Notes: generated by a model not told the origin, from the letters alone. Shown: positions 1 through 64,000, numbered from the stretch's first letter. The stretch is DNA of 64,000 nucleotides from a bacterium (GCA_965203325.1 OZ241875.1:3424001-3488000), one strand, 5' to 3'. Numbers and translations are program-made.

Positions 1-481
1 AAAGGAAGTCGAGTCGATCCGCGGCCAACTTCTCGCTCACACGCAAATTTTGGCGAATCATGGGAAGTCATTGAACGAGTTCAAATTGCAGCTTCGAGAT
101 ACGGTATCGAATGTTGAGAAAGCTGTGAAGGAATTGAAGGCGAAGCCCAAGATGTCGGTGGTTTCTCCAAAGCCGGAGCGCAAAAAAGAATCTGCTGTGA
201 AACCTGCCAGTCAGAGCGGAACGTATATGGGCACCAGATACATCCGCCGTACATATCGGGGGTTCTCGCTGAGTTATGCCGGAGGCTATGATGAGCCGCG
301 CGGCTCCCGTTATCGCTACAGACTCAAACCGGGAACACGCGTAGCTGTTATTTCCGGTGACCGGCGTGGTTTCACGCGAGTGGAGGTCAGTTCGGGCCGC
401 TGGTCTGGAAAAAAAATGTGGGTACGCACCCGCTGGCTCACGAAGCAGGCCCCGAAACGCGCAAAGGGCGGTAAAAGTTAA
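1..481 (+). CDS. 5'-truncated hypothetical protein: coiled coil, Lys/Pro linker, C-terminal SH3-like domain
   Basis: Frame is open from position 2 to TAA at 481. The C-terminus LKPGTRVAVISGDRRGFTRVEV...KKMWVRTRWL has the pattern of a bacterial SH3-like beta domain. Confidence 0.55.
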   Translation, partial: KEVESIRGQLLAHTQILANHGKSLNEFKLQLRDTVSNVEKAVKELKAKPKMSVVSPKPERKKESAVKPASQSGTYMGTRYIRRTYRGFSLSYAGGYDEPRGSRYRYRLKPGTRVAVISGDRRGFTRVEVSSGRWSGKKMWVRTRWLTKQAPKRAKGGKS

Positions 482-483
482 CG

Positions 484-1659
484 CTATAGTTTTTTGAGTC
501 CCTCGCCGAGGTCGTCTCTCAACACCTCGAAATCTTCGAGTCCCACCGAATATCGAACCAGTCCGGCTGGAACGCCCCGATTCTCCGCGCCTTGTATCCC
601 GATGTCCGCATACGCCATCTTCACGTGATGCTCCACCTGGCTCTCCGTTCCACCGAAGCCGGGCGCGAGCACGGGAATTTGAAGAGCGTTCACCAACTCG
701 TCGGCTTTTTCGTGATCGCCATCAGGTTCAAAGCTGATTATCCCACCGAACGCCGACATATATTTTTGGGCTCTGCGATGATCCGGGTGGGACTCCAGAC
801 CGGGGTAATGAACACGGGAAACCCCGGGGTGGCCCACGAGGAATTCGGCCAGCTTGAGAGCCGTGTCGCTGATGCGCCGAACGCGCAATTCGAGCGTTTT
901 GAGTCCCCGCTCCACAAGGAACGCCTCCTGCGGCCCGAGAATGGAACCCAGTAATGCTTGTTGTTCACGCAGCGCGTCGATGATGTCCAGACTCCCCGAA
1001 ACTGCACCTGCTACGACATCGTTGTGGCCGCCGATATACTTCGTCGCGCTTTGAACCGCCAAATCGGCTCCGTGCTCCAACGGGCGAAACAAGGCGGGAG
1101 ATGCGATGGTCGAGTCCACGATGAACCTGGCTCCTCTGTTTTGAGCCCATTCAGCCATTTTCTCGATATCCGGTATGCGGAGCATGGGGTTGGAGGGGAT
1201 TTCCGCGAACAACACGCGCACCGGCCCCTCCGGGAGGGTTTCGAGGGATTCCGCTGTATTCTCCACCGGAATTTCGACGCGTACCCCGTAGCGGGTGAGG
1301 AGGCCCTCTGCGATGTCCCTCGTATGTCTGTAGCTCTCCTGGGGGATGACGATTCGCGCATTCGGCGCCAGGAGCGAGAGAAATACCGAAGAGACGGCCG
1401 CCATGCCGCTGGCGTAGAGTAGGGAGGCTTCCGCGCCTTCTTGGAGCGCGAGCCTGCGTTCGGCGGCCTCGTTGGTCGGATTTCCGTATCGCGTATAGAA
1501 AAACGCGTCCGTCTCGCTGCTGTGGAAAGCTTCCAGATCGTCAGAGCTGTCGAAGGTGAACGTCGCAGTCTGGAAGATAGGCGGCGCAAGCGACTTCTTC
1601 ACCTGTTTTCGCTCGTCTCTTCTCATGTTTTTCGACAATGAACTCAACTCCTGTTTCAT
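484..1659 (-). CDS. metB: Cys/Met metabolism PLP enzyme, cystathionine gamma-synthase-like
   Basis: Motifs PPIFQTATF, YTRYGNPT, ASGMAA, SATKYIGGHND (PLP Lys) and VRYSVGLE. Start may be 1626. Confidence 0.8.
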   Translation of the reverse strand: MKQELSSLSKNMRRDERKQVKKSLAPPIFQTATFTFDSSDDLEAFHSSETDAFFYTRYGNPTNEAAERRLALQEGAEASLLYASGMAAVSSVFLSLLAPNARIVIPQESYRHTRDIAEGLLTRYGVRVEIPVENTAESLETLPEGPVRVLFAEIPSNPMLRIPDIEKMAEWAQNRGARFIVDSTIASPALFRPLEHGADLAVQSATKYIGGHNDVVAGAVSGSLDIIDALREQQALLGSILGPQEAFLVERGLKTLELRVRRISDTALKLAEFLVGHPGVSRVHYPGLESHPDHRRAQKYMSAFGGIISFEPDGDHEKADELVNALQIPVLAPGFGGTESQVEHHVKMAYADIGIQGAENRGVPAGLVRYSVGLEDFEVLRDDLGEGLKKL

Positions 1660-1692
1660 CGGCAGAGCGAAACAATGAAAACCGAGCGGACG

Positions 1693-3036
1693 CTAGCTTA
1701 CGGACAATGCGCCGAGTCTCTTTTCGATGGCGCCTCGAACCATGTCGATGTCTTCAGGGAGCTCGATGGGAGTATTGGCGAAACGGCTATCAACGCCCGG
1801 AATCGCTTTTTGATGATAATTGACCTTGAATTCGGTGAATTTCAATCCATGAGCCGTAGAGATGACGACCACCCGGTCTTGAGGGTTGATTTCTCCGCGC
1901 GCGATTATTTTTTCAAGAGCGGCCAGGGCCACACCGGTCTGGGGACAGTTGTACATTCCGGTCCTGTCCGCGCGCGCGGCGGCGTTCGCCAATTCCTCCT
2001 CGCTCGCCTGCTCCACGGAACCTTCGAATGCTTTCAGGGTTCTTATGGCTCTCTCGATGCTCACCGGATTCCCGATTTGGATGGCCGTCGCCAACGTCGG
2101 TTCGGCCTCGATGGGGTGGAATTCCCGGAAACCCGTCATGAAACTCCGGTACAGAGGATTTGCCTTTTCCGTCTGGGCGCAAACGATACGGGGCAGTTTG
2201 TCGATGAGTCCCAAATCGCGCATCTGCATGAAACCCTTGCCCAGTGCGCTCACGTTTCCCAGGTTGCCGCCGGGAATGATGATTAAGTCGGGAACCTCCC
2301 AATCGAACTGCTGAACGAGTTCTATGCTGATGGTTTTTTGTCCCTCTATCCGAAGCGAATTCATGCTGTTGGCGAGGTATATCCCCTGTTCTTCGCACAC
2401 CTGTCTTACAATCCGCATGCAGCCGTCGAAATCCGTGTCGATGGCGAGCACCATGGCGCCGTTCGTGATGGGTTGAATGAGTTGCGCAACGGATACTTTC
2501 TCGCGCGGCAGAAAGACGATGGCGGGAATATCGGCCGCAGCGGCGTACGCAGCCAACGCGGCGGAAGTATCGCCCGTCGATGCGCAGGCGACGGCGCGGA
2601 GTTTTTTCCCGTCGGCTATCATCTGCTGGGCGGCGGACACGAGGACCGTCATGCCGAGGTCCTTGAAGGAACCGGTGTGACTGTTTCCGCATTGCTTGAT
2701 CCACAATTCACCGATTCCGAGTTCGCGCCCCAGGCGATTCGCCCAGAAAAGGTTCGTACCCCCTTCGTAGAACGAGATGATGTTCTCATCGTCTATCAGC
2801 GGGCAGACCCACTCTTTTTTGCCCCAAACGCCGCTGCCGTACGGCCATATGTTGCGCTGGTAGCGGTCGTCGAATAAATGACGCCACTCCGACGCGCTTC
2901 TCATGCGCAGGGTTTCCAGGTCGTGCGTGACGTCGAGGAGGCTGTCACATTCGCGGCACTGATAAACGGAGTCGAAAATGGAGTATGTTGCCCCGCATTC
3001 GGGATTTATACATTGGAACCAGCAGTTGCAGTCCAT
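1693..3036 (-). CDS. thrC: Threonine synthase (long, plant-like type)
   Basis: HTGSFKDLG (PLP Lys), [30 protein letters not shown]-terminal Cys pairs. Confidence 0.93.
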
Positions 3037-3167
3037 CTCTTCACCAAAAGCAAAAGGCGAAGCCCGGCCTCGCCCGAAAGAAAAGAATTATTGCAGAGGC
3101 TTCTCCTGGTGGCAAATTCGCACGTTTATGTCCCGGTGTGCGGTATTCGAATTCCATTCATTCCGTA

Positions 3168-4421
3168 CTACGTCGTGGCCACTTGCGGGACGCGGACCTC
3201 TTTTTCGTTGATGAAAGAGACGAGCACGGCCGCCTGGAGACAAAGATAGGCCGCCAGTGCGAATGCAAGGTTGTAGCTGCCGGTGACGTCATAGATGTAT
3301 CCGCTCAGCCAAGCGCTGAGACCCGACCCGAGTTGGTGGCTGAAAGTGATGAGACCGAAGAGAATCGCCACGTTTCTGGAGCCGAAGAAATCCCCCGTCA
3401 ACGCCGAAGTGAGCGGGACGGTCGCAATCCAGGAGAGGCCGATCATCATGGGCGTGGCCCAGACGGTGAAATCGTTCTTGAAGAAAATGAACAGGACGAA
3501 TCCGAGCCCCCGGAAGGCGTAGATCAGGCTCAAGGGGATTTTTCTGCCGATTTTGTCCGAAAGCGGGCCGACCGCCAGAACGCCCACGGTGTTGAGTCCG
3601 CCGCCCAGGGCGAAGGACGTGGCCGCGACGGCTGCGGAGAATCCGACGTCCGTCGCAAACGGCACCCAGTGGACGGAGACGACCGTTACGGTGAAACCGC
3701 AGGTGAAAAAGCTTGTGAGCAGGAGGACGAACGGCATCTTGGGAAGGCACTGCACCCAGTGCACATCGTAGGGGACGACCATCTTGACGCCGTTGCCGGA
3801 CGTGGATGCGCTCGGGGGGACGTCTTTTGACGAGGGAGCGTTTTTGACGAGGAAGATCGATATGGGCATCAGGGTGAACACGAAAATGACGCCGATGACG
3901 AACGAGGTCATCCTCCAGTCCAGATAGCCGATCATATACGCGAAGACGGGAAGCAATATGAGTTGGCCCATGCTCGAGCCTGCGCTGATGATGGACATGC
4001 CCAGCCCCCGCCGGTCCGGGAACCAGTTCGACACCAGGGGAGTGAAGGCGGTTACGCTGTTGCCGATACCTCCCATCCCCAGCAGGATGCCGAAGAACAG
4101 ATAGACGCCCCACAGAGAGTCGACATAGTAGATTCCCAGCATGGCCATAGTCGTTAATGCCGAGCCCCAGATGATGACCGTCTTGGGGTCCCAGCGGCGC
4201 ATCATGAGCCCGCCCAACGGTTGGGACGCGCCGTAGAGAATCAGGCAAAGAGAAAAGGGGAGCGACAACGAGGCGCGGCTGATGTTGAAATCCGCGATCA
4301 TCGGCTTCAGGAAGAGACCGAATGAATTTCTGGTTGCCAGACCCAGGAACATCATGAAGAAACAGCCGGCCAGAATGTACCAGCCGTAATATATTTTCTT
4401 TTGGGAAGCGTTTGCGCTCAC
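3168..4421 (-). CDS. MFS transporter (MCT/OFA-like)
   Basis: About 12 hydrophobic segments, YYGW N-terminus, WFPDRRGLGMSI, LSDKIGRK. Probable GTG start at 4421 after GAGG. Confidence 0.88.
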   Translation of the reverse strand: MSANASQKKIYYGWYILAGCFFMMFLGLATRNSFGLFLKPMIADFNISRASLSLPFSLCLILYGASQPLGGLMMRRWDPKTVIIWGSALTTMAMLGIYYVDSLWGVYLFFGILLGMGGIGNSVTAFTPLVSNWFPDRRGLGMSIISAGSSMGQLILLPVFAYMIGYLDWRMTSFVIGVIFVFTLMPISIFLVKNAPSSKDVPPSASTSGNGVKMVVPYDVHWVQCLPKMPFVLLLTSFFTCGFTVTVVSVHWVPFATDVGFSAAVAATSFALGGGLNTVGVLAVGPLSDKIGRKIPLSLIYAFRGLGFVLFIFFKNDFTVWATPMMIGLSWIATVPLTSALTGDFFGSRNVAILFGLITFSHQLGSGLSAWLSGYIYDVTGSYNLAFALAAYLCLQAAVLVSFINEKEVRVPQVATT

Positions 4422-4590
4422 AGGTACCTCGATATCCGTAAGGTGTGGGTGGTTTGCATTTGCGCTAGAGTTTATAACATTCATGGATGAAAGACACGCT
4501 CCGGTGCGCATATACACGAAATGCGCCGCGGGGTCTTCATGCTTTTCGCTGCATGGCGAAGATATGGCTGAATAACGAGGAGGGTTTCCC

Positions 4591-5928
4591 TTGGACGCGC
4601 CGAAATTCGTGGTTCCCCACCCCGGCCCCAAAACTCAGGCTGAGCTTGAACGCCTCAGGAGGGCGGAGAGCCGCGCCGCCCTCAGTTTCGGGATGAGTCC
4701 GGAGACCGTCGTGGTCGAGCGCGCGCAAGGGGCGGTGATCGAGGACGTCGACGGCAATTTCTTCCTGGATTTCGTCGCCGGCTTCGGTTCCCTGAACGCG
4801 GGTCATTGCCACCCCAGGGTCGTCTCGGCGTTGCGGCAACAGGCCGGAGAGGTCCACCAGGCCATGTCGCTGGGCTCAAAAGTGCGGAACGAACTTTTCG
4901 ACAAAGTTCTCTCTTTGCATTCCGGCGCGGCGCCCAAGAGCATGATTCTCGGCTCCTCGGGCAGCGAAGCCGCCGAGATCGCTCTCAAGATGGCCCGCCG
5001 GGCGACGGGTCGCGATGAGATTGTCGCCTTTACGGGCGCGTTCCACGGGAGGACTTTGGGAGCCGTGGCCCTGATGGGCAGAAAAAACCAGAGAGAGGGG
5101 CTGGGGACGCTCGTCCCGGGGGTTCATCACGTTCCCTATCCATACCCCTATCGAAACCCCTTCGGCGATGGCCCGGAGAAATGCGCCGAGGGGACGCTTC
5201 GCTACATCAACGAGTTTCTCGATAATCCCGTGAGCGGCTGGGGTGAGGTGGCGGCCGTCATCATCGAGCCGGTTCAGGGAAACGGCGGCATGATTCCGGC
5301 CCCCATCGGGTTTTTGAGCGGGCTTCGCGAGGCTTGCGACCGCCACGGGGTATTGCTCATCATCGACGAGGTGATGAGCGGGTTTTGCCGTACGGGAAAA
5401 ATGTTCGCCTACGAATATGAAGATATCGAACCGGATCTGATCGTGATGGGAAAATCGATTTCGGGCGGGTTGCCCCTCGCCGCCTGCGTTGCGAAAAAAG
5501 AGATAGCCGACGCCTCGAATCCCGGGACCGAGAGCAGCACCTATGCCGGAAACGTCATGGCGTGCGCCGCCGGCCTGGCTTCCATCGAGGTGTATGAGGA
5601 GGAAAACCTCGCCGAGCGCTCCCTGGAGACGGGCGCGTATTTCATGAGGAGGCTGGAAGAACTCTCCGAGCGCCATTCCATCGTCGGCGAGGTTCGCGGT
5701 CGCGGGCTGATGGTAGCGGCCGAACTGGTTTCCGACCGGACGACGCGCGAGCCTTTGAGCGTCGCCAGGAAGGCGAGTGCCATGGCCTTGAAAAAGGGCC
5801 TTCTCATCTATCCGGGAGGACACCACGGGAACGTCCTGGCGTTTTTGCCTCCTCTGATTATCGATAAAGAACAGGTCGATACGGCTGTCGGCATCGTGGA
5901 TGAGGTGTTGCTCGAGCTGGATGAATAA
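4591..5928 (+). CDS. Class III PLP aminotransferase (4-aminobutyrate aminotransferase-like)
   Basis: DVDGNFFLDF, FHGRT, IIEPVQGNGG, IIDEVMSGFCRTG, MGKSISGG. TTG start after GGAGG. Confidence 0.9.
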   Translation: MDAPKFVVPHPGPKTQAELERLRRAESRAALSFGMSPETVVVERAQGAVIEDVDGNFFLDFVAGFGSLNAGHCHPRVVSALRQQAGEVHQAMSLGSKVRNELFDKVLSLHSGAAPKSMILGSSGSEAAEIALKMARRATGRDEIVAFTGAFHGRTLGAVALMGRKNQREGLGTLVPGVHHVPYPYPYRNPFGDGPEKCAEGTLRYINEFLDNPVSGWGEVAAVIIEPVQGNGGMIPAPIGFLSGLREACDRHGVLLIIDEVMSGFCRTGKMFAYEYEDIEPDLIVMGKSISGGLPLAACVAKKEIADASNPGTESSTYAGNVMACAAGLASIEVYEEENLAERSLETGAYFMRRLEELSERHSIVGEVRGRGLMVAAELVSDRTTREPLSVARKASAMALKKGLLIYPGGHHGNVLAFLPPLIIDKEQVDTAVGIVDEVLLELDE

Positions 5929-5973
5929 CGGCTTGGCGCAGGGGGCGATACCAACGTACGAGTTTGTGTTAAG

Positions 5974-7338
5974 ATGCGCCCAGTGTTCCCGCCGCTTTTG
6001 AGGTATGGGATGCGGAGGAAGCTTTACAAACGAATCCATTTGGCGGTTCTGCTCACTCTGGTGACGGTCGGGGCGATGCTGACCCTCTACCACGCCACCG
6101 CTGCGCAAAAGACGCCTCCCGTCTTGGTGCTGGACGTGGCCGACGCCATATCGCCGGGCACTTCCGAGTACATCGCATTCGGCATCGAGGAGGCCGCCAG
6201 GAGGGGGGCGCAACTCCTCGTCATCCGCCTCGATACCCCCGGCGGTCTGGTCACCAGCACGCGCGATATCGTGAAGGCGATATTCGGTGCGAGCGTTCCC
6301 GTGGCGGTATACGTCGCTCCGGGAGGCGCGCGGGCCGCCTCCGCCGGCACGTTCATCACCATGTCGGCCCACATCGCCGCCATGGCGCCGGGCACGAACA
6401 TCGGCGCCGCTTCGCCCGTTTCGGGCGGGGGGAAGCAGATTCAGGGCGATATGCGCAAGAAGGCGATGAACGACGTGGCCGCTTTCGCGCGGGCGGTGGC
6501 CTCGCGCACCGGGCGCAATACCGAGTGGGCGGAGAGTGCGGTCCGCGAGGCGATATCCGTGGATGAGGCCGAAGCCCTGAAGCAAAAAGTCATCGATCTG
6601 GTGGCCGCGGACGTGCGGTCGCTTCTGCTGGCGGTGCATGGCAAAGAAATAAAGCTCGCCGGCGGCGACACCGTCACCCTCTCGACCAGGGGGGCGGAGC
6701 AAATCGTGCTCGAGCGAAGCTGGCGCCAGAAAGTGCTCACCCTTTTGAGCGACCCCAACATCGCCTACATCCTGATGCTCCTGGGGATGTACGGGTTGTT
6801 CTTCGAACTCTCGAATCCCGGCTCCATACTGCCCGGCGTGGTGGGCGCCATCAGCCTGCTGCTGGCGCTCTACGCCCTCAAGGTCTTGCCGGTGAACTAT
6901 GTGGGGCTTCTCTTGATGGGACTTGCCGTCATCATGTTTCTCCTGGAGATCCAGGTGGTCAGCTACGGGGGTCTGACCATCGGCGGAATCATCGCCATGA
7001 CGCTCGGTTCGGTCATGCTCATCGACTCGCCGGACCCCTATCTGCAAATCAGCCTGAAGGTGATTCTGCCTGCTGTCGCCGGAACGGCCTTTTTCTTCGT
7101 CTGGCTCGTGGGGATGGGCTTTCGCGCCCAGCGGACGCGGCCGGTCTCGGGCTCGGAGGGGATGCTCGACCAGTCCGGCGTCGTGAGCGCATTATCCGGA
7201 GAAGGGTCGCCGGCCCAGGTTCGGGTGCACGGCGAGATATGGCTGGCGGACTCTCGGGAGCCACTGGAAATCGGGGACAGAGTCCGCGTGGTCTCGGTGG
7301 AGGGCCTCAGGCTCCGCGTCGAGAAGGAGGGTGCATAA
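5974..7338 (+). CDS. nfeD: NfeD-family membrane-bound serine protease (ClpP class)
   Basis: LDTPGG, AASAG, AAMAPGTNIGAA, TM bundle, C-terminal VHGEIW OB domain. Directly upstream of an SPFH gene. Start 5974 or 6010. Confidence 0.92.
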   Translation: MRPVFPPLLRYGMRRKLYKRIHLAVLLTLVTVGAMLTLYHATAAQKTPPVLVLDVADAISPGTSEYIAFGIEEAARRGAQLLVIRLDTPGGLVTSTRDIVKAIFGASVPVAVYVAPGGARAASAGTFITMSAHIAAMAPGTNIGAASPVSGGGKQIQGDMRKKAMNDVAAFARAVASRTGRNTEWAESAVREAISVDEAEALKQKVIDLVAADVRSLLLAVHGKEIKLAGGDTVTLSTRGAEQIVLERSWRQKVLTLLSDPNIAYILMLLGMYGLFFELSNPGSILPGVVGAISLLLALYALKVLPVNYVGLLLMGLAVIMFLLEIQVVSYGGLTIGGIIAMTLGSVMLIDSPDPYLQISLKVILPAVAGTAFFFVWLVGMGFRAQRTRPVSGSEGMLDQSGVVSALSGEGSPAQVRVHGEIWLADSREPLEIGDRVRVVSVEGLRLRVEKEGA

Positions 7339-8130
7339 ATGAATTGGAGTTTGATCATCGCTGCTATCATCATCTTGTTGTTCTTCGCGAGCGCCATCCG
7401 CGTCCTGAACGAATACGAGCGCGGCGTCATCTTCCGGCTGGGGCGCTTCCATTCCACCAAGGGGCCCGGCCTCATCATCGTGCTTCCGGTGATCGACCGC
7501 ATGACCCGCGTGGGCCTGCGGCTGGTGACGATGGACGTGCCGCCGCAGGATATCGTCACGAAGGACAACGTGTCGGTGAAGGTGAACGCCGTGGTCTACT
7601 TCCGCGTGCTGACGCCCGAGCGCGCCGTCATCGAGGTGGAGGATTTCCTCTACGCCACGGGCCAGTTGAGCCAGACGACGCTTAGGAGCGTGCTGGGCCA
7701 GATGGAGCTTGACGATCTGCTCTCGGAGCGCGAGAAGATCAACACCCAGCTCCAGGAGCTCCTCGATCACGCCACCGACCCCTGGGGCATCAAGGTCACC
7801 AACGTGGAGCTCAAGCACGTCGACCTTCCCGGCGAGATGCAGCGCGCCATCGCCCGCCAGGCCGAGGCCGAGCGCGAGCGCCGCGCCAAGGTCATCCACG
7901 CCGAGGGCGAATACCAGGCGAGCGAGCGGCTTTCCGAGGCCGCCGCCACCATCGCCACGGCCCCGGGCGCGCTCCAGCTCCGCTTCCTGCAGACGCTTTC
8001 GGAAGTCGCCACCGAGAACAACTCCACCATCGTCTTCCCCTTGCCGCTCGACCTGCTCAAGCCCTTCGTGGACAGGCAGACGGGCGGGGACGACGCGCCC
8101 AAAGGAGAGATAGAGGCCGGCGGTGCATAG
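7339..8130 (+). CDS. SPFH/stomatin-like (slipin) protein
   Basis: [54 protein letters not shown]. Confidence 0.95.
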
Positions 8131-8662
8131 CGCGCAAACCCGGGCAGTTGCGGGCAAATGCGCGGGTTCCCAAAAACTTTTTTTGCCGCTATATCTGAGT
8201 GTGATACGCTCAGATTTATGTGATAATCCGTTTTATTACAATCGTTTATCTGTACATCATTTTTCAGAAATTTATCGAAAAACCCCGTGAATTTATCGGA
8301 TTTTACGGGAAATATGATTATTTGCATTTTCAACGTCCCCCTTGCATCCACGAACATGATTTCTCTCCTCAAAACGATTCGCGCCCCTTCCTGATGAGCG
8401 CGCGTGGGCGGCGATTACCCCTTTTCTTCGCCGCGCGCACGATACCGGAATCCGCCATGTCAGAGAGTACGGCAATTGCGGGGAAATGCGGGGTGAGGGC
8501 TTGGTTGGAGAAAAGTCCATAACCCGACTTTTAGAATGCTTTTGAGAGAAATTGACGTTGTTGAGTTGGAAAGAGTGAAAGGTAAATCAAAAAACGGAGA
8601 AAATGATTTCCCGCCCGCCTCCGGTGGTTCACTTTTCGTGGTGAACGCATAGGGGTGTTGCG

Positions 8663-9334
8663 TCATCCACCCGCGAGCTTCGCGGCTTCACGAATCGCGT
8701 GGGTCAGGCGGCCTACGGTAGTCGAAGGGTTTCCGTATGGATTACCCCCCTGTTCTCGGTTTTCAAGCTGTCTTTTACTGCGCTCTTCGGCATCTTCGAC
8801 TCGGGCGAGCATCTCGTCGCAGTCGGGCGTTTTTGCACCACTCATGTCATATTCCGGTCGCAGGGATTCAAGGATTTTTTGCATCTCATGGCGATCTTCG
8901 GCCCGGTCGTGATCAGTCTCGTGCAGAACCAGCCAAAGCTCGAAACATGGGTTGGAACGGCCGACGTGGACGCCGCCTCGTTCGCAGAGCGTCACCGCTT
9001 CGTCGAAACGAGGATGCTCGTCTCTGTCGAATACCGCCCAGACCTGATCGTTTTCCTCGAACGAATCCTTTTTCCTGCGACTGCGTGGGTCGAGTCCCAG
9101 AGATCGTGCGAGTTTGACGGCATTTTCTGCGATGGTGTAGGGAACGCCTATAGCAGGGTTAGTTTCTACTTCTACTAGGGTGTCTCTATAGGCGCGTTTG
9201 AGCGCACCGAAATAGGCTGGTTCCGTCTTCTTTCCCTCACAAAACAGGATGAAGCGGCGTTTCGGTTCCTGTATATAGCGGCGACGCCTAGGGTTCGGGA
9301 CGTCGCGCCAAGCGGCCCTAGTTCGCCGCGCCAA
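8663..9334 (-). CDS. RloB-family (TOPRIM-like, AbiLii-like) protein
   Basis: ILFCEGKKTEPAYF, WAVFDRD, SNPCFELW, GNPSTTV. Overlaps the end of the AAA gene; probable TTG start 9334. Confidence 0.85.
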   Translation of the reverse strand: MARRTRAAWRDVPNPRRRRYIQEPKRRFILFCEGKKTEPAYFGALKRAYRDTLVEVETNPAIGVPYTIAENAVKLARSLGLDPRSRRKKDSFEENDQVWAVFDRDEHPRFDEAVTLCERGGVHVGRSNPCFELWLVLHETDHDRAEDRHEMQKILESLRPEYDMSGAKTPDCDEMLARVEDAEERSKRQLENREQGGNPYGNPSTTVGRLTHAIREAAKLAGG

Positions 9335-10598
9335 GAGTTGAACCAGTAGCCGTGATGGAATCGATGAAGGGAACTCCACCGTAGCGGCCCTGCAGATATC
9401 CTTTTTCGATATTATCGCCCTTGCGGGTTCGGATGTCGGTCAAGGGATAGAGTCGGGTAGCGCCTTCGTTGTCTTTTTCAATGAACCAGACCTCATCACG
9501 CCGGAGTAAGGATGATTTCAGCAAGTTGGTGTCGTGGGTCGTCGCAATGAGTTGCGCGCCTTTGGGATTGCTCTCCCGCGAGCAGAATAGTTTCAGCACG
9601 GCTTCAGCAGCTTGGGTGTGCAGGCTGGCGTCCAGTTCATCAATGAACAAGGGCGTGCCCTCGTCGAGCGCGTGAAATGCGAGAGCAAGCACGATCAATA
9701 ACCGCCGCGTTCCAGCGCTCTCACTGTCCAACTCGAGATAGAACGGCTCACTACCCTGCCCACGATGGGCGAGTTCGATGGTAACATGCTTATCTTTAAC
9801 CTCCGGTGGTTCGGAGCCGCCTATCTTCTTGAACAACGTGAATAGTTCCCTTTGAATTCCTTGCATTTCTTCTGAAAGTTCGGATTCTCTTTGTCTGTAG
9901 CCGATGACCCCGGTATCAATCTTTCCAAGGAAGTCGATTACCCGGTCATCCTGTTTTTCCTCGGCCAATCGTGATGAAATCGCCTCCTTGGGGACGCCGA
10001 TGCTCCAGTCGGCGCGGAGGGATCTAAAGTACCCGAATACTTCTGAAAGCTGTTCGTGGCCGTTTTGGGCCGTCGCGGAAACGAACAGGCTATTGGGTCT
10101 CGTCAAGCCCGCGATGACTTTGTTTTGTCCCTTCAATCCGCGTCCGAAACGAAATTCATCCCCGGTGCGCTCGAACAACGTCTGGCGATGGGACTTGGGA
10201 AAGGCGTACAGCCATTCGGACTCGAACGCCGTATCTGAGACCTCGAAGCCGTAGTGGTGCCGCACGCCGTCGATGAGAAAATCGATATCGAAACGAGTCG
10301 GTAGCCGGGGGCCGTCGTCATCGAGCCTGAAAGGATGGCGCGGAACATCGCCATCTGCTTCCCAGTGGGTTTGTGAGTGCAACACCATGCCTCGCATGGT
10401 GCTTATCGCGTCAATGAGGTTGCTCTTGCCCGACGCATTTGCGCCGTAGATGACGACCGCCGGTAAAACCGAGCCACTCGGAGCCGCCGCGCAGTCGATG
10501 AGTTCTTCTTGCCGCTCTTTCAGCGAAGACGCTGCAAGCGACAATTCCTGGTAATCGCGTATGGAGAGATGGTTGGAGACGCCGAAGTGAAGCAACAT
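9318..10598 (-). CDS. AAA_21/ABC-type ATPase, RloA/AbiLi-like
   Basis: Walker A YGANASGKS, signature ESAGT, Walker B LFIDE, LIATTHD, RRDEVWF, YLQGRYGG. Confidence 0.9.
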   Translation of the reverse strand: MLLHFGVSNHLSIRDYQELSLAASSLKERQEELIDCAAAPSGSVLPAVVIYGANASGKSNLIDAISTMRGMVLHSQTHWEADGDVPRHPFRLDDDGPRLPTRFDIDFLIDGVRHHYGFEVSDTAFESEWLYAFPKSHRQTLFERTGDEFRFGRGLKGQNKVIAGLTRPNSLFVSATAQNGHEQLSEVFGYFRSLRADWSIGVPKEAISSRLAEEKQDDRVIDFLGKIDTGVIGYRQRESELSEEMQGIQRELFTLFKKIGGSEPPEVKDKHVTIELAHRGQGSEPFYLELDSESAGTRRLLIVLALAFHALDEGTPLFIDELDASLHTQAAEAVLKLFCSRESNPKGAQLIATTHDTNLLKSSLLRRDEVWFIEKDNEGATRLYPLTDIRTRKGDNIEKGYLQGRYGGVPFIDSITATGSTLGAAN

Positions 10599-10648
10599 GA
10601 CAATTATCTCCTTTTTTTGACATTTAATATGCCAAGAAAAAGGTTAAT

Positions 10649-10673
10649 TTGAGAAAATATAACATTTTATCAA
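10649..10673. promoter_or_regulatory. Imperfect inverted repeat upstream of the RloA-like gene (candidate operator)
   Basis: TTGAGAAAAT-ataac-ATTTTATCAA, 9/10 complementary arms, in the AT-rich upstream region. Confidence 0.4.
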
Positions 10674-10787
10674 GTAAAATTGCAATATCTTTGCATCGAA
10701 CCTGCCCCTGCGCGCCTTCCTCGCGTTTTGGGTTCGACCCTCAAAGGGGAGTATTTTCGCCGACGACCGGAGAGGGATTTTGCTCTT

Positions 10788-10815
10788 GCAGGGACAGCTC
10801 GCGAGCCGCCCCTAC
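10788..10815. repeat. Degenerate GTAG-type REP palindrome
   Basis: gcagggacagctcgcgagccgcccctac, related to the copy at 12360. Confidence 0.55.
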
Positions 10816-10841
10816 GGGTTCAGAAATATCCGTGAGCCGAC

Positions 10842-10902
10842 CGGGCGGACACTTTCGAGCTTCTCTTCCTCAGGAAGCTCGACACCCCTGCAAAACCCTA
10901 CA
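10842..10902. repeat. 61-bp direct repeat, copy 1, with internal hairpin
   Basis: cgggcggacactttcgagcttctcttcctcaggaagctcgacacccctgcaaaaccctaca; 60/61 identical to 13773-13833. Confidence 0.85.
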
Positions 10903-11016
10903 CCCCGTCACCCCTCAATACCCCGAATCCACCGGGACCCGGCGCTGTCGCCATGCCTCCACCCGTTCGGAGCCGATCGAACATCTCAAGATCCGGGATC
11001 AGTGAGGAATGGCGGT

Positions 11017-11100
11017 TGTAGGGACAACCCCTCCTCGGGGTTGTCCGGCCCTCCGTGGTTGTCCTTTACAGGATAGTTGTCATCAGGACAGGCACGGCTA
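11017..11100. repeat. Degenerate GTAG-type REP doublet
   Basis: gtagggacaacccc...ggggttgtcc, then cgtggttgtcc and ggacaggcac remnants. Confidence 0.45.
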
Positions 11101-11192
11101 CGGGATCATCACGCCGCCGCCCGGACGCATAGTTTGCTTCTTCAACAGCCCCGTCCGGGGGAGAGTGGAATGAAAACTCCTGAATCGGGAGG

Positions 11193-11987
11193 CTAGATCG
11201 AGAGCCAGCCGCCGTCGATCGCCAGCGTGTGGCCGGTCACCATCGAGGAGGCGGGGCTCGCGAGGTAGAGGATGCCGCCGGCGATTTCCTCGGGCTCGCC
11301 GAGCCGGCCGAGCGGCGTGCGCGCCTCGATCTCGTCCACGAGCTCGGGCCGCCGCCGGCGCAGGTCGGCGCCGAGTTCGGTGTAGAAGAAGGTCGGCGCG
11401 ATGGCGTTCACCCGGACCCCCCGGCCCGCCCATTCGGCGGCGAGCGAGCGGGTCATGTTGACGATCGCCCCCTTGGTCGCCTGGTAGGGGACGTGGGGAA
11501 TCATCGGGTTCGCCCGAAACCCCATGATCGAGGCGATCGAGACGATCCGCCCCTCCCCCTGGGCCAGCATGTGCTTCGCCGCCCGGCGCGCGCAGACGAA
11601 CGGGGCGGTCATGTTGACCTCGACCACCTCGTCCCAGTCCTCGTCGGGAAACGACTCGGCCGGTCCGGGCCGTATGATGCCGGCATTGTTGATCAGGATG
11701 TGAAGCCCGCCGAACCGCTCGGCCGCTTGGTCGATCACGGTGTCGATGCGCTTGCGGTCGGCGACGTCGAGCCGCCAGGACTCGGCGACCCCGCCGGCGC
11801 CGCGGATCTCCGCCGTGACCCGCTCGGCCGCCGCCGTATCGATATCGGTGACCGCCACATGCGCCCCCGCGCCGGCGAGCGCGAGCGCAGCGATTCGTCC
11901 CAGCCCGCCGCCCGCCCCGGTGACCAGTGCGCTGTCGCCGTCGATGCGGAACAGATCCTCGATCGAAACCTCCTCGAAGCCCGCCAT
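11193..11987 (-). CDS. Short-chain dehydrogenase/reductase
   Basis: TGAGGGLG, NNAG, YQATK, VRVNAIAP, GHTLAIDGGW. Confidence 0.93.
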   Translation of the reverse strand: MAGFEEVSIEDLFRIDGDSALVTGAGGGLGRIAALALAGAGAHVAVTDIDTAAAERVTAEIRGAGGVAESWRLDVADRKRIDTVIDQAAERFGGLHILINNAGIIRPGPAESFPDEDWDEVVEVNMTAPFVCARRAAKHMLAQGEGRIVSIASIMGFRANPMIPHVPYQATKGAIVNMTRSLAAEWAGRGVRVNAIAPTFFYTELGADLRRRRPELVDEIEARTPLGRLGEPEEIAGGILYLASPASSMVTGHTLAIDGGWLSI

Positions 11988-12359
11988 GGCCGCCTCCCTG
12001 AAGACCCCTCCGGTCCCGCATCCCCCCGCCGCTACTCATTCGCGCGGTCAGGTGAGATTTGCGCCCAGATACGCCCCCGCAGAAACCGGTGTTGTTCGGA
12101 GGTTCCTTGCCGGTCTCGCCCAGCGCGGAACTCCGGGGCCGTATCGCCTCTCACCCTGACATTTCGGGATCGATTGAGCAAGGAGCAGCCTGGTGAGAGA
12201 GGAACGCGGCCTTCGATTCGACAAGGAGATCGGCGCCTGGTTCAGGAAGTCGAAGCAGGTTGCCCAGGCGGAGAGGAAACCCTGAGTCCGGCGCATCACG
12301 GGAAAACGCGGTAACGGTAATTGCGGGGAAATGCGGTCTTTTGCGGTTTTATGGAAGCT

Positions 12360-12389
12360 GTAGGGGCGGCTCGCGAGCCGCCCGCTACG
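12360..12389. repeat. GTAG-type REP palindrome
   Basis: gtaggggcggctcgcgagccgcccgctac: GTAG head plus perfect GGGCGGCTCGCGAGCCGCCC palindrome. Confidence 0.7.
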
Positions 12390-12497
12390 GGTTGCGTTCT
12401 CACCGATGCGACGCGGCGGATTGGAGCCGTGCCGGGAAAATGATAGGATTATCTGCTCCACGAGGCTCCACCCCAGACCCCACAAGGCAAACGGACG

Positions 12498-12946
12498 ATG
12501 CAAAGCATCGAGAGACTCGCACCGGGATTCCTCCTTTGCGTATCAACGGGAGTCCTGCTTCTCTTCGGGTATGTTGCGATCCAATGTTCGCTGACCGGCA
12601 TGGAAGCATATGGTTTCCAGACTATTGCGCCCTTGGTGGGCTTGGGGGTTCATACATTTTAGGTCGTCAGGCGGCCGTCACCGGGCCTCATGCGCGCTCC
12701 GCCTTCAGGCGTCTTGTTTCCCTGTATCGTAGTATAGGCCGCGTGGCGAACATCATCGCCGAGGAAGAGCGCGAAGACGACGCGACGAAAATGAAGATCA
12801 TCGAAGCAATCGTCAGAGAACAGATAACCACGGCGAATGACGCGCTGGCGGATTGGCAGGACATCGTTCCTGAATCGGTGGAGGAACTGGGGCAAGAACT
12901 AACAAGAGAGACAACTCAGGAGTCGGGAGGACGGGCAAATGGATGA
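12498..12946 (+). pseudogene. Frameshifted (or mis-sequenced) gene for a ~149-aa protein with two N-terminal TM helices and a helical cytoplasmic domain
   Basis: ATG 12498 gives MQSIERLAPGFLLCVSTGVLLLFGYVAI...FQTIAPLVGLG, then stops. The -1 frame continues GSYILGRQ...PHARSAFRRLVSLY...WQDIVPE to 12946. One extra base at or before the G5 run (12644-12648) joins them. Confidence 0.55.
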
Positions 12947-13394
12947 TCCGATTCGAGGGAAAGTCGCCAAGATTCTCAACGCGCGCGAAGTCGCCATCAA
13001 CCTGGGCAGCGAGCAAGGGGTGCGCCCCGGCATGTATTTCGACGTCGTCGCCCGGTATGAGGACATCGTGGATCCCGACACGAACGAATCGCTGGGCGCC
13101 GTCGAACGCCCGAAAATCAGGGTGAAAATCACCTGGGTGCAGGAAAAGCTGTCCCTGGCTTCCACCTATAGAAGCCGGGAAGTCAACGTCGGGGGAGATA
13201 TTCATGTACGGGATTTCTCCAAAGCTCTACCGGATTTTTCCAGAGCTCTGATGCCGGCCAAATGGGTGAAAAAATACGAGACGTTCAAGACAAAAGAAGA
13301 ACCTGCCGAGCCTCTCGATGAGCAGAAAAGTCTCGTGAAGGTGGGCGACCCCGTCGTCCAGGTGTTGCCGGTCGCCGAACAAGAGCGCGTATAA
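12939..13394 (+). CDS. Hypothetical protein with FlgT C-terminal-like beta-barrel pattern
   Basis: GKVAKILNAREVAINLGSEQGVRPGMYFDV...IVDPDTNESLG. GGAGG RBS; overlaps the upstream gene stop. Confidence 0.7.
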   Translation: MDDPIRGKVAKILNAREVAINLGSEQGVRPGMYFDVVARYEDIVDPDTNESLGAVERPKIRVKITWVQEKLSLASTYRSREVNVGGDIHVRDFSKALPDFSRALMPAKWVKKYETFKTKEEPAEPLDEQKSLVKVGDPVVQVLPVAEQERV

Positions 13395-13453
13395 CCGAGG
13401 CGAACGAGGAGTTTGTAAGTGCTTCGCCTGATGAAGAAACGGAGGAGTAAACA

Positions 13454-13588
13454 ATGGCCAAAGAGCCGATACCACCGCCCTCGAAACGCTTGGTTCGGGT
13501 TGGGGATGGCGTATCGTCCAAGCCCAGGAATTTCGCCAAACCCAAACCGCCTCCGGCTCCCCCACCCAAGAAGCGGGCGAATGGATGA
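13454..13588 (+). CDS. 44-aa Pro/Lys-rich small ORF (below the ORF-track size)
   Basis: GGAGGAG RBS then ATG: MAKEPIPPPSKRLVRVGDGVSSKPRNFAKPKPPPAPPPKKRANG*. Stop overlaps the next start. Confidence 0.45.
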   Translation: MAKEPIPPPSKRLVRVGDGVSSKPRNFAKPKPPPAPPPKKRANG

Positions 13589-13763
13589 CCCGATAATCGC
13601 CGAGGTACGCGCCGCGCGGGATGCGCACGCGGCGCGCTTCGGTTACGACGTGGCGGAAATTTTCCGGGACATTCGGGCCATGCAGGACGCGTCCGGTTCC
13701 GAATACGTCCGCCATCCCGCACGCCGCGTTACCACAATGCCCGACGATTCCCCATCGCCGTAA
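13581..13763 (+). CDS. 60-aa hypothetical protein, type often seen as partner of PIN-domain toxins
   Basis: MDDPIIAEVRAARDAHAARFGYDVAEIFRDIR. No toxin seen adjacent. Confidence 0.6.
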   Translation: MDDPIIAEVRAARDAHAARFGYDVAEIFRDIRAMQDASGSEYVRHPARRVTTMPDDSPSP

Positions 13764-13772
13764 TGCCCGGCG

Positions 13773-13833
13773 CGGGCGGACACTTTCGAGCTTCTCTTCC
13801 TCAGGAAGCTCGACACCCCTACAAAACCCTACA
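13773..13833. repeat. 61-bp direct repeat, copy 2
   Basis: Matches 10842-10902 with one mismatch. Confidence 0.85.
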
Positions 13834-13907
13834 AACCCCGGCAATCCCTCCCCGGGGCTGTTGAATAACCTCTCAAAGGGGGGGTGATGACTCCGCCCCC
13901 ATGAAAC

Positions 13908-14399
13908 CTAGCGGTCTATCGGGTCGCGCGGGTCGAACTCGGTTCCCCACACGCCCCGGCGGTATCGCCTGGCGAGGTTTTCGGCCTCTATCAGCTCCTT
14001 CCGGTAGCGCACGTTGGGGTGTTTCACGAGGGCGCGGCCCAGACCCCGCAACACCACGAGCGCGTTCACGAGGCCGCCTTCTTCGAGGAAGACGTAATAA
14101 AGCGTCTGTCCTGAGGCGTCCACGGGTTTTTCGTCGATTTCGAGGCTCACCGTCCGGTTCTCGATGAGGCGCTTTAAGTACGCATGGGCCTGGCTCGCGC
14201 CCGGCGCGCCGGGAGCGGGGGCGGACACGCCGATCAGGGCGGAGCGCAGCCCGCCGCCGAGTTGAAAGCTCGCCCCGTCGTAGACCTTGGTGACGCGCGC
14301 CTTGAGGCGTCTTGGGCGTTCGGCTCCCTGGGCCGGCGCGGGCGCGTACGCAAGCGTCATCAGGACGAGCGCGCACAGAAAGAGAGTCGTTTTTTTCAT
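13908..14399 (-). CDS. Secreted thermonuclease (SNase) homologue with degenerate active site
   Basis: Signal peptide ending APAQG; RVTKVYDG, LVNALVVLRGLG, AENLARRYRRGVW. Confidence 0.85.
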   Translation of the reverse strand: MKKTTLFLCALVLMTLAYAPAPAQGAERPRRLKARVTKVYDGASFQLGGGLRSALIGVSAPAPGAPGASQAHAYLKRLIENRTVSLEIDEKPVDASGQTLYYVFLEEGGLVNALVVLRGLGRALVKHPNVRYRKELIEAENLARRYRRGVWGTEFDPRDPIDR

Positions 14400-14604
14400 C
14401 CTCGCCTCATTCGTGTTTTATCGGGGATAGCCCCGGAATCCTTCGCGTTCTCATGGAAATATCCACGTCATGGGAGCTTGTTTATACCACAGGGCGAGGC
14501 GGTGCGCTTCGAGCCGAACTTGCGTGCAGGGTGGGGCGCGGGGACAATGAGTATCGGAAATTGACGCCGGAGCATGGAGATACTTACAAAGGAGCAGGCC
14601 GGCA

Positions 14605-15135
14605 TTGGCGGATGCGAGCGAGAAGCGGATATTCATCATCGCTGGGCCGAACGGCGCGGGCAAGACGACCTTCGCCACGGAATTTCTGCCGAACGAGGCG
14701 GATTGCCCTTATTTTATCAACACGGATCTAATCGCCGCCGGATTGAATCCGTTCGGTCCCGATCGGGTTGGCGTGCGTGCGGGCAGGCTGGTCCTGAACC
14801 AAATCCGCGAACACGCGCTGCGAGGAGAGAGCTTCGCCTTCGAGACGACGTTGAGCGGGCGGAATTATGCGCGCCATATTCCACGCTGGCGGGAGCAGGG
14901 CTACCGTGTCAAGCTGTTCTTCCTGCGGCTGCCGACGCCCGAGATGGCGGTCGCGCGCGTCGCGCAGCGCGTTCGGGAGGGTGGCCACGATGTGCCCGAG
15001 GGGGTGATCCGAAGACGGTACGACGCCGGCCGGCGCAACTTCGAGCAAATCTATCGGGGTTTGGTCGACGGATGGGCTTTGTATGATAATTCGGGTGATG
15101 AGCCTGAATTGCTGGAGGAGGAGTCGAGGGAATGA
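14605..15135 (+). CDS. Zeta-toxin-like/AAA_33 P-loop NTPase
   Basis: IIAGPNGAGKTTF, FINTDLIA, SFAFETTLSG, RVREGGHDVPE, YDNS. TTG start. Confidence 0.88.
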   Translation: MADASEKRIFIIAGPNGAGKTTFATEFLPNEADCPYFINTDLIAAGLNPFGPDRVGVRAGRLVLNQIREHALRGESFAFETTLSGRNYARHIPRWREQGYRVKLFFLRLPTPEMAVARVAQRVREGGHDVPEGVIRRRYDAGRRNFEQIYRGLVDGWALYDNSGDEPELLEEESRE

Positions 15136-15353
15136 CCTCACCACAGAACGAGCCGACCCGAAAGCCTCGGGACCCCGATTTCATCGGCGCAGAGGCGGCG
15201 ATGCGCAGGGCCGCCGAGCGCGCGCGCAGGCGGGCGGCGGAAGCGGCCAGGGCTGCCGCGTCCGGAGGCGTGGAACACGAGTTGGGCGAGATACACTGGT
15301 TCTACTACACCGGCCGCGACCCGCGCGAGCGAAGCCCCCGAAAGTCAGAGTAA
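15132..15353 (+). CDS. Small helical partner of the zeta-like ATPase (putative antitoxin)
   Basis: ATGA overlap with the ATPase stop; DPDFIGAEAAMRRAAERARRRA helix. Confidence 0.6.
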   Translation: MTSPQNEPTRKPRDPDFIGAEAAMRRAAERARRRAAEAARAAASGGVEHELGEIHWFYYTGRDPRERSPRKSE

Positions 15354-15519
15354 GGAGTAATGCGAGGGTGTGTCCTGGCGTCAACCCCGTGAAAACCCGG
15401 TCCGAAAGTCACCCCTCCGAGGACTTAAATGTGATAATCTTGCAATGATAGTCGGCGCACGACCCATAACTGCGTCGGCGTTGCCTGCAACAGACGAGCC
15501 GCCGGAATGGAGATGAATC

Positions 15520-16131
15520 ATGAAATGGACCATCCTGACGCTTGCCGCGTCGCTTATACTCTTCGCACACGCCGCAAGCGCGCAGAAGCTCGAAAAGGCG
15601 ATCTTCGCCGGCGGGTGCTTCTGGTGCGTCGAGTCTGATTTCGACAAGGTGCCGGGCGTGGTCTCGACGACTTCGGGCTATACCGGCGGCAGGACCAAGA
15701 ACCCGACCTACAAGGAAGTCACCTACGGCGACACGGGGCACTACGAGGCGGTCGAGATCACCTACGATCCGGCGAAGGTCAGCTACGAGGCGCTGCTCAC
15801 CGCCTTCTGGCACTCGGTCGATCCGACGGATGACGGCGGCCAGTTCTGCGACCGGGGCGATTCCTACAAAACAGCCGTTTTCGCCCTGAACGAGAAGCAG
15901 CGCAAGGCGGCAGAGGCCTCCAAGAAGGCGGCGCAAGAGGCTCTGGGCAAACCGATCGTCACCCCGATACTCACCGCCGCCACGTTCTATCCCGCCGAGT
16001 ATTATCACCAGAACTATTATCAGAATAATTCGTACCGCTACCGCTACTACCGCTTCTCGTGCGGCCGCGACAGAAAGCTCAGGAACCTCTGGGGCGAGCA
16101 CGCCTTCAAGGGCATCCCGAAACTCAACTGA
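15520..16131 (+). CDS. msrA: Exported peptide methionine sulfoxide reductase A
   Basis: FAGGCFWC, GHYEAV, GQFCDRG, AEYYHQNYY; N-terminal signal peptide. Confidence 0.95.
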   Translation: MKWTILTLAASLILFAHAASAQKLEKAIFAGGCFWCVESDFDKVPGVVSTTSGYTGGRTKNPTYKEVTYGDTGHYEAVEITYDPAKVSYEALLTAFWHSVDPTDDGGQFCDRGDSYKTAVFALNEKQRKAAEASKKAAQEALGKPIVTPILTAATFYPAEYYHQNYYQNNSYRYRYYRFSCGRDRKLRNLWGEHAFKGIPKLN

Positions 16132-16170
16132 AGCCGCGCCGTTCTCGGTCGCGGCAAACGCTCACTCACC

Positions 16171-16343
16171 GGGGTTGTTGAAAAAGCCTCGATTTACGAT
16201 GTTTTGACACGACCCGGGAGGGGAAGGTTTTTGTAGGGGCCGCATATATGCGGCCCTTGTAGTGGGTGAAAAAAATTAGGGTCGCATATATGCGACCCCT
16301 ACACACAAGCTAATTTTCCCTTTCCGGCTTTTTCAACAACCCC
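16171..16343. mobile_element. MITE-like element A (173 bp) with 18-bp terminal inverted repeats and internal REP doublet
   Basis: GGGGTTGTTGAAAAAGCC (16171-16188) and GGCTTTTTCAACAACCCC (16326-16343) are perfect TIRs. Inside: gtaggggccgcatatatgcggccc and gggtcgcatatatgcgacccctac. Confidence 0.75.
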
Positions 16344-17029
16344 TACGAGGCTTGGTTGCGCTCCAGCATGTCCAGCACGTCGTCGGTTTTCGTTATCCAG
16401 CCGAATTTCGATTCGAAGTTGTAGAGCGTCGCCTCGCGGGTGAAGTCAGGTCCCGTGTGATCCATCGCGTCCTCGACGAGAATGGGCCAGAACTCGCGGA
16501 AATAGGCCTCGCGCGCCGTGCTCTCCACGCAGACGTTCGTGGCCACGCCGGTGAAGAGGATGTGCCGGATGTCGAGGCCGTTCAACTGGTTTTCCAGCGT
16601 CGTTCCCGCGAAGCCGCTGTAGCGGGCCTTCTTTACGACGAGGTCGTCCGGCTCGGGCTTGAGTTCGTCGATGATCTCCCACCCCCACGTCCCCTCGATG
16701 ATGAGCTTCTCGCGGTCCTCCGGGCGCTCCTCGATCATCTTGAACGCCATGTGCTTGCGCACGTTGGGCGACTGCGGCCCGCCTGCGTCGCTCAAGTCCG
16801 GCTTGTAGCCGAACTGGAGATAGATGACCTTCACGCCCGCCGCGCGCGCCGCATCGAGCAGTCGCTGATGGGCCGCGATGACGGGGTTCGTGCGGGCCTC
16901 ATCGATGCCCGTTCCCAAATCGAGCATTCCGCCCTTCTTGGCATAAGCGTTCTGCATGTCGACCACGATGAAAGCGGTTCGCCCCAGGTTGATCTCCACC
17001 TCCCGGGGCCGCGCCTTGAGGATTGCCAT
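16343..17029 (-). CDS. rutB: Isochorismatase-family cysteine hydrolase, RutB-like
   Basis: VVDMQNAY, DAGGPQSPN, KARYSGF, TGVATNVCVESTAR, ATLYN...FGW. Confidence 0.8.
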   Translation of the reverse strand: MAILKARPREVEINLGRTAFIVVDMQNAYAKKGGMLDLGTGIDEARTNPVIAAHQRLLDAARAAGVKVIYLQFGYKPDLSDAGGPQSPNVRKHMAFKMIEERPEDREKLIIEGTWGWEIIDELKPEPDDLVVKKARYSGFAGTTLENQLNGLDIRHILFTGVATNVCVESTAREAYFREFWPILVEDAMDHTGPDFTREATLYNFESKFGWITKTDDVLDMLERNQAS

Positions 17030-17223
17030 GCGTCTTCTCCATGGATTTCAGGACAAAATTTTCTTCAGTGCTTCTTTATAGCACAGGGGGCGAAGCGATG
17101 CGCCCCACCAGGCTGAGGGGGGAATTCTTTCGACGGGGGAGGGGCTGATGAAACACCTGGCATGTGACCCCTGCGAAGATCGCTTCCAACCGAGGAGAAT
17201 CCCAAATCCACTCCCCCCTTGAG

Positions 17224-17399
17224 GGGGTTGTTGAAAAAGCCTTCATCGGGCGGATCTCTTGTGTAGGGGTCGCATATATGCGACCCGGCCTTTTTGCCTT
17301 CCAACGACGGGCCGCATATATGCGGCCCCTACACTCCCTTCGCCAAGGCGTAATCCCATTGCCGTCATTCCGGCATTGCAAGACTTTTTCAACAGCCCC
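17224..17399. mobile_element. MITE-like element B (176 bp), inverted relative to element A
   Basis: GGGGTTGTTGAAAAAGCC (17224-17241) and GACTTTTTCAACAGCCCC (17382-17399). Same REP doublet in reverse-complement order. Confidence 0.72.
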
Positions 17400-17479
17400 A
17401 TATTCGTGTCCCTTTTTTCTGATTTTTGGATTCGCCGGAATGACGATGTGATGAATTCCAAGGTGGGAGAGAACCCACG

Positions 17480-17507
17480 GTAGGGACAGGTCGCGACCTG
17501 TCCCTAC
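17480..17507. repeat. GTAG-type REP palindrome
   Basis: gtagggacaggtcgcgacctgtccctac, perfect 28-bp palindrome. Confidence 0.75.
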
Positions 17508-17756
17508 AGGTCAGAGACCCAGACCACAGTTCGCGAACCGTGGAACGAAAACGCAGGTACACACCCACGCTACCTGATTTGACCCATGAAAAGGCTACGA
17601 GAAACCAGTTGGCTCGACCTTATCCGCCCTTATGAAAGCCCTCTTCATTGCGGCTCACTCTCCTTGCCCCTACAATGTCAAACCCGACTGAGAAAGGAGG
17701 GTTTGCGTGATTCATATTGCCGGACAGGTTCGTAATTCGTTTGGGAGCGCAGGTTC

Positions 17757-18737
17757 GTGACCGACATAGCGACGCTGAAAGAGGGCGAGCGGTTCGACGC
17801 TTTCTTCAAGATCCGCGAATACGAGGCGCGCCAGAGCCGCGCGGGCCGGGACTATCTCGATTTGACCCTCGAAGACGCCACGGGCGATATCCCCGCCAAG
17901 GTCTGGGAGCCCGCGACGCAGGTGCAGGGCGAAATCGGGGCGGGCGATTTCATCAAGGTGCGCGCCATGGCGGAGAACTACCAGGGCCGCCTGCAACTTC
18001 GGGTGGAGCGCGTCCGCCGGGTGAACGAGCAGGATTACGAGAGCGGCTTCAGGCCCGAGGACTGCGTGCAGCGAACGCCCTATGACATCGATGTCATGTG
18101 GGAGGAGGCGAAGCGCATCGCGGGCGGCTGCCACCCGCTCGTGGCGGCCTATCTCACCGCCATCCTCGACGCATATGAAGAAAAATTCCGCGAGTGGCCC
18201 GCCGCACAGCGCATCCACCATCCCTACCTGGGCGGCCTACTGGAGCACACTCTTTCTGTTACGAAAACGTGCCTGTATCTGGCGGATAAATACGACGTCT
18301 CGAAAGACCTCCTCGTCGCGGGCGCGCTCTTGCACGACATCGGAAAGCTGGAGGAACTCTCCACCGAGGGCGCGACGCACTACACTCCTGCAGGCCGCCT
18401 CCTCGGCCACATCGTGCTGGGGCGCGACATCGCCCGTGAGTGGGCGGGCCGCGAGGGCGTGTTCCAGGATGGAGAGACGCTGCCGGAGGATTTTCTGCTC
18501 CATCTGGAGCACCTCATCCTCTCGCACCAGGGGCAGCCCGACTGGGGCACGGTGAAGGTGCCCATGTCGGCGGAGGCGCTCCTGCTCCACTACGCGGACG
18601 ACATGGACGCGAAGTTCAACATCGTCAAGCGCGCGGTGGCCGAAGACAAAGGCGATGAGGAGTTCACGGCCAGAAATCACGTGATGGCGCGCGTCTTCTA
18701 CAAGGGCGGCCCGCCGCTCCCGCCGGAGAATGGATAG
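17757..18737 (+). CDS. yhaM: OB-fold plus HD-domain 3'-5' exoribonuclease, YhaM-like
   Basis: YLDLTLEDATG..AKVW, HHPYLGGLLEHT, LLHDIGK, HLILSHQG, LHYADDMDAK. Confidence 0.85.
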   Translation: MTDIATLKEGERFDAFFKIREYEARQSRAGRDYLDLTLEDATGDIPAKVWEPATQVQGEIGAGDFIKVRAMAENYQGRLQLRVERVRRVNEQDYESGFRPEDCVQRTPYDIDVMWEEAKRIAGGCHPLVAAYLTAILDAYEEKFREWPAAQRIHHPYLGGLLEHTLSVTKTCLYLADKYDVSKDLLVAGALLHDIGKLEELSTEGATHYTPAGRLLGHIVLGRDIAREWAGREGVFQDGETLPEDFLLHLEHLILSHQGQPDWGTVKVPMSAEALLLHYADDMDAKFNIVKRAVAEDKGDEEFTARNHVMARVFYKGGPPLPPENG

Positions 18738-18820
18738 AATGTTTGCTCGTGCGGCCATTCTCGTCTCCTGCGTGCTCCCCCACGCGCCCCGCCCCGGGCC
18801 ACTGCCGGAGAGACCAGAAA

Positions 18821-19708
18821 ATGTCTAGCCACATGAAAATCATGAACGAGAAGACGGGGCGCATCGTCATGCTCGCGGTGGACCACGGCTATTTCCAGGG
18901 GCCGACCTCGGGTCTGGAGGAACCCGCAAAGACGATGGAGCCTTTACTGTCTTATTGCGACGCGGTGAGTCCCACGAAGGGCGTTTTCCTGCGCTGCATG
19001 CCGCCCGAGAGCAAGACGCCGGTCATTCTCCGTGCCTCGGGCGGGAACGCCATCGTCTATTCGGATCCTGTGGAACTCGAGCGTGAACTCAGCATCCGGG
19101 CAGCGGGGATAGAAGATGAGGCGGCCCGCGAGGCGCTGCGTGAGCGAATCGCCGATGATATCGTGAACCGCGAACTCTCGAACGAGTCCATCACCGTCTC
19201 TGCGGCGGAGGCCGCGCGCCTGGGCGTGGCGGGCGTTTCGGTTTCGATCTACGTGGGTGCGCGCTACCAGAAAGAGTCCATCCTGAACCTGGCGAGGATG
19301 AGCGATGAGGGCCGCCGGGAGGGCCTGATCGTTTTGGGCATCACGGCGGTGGGCAAGGAGATGACCAGGGATGCGCGCTATCTGGGTCTTGCGACGCGCA
19401 TCGCTGCCGAACACGGGGCGGACGTCGTGAAGACCTATTACTGCGAGGGCTTCGAGCGTGTGGTGCGGGGCTGTTTCGCGCCCATCGTCATCGCGGGCGG
19501 CAAGAAGGTGCCCGAGCGCGAGGCGCTCGCGTTCTGCTGGCGCGCGATAGACGAGGGCGCTGCGGGCGTGGACATGGGCCGCAACATCTTCCAGAGCGCG
19601 CATCCGGCCGCCATGGTCCGGGCGGTGCGCGCCGTCGTGCATGAGGATTCAAGCCCGGATGCGGCCTTTGAGATGTTCGAGGATTTGAGCGCGGAAGTCC
19701 CTGTATGA
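18821..19708 (+). CDS. lsrF: LsrF-like class I aldolase/thiolase with an internal insertion
   Basis: MLAVDHGYFQGPTSGLE, ELSNE, ADVVKTYY, PIVIAGGKK, GAAGVDMGRNIFQS. Confidence 0.85.
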   Translation: MSSHMKIMNEKTGRIVMLAVDHGYFQGPTSGLEEPAKTMEPLLSYCDAVSPTKGVFLRCMPPESKTPVILRASGGNAIVYSDPVELERELSIRAAGIEDEAAREALRERIADDIVNRELSNESITVSAAEAARLGVAGVSVSIYVGARYQKESILNLARMSDEGRREGLIVLGITAVGKEMTRDARYLGLATRIAAEHGADVVKTYYCEGFERVVRGCFAPIVIAGGKKVPEREALAFCWRAIDEGAAGVDMGRNIFQSAHPAAMVRAVRAVVHEDSSPDAAFEMFEDLSAEVPV

Positions 19709-19736
19709 TGGTGTTTCGGCTCGCGACGCAGGAAGT

Positions 19737-20771
19737 ATGAACATGGCGGAAACCATGCGGGCGGCGGTGTATTACCGAAACGACGACGTGCGGATCGAGA
19801 AGATGGCGAAGCCCCGCGCCGGGGCGGGCGAGCTTTTGGTCGAGACGCGCGCGAGCGGCATCTGCGGAAGCGACGTAATGGAGTGGTACCGGGTAAAGAG
19901 CGCGCCGCGCGTCTTGGGCCATGAGGTGACGGGCGTCGTCGCGCAAGCGGGCGAGGGCGTGGAAGGCTTCCGGGTAGGTGATCGCGTCTGCGTCACCCAT
20001 CACGTTCCCTGTAATGCCTGCGCGCATTGCCTGCGCGGAGACCACACGGCTTGTGAGATGCTGAAAGCTACGAATTTCGACCCGGGCGGTTTCGCCGAGT
20101 TCATCCGCTTACCCGCCGCCAACGTGGATCGGGGGATGTTCCGCCTGCCCGATGAGGTTTCGGACGATGCGGGCGTGTTCGTCGAGCCTTTGGGCTGCGT
20201 CCTGCGCGGCTGGCGGCGCTTTCGTATGACGCCGGGCCTCTCCGTCCTCGTGGTGGGAAGCGGGATGTCGGGCCTGTTACACGTGCAGGCGGCGCGCATC
20301 CTGGGAGCGGGAGCCATATTCGCGGCGGACGTTCATCCCTGGCGCCTCAAGGCCGCCGAGCGGTTCGGCGCGCATGCGCTGCCCCCGTGCGAAGATATGA
20401 CCGAGGCCTTACGGGAGGCGAACGACGGCCGCCTGGCGGATCGCGTCGTCCTGTGCGCGGGGGCGCCCGAGGCTCTTAAGACGTCCCTCGCGTGCGTCGC
20501 GACCTGCGGCGTCTTGCAGCTTTTCGCCCCCACGCCGCCGGGATACCGCCCTGAAATCGACCTCAACCGAATCTGGAGCGAGCAGATCGCCATCACCACC
20601 ACTTACGGCGCAGCGCCGCTCGATCTCGAAGAGGCGCTCGCGCTCATACGCGCCGGCCGCATCGAGGTCGAGGAGATGGTCACCCACAGGCTCCCGCTCG
20701 CGCAGGCGCAGGAGGGCTTCCGCCTCGTCGCCGAGGCGGGCGAATCACTGAAGGTGGTGCTCAAACCCTGA
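19737..20771 (+). CDS. Zn-dependent alcohol/polyol dehydrogenase
   Basis: GICGSD, LGHE, structural Zn CxxCxxC...C, GSGMSG. Confidence 0.9.
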   Translation: MNMAETMRAAVYYRNDDVRIEKMAKPRAGAGELLVETRASGICGSDVMEWYRVKSAPRVLGHEVTGVVAQAGEGVEGFRVGDRVCVTHHVPCNACAHCLRGDHTACEMLKATNFDPGGFAEFIRLPAANVDRGMFRLPDEVSDDAGVFVEPLGCVLRGWRRFRMTPGLSVLVVGSGMSGLLHVQAARILGAGAIFAADVHPWRLKAAERFGAHALPPCEDMTEALREANDGRLADRVVLCAGAPEALKTSLACVATCGVLQLFAPTPPGYRPEIDLNRIWSEQIAITTTYGAAPLDLEEALALIRAGRIEVEEMVTHRLPLAQAQEGFRLVAEAGESLKVVLKP

Positions 20772-20786
20772 TCGCAAGCCCGAATC

Positions 20787-20815
20787 TTGCGGTCGGGCGC
20801 GAAAGAGATTAGTAT
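20787..20815 (+). promoter_or_regulatory. sigma70-like promoter, unit 1
   Basis: TTGCGG-17 bp-TAGTAT. Hexamers conserved with units 2-4 while the spacer differs. Confidence 0.6.
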
Positions 20816-20905
20816 TTTTCTGAGAAAGCGAGCAACGCAGGGCAGGACGCTCTGGGTCCACGAGGTTGTTCGGTTTTTGTTGGTGGACTCGCAAGGAGGA
20901 AGGAA

Positions 20906-21166
20906 GTGACGACTTTTCAAATCGCGACGCTGGTGGCATTGGGCATCCAGAGCGCAATAGCTCTTGGTGTAGGAAGCGTTCAGTGTATCCTGATATGGAA
21001 GGGCTTGAGACAGATGGAGCGCGCCTCGGAGTTCAGGGAAAGAGAGAGCGCTAGACGGCACGAGGAAGTCATGATGGAGGGTGCGAGGCGGCACGAAGAG
21101 AACATGAAAAAACATGAGCAGTCCATGACCGCGCTCAAGACGCTCATCGAGCGGACAGGGAAGTAA
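20906..21166 (+). CDS. Small TM plus coiled-coil protein, copy 1 (86 aa, three HE[E/Q] repeats)
   Basis: AAGGAGG RBS, GTG start, hydrophobic N-terminus, ends SMTALKTLIERTGK. Confidence 0.8.
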   Translation: MTTFQIATLVALGIQSAIALGVGSVQCILIWKGLRQMERASEFRERESARRHEEVMMEGARRHEENMKKHEQSMTALKTLIERTGK

Positions 21167-21191
21167 CCTCTACTTCCCGCCGGCTACTCCG

Positions 21192-21222
21192 CCCCCGTCC
21201 TCCGGGACGGGGGTTTTCTGTT
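21192..21222 (+). terminator. Intrinsic terminator, unit 1
   Basis: CCCCCGTCC-TCCG-GGACGGGGG then TTTTCTGTT. Confidence 0.8.
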
Positions 21223-21305
21223 GCTCGATTGCTCTCTGCCCATCATCTGTTTTGGGAATCTCTCCAGGTGGCGGTTAGGCCTTGAGTCGCGCGAAGAGCC
21301 GGATA

Positions 21306-21334
21306 TTGCGGGGGAGCGCGAAAGGGGATAGTGT
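21306..21334 (+). promoter_or_regulatory. sigma70-like promoter, unit 2
   Basis: TTGCGG-17 bp-TAGTGT. Confidence 0.6.
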
Positions 21335-21414
21335 TATATCTAGGATTGCGGGCCATGGAACGCGAGGCTGTGGAGTTCGCAGGGTGATAATCAAAGACCC
21401 GAATGGGGTGGGTA

Positions 21415-21621
21415 ATGACGACTTTTCAAATCGCGACGCTGGTGGCATTGGGCATTCAGAGCGCAATAGCTCTTGGTGTAGGAAGCGTTCAGTGTATCCT
21501 GATATGGAAGGGCTTGAGGCAGATGGAGCGCGCCTCGGAGTTCAGGGAAAGAGAGGGCGCAAGACGGCACGAGGAGTCCATGACCGCGCTCAAGACGCTC
21601 ATCGAGCGGACAGGGAAGTAA
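21415..21621 (+). CDS. Small TM plus coiled-coil protein, copy 2 (68 aa, one HEE repeat)
   Basis: Paralogue of copy 1, 18 aa shorter in frame. Confidence 0.8.
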   Translation: MTTFQIATLVALGIQSAIALGVGSVQCILIWKGLRQMERASEFREREGARRHEESMTALKTLIERTGK

Positions 21622-21646
21622 CCTCTACTTCCCGCCGGCTACTCCG

Positions 21647-21677
21647 CCCCCGTCCTCCGGGACGGGGGTTTTCTGTT
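21647..21677 (+). terminator. Intrinsic terminator, unit 2
   Basis: Identical hairpin plus T tract. Confidence 0.8.
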
Positions 21678-21760
21678 GCTCGATTGTTCTCTGCCCATCA
21701 TCTGTTTTGGGAATCTCTCCAGGTGGCGGTTAGGCCTTGAGTCGCGCGAAGAGCCGGATA

Positions 21761-21789
21761 TTGCGGGGGAGCGCGAAAGGGGATAGTGT
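21761..21789 (+). promoter_or_regulatory. sigma70-like promoter, unit 3
   Basis: TTGCGG-17 bp-TAGTGT. Confidence 0.6.
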
Positions 21790-21868
21790 TATATTCAGGA
21801 TTGCGGGCCATGGAACGCGAGGCCATGTAGTTCGCAGGGTGAAAATCAAGGACCCGAAAGGGAACAAG

Positions 21869-22150
21869 ATGACGACTTTTCAAATCGCGACGCTGGTGGC
21901 ATTGGGCATTCAGAGCGCAATAGCTCTTGGTGTAGGAAGCGTTCAGTGTATCCTGATATGGAAGGGCTTGAGGCAGATGGAGCGCGCCTCGGAGTTCAGG
22001 GAAAGAGAGAGCGCTAGACGGCACGAGGAAGTCATGAGGGAGAGCGCGAGGCGGCACGAAGAGACCATGAAAAATCATGAGGAAAACATGAAAAAACATG
22101 AGGAATCGATGACCGCGCTCAAGACGCTCATCGAGCGGACAGGGAAGTAA
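21869..22150 (+). CDS. Small TM plus coiled-coil protein, copy 3 (93 aa, four HEE repeats)
   Basis: RRHEEVMRESA-RRHEETM-KNHEENM-KKHEESM. Confidence 0.8.
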   Translation: MTTFQIATLVALGIQSAIALGVGSVQCILIWKGLRQMERASEFRERESARRHEEVMRESARRHEETMKNHEENMKKHEESMTALKTLIERTGK

Positions 22151-22175
22151 CCTCTACTTCCCGCCGGCTACTCCG

Positions 22176-22206
22176 CCCCCGTCCTCCGGGACGGGGGTTT
22201 TCTGTT
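22176..22206 (+). terminator. Intrinsic terminator, unit 3
   Basis: Identical hairpin plus T tract. Confidence 0.8.
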
Positions 22207-22289
22207 GCTCGATGGTTCTCTGCCCATCATCTGTTTTGGGAATCTCTGAAGATGGCGGTTAGGCCTTGAGTCGCGCGAAGAGCCGGATA

Positions 22290-22318
22290 TTGCGGGGGAG
22301 CGCGAAAGGGGATAGTGT
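22290..22318 (+). promoter_or_regulatory. sigma70-like promoter, unit 4
   Basis: TTGCGG-17 bp-TAGTGT. Confidence 0.6.
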
Positions 22319-22398
22319 TATATTCAGGGTTGCGGGCCATGGGACGCGAGGCCGTGGAGTTCGCCGGGCGAATACAAAAGACCCGAGAGGAGAGAAAA

Positions 22399-22593
22399 GT
22401 GACGACTTTTCAAATCGCAACGCTCGGGTTCTACGCCGTGCAGTCCCTCATCGGCCTCGCACAGTGCGCCCTCATCTTGATGGGCTTGAGGCAGATGAGC
22501 CGCGCCTCGGAGTTCAGGGAAAGAGAGGGCGCAAGACGGCACGAGGAGTCCATGACCGCGCTCAAGACGCTCATCGAGCGGACAGGGAAGTAA
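22399..22593 (+). CDS. Small TM plus coiled-coil protein, copy 4 (64 aa, divergent TM, one HEE repeat)
   Basis: GAGGAG RBS, GTG start: MTTFQIATLGFYAVQSLIGLAQCALILMGLRQM...TGK. Confidence 0.8.
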   Translation: MTTFQIATLGFYAVQSLIGLAQCALILMGLRQMSRASEFREREGARRHEESMTALKTLIERTGK

Positions 22594-22618
22594 CCTCTAC
22601 TTCCCGCCGGCTATTCCG

Positions 22619-22649
22619 CCCCCGTCCTCCGGGACGGGGGTTTTCTGTT
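22619..22649 (+). terminator. Intrinsic terminator, unit 4
   Basis: Identical hairpin plus T tract; convergent with the recD2 stop at 22667. Confidence 0.8.
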
Positions 22650-22666
22650 GCATCGCCGATTGTCCG

Positions 22667-25147
22667 CTACTTATCCACGGGGTGGTAGGTCAGTTCGCCC
22701 CCGGGCGGGGAATCGTCCTCGGTCGCTTCGTCCTCATAAAGAGCATCCGGCGGGGCGTCTTCCGTGAACTGCGTGTCATCCGCATCCGCATCCTGCGGGG
22801 CGGGGGAGGGCTCCTTGAGAAGCGGGGCGAGTTTCGCCTCGCGGCGGATTCTTTCCGGCAGGCCGCTCCAGCGCCTCCTCACGCGCGCGTTTCCTATCGC
22901 CATGCCGAGCGCCTTTTTCGACCCGACGAACACCGCCAGACGCTTCGCCCGCGTGAGGGCGGTGTAGACGAGGTTTCTCTGCAGCATCGGGAAGTGCTGG
23001 GTGTGGAGCGGGATGACGACGGCGGGGTATTCGCTCCCCTGGCTCTTGTGGACGGTGATGGCGTAGGCGTGCATCACCTCATCGAGCGCGCCGCGCGTAT
23101 ATTCGACGACGTTCGAATCGAAAGCGGCGCGAATGCTCCCCTCCTCGGGCGCGACGCTCTTGACGACGCCGATGTCGCCGTTGAACACGTCCTTGTCGTA
23201 GTTGTTGCGCACCTGGATGAGCTTGTCCCCGGTGCGGAACGTCCGGCCGCCGCTCTGTAGCGCGGGCGCGCTTCCGGCGGGATTGAGCGCCTCCTGTAAG
23301 CGCGCGTTCAGGCTCTGCACGCCGAGCACGCCGCGCTGCATGGGGGAGATGACCTGGAGGTCGGCGATGGCGTCGATCTTGAACCGATCGGGAATGCGCT
23401 CGCGGCACAGTTCGATGATGAGGTCGGCGCAGCGCTCCGCCTCGCTCTCCTCGATGAAGTAATAGTCGAGCGGCGCGTCTTCTTTTTCCCCCTTGCCGTT
23501 TCGGGGCATCTCGCCGCGGTTCACGCGGTGGGCGTTCTCGACGATCAGGCTCTCCTGCGCCTGGCGGAAGACCTCGGTGAGCCTCACGACGGGCGGGGTC
23601 TCTGAGGTGATGACGTCGCTCAGGACGTTGCCGGGTCCCACGGAGGGGAGCTGGTCTACGTCGCCCACCAGGACGAGCGTCGCCGGGTCGGGCACCGCGC
23701 GCAGCAGGTGGGCCGTCAGGTGTACGTCGAGCATCGAGGCCTCATCGATGATCACGATGTCGCCGGTGAGCGGGTTTTCCGCATCGCGGGTGAAGCCGCC
23801 CGAGTGCCAGCTGTATTCGAGCAGCCTGTGGATGGTGGCCGCCTCGTGGCCTGTGACTTCAGAAAGACGCTTGGCCGCCCGGCCCGTGGGCGCGCCGAGG
23901 ATGACCTGGAGGCCGAGTTTCGTGTAGAGGTTCGTGACGGCGCTCACGATGGTCGTCTTGCCGGTGCCGGGGCCGCCCGTGACGATAAGCACCTTCTGCG
24001 TGAGCGCGCCCTCTATCGCCGCGCCCTGATCCTTCGTCGCCTTGCCGCCTTCGAGCGCGCGCCGGGCGAGATGACCGAGGCGCTCTTTCGTCGTACTCCC
24101 GGGCGCTCCCTGTCCCCGCATGGCGGCTTCGAGACGCGCCTCGTCGCGCGTCGTGCGGATGAGCGCGGCGAGACGGCGGGCGACCTCGCATTCCGCGGCG
24201 TAGAGCGGGCGCGCGTAGACGCGCTTGCCCTCGGCCGAAGCGAGGTTCTCGACCATGTTCGCCGATTCGATCACCACCGAGCCGCCCCGGCCCAGGTTCT
24301 CGAGAACGGGAGCGAGGGCGTCGACTTCGGTCTCGAGCATCTCGACGGCCGTCTCCATCAGGTCGCCGTAGGGCAGAAAGCAGTGGCCCTCGCGCTCGGC
24401 GAGCTGGTTCAGGACGTAGACGGCTCCCGCCGCGAGGCGTTTGGGAGAGTCAACGGGAATGCCCAGTTGCTGCGCGATTCGGTCCGCGCTCTTGAAGCCC
24501 ACGCCGTGAATCTCTGACGCCAGGCGATAGGGGTCTTCGCGCAGAATCCGTATGGACGCCTCGCCGTAGGTTCTCAGGATTTTCTCGGACAGATGGAGCG
24601 GGACGTCGTATTGACGGAGAAAAAGCATGATCTCCTTGACTTCGCTCTGGCTCTTCCAGCTCTCGACGATGGCTTCGAGCTTCTTCGCGCCCAGCCCGGC
24701 GATTTCCGTTAAGCGCTCGGGTTGGTTGTCGAGGATTTCGAGGGATTTCTCGCCGAAGCGCGTAACGATTCTCCTGGCGAGAGCGGGGCCGATGTTCTTC
24801 ACGATGCCGGACGCCAGGTACTTTTCGATTCCCTCGATTGTCGTGGGCGCCAGCGGGCGGGCTAGTTCTGCATGAAACTGGCGGCCGAACCTGGGATGAT
24901 CCTTCCAGCCGCCCTCGAAGCGGACGCGTTCGCCCTCGCGGATGGAGGAGAGATAGCCCACAACGGCCACGCGGGGGAAATCCTCGTTGTCCGGCTGGAC
25001 GAGCAGGACGCTGTAGCCGGTGTCCTCCGCGCGGAAGCGGATCCGCTCCACCGCGCCGGTCAGTTCGGTGCCGTCTTGCGGGAAGAGGCCCGCCTGGGGA
25101 GGAGGGGTACTTCTTCCGGGGCGTGGTGTTCTCGGTTTGCGCGTCAT
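22667..25147 (-). CDS. recD2: ATP-dependent RecD-like helicase RecD2
   Basis: N-terminal OB/HhH region, TGGPGTGKTT, APTGRAAKR, DEASM, GDVDQLPSV, TVHKSQGSEY, YTALTRA. Confidence 0.95.
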   Translation of the reverse strand: MTRKPRTPRPGRSTPPPQAGLFPQDGTELTGAVERIRFRAEDTGYSVLLVQPDNEDFPRVAVVGYLSSIREGERVRFEGGWKDHPRFGRQFHAELARPLAPTTIEGIEKYLASGIVKNIGPALARRIVTRFGEKSLEILDNQPERLTEIAGLGAKKLEAIVESWKSQSEVKEIMLFLRQYDVPLHLSEKILRTYGEASIRILREDPYRLASEIHGVGFKSADRIAQQLGIPVDSPKRLAAGAVYVLNQLAEREGHCFLPYGDLMETAVEMLETEVDALAPVLENLGRGGSVVIESANMVENLASAEGKRVYARPLYAAECEVARRLAALIRTTRDEARLEAAMRGQGAPGSTTKERLGHLARRALEGGKATKDQGAAIEGALTQKVLIVTGGPGTGKTTIVSAVTNLYTKLGLQVILGAPTGRAAKRLSEVTGHEAATIHRLLEYSWHSGGFTRDAENPLTGDIVIIDEASMLDVHLTAHLLRAVPDPATLVLVGDVDQLPSVGPGNVLSDVITSETPPVVRLTEVFRQAQESLIVENAHRVNRGEMPRNGKGEKEDAPLDYYFIEESEAERCADLIIELCRERIPDRFKIDAIADLQVISPMQRGVLGVQSLNARLQEALNPAGSAPALQSGGRTFRTGDKLIQVRNNYDKDVFNGDIGVVKSVAPEEGSIRAAFDSNVVEYTRGALDEVMHAYAITVHKSQGSEYPAVVIPLHTQHFPMLQRNLVYTALTRAKRLAVFVGSKKALGMAIGNARVRRRWSGLPERIRREAKLAPLLKEPSPAPQDADADDTQFTEDAPPDALYEDEATEDDSPPGGELTYHPVDK

Positions 25148-25227
25148 GGGTCGTTCCTGATCGCATCCGGGCGGGCGGGGCGGTGTGTCACCGGGTGCGC
25201 GTGGCCGGGGTCAGAGCGAGAGTCAGC

Positions 25228-26031
25228 TCAGCCCCCGCTCCTTCCGGTTTTTTTCGCTTCATTCCAGAGCGTTTCCAGCTCATCGAGCGTCACGTCCTCG
25301 GGCGAGAGTCCCCGGGCGCGCAGCGCTTGTTCCATATGGTGAAAACGCGCGGTAAAGCGCTGGATGCAGGCGCGGGCCGCCCCCTCGGCGCTCACCCCGA
25401 GCTTCCGGGAGAGGTTCACGGCGGCGAAGAGAAGATCGCCCATCTCTTGCTCGATCGCTTCGCGGTCTTCTTTCCGCATCGCCGCCTTGAGTTCCGCCCA
25501 CTCTTCTTCCACCTTGCCCGCCGCACCGGCCGGGTCCGGCCAGTCGAAGCCCACGCGCGAAGCCTTTCCCTGAAGTCTCTGGGCGCGCTGGAGCGCGGGC
25601 ATGGCGGCGGGCACGCCGTCGAGAATGGAGGCCGCGCCGTTCTCATCCCCCGCGCGGGACTTTCGCTTGCTGATCTCCCAGTTTCGGAGCACCTCGCCGC
25701 TGGTCTCGGCCATAGCGTCCTCGAACACGTGGGGGTGGCGGTCGATCATCTTCTGCGCGAGGGCGCGGGCGGTCTCCTCGGCGTCGAAGAGGCCCTTCTC
25801 CTCGGCGAGTCGGCAGTGGAAGAGCACCTGAAGCAGGAGGTCGCCCAACTCTTCCTTGAGCATGGCGGGGTCGCCCGCCTCGATGGCCTCCATCACCTCG
25901 TAGGCTTCCTCAATGAGGTAGGGCTTGAGGCTCTGGTGGTCCTGTTCCTTGTCCCAGGGGCAGCCGTCCGGCGCTCTGAGGCGGGCCATGACCTCCACCG
26001 CGCGCTCGAAACCGCTTTTGTTCTCGCTCAA
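25228..26031 (-). CDS. mazG: Nucleoside triphosphate pyrophosphohydrolase MazG
   Basis: GCPWDKEQ, EEAYEV, EELGDLL, RHPHVF, GFDW, EMGDLLF. Confidence 0.95.
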   Translation of the reverse strand: MSENKSGFERAVEVMARLRAPDGCPWDKEQDHQSLKPYLIEEAYEVMEAIEAGDPAMLKEELGDLLLQVLFHCRLAEEKGLFDAEETARALAQKMIDRHPHVFEDAMAETSGEVLRNWEISKRKSRAGDENGAASILDGVPAAMPALQRAQRLQGKASRVGFDWPDPAGAAGKVEEEWAELKAAMRKEDREAIEQEMGDLLFAAVNLSRKLGVSAEGAARACIQRFTARFHHMEQALRARGLSPEDVTLDELETLWNEAKKTGRSGG

Positions 26032-26219
26032 TGCCTGGCCTCACGATTGGGAATCCCGACGCCCGCAGTATACGCGCAACGCGCGCGGGCGGGCAACGAT
26101 CCTCCGGGGGGCCGCCGCATGATATAGGCGGATCGGATACGGGCGAGCGCGGTATGTCTTGACGGGAGACGACGCCTAGGAGGGAGATCGTCGTCTACAC
26201 CAGTTTCGTCGAGCGTTTC

Positions 26220-27278
26220 TCAGGAAACAGTCGTTTGCGTCCCGGTATTTTCCCGTTTTTCCAATGGAAAATGGCAGGCGGCCTTGGTTCCGCCGGGATA
26301 AGGCGTCAGCATCGGCATTTCGACTCGGCACCTCTCTTCTCTTTGGGGACAACGGCTGTAAAAACGGCAAAGGTGCGGGGAAGGATCGATGGGACTCATC
26401 GGCTCACCGGTCAATCGCACCCGTTCGGTGCGCTCGTTCGTGTTGATGGCGGGTATGGCGGAGAGGAGCGCCCGGGTGTAGGGATGGCGGGGGTGACGCA
26501 GGATTTCCCGGGTGGGACCGGCCTCCACGATTTTGCCGAGATACATCACCAGAACCCGTTGGCAGAGCAGCCGGACGACGTTCAGATCATGGGAGACGAA
26601 CAGGTAGCTCATCCCGAGGCGGTTCTTCAGATCTTCGAGAAGATGCAGGATGACCGCCTGAACCGAAACGTCCAGGGCGGAGGTGGGCTCGTCCAGAATG
26701 AGGAGCGAGGGTTCGAGCGCTATCGCGCGGGCGATTCCGACCCGCGCCTTCTGACCGCCGGAGAGCTGGTGTGGATAACGGGTCAGGAACTCGGGGGCGA
26801 GACCCACCAGAGTGCAGAGTTCCTCCACGCGCTTCGCCAGTTCGGGGCCGCTCCGCATCCCGCCCAGACGCAAGAGCGGATCGGCGACCGCCCGAAAAGT
26901 GGTGAACCCGGGATTCAGGCTTTCCGTGGGGTCCTGGAAAACCATCTGGATTTTCCGGCGCTTCTCGCCCTGGATGAAGCGGCTCGCCGGAACCCCCCCG
27001 ATGTTCCTGCCCTCGAAGGCGATAGCGCCCGATGTCGGGTCCTGCAGGCGGGCGATCAAGCGGGCGAGGGTGGATTTCCCGCAGCCGGACTCGCCGACGA
27101 GGCCGACGCTCTCCCCCGCTTCGATCGTGAAAGTCACGCCGTCCACGGCGTGGAGATGGCCCGCTTCGCCTCGTTCTTCGGCCCCCATGCCCCGCAGCGA
27201 ATTCCAGATCCTTCCCATCGCTCCACTCCGGCGGATCGGGAACTTCTTCAGGAGGTCGACGGTTTGGAGCAAGGCCAT
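26220..27278 (-). CDS. Peptide/nickel ABC transporter ATP-binding protein (OppF/DppF-like)
   Basis: [23 protein letters not shown]-terminal Cys cluster. ATG at 27278 is coupled to the upstream stop. Confidence 0.92.
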
Positions 27279-28249
27279 CAGAGAGGGTACCGGCAGGCGA
27301 CGAGATGGCCCGCTTCGGTCTCCATGCGGGGAAGCGGCGGCTCGAGGCAATCCTCTTTGAGGTGTTCGCACCGCTCGCTATAGCGGCAAGCCGGGAGTTC
27401 CGCGCGCAGATCCGGCAGGTTGCCGGGAATCGAAGAAAGCTCGGCGAGGTCTCTGCTCGCATTCGGCGTGGCTCCGATGAGTTTCGCCGTGTAGGGATGC
27501 CGCGGACGCATGAACAGGTGTTCGGTATCGGCCACTTCGACCACGTGTCCCGAGTGCATGACGATTATCCTGTCGCAGTATTCCGCGGCGAGGCCGAGGT
27601 CGTGGGTGATGAGGATCGTTCCCATGTTTCTCTCACGCGCCGCGTCCTTGACGAGGTCCATGATCGCCGCCTGCGTCGTGACATCCAGACCCGTTACGGG
27701 TTCGTCCGCTATCAGGAGCCAGGGGTTGGAGGAGATGGCGATCGCGATCATCACGCGCTGGCACATGCCGCCGGAGAGTTCGAACGGATAGGCGCGGTAG
27801 CGTTTTTCCGGGTCGGGGATGTGGACCTGGTTGAGCAGATCGAGTGCGCGTTCGCGAATCTGCCGGCCGCGGAAACTGCTGTGGCGATAGATGACGTCCT
27901 CCAGCTGGCTGCCGATGGTCCGAATGGGGTTCAGCGCCGTTCTCGGGCTTTGGAAGATCATGGATATCTCGCGCCCGCGCATTTCCTGTAGTTCTTGCCC
28001 GGATTTTTCGAACAAAGAGATGCCCCCAAAGACAATCCGGCCTGAGGTGATTCTCGCCGCCGGATCGGAAATCCCCATGATGGCGTATGACATCACGGAT
28101 TTTCCCGAACCGCTCTCGCCGACGACGCCGACCGTCTCCCCCTTTTCAATCTCGAAGCTGACGTTCTCGAGCGCCTTGACGACGCCTGTGCGCGTGCGGA
28201 ATTCGAGCGAGAGATTATCGACGGCGAGAAGAGGGTTCCGGGATTCCAT
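27278..28249 (-). CDS. Peptide/nickel ABC transporter ATP-binding protein (OppD/DppD-like)
   Basis: [24 protein letters not shown]. Confidence 0.92.
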
Positions 28250-29094
28250 CACGTCCTCATTCTCGGGTCGATCAGATCGCGGAGGCCGTCGCCCAGAAGG
28301 TTGAAGCACAGCACGGCGAGCATCAGGGCGGCTCCGGGAAAGATGGCCAGCCACCACTCGCCCGAGACGATGAACTTGGCGCCCTCGGCCACCATGATGC
28401 CCCACTCGGGAGTCGGGGGCCGGACGCCCAAGCCGATGAAGGAGAGTCCCGCCGCGTTCAGTATGGCGTAACCCATGTTCAGCGATATCTGAACCATCAT
28501 GGGCGGCATGATGTTGGGTCCCATGTGAAATAACAGGATCCGGCCGTGTCCATTCCCCGAAAGGCGCGCCGCCTCCACGAACCCCGCTTCACGGCGCGAA
28601 TTCGCCTCGGCCCGCGCCACGCGCGCATAGAAGGGGAAGTTGATGACCGCCGTCGTGTAGACGATGTTCTCGATCGTGTTCCCCAGAGCCGAAACGATGC
28701 CCATGGCCAGCACGAAGAGGGGAAACGCCATGATGGTGTCGGTGAGACGACTGATGAGCTTGTCCGTCATCCCTCCGAAGTAGCCTGCGCATACGCCGGC
28801 GACGCTTCCCGCGACGAAGGAGAGCGAAACGGCCGCCACGGATATCGCGAGGTCGAGCCGCGTGGCCGTGATGACGCGGCTGAAAACGTCTCGCCCCAGA
28901 TTGTCGGTGCCGAACGGGTGCGCCCAAGAAGGCGGCTTGAGAGCGTTGGCCGTGTCGCTGGCGAGGGGATCGTAGGGCGCGAGCCAGGGGCCGAACAAAC
29001 CGAGGGCCAACAGCAAAAAGAAAAGGACGAACGAGAAAAGCGTGACGGGATTCTCCCCCATCACGTAGCGCAGGTGACGGAAATGGGCGCTCAC
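28249..29094 (-). CDS. ABC transporter permease (OppC/DppC-like)
   Basis: HPFGTDNLGRD, EAA motif FVEAARLSG, PPTPEWG, FNLLGDGLRD. Probable GTG start 29094. Confidence 0.92.
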   Translation of the reverse strand: MSAHFRHLRYVMGENPVTLFSFVLFFLLLALGLFGPWLAPYDPLASDTANALKPPSWAHPFGTDNLGRDVFSRVITATRLDLAISVAAVSLSFVAGSVAGVCAGYFGGMTDKLISRLTDTIMAFPLFVLAMGIVSALGNTIENIVYTTAVINFPFYARVARAEANSRREAGFVEAARLSGNGHGRILLFHMGPNIMPPMMVQISLNMGYAILNAAGLSFIGLGVRPPTPEWGIMVAEGAKFIVSGEWWLAIFPGAALMLAVLCFNLLGDGLRDLIDPRMRT

Positions 29095-29096
29095 GC

Positions 29097-30125
29097 TCAG
29101 CCTTCCAGCCCGATACGCGGATCGACCACCGTATAGAGGATGTCGATCGCCAGGTTCAGGAGCACGTACATCAACGCCATGGCCAGAACGAAACCCTGCA
29201 CGGCGGCATAGTCCGAGGCGATGAGGGCCTCGATGGCGAACGAGCCGATGCCCGGCCAGGCGAAGACTTTCTCGACCAGAACGTTCGCCCCCAGCAGGAA
29301 CGAGAACACCATCCCGAGCGTGGTGAGAACGGGGAGAATGGCGTTTTGAAAAGCATAGACCCACAGCACCGTCCGGCGCGACAAACCGCTCGCCCGCGCC
29401 GTTCGGACGAAGTCGCTCGACAGGACCCCCAGCATCGCGGCTCTCGTCATCCGCGCGAGCGGGGCCAGGGCGAAAATCCCCAGTGTCGAGGCGGGGAGAA
29501 TCATCTGGGAAAATGATGCGCGAAAGACCTCCAAATCACCCGCGATGAGGCTGTCGATCAGGTAGAAGCCCGTAACGTGGTCGGGAGCGATGTGGATGAT
29601 GCTCAGGCGTCCGAGGGGAGCGGGCGAGAGCCCCAGCAGAAAATAGAAGATATAGACGAGGAACAACCCGGTGAAGAAGGTAGGCAGCGAAACTCCGATG
29701 GTCACGACCAGCCGGCAGAGGTGATCGACGAACGAGTTGGGCCGCGTGGCCGCCAGTATGCCCAGAGGGATGGCGATGGCGACGGCGAGAAACAGGCCCA
29801 TGAGCGTGAGTTCGAGCGAAGCCGGCAGCCGCGTGGCGAGTTCTTCCATGACGGGCTGGCCCGTGCTGATGGATTTGCCTAGGTCTCCGCGCGAGAGATT
29901 CTGGAGGTAGACCCAGAATTGCTCGGGCCAGCTCTTGTCGAGGCCCAGCGAGGCGCGTATCTCGGCGATGGATCTCTCATCCGCCGCAGGCCCGGCGAAG
30001 AACACCGCCGGGTCGCCCGGCAAGGCCCGCGTCAGAATGAACGTCACCACGATGATGCCCATCACGACCGGCGCCGCCTGCAGGAGGCGCCGGCCGATCA
30101 GGACAAGGGAATCGCCTTTCATCAC
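29097..30125 (-). CDS. ABC transporter permease (OppB/DppB-like)
   Basis: LPGDPA, GDLGKS, DFVRTARASG, VEKVFAWPGIG, DPRI. Confidence 0.92.
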   Translation of the reverse strand: MMKGDSLVLIGRRLLQAAPVVMGIIVVTFILTRALPGDPAVFFAGPAADERSIAEIRASLGLDKSWPEQFWVYLQNLSRGDLGKSISTGQPVMEELATRLPASLELTLMGLFLAVAIAIPLGILAATRPNSFVDHLCRLVVTIGVSLPTFFTGLFLVYIFYFLLGLSPAPLGRLSIIHIAPDHVTGFYLIDSLIAGDLEVFRASFSQMILPASTLGIFALAPLARMTRAAMLGVLSSDFVRTARASGLSRRTVLWVYAFQNAILPVLTTLGMVFSFLLGANVLVEKVFAWPGIGSFAIEALIASDYAAVQGFVLAMALMYVLLNLAIDILYTVVDPRIGLEG

Positions 30126-30170
30126 ATCGTCCCCCCCTTCAAAGGACGCGCTATTTCTTGCGAACCGGCT

Positions 30171-31832
30171 TCAGGCCTGTTTCGGCAGTTTCTTGAACGG
30201 CCTCACGTCGAGCTGACGGTGGAACCAGTACTCGTAACCTTCGATGTGCTTTTGCATGGCGACATCGAGATAGGGCTGCCAGAGCGGGATGAGGGGAACG
30301 TCCTCAAAGGCGATTTTGATGAACGCCTTGACGCGCTCCGCGTAGCCGGGGCTGCCCACCGGCATGTGCAGGGTCTCGTCGACCAGCTTGTTCAGCTTCG
30401 GGTTGTCGTAGTTCATGGAGTTGAACAGGCGTTTGGGCTGGTAGGCCCAGAAGAAATAATACTCAGGGTAATTCAGCCAGCCCCCGAAGTTCTTGAGGTG
30501 CATCGGGAGCTTCTTCTCGACGAGCGCCTTCGTCCGCCAGCCCGAGCCGGGGATCTTGTCGAGCTTCGCTTCAATCCCCACCTTGCCGAGCCCCTCCTGG
30601 ATGAGGAGCGCCGTCGGCTCCGTCCAGTAGGCGAGACCCAGGTTGAACGACAGCGTGACCTTGAAGCCCTCCGCGTAGCCGGCCTCTTTCAGCAGCGCCT
30701 TCGCCTTGTCCGGGTCGGTGTCGTAGGGGAAGGGCTGGGGCCACAGCGTGCCGGCGGGATCGGCGGATTTCGCTCCCCAGAGCGGCAGGCCGCGCTCATA
30801 GGCCGCCGCCTTGAATATCTTCTCATAAGGCATGGCGTAGGCCATCGCCTGGCGGACCCGCGCGTCGGCGAAGGGCTTGAAGTTCAGGTTGAGACCTACG
30901 GCGTGGATGCAGTTCTCGATGGGGACTCCTGCGATCTTGAGCTTCTTGTTGCTCGTGAGTTCCTTGGTGTCTTTCGGCGGGAGATCGAGAGAGACGTCGG
31001 CGTCGCCCCGAAGCAGGAGGGCGCGGCGCGTGGAGGCGGAGGCCACCTCGCGGACGATCACGCGCTTCACGCCGGGCAGGGGACCCGACTTCCACTCATC
31101 GTTGCGAATGTAAACGGTCTGCTGGCCGGGCTTCCAACGCCCCAGCTTGAAGGCCCCGCCCCCTTGCGGGTTCTTGTGCAGATATTCGGTCGCCCACGGG
31201 TCGGCCTTCGTGGCTTTGGCCTTGGCGGCGGCCGAATTGATGATGAGGGGCACGGGAACGCCCAGGTCGGGCAGTGTGAGCTTGCTTTTGCGGATGAAAT
31301 TGATCTTGAAGGTGTACTTATCCACGGCGATGAACTGTTCGGGCTTGATGAGCGAGCCCGCCTTCATCTGTACGGCCGGAAAACCGCCGAGCGAGACCGC
31401 GCGGTCGAAAGACCATTTCACGTCATGGGCGGTGACGGGTTTTCCGTCGTGGAACCTGGCGTCTTTGCGAATCTTGAAGGTGACTGACATGCCGTCGGAC
31501 GCGAAGCTCCAGGATTCGGCCAGTTCCGGTTCTATCTTTTGGTAATCGTACATGACATTGCCGTCGGGCAGCTTCTTGCGCCCGTAGGTGACGAGGCGGT
31601 CGTAGATGTTCACGGCGACCTGGTAGCTCGGGCGGTTGGTTCCCTTCCTGTGGATGTCCATGCTGTTGGGGCCGTTTCCGATCACGACCACGAGCGTGTC
31701 GCGGCCGGCGGCGGCCTCGGCGGACAGGTACTTGAGAAGCGGCAACAACCCCGCCCCTGCGGCGGCGCCTGCCCCGATTTTCAGAAAATCACGGCGCTTG
31801 AACTGCTTGTTATCCGGTACGTCCTTGTTCAT
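30171..31832 (-). CDS. Family 5 ABC substrate-binding protein with Tat signal
   Basis: KRRDFLK twin-arginine motif, PELAESW, FHDGKPVTAHDVKWSFDR. Confidence 0.92.
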   Translation of the reverse strand: MNKDVPDNKQFKRRDFLKIGAGAAAGAGLLPLLKYLSAEAAAGRDTLVVVIGNGPNSMDIHRKGTNRPSYQVAVNIYDRLVTYGRKKLPDGNVMYDYQKIEPELAESWSFASDGMSVTFKIRKDARFHDGKPVTAHDVKWSFDRAVSLGGFPAVQMKAGSLIKPEQFIAVDKYTFKINFIRKSKLTLPDLGVPVPLIINSAAAKAKATKADPWATEYLHKNPQGGGAFKLGRWKPGQQTVYIRNDEWKSGPLPGVKRVIVREVASASTRRALLLRGDADVSLDLPPKDTKELTSNKKLKIAGVPIENCIHAVGLNLNFKPFADARVRQAMAYAMPYEKIFKAAAYERGLPLWGAKSADPAGTLWPQPFPYDTDPDKAKALLKEAGYAEGFKVTLSFNLGLAYWTEPTALLIQEGLGKVGIEAKLDKIPGSGWRTKALVEKKLPMHLKNFGGWLNYPEYYFFWAYQPKRLFNSMNYDNPKLNKLVDETLHMPVGSPGYAERVKAFIKIAFEDVPLIPLWQPYLDVAMQKHIEGYEYWFHRQLDVRPFKKLPKQA

Positions 31833-32087
31833 GCTCGTCTCCTTCGTTGCGCCCGGCGGTGCGGGCTCTGGGAAAATAGTGACCCATACGGATGAAGATT
31901 CGAGCCGATTGAACGCTGCCGCCCCATTCCTGCATACATCAGGCTACGGGCAAGACGTGTCTTGCAGGTTTCGTGATGGTTAATTGCGGGTTTCTGATTT
32001 GTTTCCTGAATGTTTCCTGGATGTCGTGAATATCCCATGATATGGCGTAATTATTCGATTATAGGCACAAAATGTTGTGGTTATCGC

Positions 32088-32116
32088 TTGACAACTCCCC
32101 CTGAATGCGGGACATT
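32088..32116 (+). promoter_or_regulatory. Putative sigma70 promoter of mutL
   Basis: TTGACA-17 bp-GACATT, about 30 bp before the ATG. Confidence 0.45.
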
Positions 32117-32148
32117 GGACGGCGACGGGCAACAACACGAGGACCCCC

Positions 32149-34026
32149 ATGAGAAAAGAATCCCGCATACGCATACTTCCCGAATCGCTCGCGAACCAGA
32201 TCGCCGCAGGCGAGGTGGTGCAGCGCCCCGCCTCCGTCCTCAAGGAGTTGGTGGAGAACAGCATCGACGCGGGCGCCGAGCGGGTGGAAATCGACCTGGA
32301 ATCGGGCGGCGCGGCGCGCGTTCAGGTGGTCGACGACGGGCACGGCATGAGCGAGGACGACGCGCTCTTGTGCTTGGAGCGCCACGCGACGAGCAAGATA
32401 TCCACGGATTGGGACCTGGGCCGCATCGCCACCCTGGGCTTTAGAGGCGAGGCGCTGCCGAGCATCGCCGCGGTCTCGAAGATGACCATCACGACCAGGA
32501 GGCCGGAGGACGCTCTGGGAACCGAAGTACGCATGGAGGGCGGCAAGCTCCAGCGCGTCACCGAGATGGGCGCCGCGCCCGGCGCGAGGGTCGAGGTGCG
32601 CTCGTTGTTTTTCAACGTGCCGGCGAGGCGCAAGTTCCTGAAACGTAAAGAGACCGAGCTCGCCCGCTGCCTGGAAGTGGCGAATCAGGCGGCCATGGCG
32701 AACCCGAACGTCTCGTTCGTCCTGCGCCACGGGAAGAGGACGCTGCTCGACTTGGGCGCCTCGGGAGGGCTCATGGCGCGCGCGGCGCAACTCGTGGGCG
32801 AGGCGGCGGCCTCCCATCTGCTCAAGATTCCCCGCGCCGCGTCTGAGAACATGACGTTCAGCGGCTGGGCGGGCGCACCCGGGCTGAACCGCTCCACGCG
32901 CGACGCGCAGTATCTGTTCGTGAACGGACGCCCCATCCGGGACCGTCTTTTCGTCCACGCGGCGTATGCGGCCTACCGCAGCTTCCTGCCGGTGAAGCGC
33001 CACCCCGTCTTCATCCTCTTTCTGGACATGCCGCCCGAGGACGTGGACGTGAATGTCCACCCCGCCAAGCAGGAGGTGCGCTTCCGCTTCGCGTCGAGCG
33101 TCTACGATCTCGTGCGGGACAGCGTCGCCGCCGTGCTGGGCGCGCGGCCCGAAAGAGTGCGGCGCGATTTCGCCCATCAGGGCGTGAGCCACGCGGCTCC
33201 GGGTGCTGCCGCAGAGGAAGGCGCCGCGCCGGCCCTGCTGGGCGGCGGGGGATATTTTGGCGATCGCGCCGCCGCCGGGGATTACGGCGCCTCCTCGGAT
33301 GAGTCCGCATCCGGCGCGCAACGCTCCGTATCGGACCCCGAGGCGATGGACCCCGCTCCGCCTGCGCCCATGACCCCGCCCGAATCGACGGCGCCCTCGC
33401 CGATCGAGCGCATGCTCGAGCCGCCCCACCCGGCGGACCCGGTGGTTCTTTCCCAATGCCGCTATCTCGGGCAGTGGGAGGAGTGCTTCTTGCTGTTCGC
33501 CTCCTCGCAGGGTCTGGTGCTCGTCGATCAGCACGCCGCGCACGAGCGGGTGCTCTACAACCGCTTCCGCGACCAGTTCAGGGAGGGCCGCGTGGACACT
33601 CAGGCGTGTCTCGTGCCCGAGGAGGTTCGCCTCCGGCCCGAGGAGGCGCTGAGCATCGAGGCGCATCGCGACGATCTGCTGCGCTCGGGCTTCGAACTAG
33701 AGTGCGCGGGTCCCGGCGAATACCGGATTCAGGCCGTGCCCGCGCTTATTGCGGACCGCGACCCCGCAGGCGCAGTGCGCCAGATCGTGGAGGGTCTGGC
33801 GGATATAGAGCAGCCCGTGAGCTTCGCGGATCTCATCGACGGCATCATCGCGAGGATGAGTTGCAAGGGCGCGGTGAAGGCGGCGCAGGCCATGCGGCCC
33901 GAGCAAGTGGCCGCCCTCGTCGAGGAACTCGAGAAGACGCCGGGCAGATGGACCTGCCCGCATGGGCGGCCCGTCATGCTCGTGATGGGCGCAGACCCCG
34001 TGAGAAGGCGCTTTTTGCGAAGCTGA
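32149..34026 (+). CDS. mutL: DNA mismatch repair endonuclease MutL
   Basis: NQIAAGEVV, KELVENSIDAGA, GFRGEAL, DVNVHPAK, DQHAAHER, CPHGRP. Confidence 0.97.
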   Translation: MRKESRIRILPESLANQIAAGEVVQRPASVLKELVENSIDAGAERVEIDLESGGAARVQVVDDGHGMSEDDALLCLERHATSKISTDWDLGRIATLGFRGEALPSIAAVSKMTITTRRPEDALGTEVRMEGGKLQRVTEMGAAPGARVEVRSLFFNVPARRKFLKRKETELARCLEVANQAAMANPNVSFVLRHGKRTLLDLGASGGLMARAAQLVGEAAASHLLKIPRAASENMTFSGWAGAPGLNRSTRDAQYLFVNGRPIRDRLFVHAAYAAYRSFLPVKRHPVFILFLDMPPEDVDVNVHPAKQEVRFRFASSVYDLVRDSVAAVLGARPERVRRDFAHQGVSHAAPGAAAEEGAAPALLGGGGYFGDRAAAGDYGASSDESASGAQRSVSDPEAMDPAPPAPMTPPESTAPSPIERMLEPPHPADPVVLSQCRYLGQWEECFLLFASSQGLVLVDQHAAHERVLYNRFRDQFREGRVDTQACLVPEEVRLRPEEALSIEAHRDDLLRSGFELECAGPGEYRIQAVPALIADRDPAGAVRQIVEGLADIEQPVSFADLIDGIIARMSCKGAVKAAQAMRPEQVAALVEELEKTPGRWTCPHGRPVMLVMGADPVRRRFLRS

Positions 34027-34057
34027 GTCGATTTCTCGCGCGAAGCCAGTAACGCTC

Positions 34058-34086
34058 TTGACACCCGCGCCCGTGCGCAACACAAT
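34058..34086 (+). promoter_or_regulatory. Putative sigma70 promoter upstream of the guaB leader
   Basis: TTGACA-17 bp-CACAAT. Confidence 0.55.
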
Positions 34087-34092
34087 GGCGAG

Positions 34093-35823
<1,731 letters not shown>

Positions 35824-36060
35824 CAGATAGAGCGTCATCCGGTGCGGCGCCCGTCGGCGTCGCGGCGGGTGGGGATAAGCGCCCGCTCCGCGTGAGCGCT
35901 TCGTCCGGCGCCCGCAAGGACGAACGCGCCGTCTCGCCGAGGGGGATGAGGTTCCGATTCGTCGACGCGGCGCTCGATACGTTGGCCGATGGCCCGGCTT
36001 GGGACGGGCTTGAGAGTGGAGGGGGAGAGGCGGTTCGTTTCGCCTCGGCCTGAACAGAAG

Positions 36061-37590
36061 ATGCGCGATCAGATACTCATCCTCGATTTCGGCTCGCAGT
36101 ACACGCAGCTCATCGCCCGGCGCGTGCGGGAGTTGAACGTGTATTGCGAGATTCACCCGTGCACACGCGACTGGCGCGAGATTACGGGTCCGCACACCAA
36201 GGGCGTCATCCTCTCGGGCGGGCCGAGCAGCGTCTACGATAACGGCTCCCCCTCGGTTGACCCCGCGCTGTTCGAGAGCGATTTCCCCATCCTGGGGATT
36301 TGCTACGGCATGCAGCTCATGACCCACCTTCTCGGCGGAAAAGTCGGTCCTTACGCCAAGAGGGAATTCGGACGCGCCGAAGTGGTGATTGAGGAGCCCG
36401 CCGGCATCTTTCTCGGCTCAGAAGGCGCCGAGACCGTCTGGATGAGCCACGGGGATACGATAGAAGCGCCGCCGCCCGGCTACAGGCCGCTCGCGCGCTC
36501 GGAGGGTTCCCCCGTGGCGGCGATGATGTCCGAAGACGGGCGGCGCTACGGCATCCAGTTTCACCCCGAAGTGGCGCATACCCCGCGCGGCAAGGAGATT
36601 CTCCATAACTTCGTGCGCAGGATTTGCGGATGCGCGGGCGATTGGACGATGCGCTCCTTCGTCGAGGAGGCGGTCGAGCGCATCAGAGAGCGGGTCGGGG
36701 ACAGGCGCGTGGTGTGCGGCCTCTCGGGCGGCGTGGATTCCTCCGTCACGGCGATGCTCGTCAAGGAGGCGATAGGCGAGCGGCTCACCTGCATCTTCGT
36801 GGACAACGGCCTGCTCCGGAAGGACGAGGCCGAGCAGGTGGTCGCGACCTTCGGCGAAAGGCTCAAACTCGTGCACGTGGACGCGAGCGGTGAGTTTCTG
36901 AGCGCGCTGCGCGGCGTGACGCACCCCGAAGCCAAGAGAAAGCGGATCGGCGAGATATTCATCCGCGTGTTCGAGCGCGAGGCGGGGCGGCTGGGCGACG
37001 TGAAGTTCCTCGCCCAGGGGACGCTCTACCCCGACGTCATCGAGAGCGTCTCGTTCAAGGGGCCTTCGGCGACCATCAAGAGCCACCACAACGTGGGCGG
37101 GCTGCCGAAGTGGATGCGGCTCGCGCTCATCGAGCCCCTGCGCGAGTTGTTCAAGGACGAGGTGCGCGAGGCGGGCCAGGAGTTGGGGCTGCCCCGCGAG
37201 ATGCTCTGGCGGCATCCGTTCCCGGGGCCGGGGCTGGCCGTGCGCGTCCTGGGCGAGGTGACGGAAAAACGCGTGAAGACCTTACAGGATGCGGACGCCA
37301 TTTTCATCGATACGCTCCGCAAGCACGATCACTACTACAAGGTCTGGCAGGCGTTCGCCGTGCTGCTGCCGGTCAACACCGTGGGCGTGATGGGCGATGC
37401 GAGAACGTATGAGAACGCCCTCGCGCTGCGGGCCGTCACCAGCCAGGACGGGATGACGGCGGACTGGGCCAGGCTTCCTCCCGATTTGCTCGCCGAGGCC
37501 TCCTCGCGCATCATCAACGAGGTGCGCGGCGTGAACCGCGTGGTCTACGACGTCTCCTCCAAGCCGCCGGGCACGATCGAGTGGGAGTAG
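36061..37590 (+). CDS. guaA: GMP synthase (glutamine-hydrolysing)
   Basis: [52 protein letters not shown]. Confidence 0.97.
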
Positions 37591-37625
37591 GGTAATGAAA
37601 TAAAAATCGATAGGTTAGGTGGATT

Positions 37626-38375
37626 TCACTTTTTCTTTATCTCCATCAGATTGATTTTGTCGAAATCCACTACGGAGATTCTTTCGCCGGTCGCCTCTTC
37701 GTCGCCGGGCCGGTATATCCCGAATTTGAAATGCGGCTCTCCGCATGACTCAACAGCAAAATCTCCCTCGTCCACGAGTTTTTCCTCATTGAAATACAGG
37801 CTGTAATACGATTCCGTTAAATAAACCTCCAGCTTTACGTCTATCCATTTCCCGATGAATTCACTGATGTGTACCTTCCTCGTAAAACGCTCGTTCCAGA
37901 TTTTGCTTATCAGGCGGCCGTTCGAGAATTTGAACATCAACGGAGGGCCGACCCTGCAACCTGCGACAGATTGGTGCATCTGAAAAAAATCTTCTCTTTC
38001 GTAGGTAAATCCCTTCACGAACCGAACCCTGAAGGTGAGCGTATAGTCCGTATCTTTTTTCAAAGAGGCAGTCTGTTTTATTTCCGCCCGCTCCCAGTAT
38101 GGCGCGCCGTGCCTGGCCCCGGCATCGGTGCCGCATCCTCCCACCTGTTTGTTTTTGAGGGTGAATCGCAAGAACGTCTCTTTTCCCTCCGTTACCCATC
38201 TTGCGGAAGAGGATTCCGGGAGACCGCAGTTGTCGTAAAACTCGACGTTCCAGTCTTTGTCACGGTAGGTTGTACTGCCGGCCGTGTCGAAATACCAGGC
38301 GGATGAAATCCCGTCTGATGAAGTTTTACATCCCGCCAAAAAGACGATAATAATCAGGAGCAGGAATTTGCGCAT
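37626..38375 (-). CDS. Lipoprotein with polysaccharide lyase (heparin lyase I-like) fold pattern
   Basis: Lipobox LAGC; ERAEIK, FFQMHQ, HFKFGIYR. Visibly more AT-rich than its neighbours. Confidence 0.65.
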   Translation of the reverse strand: MRKFLLLIIIVFLAGCKTSSDGISSAWYFDTAGSTTYRDKDWNVEFYDNCGLPESSSARWVTEGKETFLRFTLKNKQVGGCGTDAGARHGAPYWERAEIKQTASLKKDTDYTLTFRVRFVKGFTYEREDFFQMHQSVAGCRVGPPLMFKFSNGRLISKIWNERFTRKVHISEFIGKWIDVKLEVYLTESYYSLYFNEEKLVDEGDFAVESCGEPHFKFGIYRPGDEEATGERISVVDFDKINLMEIKKK

Positions 38376-38576
38376 TTTTTCTCCGGTTTTCTTCGAGTTT
38401 TTGGAAAAGGGACGCTATCCGGAATTTTAGATGTCCGAGTTGAAAAAGCAAGCAGGAGCGATAGGATAGCTCCAAGTGTAATGTATTTAGAATCAATTAG
38501 TTACAACAAATCGCCTGTTTTCTCTATCGTATAGCCCGTCGCCGCGTCTGAAATCCTCTTTGGGAGTCAAAATAAA

Positions 38577-38855
38577 ATGTATCCCGCATTGAATACCTCG
38601 CTCGTTATGGTTTCGCTGTTTTTCCTCGCTTCGCTTCTTCCGGCAGCGAGCGCCCATGCCCATGAGGCGGATTATCCCCACCTGCACATCGCCCAAAGCG
38701 GCCACGGGGAAAAAGGCCATGGGCATCACATGGGCAGGCCCGACGGGCATGAGATGAAACGAACCGACGGGACGAAGAATGGCGGTGGCGCGATGAAGCG
38801 TTCCGAGGAGGCGCTTCCCGAGGACTACAAGAACCCGCCGGACGCGGGGAACTGA
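38577..38855 (+). CDS. Small secreted His-rich hypothetical protein
   Basis: Signal-like segment ending ASA, then HAHEADYPHLH...GHGEKGHGHHM. Confidence 0.5.
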   Translation: MYPALNTSLVMVSLFFLASLLPAASAHAHEADYPHLHIAQSGHGEKGHGHHMGRPDGHEMKRTDGTKNGGGAMKRSEEALPEDYKNPPDAGN

Positions 38856-38859
38856 AGCC

Positions 38860-39225
38860 TTGCTCATTTGGACGCATTTCATTCTGGCGGTGCTGGCGAT
38901 TGGATTGGGCGCCGTCAATCTCGCGTCGGCGAAGGGAACGCCCAGGCACCGCGTCATCGGCTGGTGCTGGATGGTCGTGATGACCTACGTCACGGTCTCC
39001 TCATTCTGGATACGCGAACTCAACGACGGCGCGTTCAGCTGGATACACCTGCTGACGATCTGGACGATTTTCTCCATGGTGATGGCCGTGGTCTCGATAC
39101 GGCGGGGGAATGTGCGGCGGCATGCGGCGTTCATGACGGGCACGATGATAGGCGCCCTCATCGCGGGCGGGTTCGCCATGATGCCCGGCCGGTTCATTAG
39201 CCACCTGTTCGGGTACGGCGGGTGA
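38860..39225 (+). CDS. DUF2306-like small membrane protein
   Basis: KGTPRHRVIG, FSWIHLL, RRHAAFM, MPGR; four hydrophobic segments. Confidence 0.75.
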   Translation: MLIWTHFILAVLAIGLGAVNLASAKGTPRHRVIGWCWMVVMTYVTVSSFWIRELNDGAFSWIHLLTIWTIFSMVMAVVSIRRGNVRRHAAFMTGTMIGALIAGGFAMMPGRFISHLFGYGG

Positions 39226-39404
39226 TCCGCCGCGGACGGGAATGCGCCTTCCCTCGGCAAGCAGCAAGGGAGATGGCGGCGGCGGGTTTCAAGCGAGAGG
39301 CAGAAAGAAGTAAACTGAAAGGGCTTCACCGTAAGCAGTAAGCCGATAAGAGCAGGCCAGTATTAAAGTACGCCCCTATTAAAACCCGCCCCCGGGGAAT
39401 CGAC

Positions 39405-42828
<3,424 letters not shown>

Positions 42829-42836
<8 letters not shown>

Positions 42837-43530
42837 ACCCTCCATCGGAGCCGCCTTCCTGGGGCGGGTGGGGTTCCACGAGGCCTGGGACTTGCAGAAA
42901 CGCCTGTGGACCGAGCGCGCCGAGGGCCGCCTCGGGGAGGACGTTTTTCTCTTTCTGGAGCACGACCCGGTCATGACGCTGGGCAAGGGGGGCAGCGAGG
43001 CGAACGTGCTTCTGAGGCGCTCGCCCGTCGACGGCGCGGAGGTTCCCCTCGTGCGGATCAACCGGGGCGGCGAGGTGACCTTTCACGGTCCGGGCCAGTT
43101 GATGCTCTACGCCATATGCGACCTCCGCGAGTGGGAGCGCGACGTACACCTCCACTGCAGGAGGCTCGAGGAGGTATTTCGGCGCTATCTGGAGAGAAAG
43201 GGGTTTCATGCCGAGAGAAGACCGGGAAATCCGGGCCTTTGGGTGAATGACGAGAAAATTCTCGCTTTGGGCGTCGGCGCGAGACGCTGGGTGACGATGC
43301 ACGGGGTTTCGTTCAACGCATCGCCGGATCTCAGATATTTCGAGATGATGCACCCATGCGGCGAGGTGGGCGGACGCACGACTTCCCTCGAAAAACTCCA
43401 GGGGGGTTCACCGCCGTTGCCCGAACTCGTGGGGGATTTGCTCCCCGTTTGCGCGGAAGTGTTCGATGCGCACATCACGATGGAAACCGACCCGGCGCGG
43501 GTCGTTGGAGCTCTTCGAAGTGTTTCATGA
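42829..43530 (+). CDS. lipB: Lipoyl(octanoyl) transferase
   Basis: LEHDPVMTLG, RGGEVTFHGPGQL, KILALG, TMHG, PCG. Start 42829 (TTG) or 42799. Confidence 0.92.
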
Positions 43531-44344
43531 ATCCAGAAATCCGAGTAGCGGAAAGTGGACTTTCGCCGCGAGCCTGACGGGCGTTTTTCTGTTGCTCGCC
43601 GCAGCGCAGGCGTTCGCGGCCACGAGCTTCGTCGAATGGGGCTTTACGACCAAGGCGTGGGATCTTCTGAAGAAGGGGGGCTATACGATGATCCCCCTGG
43701 GGCTGTGCTCGGTCGTCGCGCTCATGGTGACGCTCGAGCGGCTCATTTCTCTCAGGCGAAAGAAAGTCCTGCCCGATGCCCTGGTGAGCGCTTCGGAGAG
43801 ATACTGGCGGGGTGGTGATTTCGAGGGAGCCGCCGGTGTCTGCGAGCGGTTCGACTCACCGCTCGCGCGCGTTCTCAAGGCGGGGCTGGCGAGGCGGAGG
43901 CTGGGGATCGGCGAGATGGAGCGCGCCATGGTCGGCGCGGGCCAGCACGAATCGACCGTCTTGTCGCGCAACCTCCGCGGTCTGGGCGTCATCGCGAACC
44001 TGGCGCCGATGCTGGGCCTGTTCGGCACCGTCGTCGGCATGATTCGCGCCTTCGACGTCATCAGCCGCGCCGGTACGGGGAACCCGAATCTGGTGGCGGA
44101 GGGGATATCCGAAGCGCTTTTGACGACGGCGGCGGGCCTTATGATCGGCATTCCGGCTCTAGCGGCGTATCACTTTTTCCGCTCGCGCAGCGGCCGCCTC
44201 CTGTTCGAAATGGAATCGGTCGCTCTGTCGCTTTTGCAGAACCTGGCGGCGCAATCCGGCGAACCCGGCGGGAACACGAATGATGCGCTCCAGGACGAGG
44301 CGCAGGGTCTGGAGAGCGTGAGACCGCAGGGCGAGGATATGTGA
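43520..44344 (+). CDS. exbB: MotA/TolQ/ExbB proton channel protein
   Basis: APMLGLFGTVVGMIRAF, GISEALLTTAAGL..GIPA. Start approximate (GTG 43520). Confidence 0.88.
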   Translation: MFHESRNPSSGKWTFAASLTGVFLLLAAAQAFAATSFVEWGFTTKAWDLLKKGGYTMIPLGLCSVVALMVTLERLISLRRKKVLPDALVSASERYWRGGDFEGAAGVCERFDSPLARVLKAGLARRRLGIGEMERAMVGAGQHESTVLSRNLRGLGVIANLAPMLGLFGTVVGMIRAFDVISRAGTGNPNLVAEGISEALLTTAAGLMIGIPALAAYHFFRSRSGRLLFEMESVALSLLQNLAAQSGEPGGNTNDALQDEAQGLESVRPQGEDM

Positions 44345-44744
44345 TGCGCTTTCAGGGCGACTCGGAAGAAGACTACAGCCTCCAGCTCACCTCGCTCATC
44401 GACGTCGTTTTCTTGCTCCTCATCTTTTTCATGGTTTCGACCTCTTTCGTGGATTTCACCCGCAGCTCGACATCGAACTGCCTGAAGCCAAATCGAGCGC
44501 CGAGGTGGTGGAGAAAAAATCGTTTCTCATCGAGGTCGGCGTGGAGAAGCGAATCACCTTGAACGGAAAAACGGTGCTGCTCGATGACCTCGAAAGCCGG
44601 TTGAAAACGGGCGTCGAGAGCGGGAAGTTCAAGCCCTCCCTCACGATCAAGGCGGACAAGCGCCTCGATTATGGCTATGTGATCAAGGTGATGGGCCTCA
44701 TCTCCGGGGCGGGCGTTCGGGACATCTCGCTGGCCACGAAATAG
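44341..44744 (+). pseudogene. exbD: ExbD/TolR with a single-base frameshift (possible sequencing error)
   Basis: LTSLIDVVFLLLIFFMV in one frame; QLDIELPEA...IKADKRLDYG...ISLAT in the -1 frame. One extra C at about 44463 restores a ~134-aa ORF. Confidence 0.8.
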
Positions 44745-44790
44745 CGCTGAAGCGGTTTCGGGCGCGGCGTGAAACATCCGGCCTGTTTTT

Positions 44791-45468
44791 ATGTGGGAGA
44801 AAAGCGTGAACCAAAGGCGGGCCGATTCCACCGTTTCGATGCCGCGTGGGGCCGAAACCACCACGCGCGTTCTACTGCTCAGACACGGTGCGGCGGAAGG
44901 CTCGAAAGAGGGGTTTTTCTACGGCAGCACCGACGCGCCGCTCCTCCCTGAGGGCGAGGCGCAGGTGCGGGAAGCGGCGGCGCGCGTCCGGGGCTGGCTC
45001 ATGGAGAGTGAAACCGCCCTTTACGCCAGCTCGCTCACCCGCTCCATGAGGACGGCGGAGATTCTTTCCGGCGCGATGGGGTTGAGCCTCAAGCCCGTGG
45101 TCGTTCCCGACATCGCCGAGCTTCACCTGGGCGATTGGGAGGGGGAGACGTACGCCAGCCTCAACGAAAAAGAACCCGAGCGGCTGGACGAGCATTACAG
45201 GAATTTCGTCCACTCCAAACCGCCGGGCGGCGGGGAGTGCGTGGCCGATCTTGCAGCGCGCGCCTTGCCCGCGTTTCGCGAAATCTGTGCCCGGGAGAAG
45301 GACAAAAACGTCATCGTCTGCGCCCATGCGGCGGTGAACCGGGTGATCCTGTGCGATGCGCTGGGCGCCCCGCTCGAGAGCTTTTTTCGGCTGGAGCAGG
45401 ACTTCGCCGCCCTGAACGTGATTGATCTGCGCGAGAATGCGCCCCTCGTCCGCGTCATGAACGTCTAA
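44791..45468 (+). CDS. Histidine phosphatase (PGAM/CobC-like)
   Basis: LLRHG, SSLTRS, ELHLGDWEG, VCAHAAVNR. Start uncertain. Confidence 0.88.
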   Translation: MWEKSVNQRRADSTVSMPRGAETTTRVLLLRHGAAEGSKEGFFYGSTDAPLLPEGEAQVREAAARVRGWLMESETALYASSLTRSMRTAEILSGAMGLSLKPVVVPDIAELHLGDWEGETYASLNEKEPERLDEHYRNFVHSKPPGGGECVADLAARALPAFREICAREKDKNVIVCAHAAVNRVILCDALGAPLESFFRLEQDFAALNVIDLRENAPLVRVMNV

Positions 45469-45537
45469 CGCGCCGCGCGCCTCGGGTGTAGGGCCTCGAA
45501 AGAGACGTTTCTAACGACGATTACCCAGAAAACGCGC

Positions 45538-45591
45538 TCAGGTTTTTTCTTCTCTGGCCGCTTCGTCCATGGCCGATAAGTCGATGACCAT
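45538..45591 (-). pseudogene. VapC (PIN toxin) 5' stub
   Basis: ATG coupled to the antitoxin stop; MVIDLSA resembles the VapC start MVIDTSA; ends after 17 codons. Confidence 0.5.
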
Positions 45592-45845
45592 CAAGCGGGC
45601 AAACCGCCTTCGTTATACCCGATGAGCTCATCGGCGCTTTGCTCATTACGCCTCGGCAGCCTGGCGCAAAAGAGGGCGATGCGGTCGAGTTCATCGGCAA
45701 GCGGTGTCCCGCCTTGGATCTTCTCCACCTGCGCCAGCTTCTCCTGTATGGCGCGCTTGACGGCCTTGGCCATGGATTCTCCGGTCAGGCCCGCAAGTTT
45801 TTTCGCCAGCGCATGGGTGTCGGCATCCTTGATGTTGAGTTGCAT
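45591..45845 (-). CDS. vapB: VapB-type antitoxin (Rv0623-like)
   Basis: MQLNIKDADTHALAKKLAGLTGESMAKAV...DELIGYNEGGLP. Confidence 0.8.
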   Translation of the reverse strand: MQLNIKDADTHALAKKLAGLTGESMAKAVKRAIQEKLAQVEKIQGGTPLADELDRIALFCARLPRRNEQSADELIGYNEGGLPA

Positions 45846-45889
45846 TACTTTATCCTCGATAAAGTTGTAAAAGACCGCGTCCTGAAGTT

Positions 45890-46858
45890 TTACTTCCCCC
45901 TGAAGGCTTTGATGATCGCCGCCCCCTCGGCGCCTGCGGCCTTGGCCCATTCGGCGGACATGGTTTCGCCGATTTTGGCCAGATCGGCGGCGAGTTGCTC
46001 ACCCGGCTTATCCACACTCATGCCGCCTGCGGCGAGTTGTTCGAGATAAAAGCCGGTCAACTCGCGCGCCCGCGCCGTTCCCGCCGCTTCGGCCAGCAGC
46101 GCCGAGGAGCGCAGGCAGTTTCGGGCGTGTGCGTCGAGCGCATCGAAGGCGCGTTTGCCCGCGAACACGTAGTTGCGCGGCAGCCAGGCGCGCAAATCGT
46201 AGAAATGGCTCATCCGTTTCCAGAGCTTGTGGTAATAACCGGTCGCGCTCGAGGTGATGAAGGCCTCCACCTTCCCGCTTGCGAGCGCCCGGTCGAGTTC
46301 GGCGAGTTCGATGTGGACCGAGGGCATTCCGGCGAGAGCAGCGAATCGCGCCGTCGCGGCGTTGTAGGCGCGGAACTTGATACCGCGCATGTCGGCGACG
46401 CCGCCGACCGCGCGCTTGAAATACATTCCCTGCGGCGGCCAGGGCACGGAGTAGAGCAGCACGAGGTTCTGCGCGGCGAGAATCTTCGTCAACCGGCCCT
46501 TTGCCGCACGCCAGAGCTTCTCGGACGCCTCGAAAGAAGTAGCCAGCAGCGGCACGGAGTCGAAGCCGAAGACGGCGTTTTCGTTCTGGTGCGCGCTCAG
46601 CAGTCGCTCGCCGATGGGCGCTTTGCCGTCCTGGACGGCGCGCTTTATCTCGCCGCCCTTGATGAGGGAACCGCCGGGATGCACGGCGATATCGAGTTTC
46701 CCTCCGGTGCATACGCCCACCGCCTCGGCGAAGAGTCTGGCGTTTTGCGTGTGGTAGTTGGCGTCTCCATACGCCGTCGGCATGTTCCATTTCTCCGCCG
46801 CGTGGGCCGCGCCCGCCCAGAGGAGCAGGCCCACGGCCAGTCCCGTCCACCATTTCAT
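45890..46858 (-). CDS. TRAP transporter substrate-binding protein (DctP family)
   Basis: Signal peptide AHA; KWNMPTAY, EIKRAVQ, PWPPQG, KFRAYN. No dctQM adjacent. Confidence 0.88.
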   Translation of the reverse strand: MKWWTGLAVGLLLWAGAAHAAEKWNMPTAYGDANYHTQNARLFAEAVGVCTGGKLDIAVHPGGSLIKGGEIKRAVQDGKAPIGERLLSAHQNENAVFGFDSVPLLATSFEASEKLWRAAKGRLTKILAAQNLVLLYSVPWPPQGMYFKRAVGGVADMRGIKFRAYNAATARFAALAGMPSVHIELAELDRALASGKVEAFITSSATGYYHKLWKRMSHFYDLRAWLPRNYVFAGKRAFDALDAHARNCLRSSALLAEAAGTARARELTGFYLEQLAAGGMSVDKPGEQLAADLAKIGETMSAEWAKAAGAEGAAIIKAFRGK

Positions 46859-47053
46859 ACTCGATTCTCCCGTTGTCTAAACGCCGTGATGGCCTTTGAT
46901 TGAAGCGAACGATGTGCTGAAATATATGTCGTTATTCTATACTGATAAGTAACCCGAGGACTGTCAATCGGCGTCTCCCCGTGTTTGCGCCATCGGGTTC
47001 GCCGCGAGACAGTGTTCCCAGAGGACCCTCATATCTTCCTTCCGGAGGGTCCC

Positions 47054-48352
47054 GTGCAACTCGTCGAGAAAATCAGGCAAAAACGGATTCGCGCATGCGT
47101 GATGGGGTTGGGGTACGTCGGTCTCCCGCTCGCACTGGAGTTCGTGCGCGCAGGCTACCGGGTCGTCGGGCTGGATTCAGACCCCCGCCGCGTTCGCGAT
47201 CTACGAGAGGCGAAGAGCCACATTCTGGACGTTCCCTCTCAAAGCCTGGCTGAGGGGCTGGGGACGGATCGGCTGGAGTTCACCTGCGATCAGCGAGTGC
47301 TTGCGGAAGTGGATACCGTCAGCATTTGCGTTCCCACGCCGTTGGGCAAGACGGGAGACCCGGATTTGTCTTTCGTGCAATCGGCGGTCGAGAGCATCAG
47401 GCGGCACAAGCGGCGGGGACAGCTCTACGTGCTCGAGAGCACCACCTATCCGGGGGCGACCGAGGAGATCGTTCTGCCCGTTTTGTCCGGAGACGGCTGG
47501 AAGGTGGGCGAAGATTTCTACCTCGTTTTCTCGCCCGAGCGCGTGGATCCCGGCAACGAGCGATATGCCGCGAGAAACATACCGAAAGTGGTGGGCGGCG
47601 TAACGCCGAAATGCGCCGAATGCGCCTGCGCCTTGTATGAGCGCGCCGTCGCGCAAATCGTGCGGGTCGCCTCGCCCCGGGTCGCGGAGATGGTGAAACT
47701 GCTCGAAAATACGTTTCGCAGCGTCAACATCGCCCTCGTGAACGAGGTGGCGAAGATGTGCCACCTCCTCGAGGTGGATGTATGGGAGGTGATTGAAGCG
47801 GCGAAAACGAAGCCTTTCGGCTTCATGCCCTTTTACCCCGGGCCGGGTCTCGGCGGGCATTGTATTCCCGTGGACCCGGTTTATTTGTCCTGGAAGGCGC
47901 GGCAGGCGGGATTCGAGGCGAGGTTCATCGAACTGGCCGATGAGGTGAATAACTCGATGCCGCGGTTCGTCGTGGAACTCACGTCCAAGGCGCTGCGCAA
48001 GACGGGCAAGGCGATCGAGGGAGCGAGGATCCTGCTCGCGGGGGTGACGTACAAGGCGGACGTGTCCGACATCAGGGAGAGTCCCGCCCTCGACGTCTGG
48101 GTCGGTCTGGAGCGCCTCGGAGCGGTCGTTTCCTACTCGGACCCTTATGTGCCGGAAATCGACGCTCCCCCGATAAGGGCGCATTCGCGGCCCGTGAGCG
48201 CCGATTCGTTGCGTGAATACGATTGCGTGGTTGTGCTCGCGAACCACAAATCACTGGATAGAGAGTGCATCCACGCCCATGCAAACTGCATTGTGGATAC
48301 GCGCAACGCCTTTGCGGATTTGGGGCAAAACGGCCGTTTGTTCAAACTTTGA
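47054..48352 (+). CDS. Nucleotide-sugar dehydrogenase (UDP-GlcNAc 6-dehydrogenase WbpA/WecC-like)
   Basis: GLGYVGLPLA, ICVPTP, ESTTYPG, SPERVDPG, GGHCIP, DIRESP. GTG start after GGAGG. Confidence 0.92.
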   Translation: MQLVEKIRQKRIRACVMGLGYVGLPLALEFVRAGYRVVGLDSDPRRVRDLREAKSHILDVPSQSLAEGLGTDRLEFTCDQRVLAEVDTVSICVPTPLGKTGDPDLSFVQSAVESIRRHKRRGQLYVLESTTYPGATEEIVLPVLSGDGWKVGEDFYLVFSPERVDPGNERYAARNIPKVVGGVTPKCAECACALYERAVAQIVRVASPRVAEMVKLLENTFRSVNIALVNEVAKMCHLLEVDVWEVIEAAKTKPFGFMPFYPGPGLGGHCIPVDPVYLSWKARQAGFEARFIELADEVNNSMPRFVVELTSKALRKTGKAIEGARILLAGVTYKADVSDIRESPALDVWVGLERLGAVVSYSDPYVPEIDAPPIRAHSRPVSADSLREYDCVVVLANHKSLDRECIHAHANCIVDTRNAFADLGQNGRLFKL

Positions 48353-48553
48353 TGCGCTCTCTTTGTGGCGATGATTTCGCATCGACGGGGTCTTTAGGCT
48401 TAGGCTATTCAAAAACAATTAGATGCGCAGTTTGCCGTCCGCTTTGAAAATTCCGCCCGAGGCGGTTGACATCGCCCGGCCATCTGGGGTTTATATACTC
48501 CTTCGTCTTCTCCAGAGAAGATTATTTGTGAGCAAAACAAGAGAAGAGAACCA

Positions 48554-49003
48554 ATGAGAATGTACCAGAAGACAGCGAGCCTCACGAAAGAGCAGGCCAA
48601 CGCCCAGCGCGGCTGGGTGCTGGTGGATGCGAAGGATCAGACCCTGGGGCGTCTCTGCACGCGCGTGGCGACGCTGCTGCGCGGGAAGCACAAGCCCGAC
48701 TGGACGCCGCACGTCGACAATGGCGAGTATGTGGTCGTCATCAATGCGGAGCGCATCGTGCTCACGGGCCGCAAGCTTTCGGACAAGAAGTATTACCGCC
48801 ACTCCGGCTACCCGGGGCATCTCAAGGAAATAAGCGCGGGGCGCATGCTGGAAACGCACCCCGAGCGCGTGATAGAACGCGCCGTGCGGGGCATGTTGCC
48901 CAAAAACAAGCTGGGGCGCTCCTTGCTGCAAAAGCTCAAGGTATATGCGGGCGACAAGCACCCGCATGAGGCGCAGCAGCCCGAAGCGATTCAGTTGGAC
49001 TGA
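48554..49003 (+). CDS. rplM: 50S ribosomal protein L13
   Basis: [35 protein letters not shown]. Confidence 0.98.
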
Positions 49004-49028
49004 ATTCCAAGAGGTTTATGAAGCAGAC

Positions 49029-49424
49029 ATGGCCACGATACCGAAGCACTACGCCACGGGAAAACGCAAAACGGCCGTCGCGCGCGTCTGGATAGAGCCC
49101 GGCGACGGCAGGATCCTGGTAAACAACACGCCTGCGGACGAGTATTTCCTCCGCGACACCTCGCTCATGGTGATTAAGCAGCCCTTCGAGTTGACTGAAA
49201 CCTGGGGCAGCTACGACGTGCGGGCAACCGTGAAGGGCGGGGGACTCACCGGTCAGGCGGGCGCCGTTCGTCACGGGATTTCAAAAGCCCTGCTGAGCGT
49301 GGACCCGGCATTTCGGACGATTCTCAAGAAAGCGGGTCTCATCACGCGCGATTCCCGTGTCAAAGAGCGCAAAAAATACGGTTTGAAAGGCGCGCGCAAG
49401 AGCTTCCAGTTCTCCAAGCGCTAA
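49029..49424 (+). CDS. rpsI: 30S ribosomal protein S9
   Basis: [40 protein letters not shown]. Confidence 0.98.
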
Positions 49425-49444
49425 CCACTGCGGTGGTCGATTCG

Positions 49445-49472
49445 GGGGCTGGCTTTGCCGGCCCCTTTTTTT
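49445..49472 (+). terminator. Intrinsic terminator after rpsI
   Basis: GGGGCTGGC-TTT-GCCGGCCCC then T7. Confidence 0.8.
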
Positions 49473-49554
49473 GTGCGAAAAAATGAATTGTGGTGGATAC
49501 TTGCTCTGATGAGGGTTGGACGCGAAGAGCTTAAGGATTCTGGAGGATAAGGAG

Positions 49555-50592
49555 ATGCCGAAAATCGCCGTGGTGGGCGCCACGGGATATACGGGTTTTG
49601 AATTGTTGAGGCTCCTCGGATCGCACGGGGGTGTGGAGGTGGTGGCCCTCACGTCCGAAACCTATGCCGGTCAGGGGGTGGATGAGGTGTTTCCCGCGTT
49701 CTCTTCCGTTCATGGCGGTACGCTCGTGAAGTTCGAACTCGCCGTCTGCGAGGGAGCCGACGTCGTATTCTGCTGCCTGCCCCACCGGGTGGCGATGAAC
49801 ACCGTGCCTTCCCTGTTGGAGGCCGGTCATCGGGTGGTGGATTTTTCCGCCGATTACCGCCTGCGGGATTTCGGCGTTTATGAAGCCTGGTACAAGACGG
49901 AGCACACTTCGCCGGAAAGGATAGCGGATGCCGTATACGGGGTGCCCGAGCTATACCGGGAGGAGATCAAAAAGGCGCGCCTCGTCGCGAACCCGGGTTG
50001 CTACCCCACGGGAGCGATTCTGGCCCTGGCCCCGCTTTTGAGGGCGAGGCTCATCAGGCCGGACTCCATCATTGTGGATGCGAAATCAGGCGTTTCGGGT
50101 GCAGGAAGAAAAGCGGACCTGAGCCTTCAGTTTGGCGAGGTGAACGAGGGCTTCAAGGCCTATGGCGTGGGAAACCATCGCCATACGCCCGAGATCGAGC
50201 AGGAGTTGTCCGTCGCTCTCGGGGAGTCCGTGCAGGTTTCCTTCACGCCGCATCTGGCGCCCATGACACGGGGGATTCTCTCGACCATCTACGCCGAGGG
50301 CGAGGGCGGCGCGGACGCCTCGGCGGTTCGGGCGGCGCTGCGCGACGCCTATGCGGATGAGCCGTTCATCCGCCTGATGCCCGAGGGCGCGTTTCCCAAC
50401 GTGACGCAGGTGGCCGGCTCGAACTATGTGGACATCGGCCTGACGCACGATGAACGCACCTCGCGCTTCATCATTGTCGCGGCGATAGACAACTTGGTGA
50501 AAGGAGCATCAGGGGCGGCGGTGCAGAACATGAACCTGATGCTGGGGCTTCCCGAGACGCAAGGTCTCCTGCATCCGGGATTTTGGATGTAA
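49555..50592 (+). CDS. argC: N-acetyl-gamma-glutamyl-phosphate reductase
   Basis: GATGYTG, ANPGCY, SGVSGAG, HRHTPEI, DNLVKGA. Confidence 0.97.
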   Translation: MPKIAVVGATGYTGFELLRLLGSHGGVEVVALTSETYAGQGVDEVFPAFSSVHGGTLVKFELAVCEGADVVFCCLPHRVAMNTVPSLLEAGHRVVDFSADYRLRDFGVYEAWYKTEHTSPERIADAVYGVPELYREEIKKARLVANPGCYPTGAILALAPLLRARLIRPDSIIVDAKSGVSGAGRKADLSLQFGEVNEGFKAYGVGNHRHTPEIEQELSVALGESVQVSFTPHLAPMTRGILSTIYAEGEGGADASAVRAALRDAYADEPFIRLMPEGAFPNVTQVAGSNYVDIGLTHDERTSRFIIVAAIDNLVKGASGAAVQNMNLMLGLPETQGLLHPGFWM

Positions 50593-50609
50593 GCGAAAAA
50601 TAAGGGGTC

Positions 50610-51830
50610 TTGGTTGTGAGTGAAAAAGACTACATTCAGGCGATTGAGGGCGGTGTTTGCGCGGCCGAGGGAGTCCGCGCCGCTTCGGTGACGGCGGGCA
50701 TCAAGCCGTCTGGCAATCCGGATATGGTGCTGCTCGCTTTCGACCCCCCGGCCGCCGCCGCGGGCGTCTACACCCGGAACAAGATGTGTGCCGCTCCCGT
50801 CACCCTGTGCAGGGAGCGGGTCGGAAAATCGCCTTTGCGGGCGTTTCTCGTCAACAGCGGCAACGCGAACGCCTGCACGGGCGAGCAGGGCTATCGAGAC
50901 GCCGTGAGCCTTTGCGGCGAAGTGGCGGATGCGCTCGACTGCCCGGAAGCGCAGGTCGCCATGTCCTCCACCGGACTCATCGGTGCTCCACTCCCGGTGG
51001 AACTCATGAAGTCCCAAATCGCCAACCTGGTGTCCGGTCTTTCGGTGGAGGGCGGACACGATGCGGCGGTGGGCATCATGACGACCGACACGCGGCCCAA
51101 GGAGTACGCCGTTCGGGTGAACGCGGAAGAAGGCGTTTTCCACGTCGGCGGCATCACCAAGGGGGCCGGCATGATCGCCCCCGACATGGCGACCATGCTC
51201 GCATACGTCGCCACCGACGCCGTTGTTTCGCAAGGCGACCTCCAGGCCATCCTGCGGGCCGTCGTACGCAAGACGTTCAACTGCGTCACGATCGACGGCG
51301 ACACCTCTACGAACGACACGGTGATTCTGGCCGCCACGGGCGCATCCGGCGTGGCGCTCGAATCGGAGGAAGCCCTGGCGCGGTTCGAAGCGGGGCTTCA
51401 CCGGGTATGCAAGGAATTGGCCCTGGCCATCGTTCGCGACGGCGAGGGAGTGAACAAGGTGGTGGAGGTGAAAATCACGGGCGCGGCCAGCGAGGAGCAG
51501 GCGCATCTGGCCGCCAAATCTGTTTCCGAGAGCCTGTTGGTGAAGACGGCCATTCATGGCGAGATGCCCAACTGGGGCCGGATGTTCGCGGCGGCCGGCT
51601 ACAGCGGCGCGGATGTGGCGCCCGAGAGGATGTCGCTGAAATTCGAGGATGTGGAAGTCATGCGCGACGGCGCGCCCGTCCCGGGCTGGGCCGATTCCCT
51701 GGCGCCTCTGCTCAAACAGCCCGAATACGGCCTCGAACTGGGCCTGGGAGTCGGTGATGCGGAGGCCGTTTTCTGGACGACGGATCTGAGCGCGGATTAC
51801 GTGCGCTTCAACGCGGACTACAAGACGTGA
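50610..51830 (+). CDS. argJ: Ornithine acetyltransferase ArgJ
   Basis: NSGNANACTG, IMTTDT, KGAGMIAPDMATML, DGDTSTND, RDGEG. Confidence 0.97.
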   Translation: MVVSEKDYIQAIEGGVCAAEGVRAASVTAGIKPSGNPDMVLLAFDPPAAAAGVYTRNKMCAAPVTLCRERVGKSPLRAFLVNSGNANACTGEQGYRDAVSLCGEVADALDCPEAQVAMSSTGLIGAPLPVELMKSQIANLVSGLSVEGGHDAAVGIMTTDTRPKEYAVRVNAEEGVFHVGGITKGAGMIAPDMATMLAYVATDAVVSQGDLQAILRAVVRKTFNCVTIDGDTSTNDTVILAATGASGVALESEEALARFEAGLHRVCKELALAIVRDGEGVNKVVEVKITGAASEEQAHLAAKSVSESLLVKTAIHGEMPNWGRMFAAAGYSGADVAPERMSLKFEDVEVMRDGAPVPGWADSLAPLLKQPEYGLELGLGVGDAEAVFWTTDLSADYVRFNADYKT

Positions 51831-52026
51831 ACGCTTTTGATTCGGCGACTTGAATCGTCCGGGTTCTTGTGAGACATTCCATCCGCCGAACGATGGCGGA
51901 CGCCGTGGCGGTGGAGCCGGTCGGCGAATTACTCGAATAAAATCAATTGCTTGAAAATTCGGCCTCATCCGCCAGGAGGCCGGCAGGGCCCCCCTCGATG
52001 AAAGGCGGGGCAAAAGGAGTCTTGTC

Positions 52027-52821
52027 GTGAACCCGATTACATTGCGAGAGTTGCTCGAAGCCGGCGCCCACTTCGGGCACCAGACCATCCGGTGGAACCC
52101 CAAGATGCGCCCTTATATTTTCGGCGCGCGGAACGGGATTTACATCATCGACCTTCAAAAAACCCTCAAGTTGTTCAACGCGGCCCGGGAGGTGATTCGC
52201 GACATCGCGGCCAAGGGCGGCAAGGTGCTTTTCGTGGGAACGAAACAACAGGCTCAGGAAATCGTGATGGAAGAGGCCCGGAACGTGGGGATGCCCTTCG
52301 TCACCCAGCGCTGGCTCGGCGGGACGCTCACGAATTTCCAGACGATTAAAAACTCCATCGCGCGCCTTCTCGATCTGGAATCAATGAAGAACGACGGCAC
52401 CTTCGAGCTTTTGGCGAAAAAAGAGGCCGTCAGGCGCGAGAAGGACATGGCGCGGCTCGAGAAGTTTCTGGGCGGCATCAAGCATATGGACAAGCTGCCG
52501 CAGGCGATGTTCGTCATCGATACGGGTCATGAGTACAACGCCATTCGCGAAGCCAAAAAACTGGGTATTCCCGTTATCGCGGTGGTGGATACGAATTGCG
52601 ATCCCGACGGGGTGGACCACATCTTGCCGGGCAATGACGACGCTTTGCGCTCGATTCGCTTCTTCGTGTCGCGGGTGGCGGAGGCTATCGCCGAAGGAGT
52701 CACCCTGCGCAAGGAGACGGGGGCCGAGGACGTCGAAGCCGTCGTCGCCTCGGGCGACGCGGTAGCGGCCGAGATGATGGCGGCGGCTGCAAGCGAAGCG
52801 GAAACGAAAGCGGAAGGATAA
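52027..52821 (+). CDS. rpsB: 30S ribosomal protein S2
   Basis: [36 protein letters not shown]. Confidence 0.98.
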
Positions 52822-52867
52822 CCATTACTTTTTCGACAGCCGGATTTCATGAGGAGAGATTCAGGGC

Positions 52868-53737
52868 ATGGAAGTAACCGCTCAGATGGTCAAGGAATTG
52901 AGGACCCGCACCGGTGCGGGCATCATGGATTGCAAGGAAGCCCTCAAGGAGAATGAGGGAAATTTTGAGGAGGCGGTCCGCTATTTGCGGGAAAAAGGGC
53001 TTTCCAGCGCCGCCAAGAAGGCAGGGCGCGCGGCGAGCGAAGGCCAGGTATACGCTTCTCTCGGAGAAGGCGGACGCATGGGCGTCATCGTCGAGGTGAA
53101 TTGCGAGACTGATTTCGTGGCGCGGACGGAGGATTTTCGGGCGCTTCTCGACACCGTCGCGAGCCACGTGAAAGACAATGGGGAGGGCAATCTCGCCGAA
53201 GCGCTCAAAGAGGTGACGACGGAGGCAATCGCCAAGCTGGGCGAGAACATCGTCGTCGCTCGCGGAGAGCGCATCGCTTTGGGAGATAACGACTCGGGCA
53301 AGGTGGTTTCCTATATCCACCCGGGCGGGCGGATCGGCGTCTTGCTTGAGGTGGGCTGTGAAACGTCCGAGAGGGCGGACGATGCCGCATTCGGTGAAAC
53401 GGCGCGTGATCTGGCGATGCACATTGCGGCGAGCAGCCCCCAGTTCCTCTCCGAAGATCGGATACCAGAGGTGGTTCTTCAAAGCGAGCGTGAGATTCTT
53501 CTGGCCCAGCAGAAGGATTCCGGAAAGCCCGAGAACATTTTGGAGAAAATCGTCGAAGGACGCATCAACAAATACAAAAAAGAGATTTGCCTGCTCGATC
53601 AACCGTTCGTCAAGGACACCGACAAGACGGTTCAGGCGTATCTCAAGGACAAGAGCGCGGAGTTGGGCGAGGAAATCCGGGTTTCTTCCTGGTCTCGCTT
53701 CCAACTCGGCGAGCTTTCCGCGTCGGAGGAAAGGTAA
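52868..53737 (+). CDS. tsf: Elongation factor Ts
   Basis: [39 protein letters not shown]. Confidence 0.98.
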
Positions 53738-53792
53738 GCTCTCCAACGCGTCATTCGCGCCGCCCGCTGTCATTGGCTTGAATATTCTGGGG

Positions 53793-54527
53793 ATGTCCAT
53801 GTGCGGCGACCTTCGATTCAAGAGAATCCTGCTTAAACTCTCGGGAGAGGCCCTGGGGGGAGAACTCAAGTACGGGATCGACCACAACGTCGTTGACGAC
53901 ATAGCGCAGGAAATCAAAGAAATCCACCGGATGGGAGTCGAAGTCACCATCGTCGTGGGTGGAGGGAACATCTTTCGGGGGGCCGCCGCCGCCGCCGCCG
54001 GAATGGAACGCACCAACGCAGACTACATGGGCATGCTCGGCACGGTCATCAACGCCCTGGCTCTTCAACACGCGCTCGAAAAGGCGGACCTCACCACACG
54101 CGTCCAAAGCGCCATTCACATGGCTGAATTGTGCGAGCCCTACATCAGAAGGCGTGCGATACGCCACATGGAAAAAGGACGGGTCGTCATCTTCGCCGGC
54201 GGCACCGGAAACCCCTATTTCACGACGGATACCACCGCCAGCCTCAGAGCCATTGAGGTGGGTGCCGAATGCATTCTCAAGGCCACGAACGTGGATGGCG
54301 TTTTCTCCGCCGACCCCCATCAGGACGATACGGCCGAGTTCATCGACCAGTTGACGTATATCGAGGTGCTCAATCGCCAGCTCGCCGTCATGGACACCAC
54401 CGCCGTGAGCTTGTGCATGGATAACAATTTGCCCATTATTGTCTTTAACCTGCTCAAGCCCGGCAACATTCGCCGTGTCGTGGAGGGAGAGCAGGTAGGG
54501 ACTTTGGTGAAGGCCGCTGAAGGTTGA
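53793..54527 (+). CDS. pyrH: UMP kinase
   Basis: [36 protein letters not shown]. Start 53793 or 53799. Confidence 0.97.
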
Positions 54528-54599
54528 TGCGGTGCGAATGAGACTTCGGCGAAGGGTGTATAATGATCATGTTGAGCTTCCAGCAGGGAGAGATGGTCG

Positions 54600-55154
54600 A
54601 TGGATGAGGTTCTAGCTGCGCTAAGGAAGAGAATGCAGTCCACGGTGGAATCATACAAGTCAGAAATCGCCCGCGTGCGAACCGGCCGCGCTTCCACGAA
54701 TCTCATCAGTGGCGTGATGGTCGACTACTATGGAGCGCCGACGCCGCTGAACCAACTCGCCACCCTGAACGTACCCGAGCCCCAACTCATCATCGTTCAG
54801 CCTTTCGACATCAACTCGTTGGGCGACATTGAAAAGGCGATTCAATCGGCGGAGTTGGGCCTGAACCCGTCGAACGACGGCAAGATCATCCGCGTGCCGG
54901 TGCCGGCGCTCACGGAGGAGCGCCGCAAGGAGATGGTGAAACTGCTCAAGAAGATGACCGAAGAGCATAAGGTCGCGCTTCGCAACATTCGTCGCGATGG
55001 CAACGATGACATGAAAAACCTCGAGAAAAACAAAGAGATTACCGAGGACGACCTCAGGAAAGGGCAGGGAGATGTCCAGAAGCTGACGGATCGGTTCGTC
55101 TCGGATTTGGATGATTTGCTTTCAGCCAAAGAGAAAGAGATTCTGGAGGTCTAG
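54600..55154 (+). CDS. frr: Ribosome recycling factor
   Basis: RTGRA, YYGAPTPL, LTEERRKE, RNIRRD. Confidence 0.97.
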   Translation: MDEVLAALRKRMQSTVESYKSEIARVRTGRASTNLISGVMVDYYGAPTPLNQLATLNVPEPQLIIVQPFDINSLGDIEKAIQSAELGLNPSNDGKIIRVPVPALTEERRKEMVKLLKKMTEEHKVALRNIRRDGNDDMKNLEKNKEITEDDLRKGQGDVQKLTDRFVSDLDDLLSAKEKEILEV

Positions 55155-55172
55155 TTTTTCAACGGAGCGCCT

Positions 55173-55931
55173 ATGGAATCCCGCATCGACCCACACATCG
55201 ATCTTGAGCGCCTCCCCCGCCATATCGGCATTATCATGGATGGCAACGGCCGTTGGGCTCAGAAACGGTTTCTCCCCCGGGTCGCCGGCCACCGCGAGGG
55301 CGTGAAGTCGGTCGACAAGGTCGTGGCGCATGCGCGCCGCATCGGCATCAAGGCCCTTACTCTCTACAGCTTCTCTCTGGAAAACTGGAACAGACCCAAA
55401 GACGAAGTCGACGCGCTCATGGACATTCTGGCGGATTACCTCGAGCGTGAGCTTCAAAGGATGCTCCGGGAGGGGATCCGTTTCAATACGATCGGGCACG
55501 AGGAGGATTTGCCCCTGTTTGCGCAGGAGATTGTTCGTCGCGTAAGGGAGCAAACGGCTGATCAGGACGGAATGGTTCTGACGCTGGCGCTCAGCTACGG
55601 CGCGCGGCGCGAAATCACCGACGCCGCTAGAGCCTTATCCAAAGAAGTTCAAAAGGGAATTCTGCAGCCCGAAGAAATCGATGAGAGTGACATCGAGCGC
55701 CATTTGTATACGGCGGATTTGCCCACACTCGACCTCTTGATTCGAACCAGCGGCGAACTGAGGCTCTCGAACTATCTGCTCTGGCAGGCGGCGTATGCGG
55801 AGCTTTATTTCACCGATATCAAATGGCCGGAATTCGGAGAGCGCGATCTCGAAGACGCCATTCTCGCATATCAGTCCCGTGTGCGGAAATTCGGTCTCAC
55901 CGAGGAGCAGTTCACGACTCGGAGAAACTAG
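55173..55931 (+). CDS. uppS: Undecaprenyl diphosphate synthase
   Basis: HIGIIMDGNGRWA, FSLENWNRP, LIRTSGELRLSNYLLWQ. Confidence 0.97.
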   Translation: MESRIDPHIDLERLPRHIGIIMDGNGRWAQKRFLPRVAGHREGVKSVDKVVAHARRIGIKALTLYSFSLENWNRPKDEVDALMDILADYLERELQRMLREGIRFNTIGHEEDLPLFAQEIVRRVREQTADQDGMVLTLALSYGARREITDAARALSKEVQKGILQPEEIDESDIERHLYTADLPTLDLLIRTSGELRLSNYLLWQAAYAELYFTDIKWPEFGERDLEDAILAYQSRVRKFGLTEEQFTTRRN

Positions 55932-55934
55932 GTT

Positions 55935-56726
55935 TTGACCCGCCTCCTGAGCGCCCTGGTGCTTGCGGCGCCCATCCTCGCCGTTTTGTTTTTTGCTTCC
56001 TCTGCGGTATTTCTCTGCGTGGTGGTTCTGCTCGTTTTTCGCGCAGGCTGGGAATTCCAGACCCTTGTCAGCCTTTGTGGGTGGCGCGTGAGAGCATGGG
56101 AAGGAGCGCTGGATGCTTGTGCTTTTGTGCTCGCCGTGTGGGTGGGCGGCGTTTTGCCGGCGTTGGTCCTCGTGGTGATTCTCCTTCGTGTTTTCCTCAA
56201 GGCGTTTTCCAGAGAGACTTTTCGGGAAAGCCTCGCCATGACGAGTGTGTCGCTTCTCGGTGTGATTTGGGTGGGCGGTGCCGGTGGCTTGATCGCGCTT
56301 GTCAGAACTTTCCCGGGTGGTATAGAGGCCATCTTCTTTTTGTTCATCGTCGTCTGGGCGAATGATATCGCGGCGATGTTCACCGGCAAGACGTTGGGAA
56401 ACAGGAAATTGGCACCTAAAATCAGCCCCGGAAAGACGGTGGAAGGGGCAATTGGAGGAATCGTCGCCGGTACCCTCGTGGGTGTCCTCACGACGTTTTA
56501 TATGGATGTTCCCGGGATTGACCCATGGCTCGCGATTCCTGTTTCGGTATGTATCGGGCTGTTCGCCCTGACAGGGGATTTGGGTGAATCGATCTTGAAG
56601 CGCGCGGCCGGAGAGAAAGACGCGTCCGACATCATCCCCGGCCATGGGGGTCTGCTCGATAGGATTGATGGTTTGCTCGTGGCGGGTCCTGCGTTTTACT
56701 GTTACTTGTACTGGGTACGGTTCTAA
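55935..56726 (+). CDS. cdsA: Phosphatidate cytidylyltransferase
   Basis: ISPGKTVEG, GDLGESILKR, KD..DIIPGHGGLLDRID. Confidence 0.95.
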   Translation: MTRLLSALVLAAPILAVLFFASSAVFLCVVVLLVFRAGWEFQTLVSLCGWRVRAWEGALDACAFVLAVWVGGVLPALVLVVILLRVFLKAFSRETFRESLAMTSVSLLGVIWVGGAGGLIALVRTFPGGIEAIFFLFIVVWANDIAAMFTGKTLGNRKLAPKISPGKTVEGAIGGIVAGTLVGVLTTFYMDVPGIDPWLAIPVSVCIGLFALTGDLGESILKRAAGEKDASDIIPGHGGLLDRIDGLLVAGPAFYCYLYWVRF

Positions 56727-56755
56727 GTCACCGCGAATCGGGAGTGAGCCGGAAA

Positions 56756-57925
56756 ATGGCGCCGCGAAAAATTGCCATACTGGGTTCTACAGGCAGCATC
56801 GGGGCAAACGCCCTCGATGTCGTGGCGCAATTTCCCGAAAGAATCGATGTGGTGGCGCTTGCCGCCGGCAGAAACTGGAAGCGGCTCGTGGAGCAGGCGA
56901 GGCAGTTTCGGCCCGAGGTTGTATCCGTGGCAGAAGATGCGGACGCGGCGCGTATTCAGGATGCGCTCCCTCCCGAAACCAGGTTGCTTTCGGGGGAGGA
57001 GGGTTTGCGGGAGGTGGCAGCGGGCGCGGGCGCGAGTCTGGTGGTTTCCGCGTTGGTGGGCGCAGCGGGGCTCCCGCCGACGCTGGCCGCCATCGACGTG
57101 GGCGCCTCGATTGCGCTGGCGAACAAGGAAGTGCTCGTCATGGCGGGAGAGCTGGTGACGTCGCGCGTTTCGGATCGGGAAGTCGAACTGCTCCCCGTAG
57201 ACAGCGAGCATGCGGGCGTCGCGCAAGCGCTGGCCGACAGGCCGCAGTCCCAGGTGGAGCGGATCGTGCTTACGGCATCGGGCGGTCCTTTCCGGAACCA
57301 TTCGATCGAGGCGATGAAGAACGTATCCCTGGAAGAGGCGTTGAACCACCCGAACTGGAAGATGGGCCCCAAGATTACGATTGATTCCGCATCCATGATG
57401 AACAAGGGTCTTGAAATCATCGAGGCGCGCTGGCTGTTCGGTCTGAAGCCGGAACAGGTGGACGTGCTGGTTCACCCGCAGAGCATCGTGCATGCCATGG
57501 TGGAGTTCGTCGACGGGAGTTTCGTGGCGCAAATGAGCATGCCCGACATGCGGATTCCCATCGCGCAGGCCATTTTCTCTCCGGATAGGTTGGCCATCGA
57601 GGCGCCGAAGCTTGATTTGGCGCAAGTCGGCTCCCTGACGTTCGAAGCGCCGGACCCGGAGCGTTTTCCCTGCCTCACTCATGCGAAAGACGCAATGCGC
57701 GAAGGGGGCACGGCGCCCGCCGTTCTCAATGCGGCGAACGAGGTGGCCGTCGCCTCGTTTTTGTCGGGCGCATCGAAATTCATGGATATTCCCGATGTCG
57801 TGGGGGCTGCGCTGGAGGCGCACGAAAACATGGAGGCGGATGATTTGGGGGCGATCCTGGAAGCGGATCGGTGGGCGAGAGAGTACGCCTCCTCGCGTCT
57901 GAACGGAACCGCCGCAAGCCACTAG
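56756..57925 (+). CDS. dxr: 1-deoxy-D-xylulose 5-phosphate reductoisomerase
   Basis: ILGSTGSIG, LANKE, PVDSEH, TASGGPF, HPNWKMG, NKGLE, NAANE. Confidence 0.97.
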   Translation: MAPRKIAILGSTGSIGANALDVVAQFPERIDVVALAAGRNWKRLVEQARQFRPEVVSVAEDADAARIQDALPPETRLLSGEEGLREVAAGAGASLVVSALVGAAGLPPTLAAIDVGASIALANKEVLVMAGELVTSRVSDREVELLPVDSEHAGVAQALADRPQSQVERIVLTASGGPFRNHSIEAMKNVSLEEALNHPNWKMGPKITIDSASMMNKGLEIIEARWLFGLKPEQVDVLVHPQSIVHAMVEFVDGSFVAQMSMPDMRIPIAQAIFSPDRLAIEAPKLDLAQVGSLTFEAPDPERFPCLTHAKDAMREGGTAPAVLNAANEVAVASFLSGASKFMDIPDVVGAALEAHENMEADDLGAILEADRWAREYASSRLNGTAASH

Positions 57926-57930
57926 AATCC

Positions 57931-58401
57931 ATGGGCCGTCAAGACGAGTGCGAGGCCTTGCCCCAGCTTGTCGCTACGTTGGGCGGTCTTGGACTGGTTC
58001 CTCTGGCCCCTGGTACGGTCGCTTCTCTCATTGCCGTTGTAGCGTATTTTCTGCTCTATCAGATCAACCCCTATGTTCCCCTCTGGGTTTTGATTTTCCT
58101 GATACCCGTCGCCATATGGGGCGCCGGCAAATATGAAGCGAGTGTGAACCGGCAAGACCCGCCGGAAATCGTCGTGGATGAATGGGTGGGCCAGTTCATC
58201 TGCTTCATCGGGGTCGAGCCGAGCCCAGGCGCTCTGGTAGCGGGCTTTTTCCTTTTTCGTATTTTTGACATTATCAAGCTGCCGCCGGTCCGGCGTCTGG
58301 AAAGGCTCCCGGGCGGCGTGGGCGTCGTGGCGGACGACGTTGCCGCGGGAATTATCGGCTGGGCCATCTTGTTCGTTCTGTCGCAATGGGAAGTGGTTTG
58401 A
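57931..58401 (+). CDS. pgpA: Phosphatidylglycerophosphatase A
   Basis: APGT.ASL, DPPEIVVDEWVG, FRIFDIIK, GVVADD. Confidence 0.92.
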   Translation: MGRQDECEALPQLVATLGGLGLVPLAPGTVASLIAVVAYFLLYQINPYVPLWVLIFLIPVAIWGAGKYEASVNRQDPPEIVVDEWVGQFICFIGVEPSPGALVAGFFLFRIFDIIKLPPVRRLERLPGGVGVVADDVAAGIIGWAILFVLSQWEVV

Positions 58402-58421
58402 TTTCTGGGGAGTACAGGAAA

Positions 58422-58913
58422 ATGGCGGAATCCGTGGAGGAATGGCTCGGGGCGTATCTGAGTGATAAAGGCTGGCGCATCGCCACGGCGGAGAGCTGCA
58501 CGGGCGGCCTCATCGCCAGCCGCATCACGGATGTTTCCGGCAGTTCCGCTTATTTCGAGCAGGGTTTCGTCACCTACAGCAACGAGGCGAAAATGGCGCT
58601 TCTGGGCGTATCGAAAGATATCGTGGCGACCGAGGGCGGGCCGGGGGCGGTGAGCGAGGCCTGCGCGCGCGCGATGGCGGAAGGCGTTCGTGCGGCGGCG
58701 GGAAGCGAAGTCGGGCTGTCCGTCACGGGCATCGCCGGTCCCACGGGGGGAATGCCCGGGAAGCCGGTGGGAACGGTGTATATGGCCGTCGCCACGCTTT
58801 CCGGCACCAGTTGCCGGCATCACCTGTTCGAAGGCTCCCGTCTGGAAGTGAAGGCCCAGACGGCGGAAGCCGCCCTCGAGATGGCGCGTGATGCCTTGAA
58901 AGGGTTGGGCTGA
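58422..58913 (+). CDS. cinA: CinA C-terminal domain protein (NMN deamidase PncC-like)
   Basis: ATAESCTGG, GSSAYF, TYSNEAK, TGIAGP. No molybdopterin-binding N-domain. Confidence 0.9.
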   Translation: MAESVEEWLGAYLSDKGWRIATAESCTGGLIASRITDVSGSSAYFEQGFVTYSNEAKMALLGVSKDIVATEGGPGAVSEACARAMAEGVRAAAGSEVGLSVTGIAGPTGGMPGKPVGTVYMAVATLSGTSCRHHLFEGSRLEVKAQTAEAALEMARDALKGLG

Positions 58914-59002
58914 CGAATTGGTGCATGAGAGCGCTTAGACCTGGATGAGCGGCTGTTATTTTACCCCGGGAGATGTGACTGCCCTCGTGAAGGAGATTCT
59001 CC

Positions 59003-59578
59003 ATGCGCGCGTTTTTCGCGATTCCGTTCAACGCGGATGAGCACGAAAAGCTGGAATCGCTTCAAAAATCGCTCGCTACCATGCCGGCTCTCGATGATTT
59101 CCGCTGGGGGAGGCCGCAGAACATCCATATCACGCTGCGTTTTCTGGGCGACATTGAGGATGCGCGGGCCGAGGCTGCCGCAGAGGCGTTGCGCCGCGCG
59201 GGTGAGGGTGCCTCTGCTTTCGATATTCCGATCGATCGCTTCGGCGTCTTTCCGCATCTCAAGCGTCCGGGCGTGCTCTGGGCGGGGCCCTCGGAATTGC
59301 CGGAACCACTGGCGGAACTCGAGTCCCGTCTTTCTCGCTGTCTGGACGAAGCGGGGTTCCCCCTCGGCGAAGGACGATTCCGTCCGCATCTGACGATCGC
59401 ACGCCGCCGATCTCGCGACCGCCCACCCGCGGGGCTCGAGGGAGAGCTCGAGATCGCCGAGCAGCGGTGGCTGACGCCCCCTCTCGTCTGCCGGGCGCGC
59501 GAGGCTGTCTTGTTCAGAAGCGAACTCAATCCCTCGGGCGCCATTCACACCGTGCTGGAAAAAGTGACTTTTCACTAG
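59003..59578 (+). CDS. thpR: RNA 2',3'-cyclic phosphodiesterase (2H family)
   Basis: MRAFFAI, HITLRFLG, FRPHLTIAR. Confidence 0.92.
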   Translation: MRAFFAIPFNADEHEKLESLQKSLATMPALDDFRWGRPQNIHITLRFLGDIEDARAEAAAEALRRAGEGASAFDIPIDRFGVFPHLKRPGVLWAGPSELPEPLAELESRLSRCLDEAGFPLGEGRFRPHLTIARRRSRDRPPAGLEGELEIAEQRWLTPPLVCRAREAVLFRSELNPSGAIHTVLEKVTFH

Positions 59579-59804
59579 GCGCGGCTGGCGGTTCACCTGC
59601 TTCGTGGCGTCTGGTACCACCCGGAACTACAAGCGCTGAAAATCCGCAGGCTTGTGTGGAAAACTCTTTCTCGATGAGGAGATGGGTTCGCCTTAACGAT
59701 GTGTGGAACCCGCTAAAGGATTGAATTTAGCTCATGAACACCCCGTTATCGCCCGTAATGAGAGGGGAAAATAGTTTTTCCGTGAGAATTTTCGCTTTTT
59801 ATAC

Positions 59805-59833
59805 TTGATCCCAAAGGCGGTTTCACGTATATT
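59805..59833 (+). promoter_or_regulatory. Putative sigma70 promoter of recA
   Basis: TTGATC-17 bp-TATATT, bracketed by a 10-bp inverted repeat. Confidence 0.5.
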
Positions 59834-60022
59834 TAGCGAAAATTAACTTCCGCCGTAGTTGGGAACCATGGACGGGCAAGGGGATGGGGCCTGCTCCTTA
59901 CGAGCCGGCATGAAAGTAAAGGCACATGCCGTATTGCAGAAAACGGGTCGATCCCCTACATTCAACCTATGTCCGCCATCGCCCGAACCGGTGCGCATTC
60001 CTCCATCCAAGGGAGTTTTCCG

Positions 60023-61123
60023 ATGAACCTCAAAAACGGGTCACCCTCCGAGAAATCCGAGAACCCGCAAGGGCGTGAGCGCCGCGAGAAGGCGCTGGAC
60101 ATGGCTTTCAACCAGATCAACCGCCAGTTCGGCAAAGGCTCCATCATGCGTCTGGGCGAAGGGCCGGGCGTGGAGGCGATTCCGGCCATTTCGACGGGTT
60201 CGGTATCGCTCGACGCCGCCCTGGGCTGCGGCGGCGTGCCGCGCGGACGCATCGTGGAGATATTCGGGCCCGAGTCCTCGGGCAAGACGACCATCGCATT
60301 GCAAATCATCGCGCAGGTGCAGCGGGGCGGCGGGATGGCCGCCTTCGTGGATGCGGAGCACGCGCTGGACCCGACCTACGCCAAGGCGCTCGGCGTGCAG
60401 ACGGACAACCTCATCGTCTCCCAACCCGATACGGGCGAGCAGGCCCTGGAGATCGCCGAGATTCTGACGAGCAGCGGTTCGCTCGACGTGGTCGTCATCG
60501 ACTCGGTGGCCGCTTTGGTGCCCAAGGCGGAACTCGAAGGAGACATGGGAGATCACCACGTCGGCCTCCAGGCGCGGCTCATGAGCCAGGCGCTTCGCAA
60601 GCTCACGGGCGTGGTGCACCGCAGCAACACGTGCTTCATCTTCATCAACCAGATCCGCATGAAAATCGGCGTGATGTTCGGCAACCCGGAAACGACTTCG
60701 GGCGGAAACGCGCTCAAGTTCTACTCCTCCGTGCGCCTGGACATCCGCCGCATCGCCGCGATCAAAGAAGGCGAGAACAACGTGGGCAACCGGACGCGGG
60801 TGCGCGTGGTGAAGAACAAGCTCGCGCCTCCGTTCCGCACGGCGGAGTTCGACATCATGTTCGGGCGCGGCGTCTCGCGGGAGGGCGACGTGCTCGATCT
60901 GGCCGTCGAAAAAGGCATCGTCGCCAAGACGGGGGCGTGGTATTCCTACGGCGAGGAGCGCATCGGCCAGGGGCGCGAGAACGTGAAGCGGTTCTTGAGC
61001 GAGAACGCGGATCTTTTCTCGGAAATCGACTCCCAGGTCCGCGCCGCCGTCGGAATCGGCGCAGGCGGGCCGAATGTGGTGGCGGAGGAGAAAGAAGCCC
61101 CGCGGGCGGCGGCGCCGAAGTAA
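60023..61123 (+). CDS. recA: Recombinase RecA
   Basis: [44 protein letters not shown] 60023 after GGGAG. Confidence 0.98.
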
Positions 61124-61165
61124 CCAGCTAAGCGCCTTTGCGTTGATCACATTCGGGAACCCCTG

Positions 61166-61675
61166 ATGGCCGTTCTGGAAATCCTCAAGTATCCGGCGCC
61201 CGCCCTTCGCCGGAAATGCTCCCCCGTCGAGCGCGTCACGGAGCAGACGGCCGAACTCGCGCGCGCGATGCTCGCCACCATGCACGACGCGCCCGGCGTC
61301 GGCCTCGCCGCCCCCCAGGTGGGGGAGAACGTCCGCCTCATCGTGGTCGACGTCTCGGTCGGCAAAGACCCCAAGCAGGTCCATTTTCTCGTCAATCCCG
61401 AGATCGAAAGCGCCTCCGGCGAGCGGATCGTGGAGGAGGCCTGCCTCTCGCTTCCGGGGGTCACCGAGAAAATCCGCCGCCGCGAGGCGGTGCGCGTGCG
61501 CGCGCTGAACCTGAGCGGCGAGGAAGTCGTTCTCGACGCGCGCGAGGTTCTCGCCTTCGTCTTACAGCATGAGATCGATCATCTCGACGGCAAACTCATC
61601 CTGGATCACCTCAACAAGACGAAGCGCGACCTCGTGAAGCGCCGCCTCAAGAAACAGGCCAGGGCCGCCTCTTAG
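61166..61675 (+). CDS. def: Peptide deformylase
   Basis: GVGLAAPQVG, EACLS, QHEIDHLDG. Confidence 0.95.
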   Translation: MAVLEILKYPAPALRRKCSPVERVTEQTAELARAMLATMHDAPGVGLAAPQVGENVRLIVVDVSVGKDPKQVHFLVNPEIESASGERIVEEACLSLPGVTEKIRRREAVRVRALNLSGEEVVLDAREVLAFVLQHEIDHLDGKLILDHLNKTKRDLVKRRLKKQARAAS

Positions 61676-61757
61676 AAAACCCCGTTTCGCTCGTGCTATA
61701 TTTTTTGCGTTGATGCGCTCGGTTTGTCAGGCGCTGCGTTTTTTCCGGGAGGAATCC

Positions 61758-62705
61758 ATGCGGGCTGTCTTTTTCGGCACATCCGAGTTCGCCGTGCCCA
61801 CGCTTCGGGCGCTGACCGCCTCGGCCGTCGAGCTGGCGGCCGTCTTCACGCAGCCGGACAGGCCCGCGGGCAGGGGCCGCAGGCTGACGCCGCCGCCCGT
61901 GAAGACGATCGCATTGGAAGCGGGATTGCCCGTGCTCCAGCCCGAGAAGATCCGTTCGACCGATGTCGCGGATTTCCGGCCCGACTTAGGGATAGTGGCG
62001 GCCTACGGGCAGATTCTGAGCAGGAAACTCTTGAATGTTCCCCGGTTGGGGTTGTTGAACCTGCACCCCTCGCTTCTCCCGCGCTGGCGGGGCGCCGCGC
62101 CGATCCAGCGCGCCCTTTTAGAAGGGGATTCCGAGACCGGGGTCTGCGTGATGCGGGTCGCGCCTGAATTAGACGCCGGCGACGTGCTCTCGCGCCGCTC
62201 GCTGCCCATCGGGGCGAGGGACACCTCAGGCTCCCTGCACGACAAGCTGGCCGCCATGGGGGCTGAGCAGATGGTGGCGACCCTGCTCGCACTCGAAAAA
62301 GGCGAGGTCACTGAAGTTCCGCAGGATGAATCCCTGGTCACCTATGCGGAAAAACTCCAGAAAGAAGAAGCGAAACTCGATTGGCGTCTGCCAGCGAGCC
62401 GCATCGACAGGCTGATCCGGGGCCTCAATCCGTGGCCCGTGGCGCAGACCGCGTGGCCGGAGATAGAGAACGGCCCGGTGCGGATATGGCGGGCCTGGCC
62501 AGTTCCCGAGGGGCCCGGCGACGTTCCCGGTGAGGTTCTGGGACTGGGTGAATCGCCAGAAGGTGCGGGAATCCGCGTGACGACGGGCGAGGGGGATTTG
62601 GTGATTCTGGAAATCCAGCCGCCGGGCAAGAAGAAGATGGGCGCGGAGGCATTCGCGAGGGGATACCCGTGCCGGCCCGGTCTCGTGCTCGGAGAGGGCG
62701 CGTGA
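61758..62705 (+). CDS. fmt: Methionyl-tRNA formyltransferase
   Basis: FFGTSEFA, TQPDRPAGRG, NLHPSLLPRWRGAAP, LDAGD. Confidence 0.96.
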   Translation: MRAVFFGTSEFAVPTLRALTASAVELAAVFTQPDRPAGRGRRLTPPPVKTIALEAGLPVLQPEKIRSTDVADFRPDLGIVAAYGQILSRKLLNVPRLGLLNLHPSLLPRWRGAAPIQRALLEGDSETGVCVMRVAPELDAGDVLSRRSLPIGARDTSGSLHDKLAAMGAEQMVATLLALEKGEVTEVPQDESLVTYAEKLQKEEAKLDWRLPASRIDRLIRGLNPWPVAQTAWPEIENGPVRIWRAWPVPEGPGDVPGEVLGLGESPEGAGIRVTTGEGDLVILEIQPPGKKKMGAEAFARGYPCRPGLVLGEGA

Positions 62706-64000
62706 GCCGGAACCTCGCGGTCAGCGAGAAAAGCGCGCGTTCCGCCGACCTCGTTCGCCGGGCGGCGCACGCCGCTCTGCTTTCTTTCGAAAAAACCCCC
62801 CTCGCTTCCGACCTGCTGGTCGAGCGGTTCTCCTCAGAGAATTTCGACGCGCGTGACCGCGCCTTTTTGCGCGAGTTGATCTACGGCGTCCTGCGGTGGC
62901 GGGGGCGTCTCGATTTCGTTTTCGGCCAATTTCTGGAAAAACCGAAACTTGCCCCTCCCGCCCGCGAAGCCTTGAGGCTGGGGACCTATCAGCTTTTGTT
63001 CATGGACCGCGTGCCCGCGCACGGCGCTGTGGGCGGCGCGGTTTCCCTGTTGGATCGCCCGAATCTCGGCTGGGCGAAGGGGCTGGTGAACGCGGTGTTG
63101 CGCAAGGTGGCGGCGCATGAGGTCGCACCGCCCGAGAACCCGGAAGACTACCTCACGATCTGGGAGTCCCACCCGCGCTGGCTGGTGAGACGCTGGATGC
63201 GGGGGCTGGGCGAAGAGGAGGCGCGAAAAAGATGCCAGGCGGACAACGAGGAGGCCCCGGTCGTCTTTCGCGTAAATCCGCTGGCGTCGAACGCCCGGAG
63301 TCTGATGGCCGAATTAAGAAGCGAGGGCGTCGCCACGCGGCCCGGATGCGTAGATCCGGATTGTCTGGTTTTTCTGCCGGATGAGAGCGCGGCCGGGCTG
63401 CGCTTCAGCGATACGGTTGCCTGGCGGGAGGGCAAATTCATCGTGGTGGATGAGAGTTCGAGCCTGGTGTCGCGTTTCGCAGGCGCCGGGGAGGGAGAGC
63501 GGATTCTCGACGCCTGCGCGGCCCCCGGCGGAAAAACGGCTTGCCTCGACTGGGCGGCGGGAGAGAACGGGCGCGTCGTTGCGGGGGAGAGGTCGCCTCG
63601 CCGCCTCGCTCTTCTCGAGCGCAATTGTGTTAGGATTCGGGCGGATGTGCGGCTCTTGAGGATGGATGCGATGGAGCCGCCTTTTCATGAAGCGTTCGAC
63701 CTCGTTCTCGTGGATGCGCCGTGCAGTGGACTGGGGGTTTTCAGGCGTCATCCCGATGCCAGGTGGCGGCTTGAGGAAGCGGACCTGGCCGCGCAGGCGG
63801 GGCGGCAGAAGGAGCTGTTGCAAGGTGCTGCCCGTGCGGTGCGCCCCGGCGGCAGGCTGGTGTATTCGGTTTGTACGAACGAGCCGGAGGAAACGGAAGA
63901 GGTGGCGGCTTCGTTTCGAGAGCCCGGCTTCGCCCCCATGCGCGATGGGGGCGCTCTTCCCGAAGGCGCGGAACGGTATCTGAAGCCGGACGGGAGCTTG
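62702..64000 (+). CDS. rsmB: 16S rRNA m5C967 methyltransferase RsmB (3'-truncated)
   Basis: GTGA overlap with fmt. My translation shows DRAFLRELIYGVLRWR (NusB-like), DACAAPGGKT, LVDAPCSGLG, VYSVCT. Runs off the window, so it is absent from the ORF track. Confidence 0.92.
   Translation, partial: MSRNLAVSEKSARSADLVRRAAHAALLSFEKTPLASDLLVERFSSENFDARDRAFLRELIYGVLRWRGRLDFVFGQFLEKPKLAPPAREALRLGTYQLLFMDRVPAHGAVGGAVSLLDRPNLGWAKGLVNAVLRKVAAHEVAPPENPEDYLTIWESHPRWLVRRWMRGLGEEEARKRCQADNEEAPVVFRVNPLASNARSLMAELRSEGVATRPGCVDPDCLVFLPDESAAGLRFSDTVAWREGKFIVVDESSSLVSRFAGAGEGERILDACAAPGGKTACLDWAAGENGRVVAGERSPRRLALLERNCVRIRADVRLLRMDAMEPPFHEAFDLVLVDAPCSGLGVFRRHPDARWRLEEADLAAQAGRQKELLQGAARAVRPGGRLVYSVCTNEPEETEEVAASFREPGFAPMRDGGALPEGAERYLKPDGSL

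Follow-up and report, generated by a model that had tools for sequence, protein, structure and literature searches.

Organization of the array locus

The window analyzed here is a single stretch of 64,000 nucleotides from a Nitrospinota bacterium. Between a zinc-type alcohol dehydrogenase (ADH) gene and recD2, it carries four head-to-tail units, as the earlier note had described; direct reading of the sequence, the ORF list, and a four-way alignment agree on this layout. The features are listed below, with positions counted from the first letter of the window.

19737..20771, + strand: zinc-type alcohol dehydrogenase gene, upstream flank (Pfam ADH_N / ADH_zinc_N; syntenic in 9/9 relatives)
20787..20815, + strand: unit 1 promoter-like element (TTGCGG at 20787-20792, 17 bp, TAGTAT at 20810-20815)
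20816..20905, + strand: unit 1 leader, type L1, 90 nt (predicted hairpins, motif GTCCACGAGG, GGAGG Shine-Dalgarno)
20906..21166, + strand: ORF 1, 86 aa, GTG start (B-type TM helix, 3 HxxxM motifs)
21191..21220, + strand: unit 1 intrinsic terminator (GC hairpin at 21191-21214, UCCG loop, then T tract)
21306..21334, + strand: unit 2 promoter-like element (TTGCGG at 21306, 17 bp, TAGTGT at 21329)
21335..21414, + strand: unit 2 leader, type L2, 80 nt (hairpin CCATGG-AACGCGAGG-CTGTGG)
21355-21387, + strand: upstream ORF in the unit 2 leader, 10 codons, MEREAVEFAG
21415..21621, + strand: ORF 2, 68 aa, ATG start (B-type TM helix, 1 HxxxM motif)
21646..21675, + strand: unit 2 intrinsic terminator (hairpin at 21646-21669; terminator scan and fold)
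21761..21789, + strand: unit 3 promoter-like element (TTGCGG at 21761, 17 bp, TAGTGT at 21784)
21790..21868, + strand: unit 3 leader, type L2, 79 nt
21869..22150, + strand: ORF 3, 93 aa, ATG start (B-type TM helix, 4 HxxxM motifs)
22175..22204, + strand: unit 3 intrinsic terminator (hairpin at 22175-22198; terminator scan)
22290..22318, + strand: unit 4 promoter-like element (TTGCGG at 22290, 17 bp, TAGTGT at 22313)
22319..22398, + strand: unit 4 leader, type L2, 80 nt
22399..22593, + strand: ORF 4, 64 aa, GTG start (A-type TM helix, 1 HxxxM motif)
22618..22647, + strand: unit 4 intrinsic terminator (hairpin at 22618-22641; terminator scan)
22667..25147, - strand: recD2 helicase gene, downstream flank, convergent with the array (Pfam AAA_30, HHH_RecD2, SH3_13; syntenic in 9/9 relatives)

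The mean column identity of the four units is 79% in the four-way alignment, and unit 2 shares 81-94% identity with the other units in a self-search of the genome. The differences in ORF length (12, 21, and 75 nt) are all in frame, as had been claimed. Unit 3 contains internal repeats of 33 bp and 21 bp, reported by TRF, whose output lacks the ∼500-bp period of the array. The A-type TM helix of ORF 4 is the commoner type outside the array. The absence of an integrase, transposase, or reverse transcriptase nearby was borne out in a scan, from 9.3 to 36.3 kb, of 28 ORFs no shorter than 150 amino acids, chosen from 52 listed.

Synteny, duplication history, and selection

The order aldolase–ADH–array–recD2 recurs in all nine congeners fetched, with one to five copies each. 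This synteny and the variation in copy number among the nine relatives, several of them single-contig assemblies, rule out the assembly artifact that the earlier note had considered. Contigs of three short-read DNA runs end inside the array and allow no copy count.

In the alignment, the spacers of units 2–4 contain a degenerate copy of the last ∼35 nt of the ADH gene. A decayed ADH 3′ end is also found in the array spacers of genomes G010 (16 nt matching exactly), G012, and G016, whereas the spacers of G007, G020, and G022 contain a copy of the recD2 3′ end. The ADH-derived and recD2-derived spacers indicate independent duplications. The units mix two TM types and two leader types in shuffled combinations. 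With its traceable breakpoints, the array is a clean natural case of tandem duplication that happened repeatedly and independently, and it also displays the shuffling of promoter-leader, TM, and coil modules.

The four intact ORFs (86, 68, 93, and 64 aa) are real genes, with a median dN/dS of 0.14 for 45 pairs of A-type orthologues. By this measure, the proteins of the array family are under purifying, not diversifying, selection. The family had been described as expanding and diversifying; copy number does change among relatives, from one to five, but the selection is not of the diversifying kind. Likewise, the units are self-contained transcription units, as judged from their promoter hexamers and terminators, but they are monocistronic, so that the term mini-operon is a misnomer. 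Taken together, the locus is very probably a tandem array that is conserved in the genus but variable in copy number. In this genome it consists of four monocistronic genes, each with a putative sigma-70-type promoter, a leader of 79-90 nt, a Shine-Dalgarno sequence, an ORF, and an intrinsic terminator, and it very probably grew by unequal recombination.

Putative promoters, leaders, and terminators

All four units possess the TTGCGG–17 bp–TAGT(A/G)T element reported before, and the more general pattern TTG(C/T)nn–17 bp–TA(G/A)nnT is kept in 31/31 units from 10 genomes. The array hexamers match the sigma-70 consensus at 3/6 (−35) and 3-4/6 (−10) positions, and a scan for this consensus returned 0 promoters on either strand, missing the sense promoter-like elements too. 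The candidate promoter is thus supported because hexamers and spacing are conserved, not because they are near consensus. A TGnTATAT stretch resembling an extended −10 directly follows the promoter-like element of unit 2.

In units 1–4, the start codon lies 90, 80, 79, and 80 nt past the −10 box, in line with the leader of about 75-90 nt noted earlier. The leaders of the 31 units fall into two types, L1 (n = 8) and L2 (n = 23). Unit 1 does keep both hexamers and the 17-bp spacing, but its leader, previously regarded as diverged, is by sequence a member of the second conserved type (L1; 8/31 units).

Single-sequence folds of the leaders are no more stable than those of shuffles, with the exception of unit 4 (z = −2.35). 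When the 23 L2 and the 8 L1 leaders were folded as alignments, hairpin pairs were kept through one-sided changes only, with 0 compensatory pairs in either type. A leader RNA structure is possible, as far as these comparisons go. In the predicted folds, the strong Shine-Dalgarno sequences are left unsequestered. A search of Rfam with positions 20000-23500 at E ≤ 1 gave 0 matches. No antisense promoter or terminator was detected at the array, by an insensitive scan that overlooks the sense promoter as well.

The leader motif CTCCACGAG occurs at 118 sites in the genome, 6 of them within 160 nt upstream of family genes, and the complete promoter-plus-leader pattern matches only family genes or one truncated copy. 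The motif is missing from family copies in other phyla and therefore reflects lineage-specific regulation rather than the function of the family.

Ten terminator-like sites were found, compared with 1.8 ± 1.3 in shuffles. All four units end in an intrinsic terminator, and the hairpins are identical, as had been observed; their fold (−23.4 kcal/mol, z = −3.2) was equaled by 0/200 shuffles. A 270-nt contig from a sponge metatranscriptome library spans positions 20894-21107 at ∼94% identity, a weak hint that the array is transcribed.

Family size and distribution

The earlier note had proposed a family of paralogous proteins with a TM segment and a coiled coil, and a search for copies in this genome and its relatives. 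A paralogous TM-plus-helix family is supported, but it is far larger than the array. The host genome contains 16-17 copies (16 ORFs at E ≤ 8e-17 and one more at 3.5e-5, among 59,996 frames). The family is present in 22/22 genomes of the host genus and in 0/19 sister-genus genomes searched. Of the clusters formed at 50% identity, 581 match the family at a threshold of E ≤ 1e-3, and 161 still do so at E ≤ 1e-10. It occurs in metagenome-assembled genomes (MAGs) titled Alphaproteobacteria, Binatia, Acidobacteriota, Entotheonella, and Deltaproteobacteria, that is, in at least five phylum-level groups besides Nitrospinota. Unrelated uncultured bacteria harbor 10-30 copies per genome; outside the host genus, MAGs G041, G045, and G042 gave 25, 10, and 9 matches, and one locus (L088) features a tandem array of 5 copies. 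JGI metagenome contigs yielded 10 relatives at 9 loci and no more, viral contigs yielded 11 pattern matches and 0 relatives, and tblastn of a dispersed paralogue against phage and plasmid collections found no match.

Twelve dispersed copies of the host genome, and likewise 32 loci of other phyla, lie among unrelated metabolic or housekeeping genes. No conserved neighbor was found among 130 ORFs near these copies or among 110 ORFs near 32 loci of other phyla. Two dispersed copies sit on an island with an MmeI-type restriction-modification (RM) gene, an integrase, and a MazE-like gene.

Among 21 runs listed with the stretch of the window, 9 bear the label sponge metagenome; they come from 3/9 studies. 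The multi-copy carriers are apparently several unrelated, sponge-associated bacteria. Occurrence in one Nitrospinota genus without its sister genera, together with other phyla, points to habitat-linked transfer and retention.

That the proteins belong to no recognized family holds for every library searched. Pfam contains no family that the array ORFs match at cut-off (best DUF4446, 15.7 bits versus 27.4), and NCBIfam gave 0 matches for them. Among 26 family members, no Pfam family was matched by more than three, no PHROG by more than one, and no PADLOC model by more than two, and the best match to PDB sequences had E = 0.5. XhlA (PF10779) reached 13.5 bits versus a cut-off of 34.7, and Holin_BhlA (PF10960) gave no match at E ≤ 0.1 in the 26 members. 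In the ESM Atlas, the best scores were 0.85 and 0.81, below the mark of 0.9; the closest language-model neighbors (scores of 0.80-0.85) are phage hypotheticals and a cluster with 28% Holin_BhlA members, a holin-like cluster that serves as a lead only. No paper describing the family was found in the open-access literature searched. This is a large family of hundreds of clusters (the 581 at E ≤ 1e-3) without a name in any curated library searched.

Protein architecture and His/Met repeats

The proteins of the family are 50 to 268 aa long (64-93 aa in the array). They start with a short, acidic N terminus, M-T-(T/E)-(F/Y)-(E/Q)-x-A-(T/S)-L, predicted to lie outside the membrane. Next come a single TM helix, in which a Gln (in many cases Gln-Cys) is conserved, and a basic juxtamembrane stretch. 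The remainder is a predicted cytoplasmic α-helix built from 7- or 11-residue repeats (R-H-E-E-x-M), whose number varies and in which His and Met are one helical turn apart, and a conserved C-terminal cap, M-x-A-L-x-x-L-I-E-R-T. In the middle of the proteins, the number and even the type of the repeats vary. Among 146 representatives (the best 150 of the cluster matches minus 4 already in the set), the TM Gln is found in 124, a G-hydrophobic-x-x-M/L motif in 120, and a LIERT-like motif within the last 30 residues in 118.

All of 82 representatives have one TM helix. On average, its N side contains 0.34 K+R and 2.0 D+E, whereas the 15 residues past the helix contain 3.5 K+R, and the C side is the richer in K+R in 81/82. 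According to the positive-inside rule, the K+R-rich side of a TM helix faces the cytoplasm; the charge distribution therefore indicates an N-out, C-in orientation. Only about 5-15 residues are predicted to lie outside the inner membrane, with the long helix in the cytoplasm. No signal peptide was detected in the family proteins, whose N side averages 0.34 K+R. The M-T-x-F motif starts at residue 1 in 75/82 representatives. An N-terminal extension from the conserved upstream ATG that would flip the topology was considered and discarded: this ATG is in frame and open in only 2/23 L2 leaders, in frame but stopped in 10/23, and out of frame in 11/23.

The AF2 model of ORF 3 is a single helix spanning residues 3-92 (pLDDT 85.5). 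Its homo-dimer prediction scored 0.06 (mark 0.42), which counts neither for nor against a dimer.

A Met is located at +4 of 69% of the His residues in the tails, versus a background of 5.7%, and HxxxM occurs 314 times, versus 26.9 ± 4.6 in shuffles. The spacing from His to His peaks at +11 and +7. At least one HxxxM is present in 143/146 representatives and at least two in 113/146, the former figure being biased upwards because the profile was built from HxxxM-rich sequences. Proteins of the array contain 1-4 such motifs, and up to 10 are found in the family. Two of the 16 clear members in the host genome lack HxxxM, and the weak 17th has AGIREAS heptads instead; the motif is therefore not universal.

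Possible function of the family

Reasoning from the repeats and by analogy, we tentatively propose, as our best guess but with low confidence, that the family comprises membrane-tethered coils that bind soft metals and whose capacity depends on repeat number and gene dosage. The His/Met pairs would line one face of the helix, and this face would bind soft, Cu(I)-like metal ions at the inner face of the membrane, held either on one helix or between the helices of an oligomer. Binding capacity would follow from the repeats per protein and from dosage through tandem and dispersed copies, and the proteins would buffer metals at the membrane to which they are tethered, or serve there as a hand-over station, a cytoplasmic-side counterpart of the periplasmic "molecular sponge" SilE/PcoE. 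Tandem amplification is a route to metal tolerance in the case of yeast CUP1. HxxxM and MxxxM are the Cu-binding motifs of the importer CcoA (PMC6362234). According to PMC5008109, SilE and PcoE bind Ag+ and Cu via repeated HxxM/MxxH pairs (i to i+3 or i+4) that lie on one helix face, and the helices form upon binding.

Against the metal-binding proposal, no metal-related gene is a conserved neighbor of the 12 dispersed copies or the 32 loci of other phyla, and Pfam searches with the array ORFs and the 26 members revealed no homology to SilE/PcoE. Met/His sites are typical of the periplasm, and cytoplasmic Cu(I) is usually held by Cys; the Met/His tail of the family is predicted to be cytoplasmic. 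His and Met could also be core residues of a coiled coil (positions a/d) with a pH-sensing or partner-binding role. The wider picture, in which a family shared horizontally within the sponge holobiont uses cytoplasmic His/Met helices as a tunable metal sponge or hand-over station, its capacity tuned in evolution via repeats and tandem amplification, would amount to a new class of bacterial metal-buffering protein and is unlikely as a whole; in this picture, the conserved Gln-Cys...Met TM helix might even form an oligomeric ion path.

Alternatively, the LIERT cap or the TM Gln(-Cys) may bind a conserved partner, the repeat helix being a rigid arm of variable length that sets the distance from the inner membrane; YhcB, YtxH, and the ribosome-binding YqjD, ElaB, and YgaM are likewise small, anchored coiled-coil proteins. 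We consider such a scaffold somewhat unlikely. In its favor, conservation across phyla is highest in the cap and in the TM/juxtamembrane segment, the middle varies in repeat number and type, the AF2 model is one continuous helix, and lengths change in whole 7- or 11-residue steps. However, no partner gene is linked to the family, and neither the conservation of His and Met in the repeats nor the need for 16-33 copies per genome is explained. A stress-protective hydrophilin (LEA- or YtxH-like), whose anchored amphipathic helix would stabilize the inner membrane or proteins under osmotic, oxidative, or pH stress with His as a pH switch, is quite improbable. The composition of the tail (A 17%, R 14%, E 12%, Q 7%, few large hydrophobics), the dominant 11-residue periodicity, and the N-terminal TM helix followed by one long helix would agree with it, as would the sub-threshold Pfam matches, all of the same architecture (DUF4446, for instance). 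Strict HxxxM pairing and a conserved cap are nevertheless foreign to LEA-type repeats, membership in such a family was not detectable, and no stress-regulon context was seen near the dispersed copies or the loci of other phyla.

Type I toxins are small and hydrophobic, usually under 60 aa, and E. coli ldr/rdl are tandem long direct repeats that encode them; the family proteins each have one TM helix, but most of their length is a polar helix. In a similar manner, the polar Gln/Cys TM helix might oligomerize and permeabilize the inner membrane as in a toxin or holin. Translation would be kept in check by the leader together with an antisense or small RNA yet to be seen, and the copies would spread as selfish or defense-linked modules. 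The earlier note had suggested such toxin- or holin-like action, as well as oligomeric stalks, which the proteins may form. The small size of the proteins, their TM helix at the N terminus and their charged tail, stand-alone units with their own promoter, the 79-90 nt leader with its conserved hairpin and motif, the tandem and dispersed copies, the phage hypotheticals and Holin_BhlA-bearing cluster nearest in the language model (below the 0.9 mark, a lead only), and the two island copies would all be in keeping with a toxin or holin. Yet the long helix and cap are conserved across phyla under purifying selection, which would be unusual if the TM helix were the active part, and members reach 150-250 aa. 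Holin_BhlA gave no match and XhlA stayed below cut-off; phage or plasmid relatives are absent from the collections searched; and the neighbors are metabolic or housekeeping genes, not a lysis cassette. The strong Shine-Dalgarno sequences are free in the predicted folds, and no antisense promoter or terminator was detected, by a scan that also misses the sense promoter. We judge a toxin or holin unlikely. Least of all do we expect the surface decoys or phage-receptor blockers suggested in the earlier note, which would diversify under phage pressure. Copy number and coil length do differ between close relatives, and TM and leader types are shuffled, but the charge distribution (81/82 representatives) places the long helix in the cytoplasm; in a diderm cell, only some 5-15 residues would protrude beyond the inner membrane, and there is no signal peptide. 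The dN/dS of 0.14 and the lack of a defense-family match consistent across members also oppose this role, which is extremely improbable.

Should the His/Met repeats bind metal, as tentatively proposed, symbionts of a host that accumulates metals would have a new means of buffering them. Even as toxins or scaffolds, the proteins would mark a large blind spot in the annotation of small proteins.

Comparison with known systems

The ldr/rdl and TxpA/BsrG-type toxin loci consist of multi-copy repeat units of ∼500 bp, each of which encodes a small TM protein behind a long leader and a promoter of its own. The array units resemble ldr/rdl in all these respects, whereas the family proteins differ from type I toxins by their greater length, their conserved structured tail, their occurrence in several phyla, and purifying selection. 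BhlA and XhlA share one TM helix plus a coiled coil and a size of about 70-100 aa with the array family, and the language model places them in weak proximity to it (0.80-0.84). The family genes, in contrast, lie outside a phage or lysis-cassette context and have no relatives in the phage collections. YhcB (DUF1043), YtxH (DUF948), and DUF4446 correspond in architecture and size, but are usually single-copy and possess neither HxxxM repeats nor a LIERT cap. Yeast CUP1, like the array, is a copy-number-variable, head-to-tail small gene with a promoter per copy; it encodes a eukaryotic, soluble, Cys-rich metallothionein, so that the analogy is one of logic only.

The importers CcoA and CalT also feature HxxxM on a helix, a proven Cu-binding determinant in CcoA, where one motif lies within one of the 12 TM helices of an MFS transporter (PMC6362234). 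In the array family, by contrast, the repeats are soluble and belong to a single-pass protein without homology to CcoA. SilE/PcoE, as described in PMC5008109, are soluble proteins that carry a signal peptide for export, stay disordered unless metal is present, and have i+3 pairs, whereas the array family is membrane-anchored, lacks a signal peptide, and has a predicted cytoplasmic tail with i+4 pairs. Both are small proteins in which pairs of His and Met, separated by about one helical turn, recur on one helix face, and SilE motif 2 (HxxMxxxHxxMxx) shows the heptad spacing of His seen in HEExMKxHEExM of the family. PMC5008109 also describes a metal capacity of SilE/PcoE that scales with the number of motifs, and a corresponding scaling is proposed for the array family.

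Architecture of the array

Positions 20500–22900 hold four head-to-tail units with a mean column identity of 79%, as seen from the sequence, the ORF listing, and a four-way alignment. The array and its flanking genes, assigned by Pfam, are arranged as follows.

19737–20771, + strand: zinc-type alcohol dehydrogenase (ADH) gene, upstream flank
20787, + strand: start of TTGCGG of unit 1 (sequence read)
21306, + strand: start of TTGCGG of unit 2 (sequence read)
21761, + strand: start of TTGCGG of unit 3 (sequence read)
22290, + strand: start of TTGCGG of unit 4 (sequence read)
22667–25147, − strand: recD2, downstream flank

In each unit, a second hexamer lies exactly 17 bp past TTGCGG (TAGTAT in unit 1, TAGTGT in units 2–4). 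It is followed by a leader (90, 80, 79, and 80 nt in units 1–4), a purine-rich Shine–Dalgarno stretch, and an intact ORF (86, 68, 93, and 64 amino acids). The ORFs differ in length by 12, 21, and 75 nt, always in frame, and unit 3 carries internal repeats of 33 bp and 21 bp. All units close with the same GC hairpin, which has a UCCG loop and is trailed by a T tract. This hairpin folds with −23.4 kcal/mol (z = −3.2), and a scan found 10 terminator-like sites (versus 1.8 ± 1.3 in shuffled sequences), among which each of the four unit terminators appears twice. The earlier note had described four tandem units, each with its own hexamers, leader, ORF, and terminator, and sequence, ORFs, alignment, and terminator scan bear this out. 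An Rfam scan of the array region gave no match.

As that note had also stated, no integrase, transposase, or reverse transcriptase is encoded nearby, namely among 28 scanned ORFs of at least 150 amino acids (chosen out of 52 listed) at 9.3–36.3 kb. Within 20600–22600, the G+C content of the array is 55–58% compared with 65–70% in both flanking genes, which is partly due to non-coding spacers and Lys/Met/Glu-rich repeats; the low value is compatible with an old foreign origin of the array. Further upstream, 9318–15135 contains genes for an AAA_21 (AbiEii-like) ATPase and a zeta-toxin-like kinase amid several ORFs without a Pfam match, and may represent a small defense or toxin–antitoxin patch about 6–11 kb from the array.

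Conservation of the locus, promoter, and leaders

The window sits on one single 4.39-Mb contig. The order DeoC-type aldolase, ADH, array, and recD2 is the same in all nine congener genomes fetched, at 87.5–96.5% identity for ADH and 91–97.5% for RecD2, with 3, 5, 4, 3, 3, 1, 4, 2, and 2 array copies. The array is thus real and old, and not an assembly artifact. Short-read DNA contigs from three runs break within the array and therefore provide no copy count.

The evidence for a promoter upstream of each unit is a phylogenetic footprint of 31 units from 10 genomes. The best conserved non-coding block reads CCGAATCTTGCGG...GCGAAAG...TAG(T/A/G)(G/A)T, and TTG(C/T)nn-17 bp-TA(G/A)nnT is kept in 31/31 units. 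A simple sigma-70 scan returned 0 promoters on both strands because the array hexamers are only about half consensus.

Two conserved leader types are found. Type L1 (8/31 units, including unit 1 of the window) features small hairpins and GTCCACGAGG, and type L2 (23/31) a CCATGG-loop-CC(G/A)TGG hairpin. The predicted pairs of both types are kept through one-sided changes only, with 0 compensatory pairs. The CCATGG hairpin of L2 contains a conserved upstream ATG (unit 2, ORF at 21355–21387; unit 3, 21810–21830; unit 4, ATG at 22339). In 10/23 L2 leaders, this ATG opens a 10-codon ORF (MEREAVEFAG-like) that closes before the main start and may encode a leader peptide or be a mere by-product of the conserved hairpin. 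In only 2/23 does it continue in frame into the coding sequence, and an N-terminal extension from this ATG, which would reverse the topology predicted for the protein, was rejected on this count.

Growth and shuffling of the array

In the alignment, the inter-unit spacer of this genome and of three congeners (G010, G012, and G016) includes a decayed copy of the final ∼35 nt of the ADH gene, with a 16-nt exact match to the gene end in G010. In three other congeners (G007, G020, and G022), the spacer instead includes a copy of the sequence past the last unit, i.e. the 3′ end of recD2, with matches of up to 89 nt at 93% identity. Duplication breakpoints therefore differed between lineages, which means more than one round of amplification at this locus.

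The units are mosaics, in which TM helix type, leader type, and repeat number are combined differently among neighbors and close relatives. TM type A reads GFYAVQSLIGLAQC...LILMGL; type B, which reads VALGIQSAIALGVGSVQC...IWKGL, is longer by four residues. The number of additional HEExMKx repeats ranges from zero to five. In G012, the array is separated from recD2 by a 3.8-kb insert (locus L040:7963–11690), which carries a frameshifted transposase of the IS1595 family alongside three unknown ORFs of 463, 192, and 79 amino acids. The intergenic site between array and recD2 is therefore also an insertion spot.

Selection and expression

For ten A-type orthologues (45 pairs; N-terminal 48 plus C-terminal 14 codons), the median dN/dS is 0.14 at a mean dS of 0.67. 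The plus frame is therefore translated and constrained, and selection is purifying, in contrast to the diversifying family envisaged earlier. A weak hint of array transcription comes from a sponge metatranscriptome library, in which one 270-nt contig matches 20894–21107 at about 94% identity and extends into a related coil, DNA carry-over being possible.

Anatomy of the protein

Motifs were counted in 146 representatives out of the 150 best of 581 profile matches, and in alignments. The N terminus follows M-T-(T/E)-(F/Y)-(E/Q)-x-A-(T/S)-L; of the 82 representatives with this motif, 75 have it at residue 1. A single hydrophobic segment is present in 145/146; it contains a conserved Gln in 124/146, with Cys directly after it in 58. 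The TM segment is succeeded by G-hydrophobic-x-x-M/L, a basic stretch, and a polar helical tail (Ala 17%, Arg 14%, Glu 12%, Gln 7%). A LIERT-like motif, the LIERT cap, lies within the final 30 residues in 118/146, with a median of 6 residues beyond it.

On average, the N side carries 0.34 Lys + Arg and 2.0 Asp + Glu, and the first 15 residues past the TM segment carry 3.5 Lys + Arg; Lys + Arg are in excess on the C side in 81/82 representatives. By the positive-inside rule, the Lys/Arg-rich side of a TM helix faces the cytoplasm. The short N terminus is therefore predicted to be periplasmic and the long helix cytoplasmic. In an AlphaFold2 model, ORF 3 forms one helix over residues 3–92 (pLDDT 85.5).

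The tail is marked by His with Met at +4 (HxxxM), which holds for 69% of tail His against a background of 5.7%, yields 314 motifs versus 26.9 ± 4.6 in shuffles, and occurs at least once in 143/146 representatives and at least twice in 113/146 (maximum 10). These per-representative counts are biased upwards, as the profile used to pick the sample was itself rich in HxxxM. Distances from one His to the next have peaks at 11 (25%) and 7 (14%). Array ORFs 1–4 contain 3, 1, 4, and 1 HxxxM motifs. In a few members, the repeat is instead AGIREAS, QSEMTMK, or a unit rich in E, R, and S.

Copies in the genome and spread of the family

When the 59,996 stop-to-stop frames in this genome that span at least 40 amino acids were searched with the profile, 16 members emerged at E ≤ 8e-17, and a divergent 17th at 3.5e-5. 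Four of these genes form the array, two are a tandem pair, and the rest are single and dispersed. A scan of 130 ORFs showed the dispersed copies to lie among unrelated metabolic genes. Five dispersed copies share the promoter-plus-leader pattern TTGAC-17-GA(A/G)ACT...CTCCACGAG, which throughout the genome matches nothing but family genes and a single truncated copy (L031:3845–3920; genome 963027–963100). The latter retains an identical promoter/leader and the first six codons (MTVFES) before unrelated sequence, 1.1 kb upstream of a full copy at genome position 964198. Locus L031 (genome 959183–974940) comprises an island of an MmeI-type restriction–modification gene, a phage-type integrase, and a MazE-like gene, flanked by two family members. 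The 17th member (L038:5001–5492, − strand; genome 2851778–2852269) keeps the family TM and juxtamembrane segments, and four AGIREAS heptads replace the His/Met repeats; it adjoins a CbtA-type cobalt transporter subunit gene.

Within the genus, the family occurs in 22/22 genomes (1–33 matches each; 21/22 at E ≤ 1e-5). None of 19 genomes from the taxonomic family's eight other genera contains it, and elsewhere in the phylum it was found in 1/9 genomes searched. Among 1.84 billion cluster representatives, the profile matched 581 proteins of 50–268 amino acids at E ≤ 1e-3, of which 161 reach E ≤ 1e-10, and species-representative genomes yielded 96 relatives. Record titles name Nitrospinota/Nitrospinaceae, Alphaproteobacteria including Defluviicoccus, Candidatus Binatia/Binatota, Acidobacteriota/Terriglobia, Candidatus Entotheonella, and deltaproteobacterial MAGs. 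Viral contigs, phage records, and plasmids contained no relatives, and JGI metagenome contigs only 10.

Genomes of other phyla are multi-copy too (25, 10, and 9 matches in three of them). An alphaproteobacterial MAG carries a 5-copy tandem array (L088:2875–5513) with near-identical spacers, in which every copy begins VSEFEIATVAFQ, providing independent evidence for the tendency of the family to form arrays; two further loci (L069 and L077) hold 3-copy arrays. Copies in other phyla use host-type promoters of their own, have short leaders that lack the CCACGAG motif, and have no conserved neighbor (110 ORFs scanned). At five loci, a DNA helicase gene adjoins a family gene: RecD2 (22667–25147) in the window, and RecG, UvrD/PcrA, DnaB, and SNF2-type helicases at L090, L091, L082, and L099. 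That this exceeds chance expectation is an impression gained after the fact.

The window stretch is listed in 21 runs, of which 9 rows (3/9 studies) carry a sponge metagenome label, and PMC10227082 names Entotheonella as a symbiont of sponges. The patchy distribution over several phyla suggests habitat-linked transfer.

Possible function

The family genes are autonomous, conserved, and constrained, and their products are single-pass proteins with a repeat helix; both repeats and genes vary in number. As the most likely reading, we tentatively propose a buffer or hand-over protein for soft metals, tethered to the membrane on the cytoplasmic face. His and Met, spaced one turn apart, would share one helix face. 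Pairs of this kind are proven Cu or Ag ligands in the HxxxM/MxxxM motifs of CcoA (PMC6362234) and in the HxxM/MxxH repeats of SilE/PcoE, whose capacity grows as motifs are added and whose helix folds upon binding (PMC5008109). In a metal buffer, repeat number and gene dosage would tune metal capacity. However, neighbor scans found metal genes not to be linked to family loci, and some members lack HxxxM. Moreover, Met/His metal chemistry is more typical of the periplasm, and His and Met may just occupy the core of a coiled coil.

Alternatively, the protein could be a scaffold or spacer whose LIERT cap binds a partner, which is doubtful but deserves consideration, and there is a modest chance of some other function outside the readings discussed here. 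A type I toxin-like or holin-like membrane permeabilizer seems improbable, and a LEA/YtxH-like stress protectant quite unlikely. Surface decoys or phage-receptor blockers, named among other examples in the earlier note, do not fit the predicted topology, and we regard a decoy role as very improbable. From that interpretation, the units and the family stand as real and undescribed; the surface and phage-receptor ideas and diversifying selection do not.

Comparison with known systems

Pfam, NCBIfam, PHROGs, PADLOC, and PDB sequences did not recognize the family, the sole source name seen for its proteins is "hypothetical protein," and no description was found within the open-access literature searched, consistent with the proposed undescribed TM-plus-coil family. 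The membership tests run did not place the proteins in any known system compared. In architecture, they are similar to the small anchored coiled-coil proteins YhcB, YtxH, and DUF4446; in motif logic, to SilE/PcoE; and in genomic layout, to tandem type I toxin repeats. We regard the family as small bitopic coiled-coil proteins that are unusual in three respects: the His/Met repeat signature, the strong multiplication that includes recurrent tandem arrays, and the patchy multi-phylum distribution.
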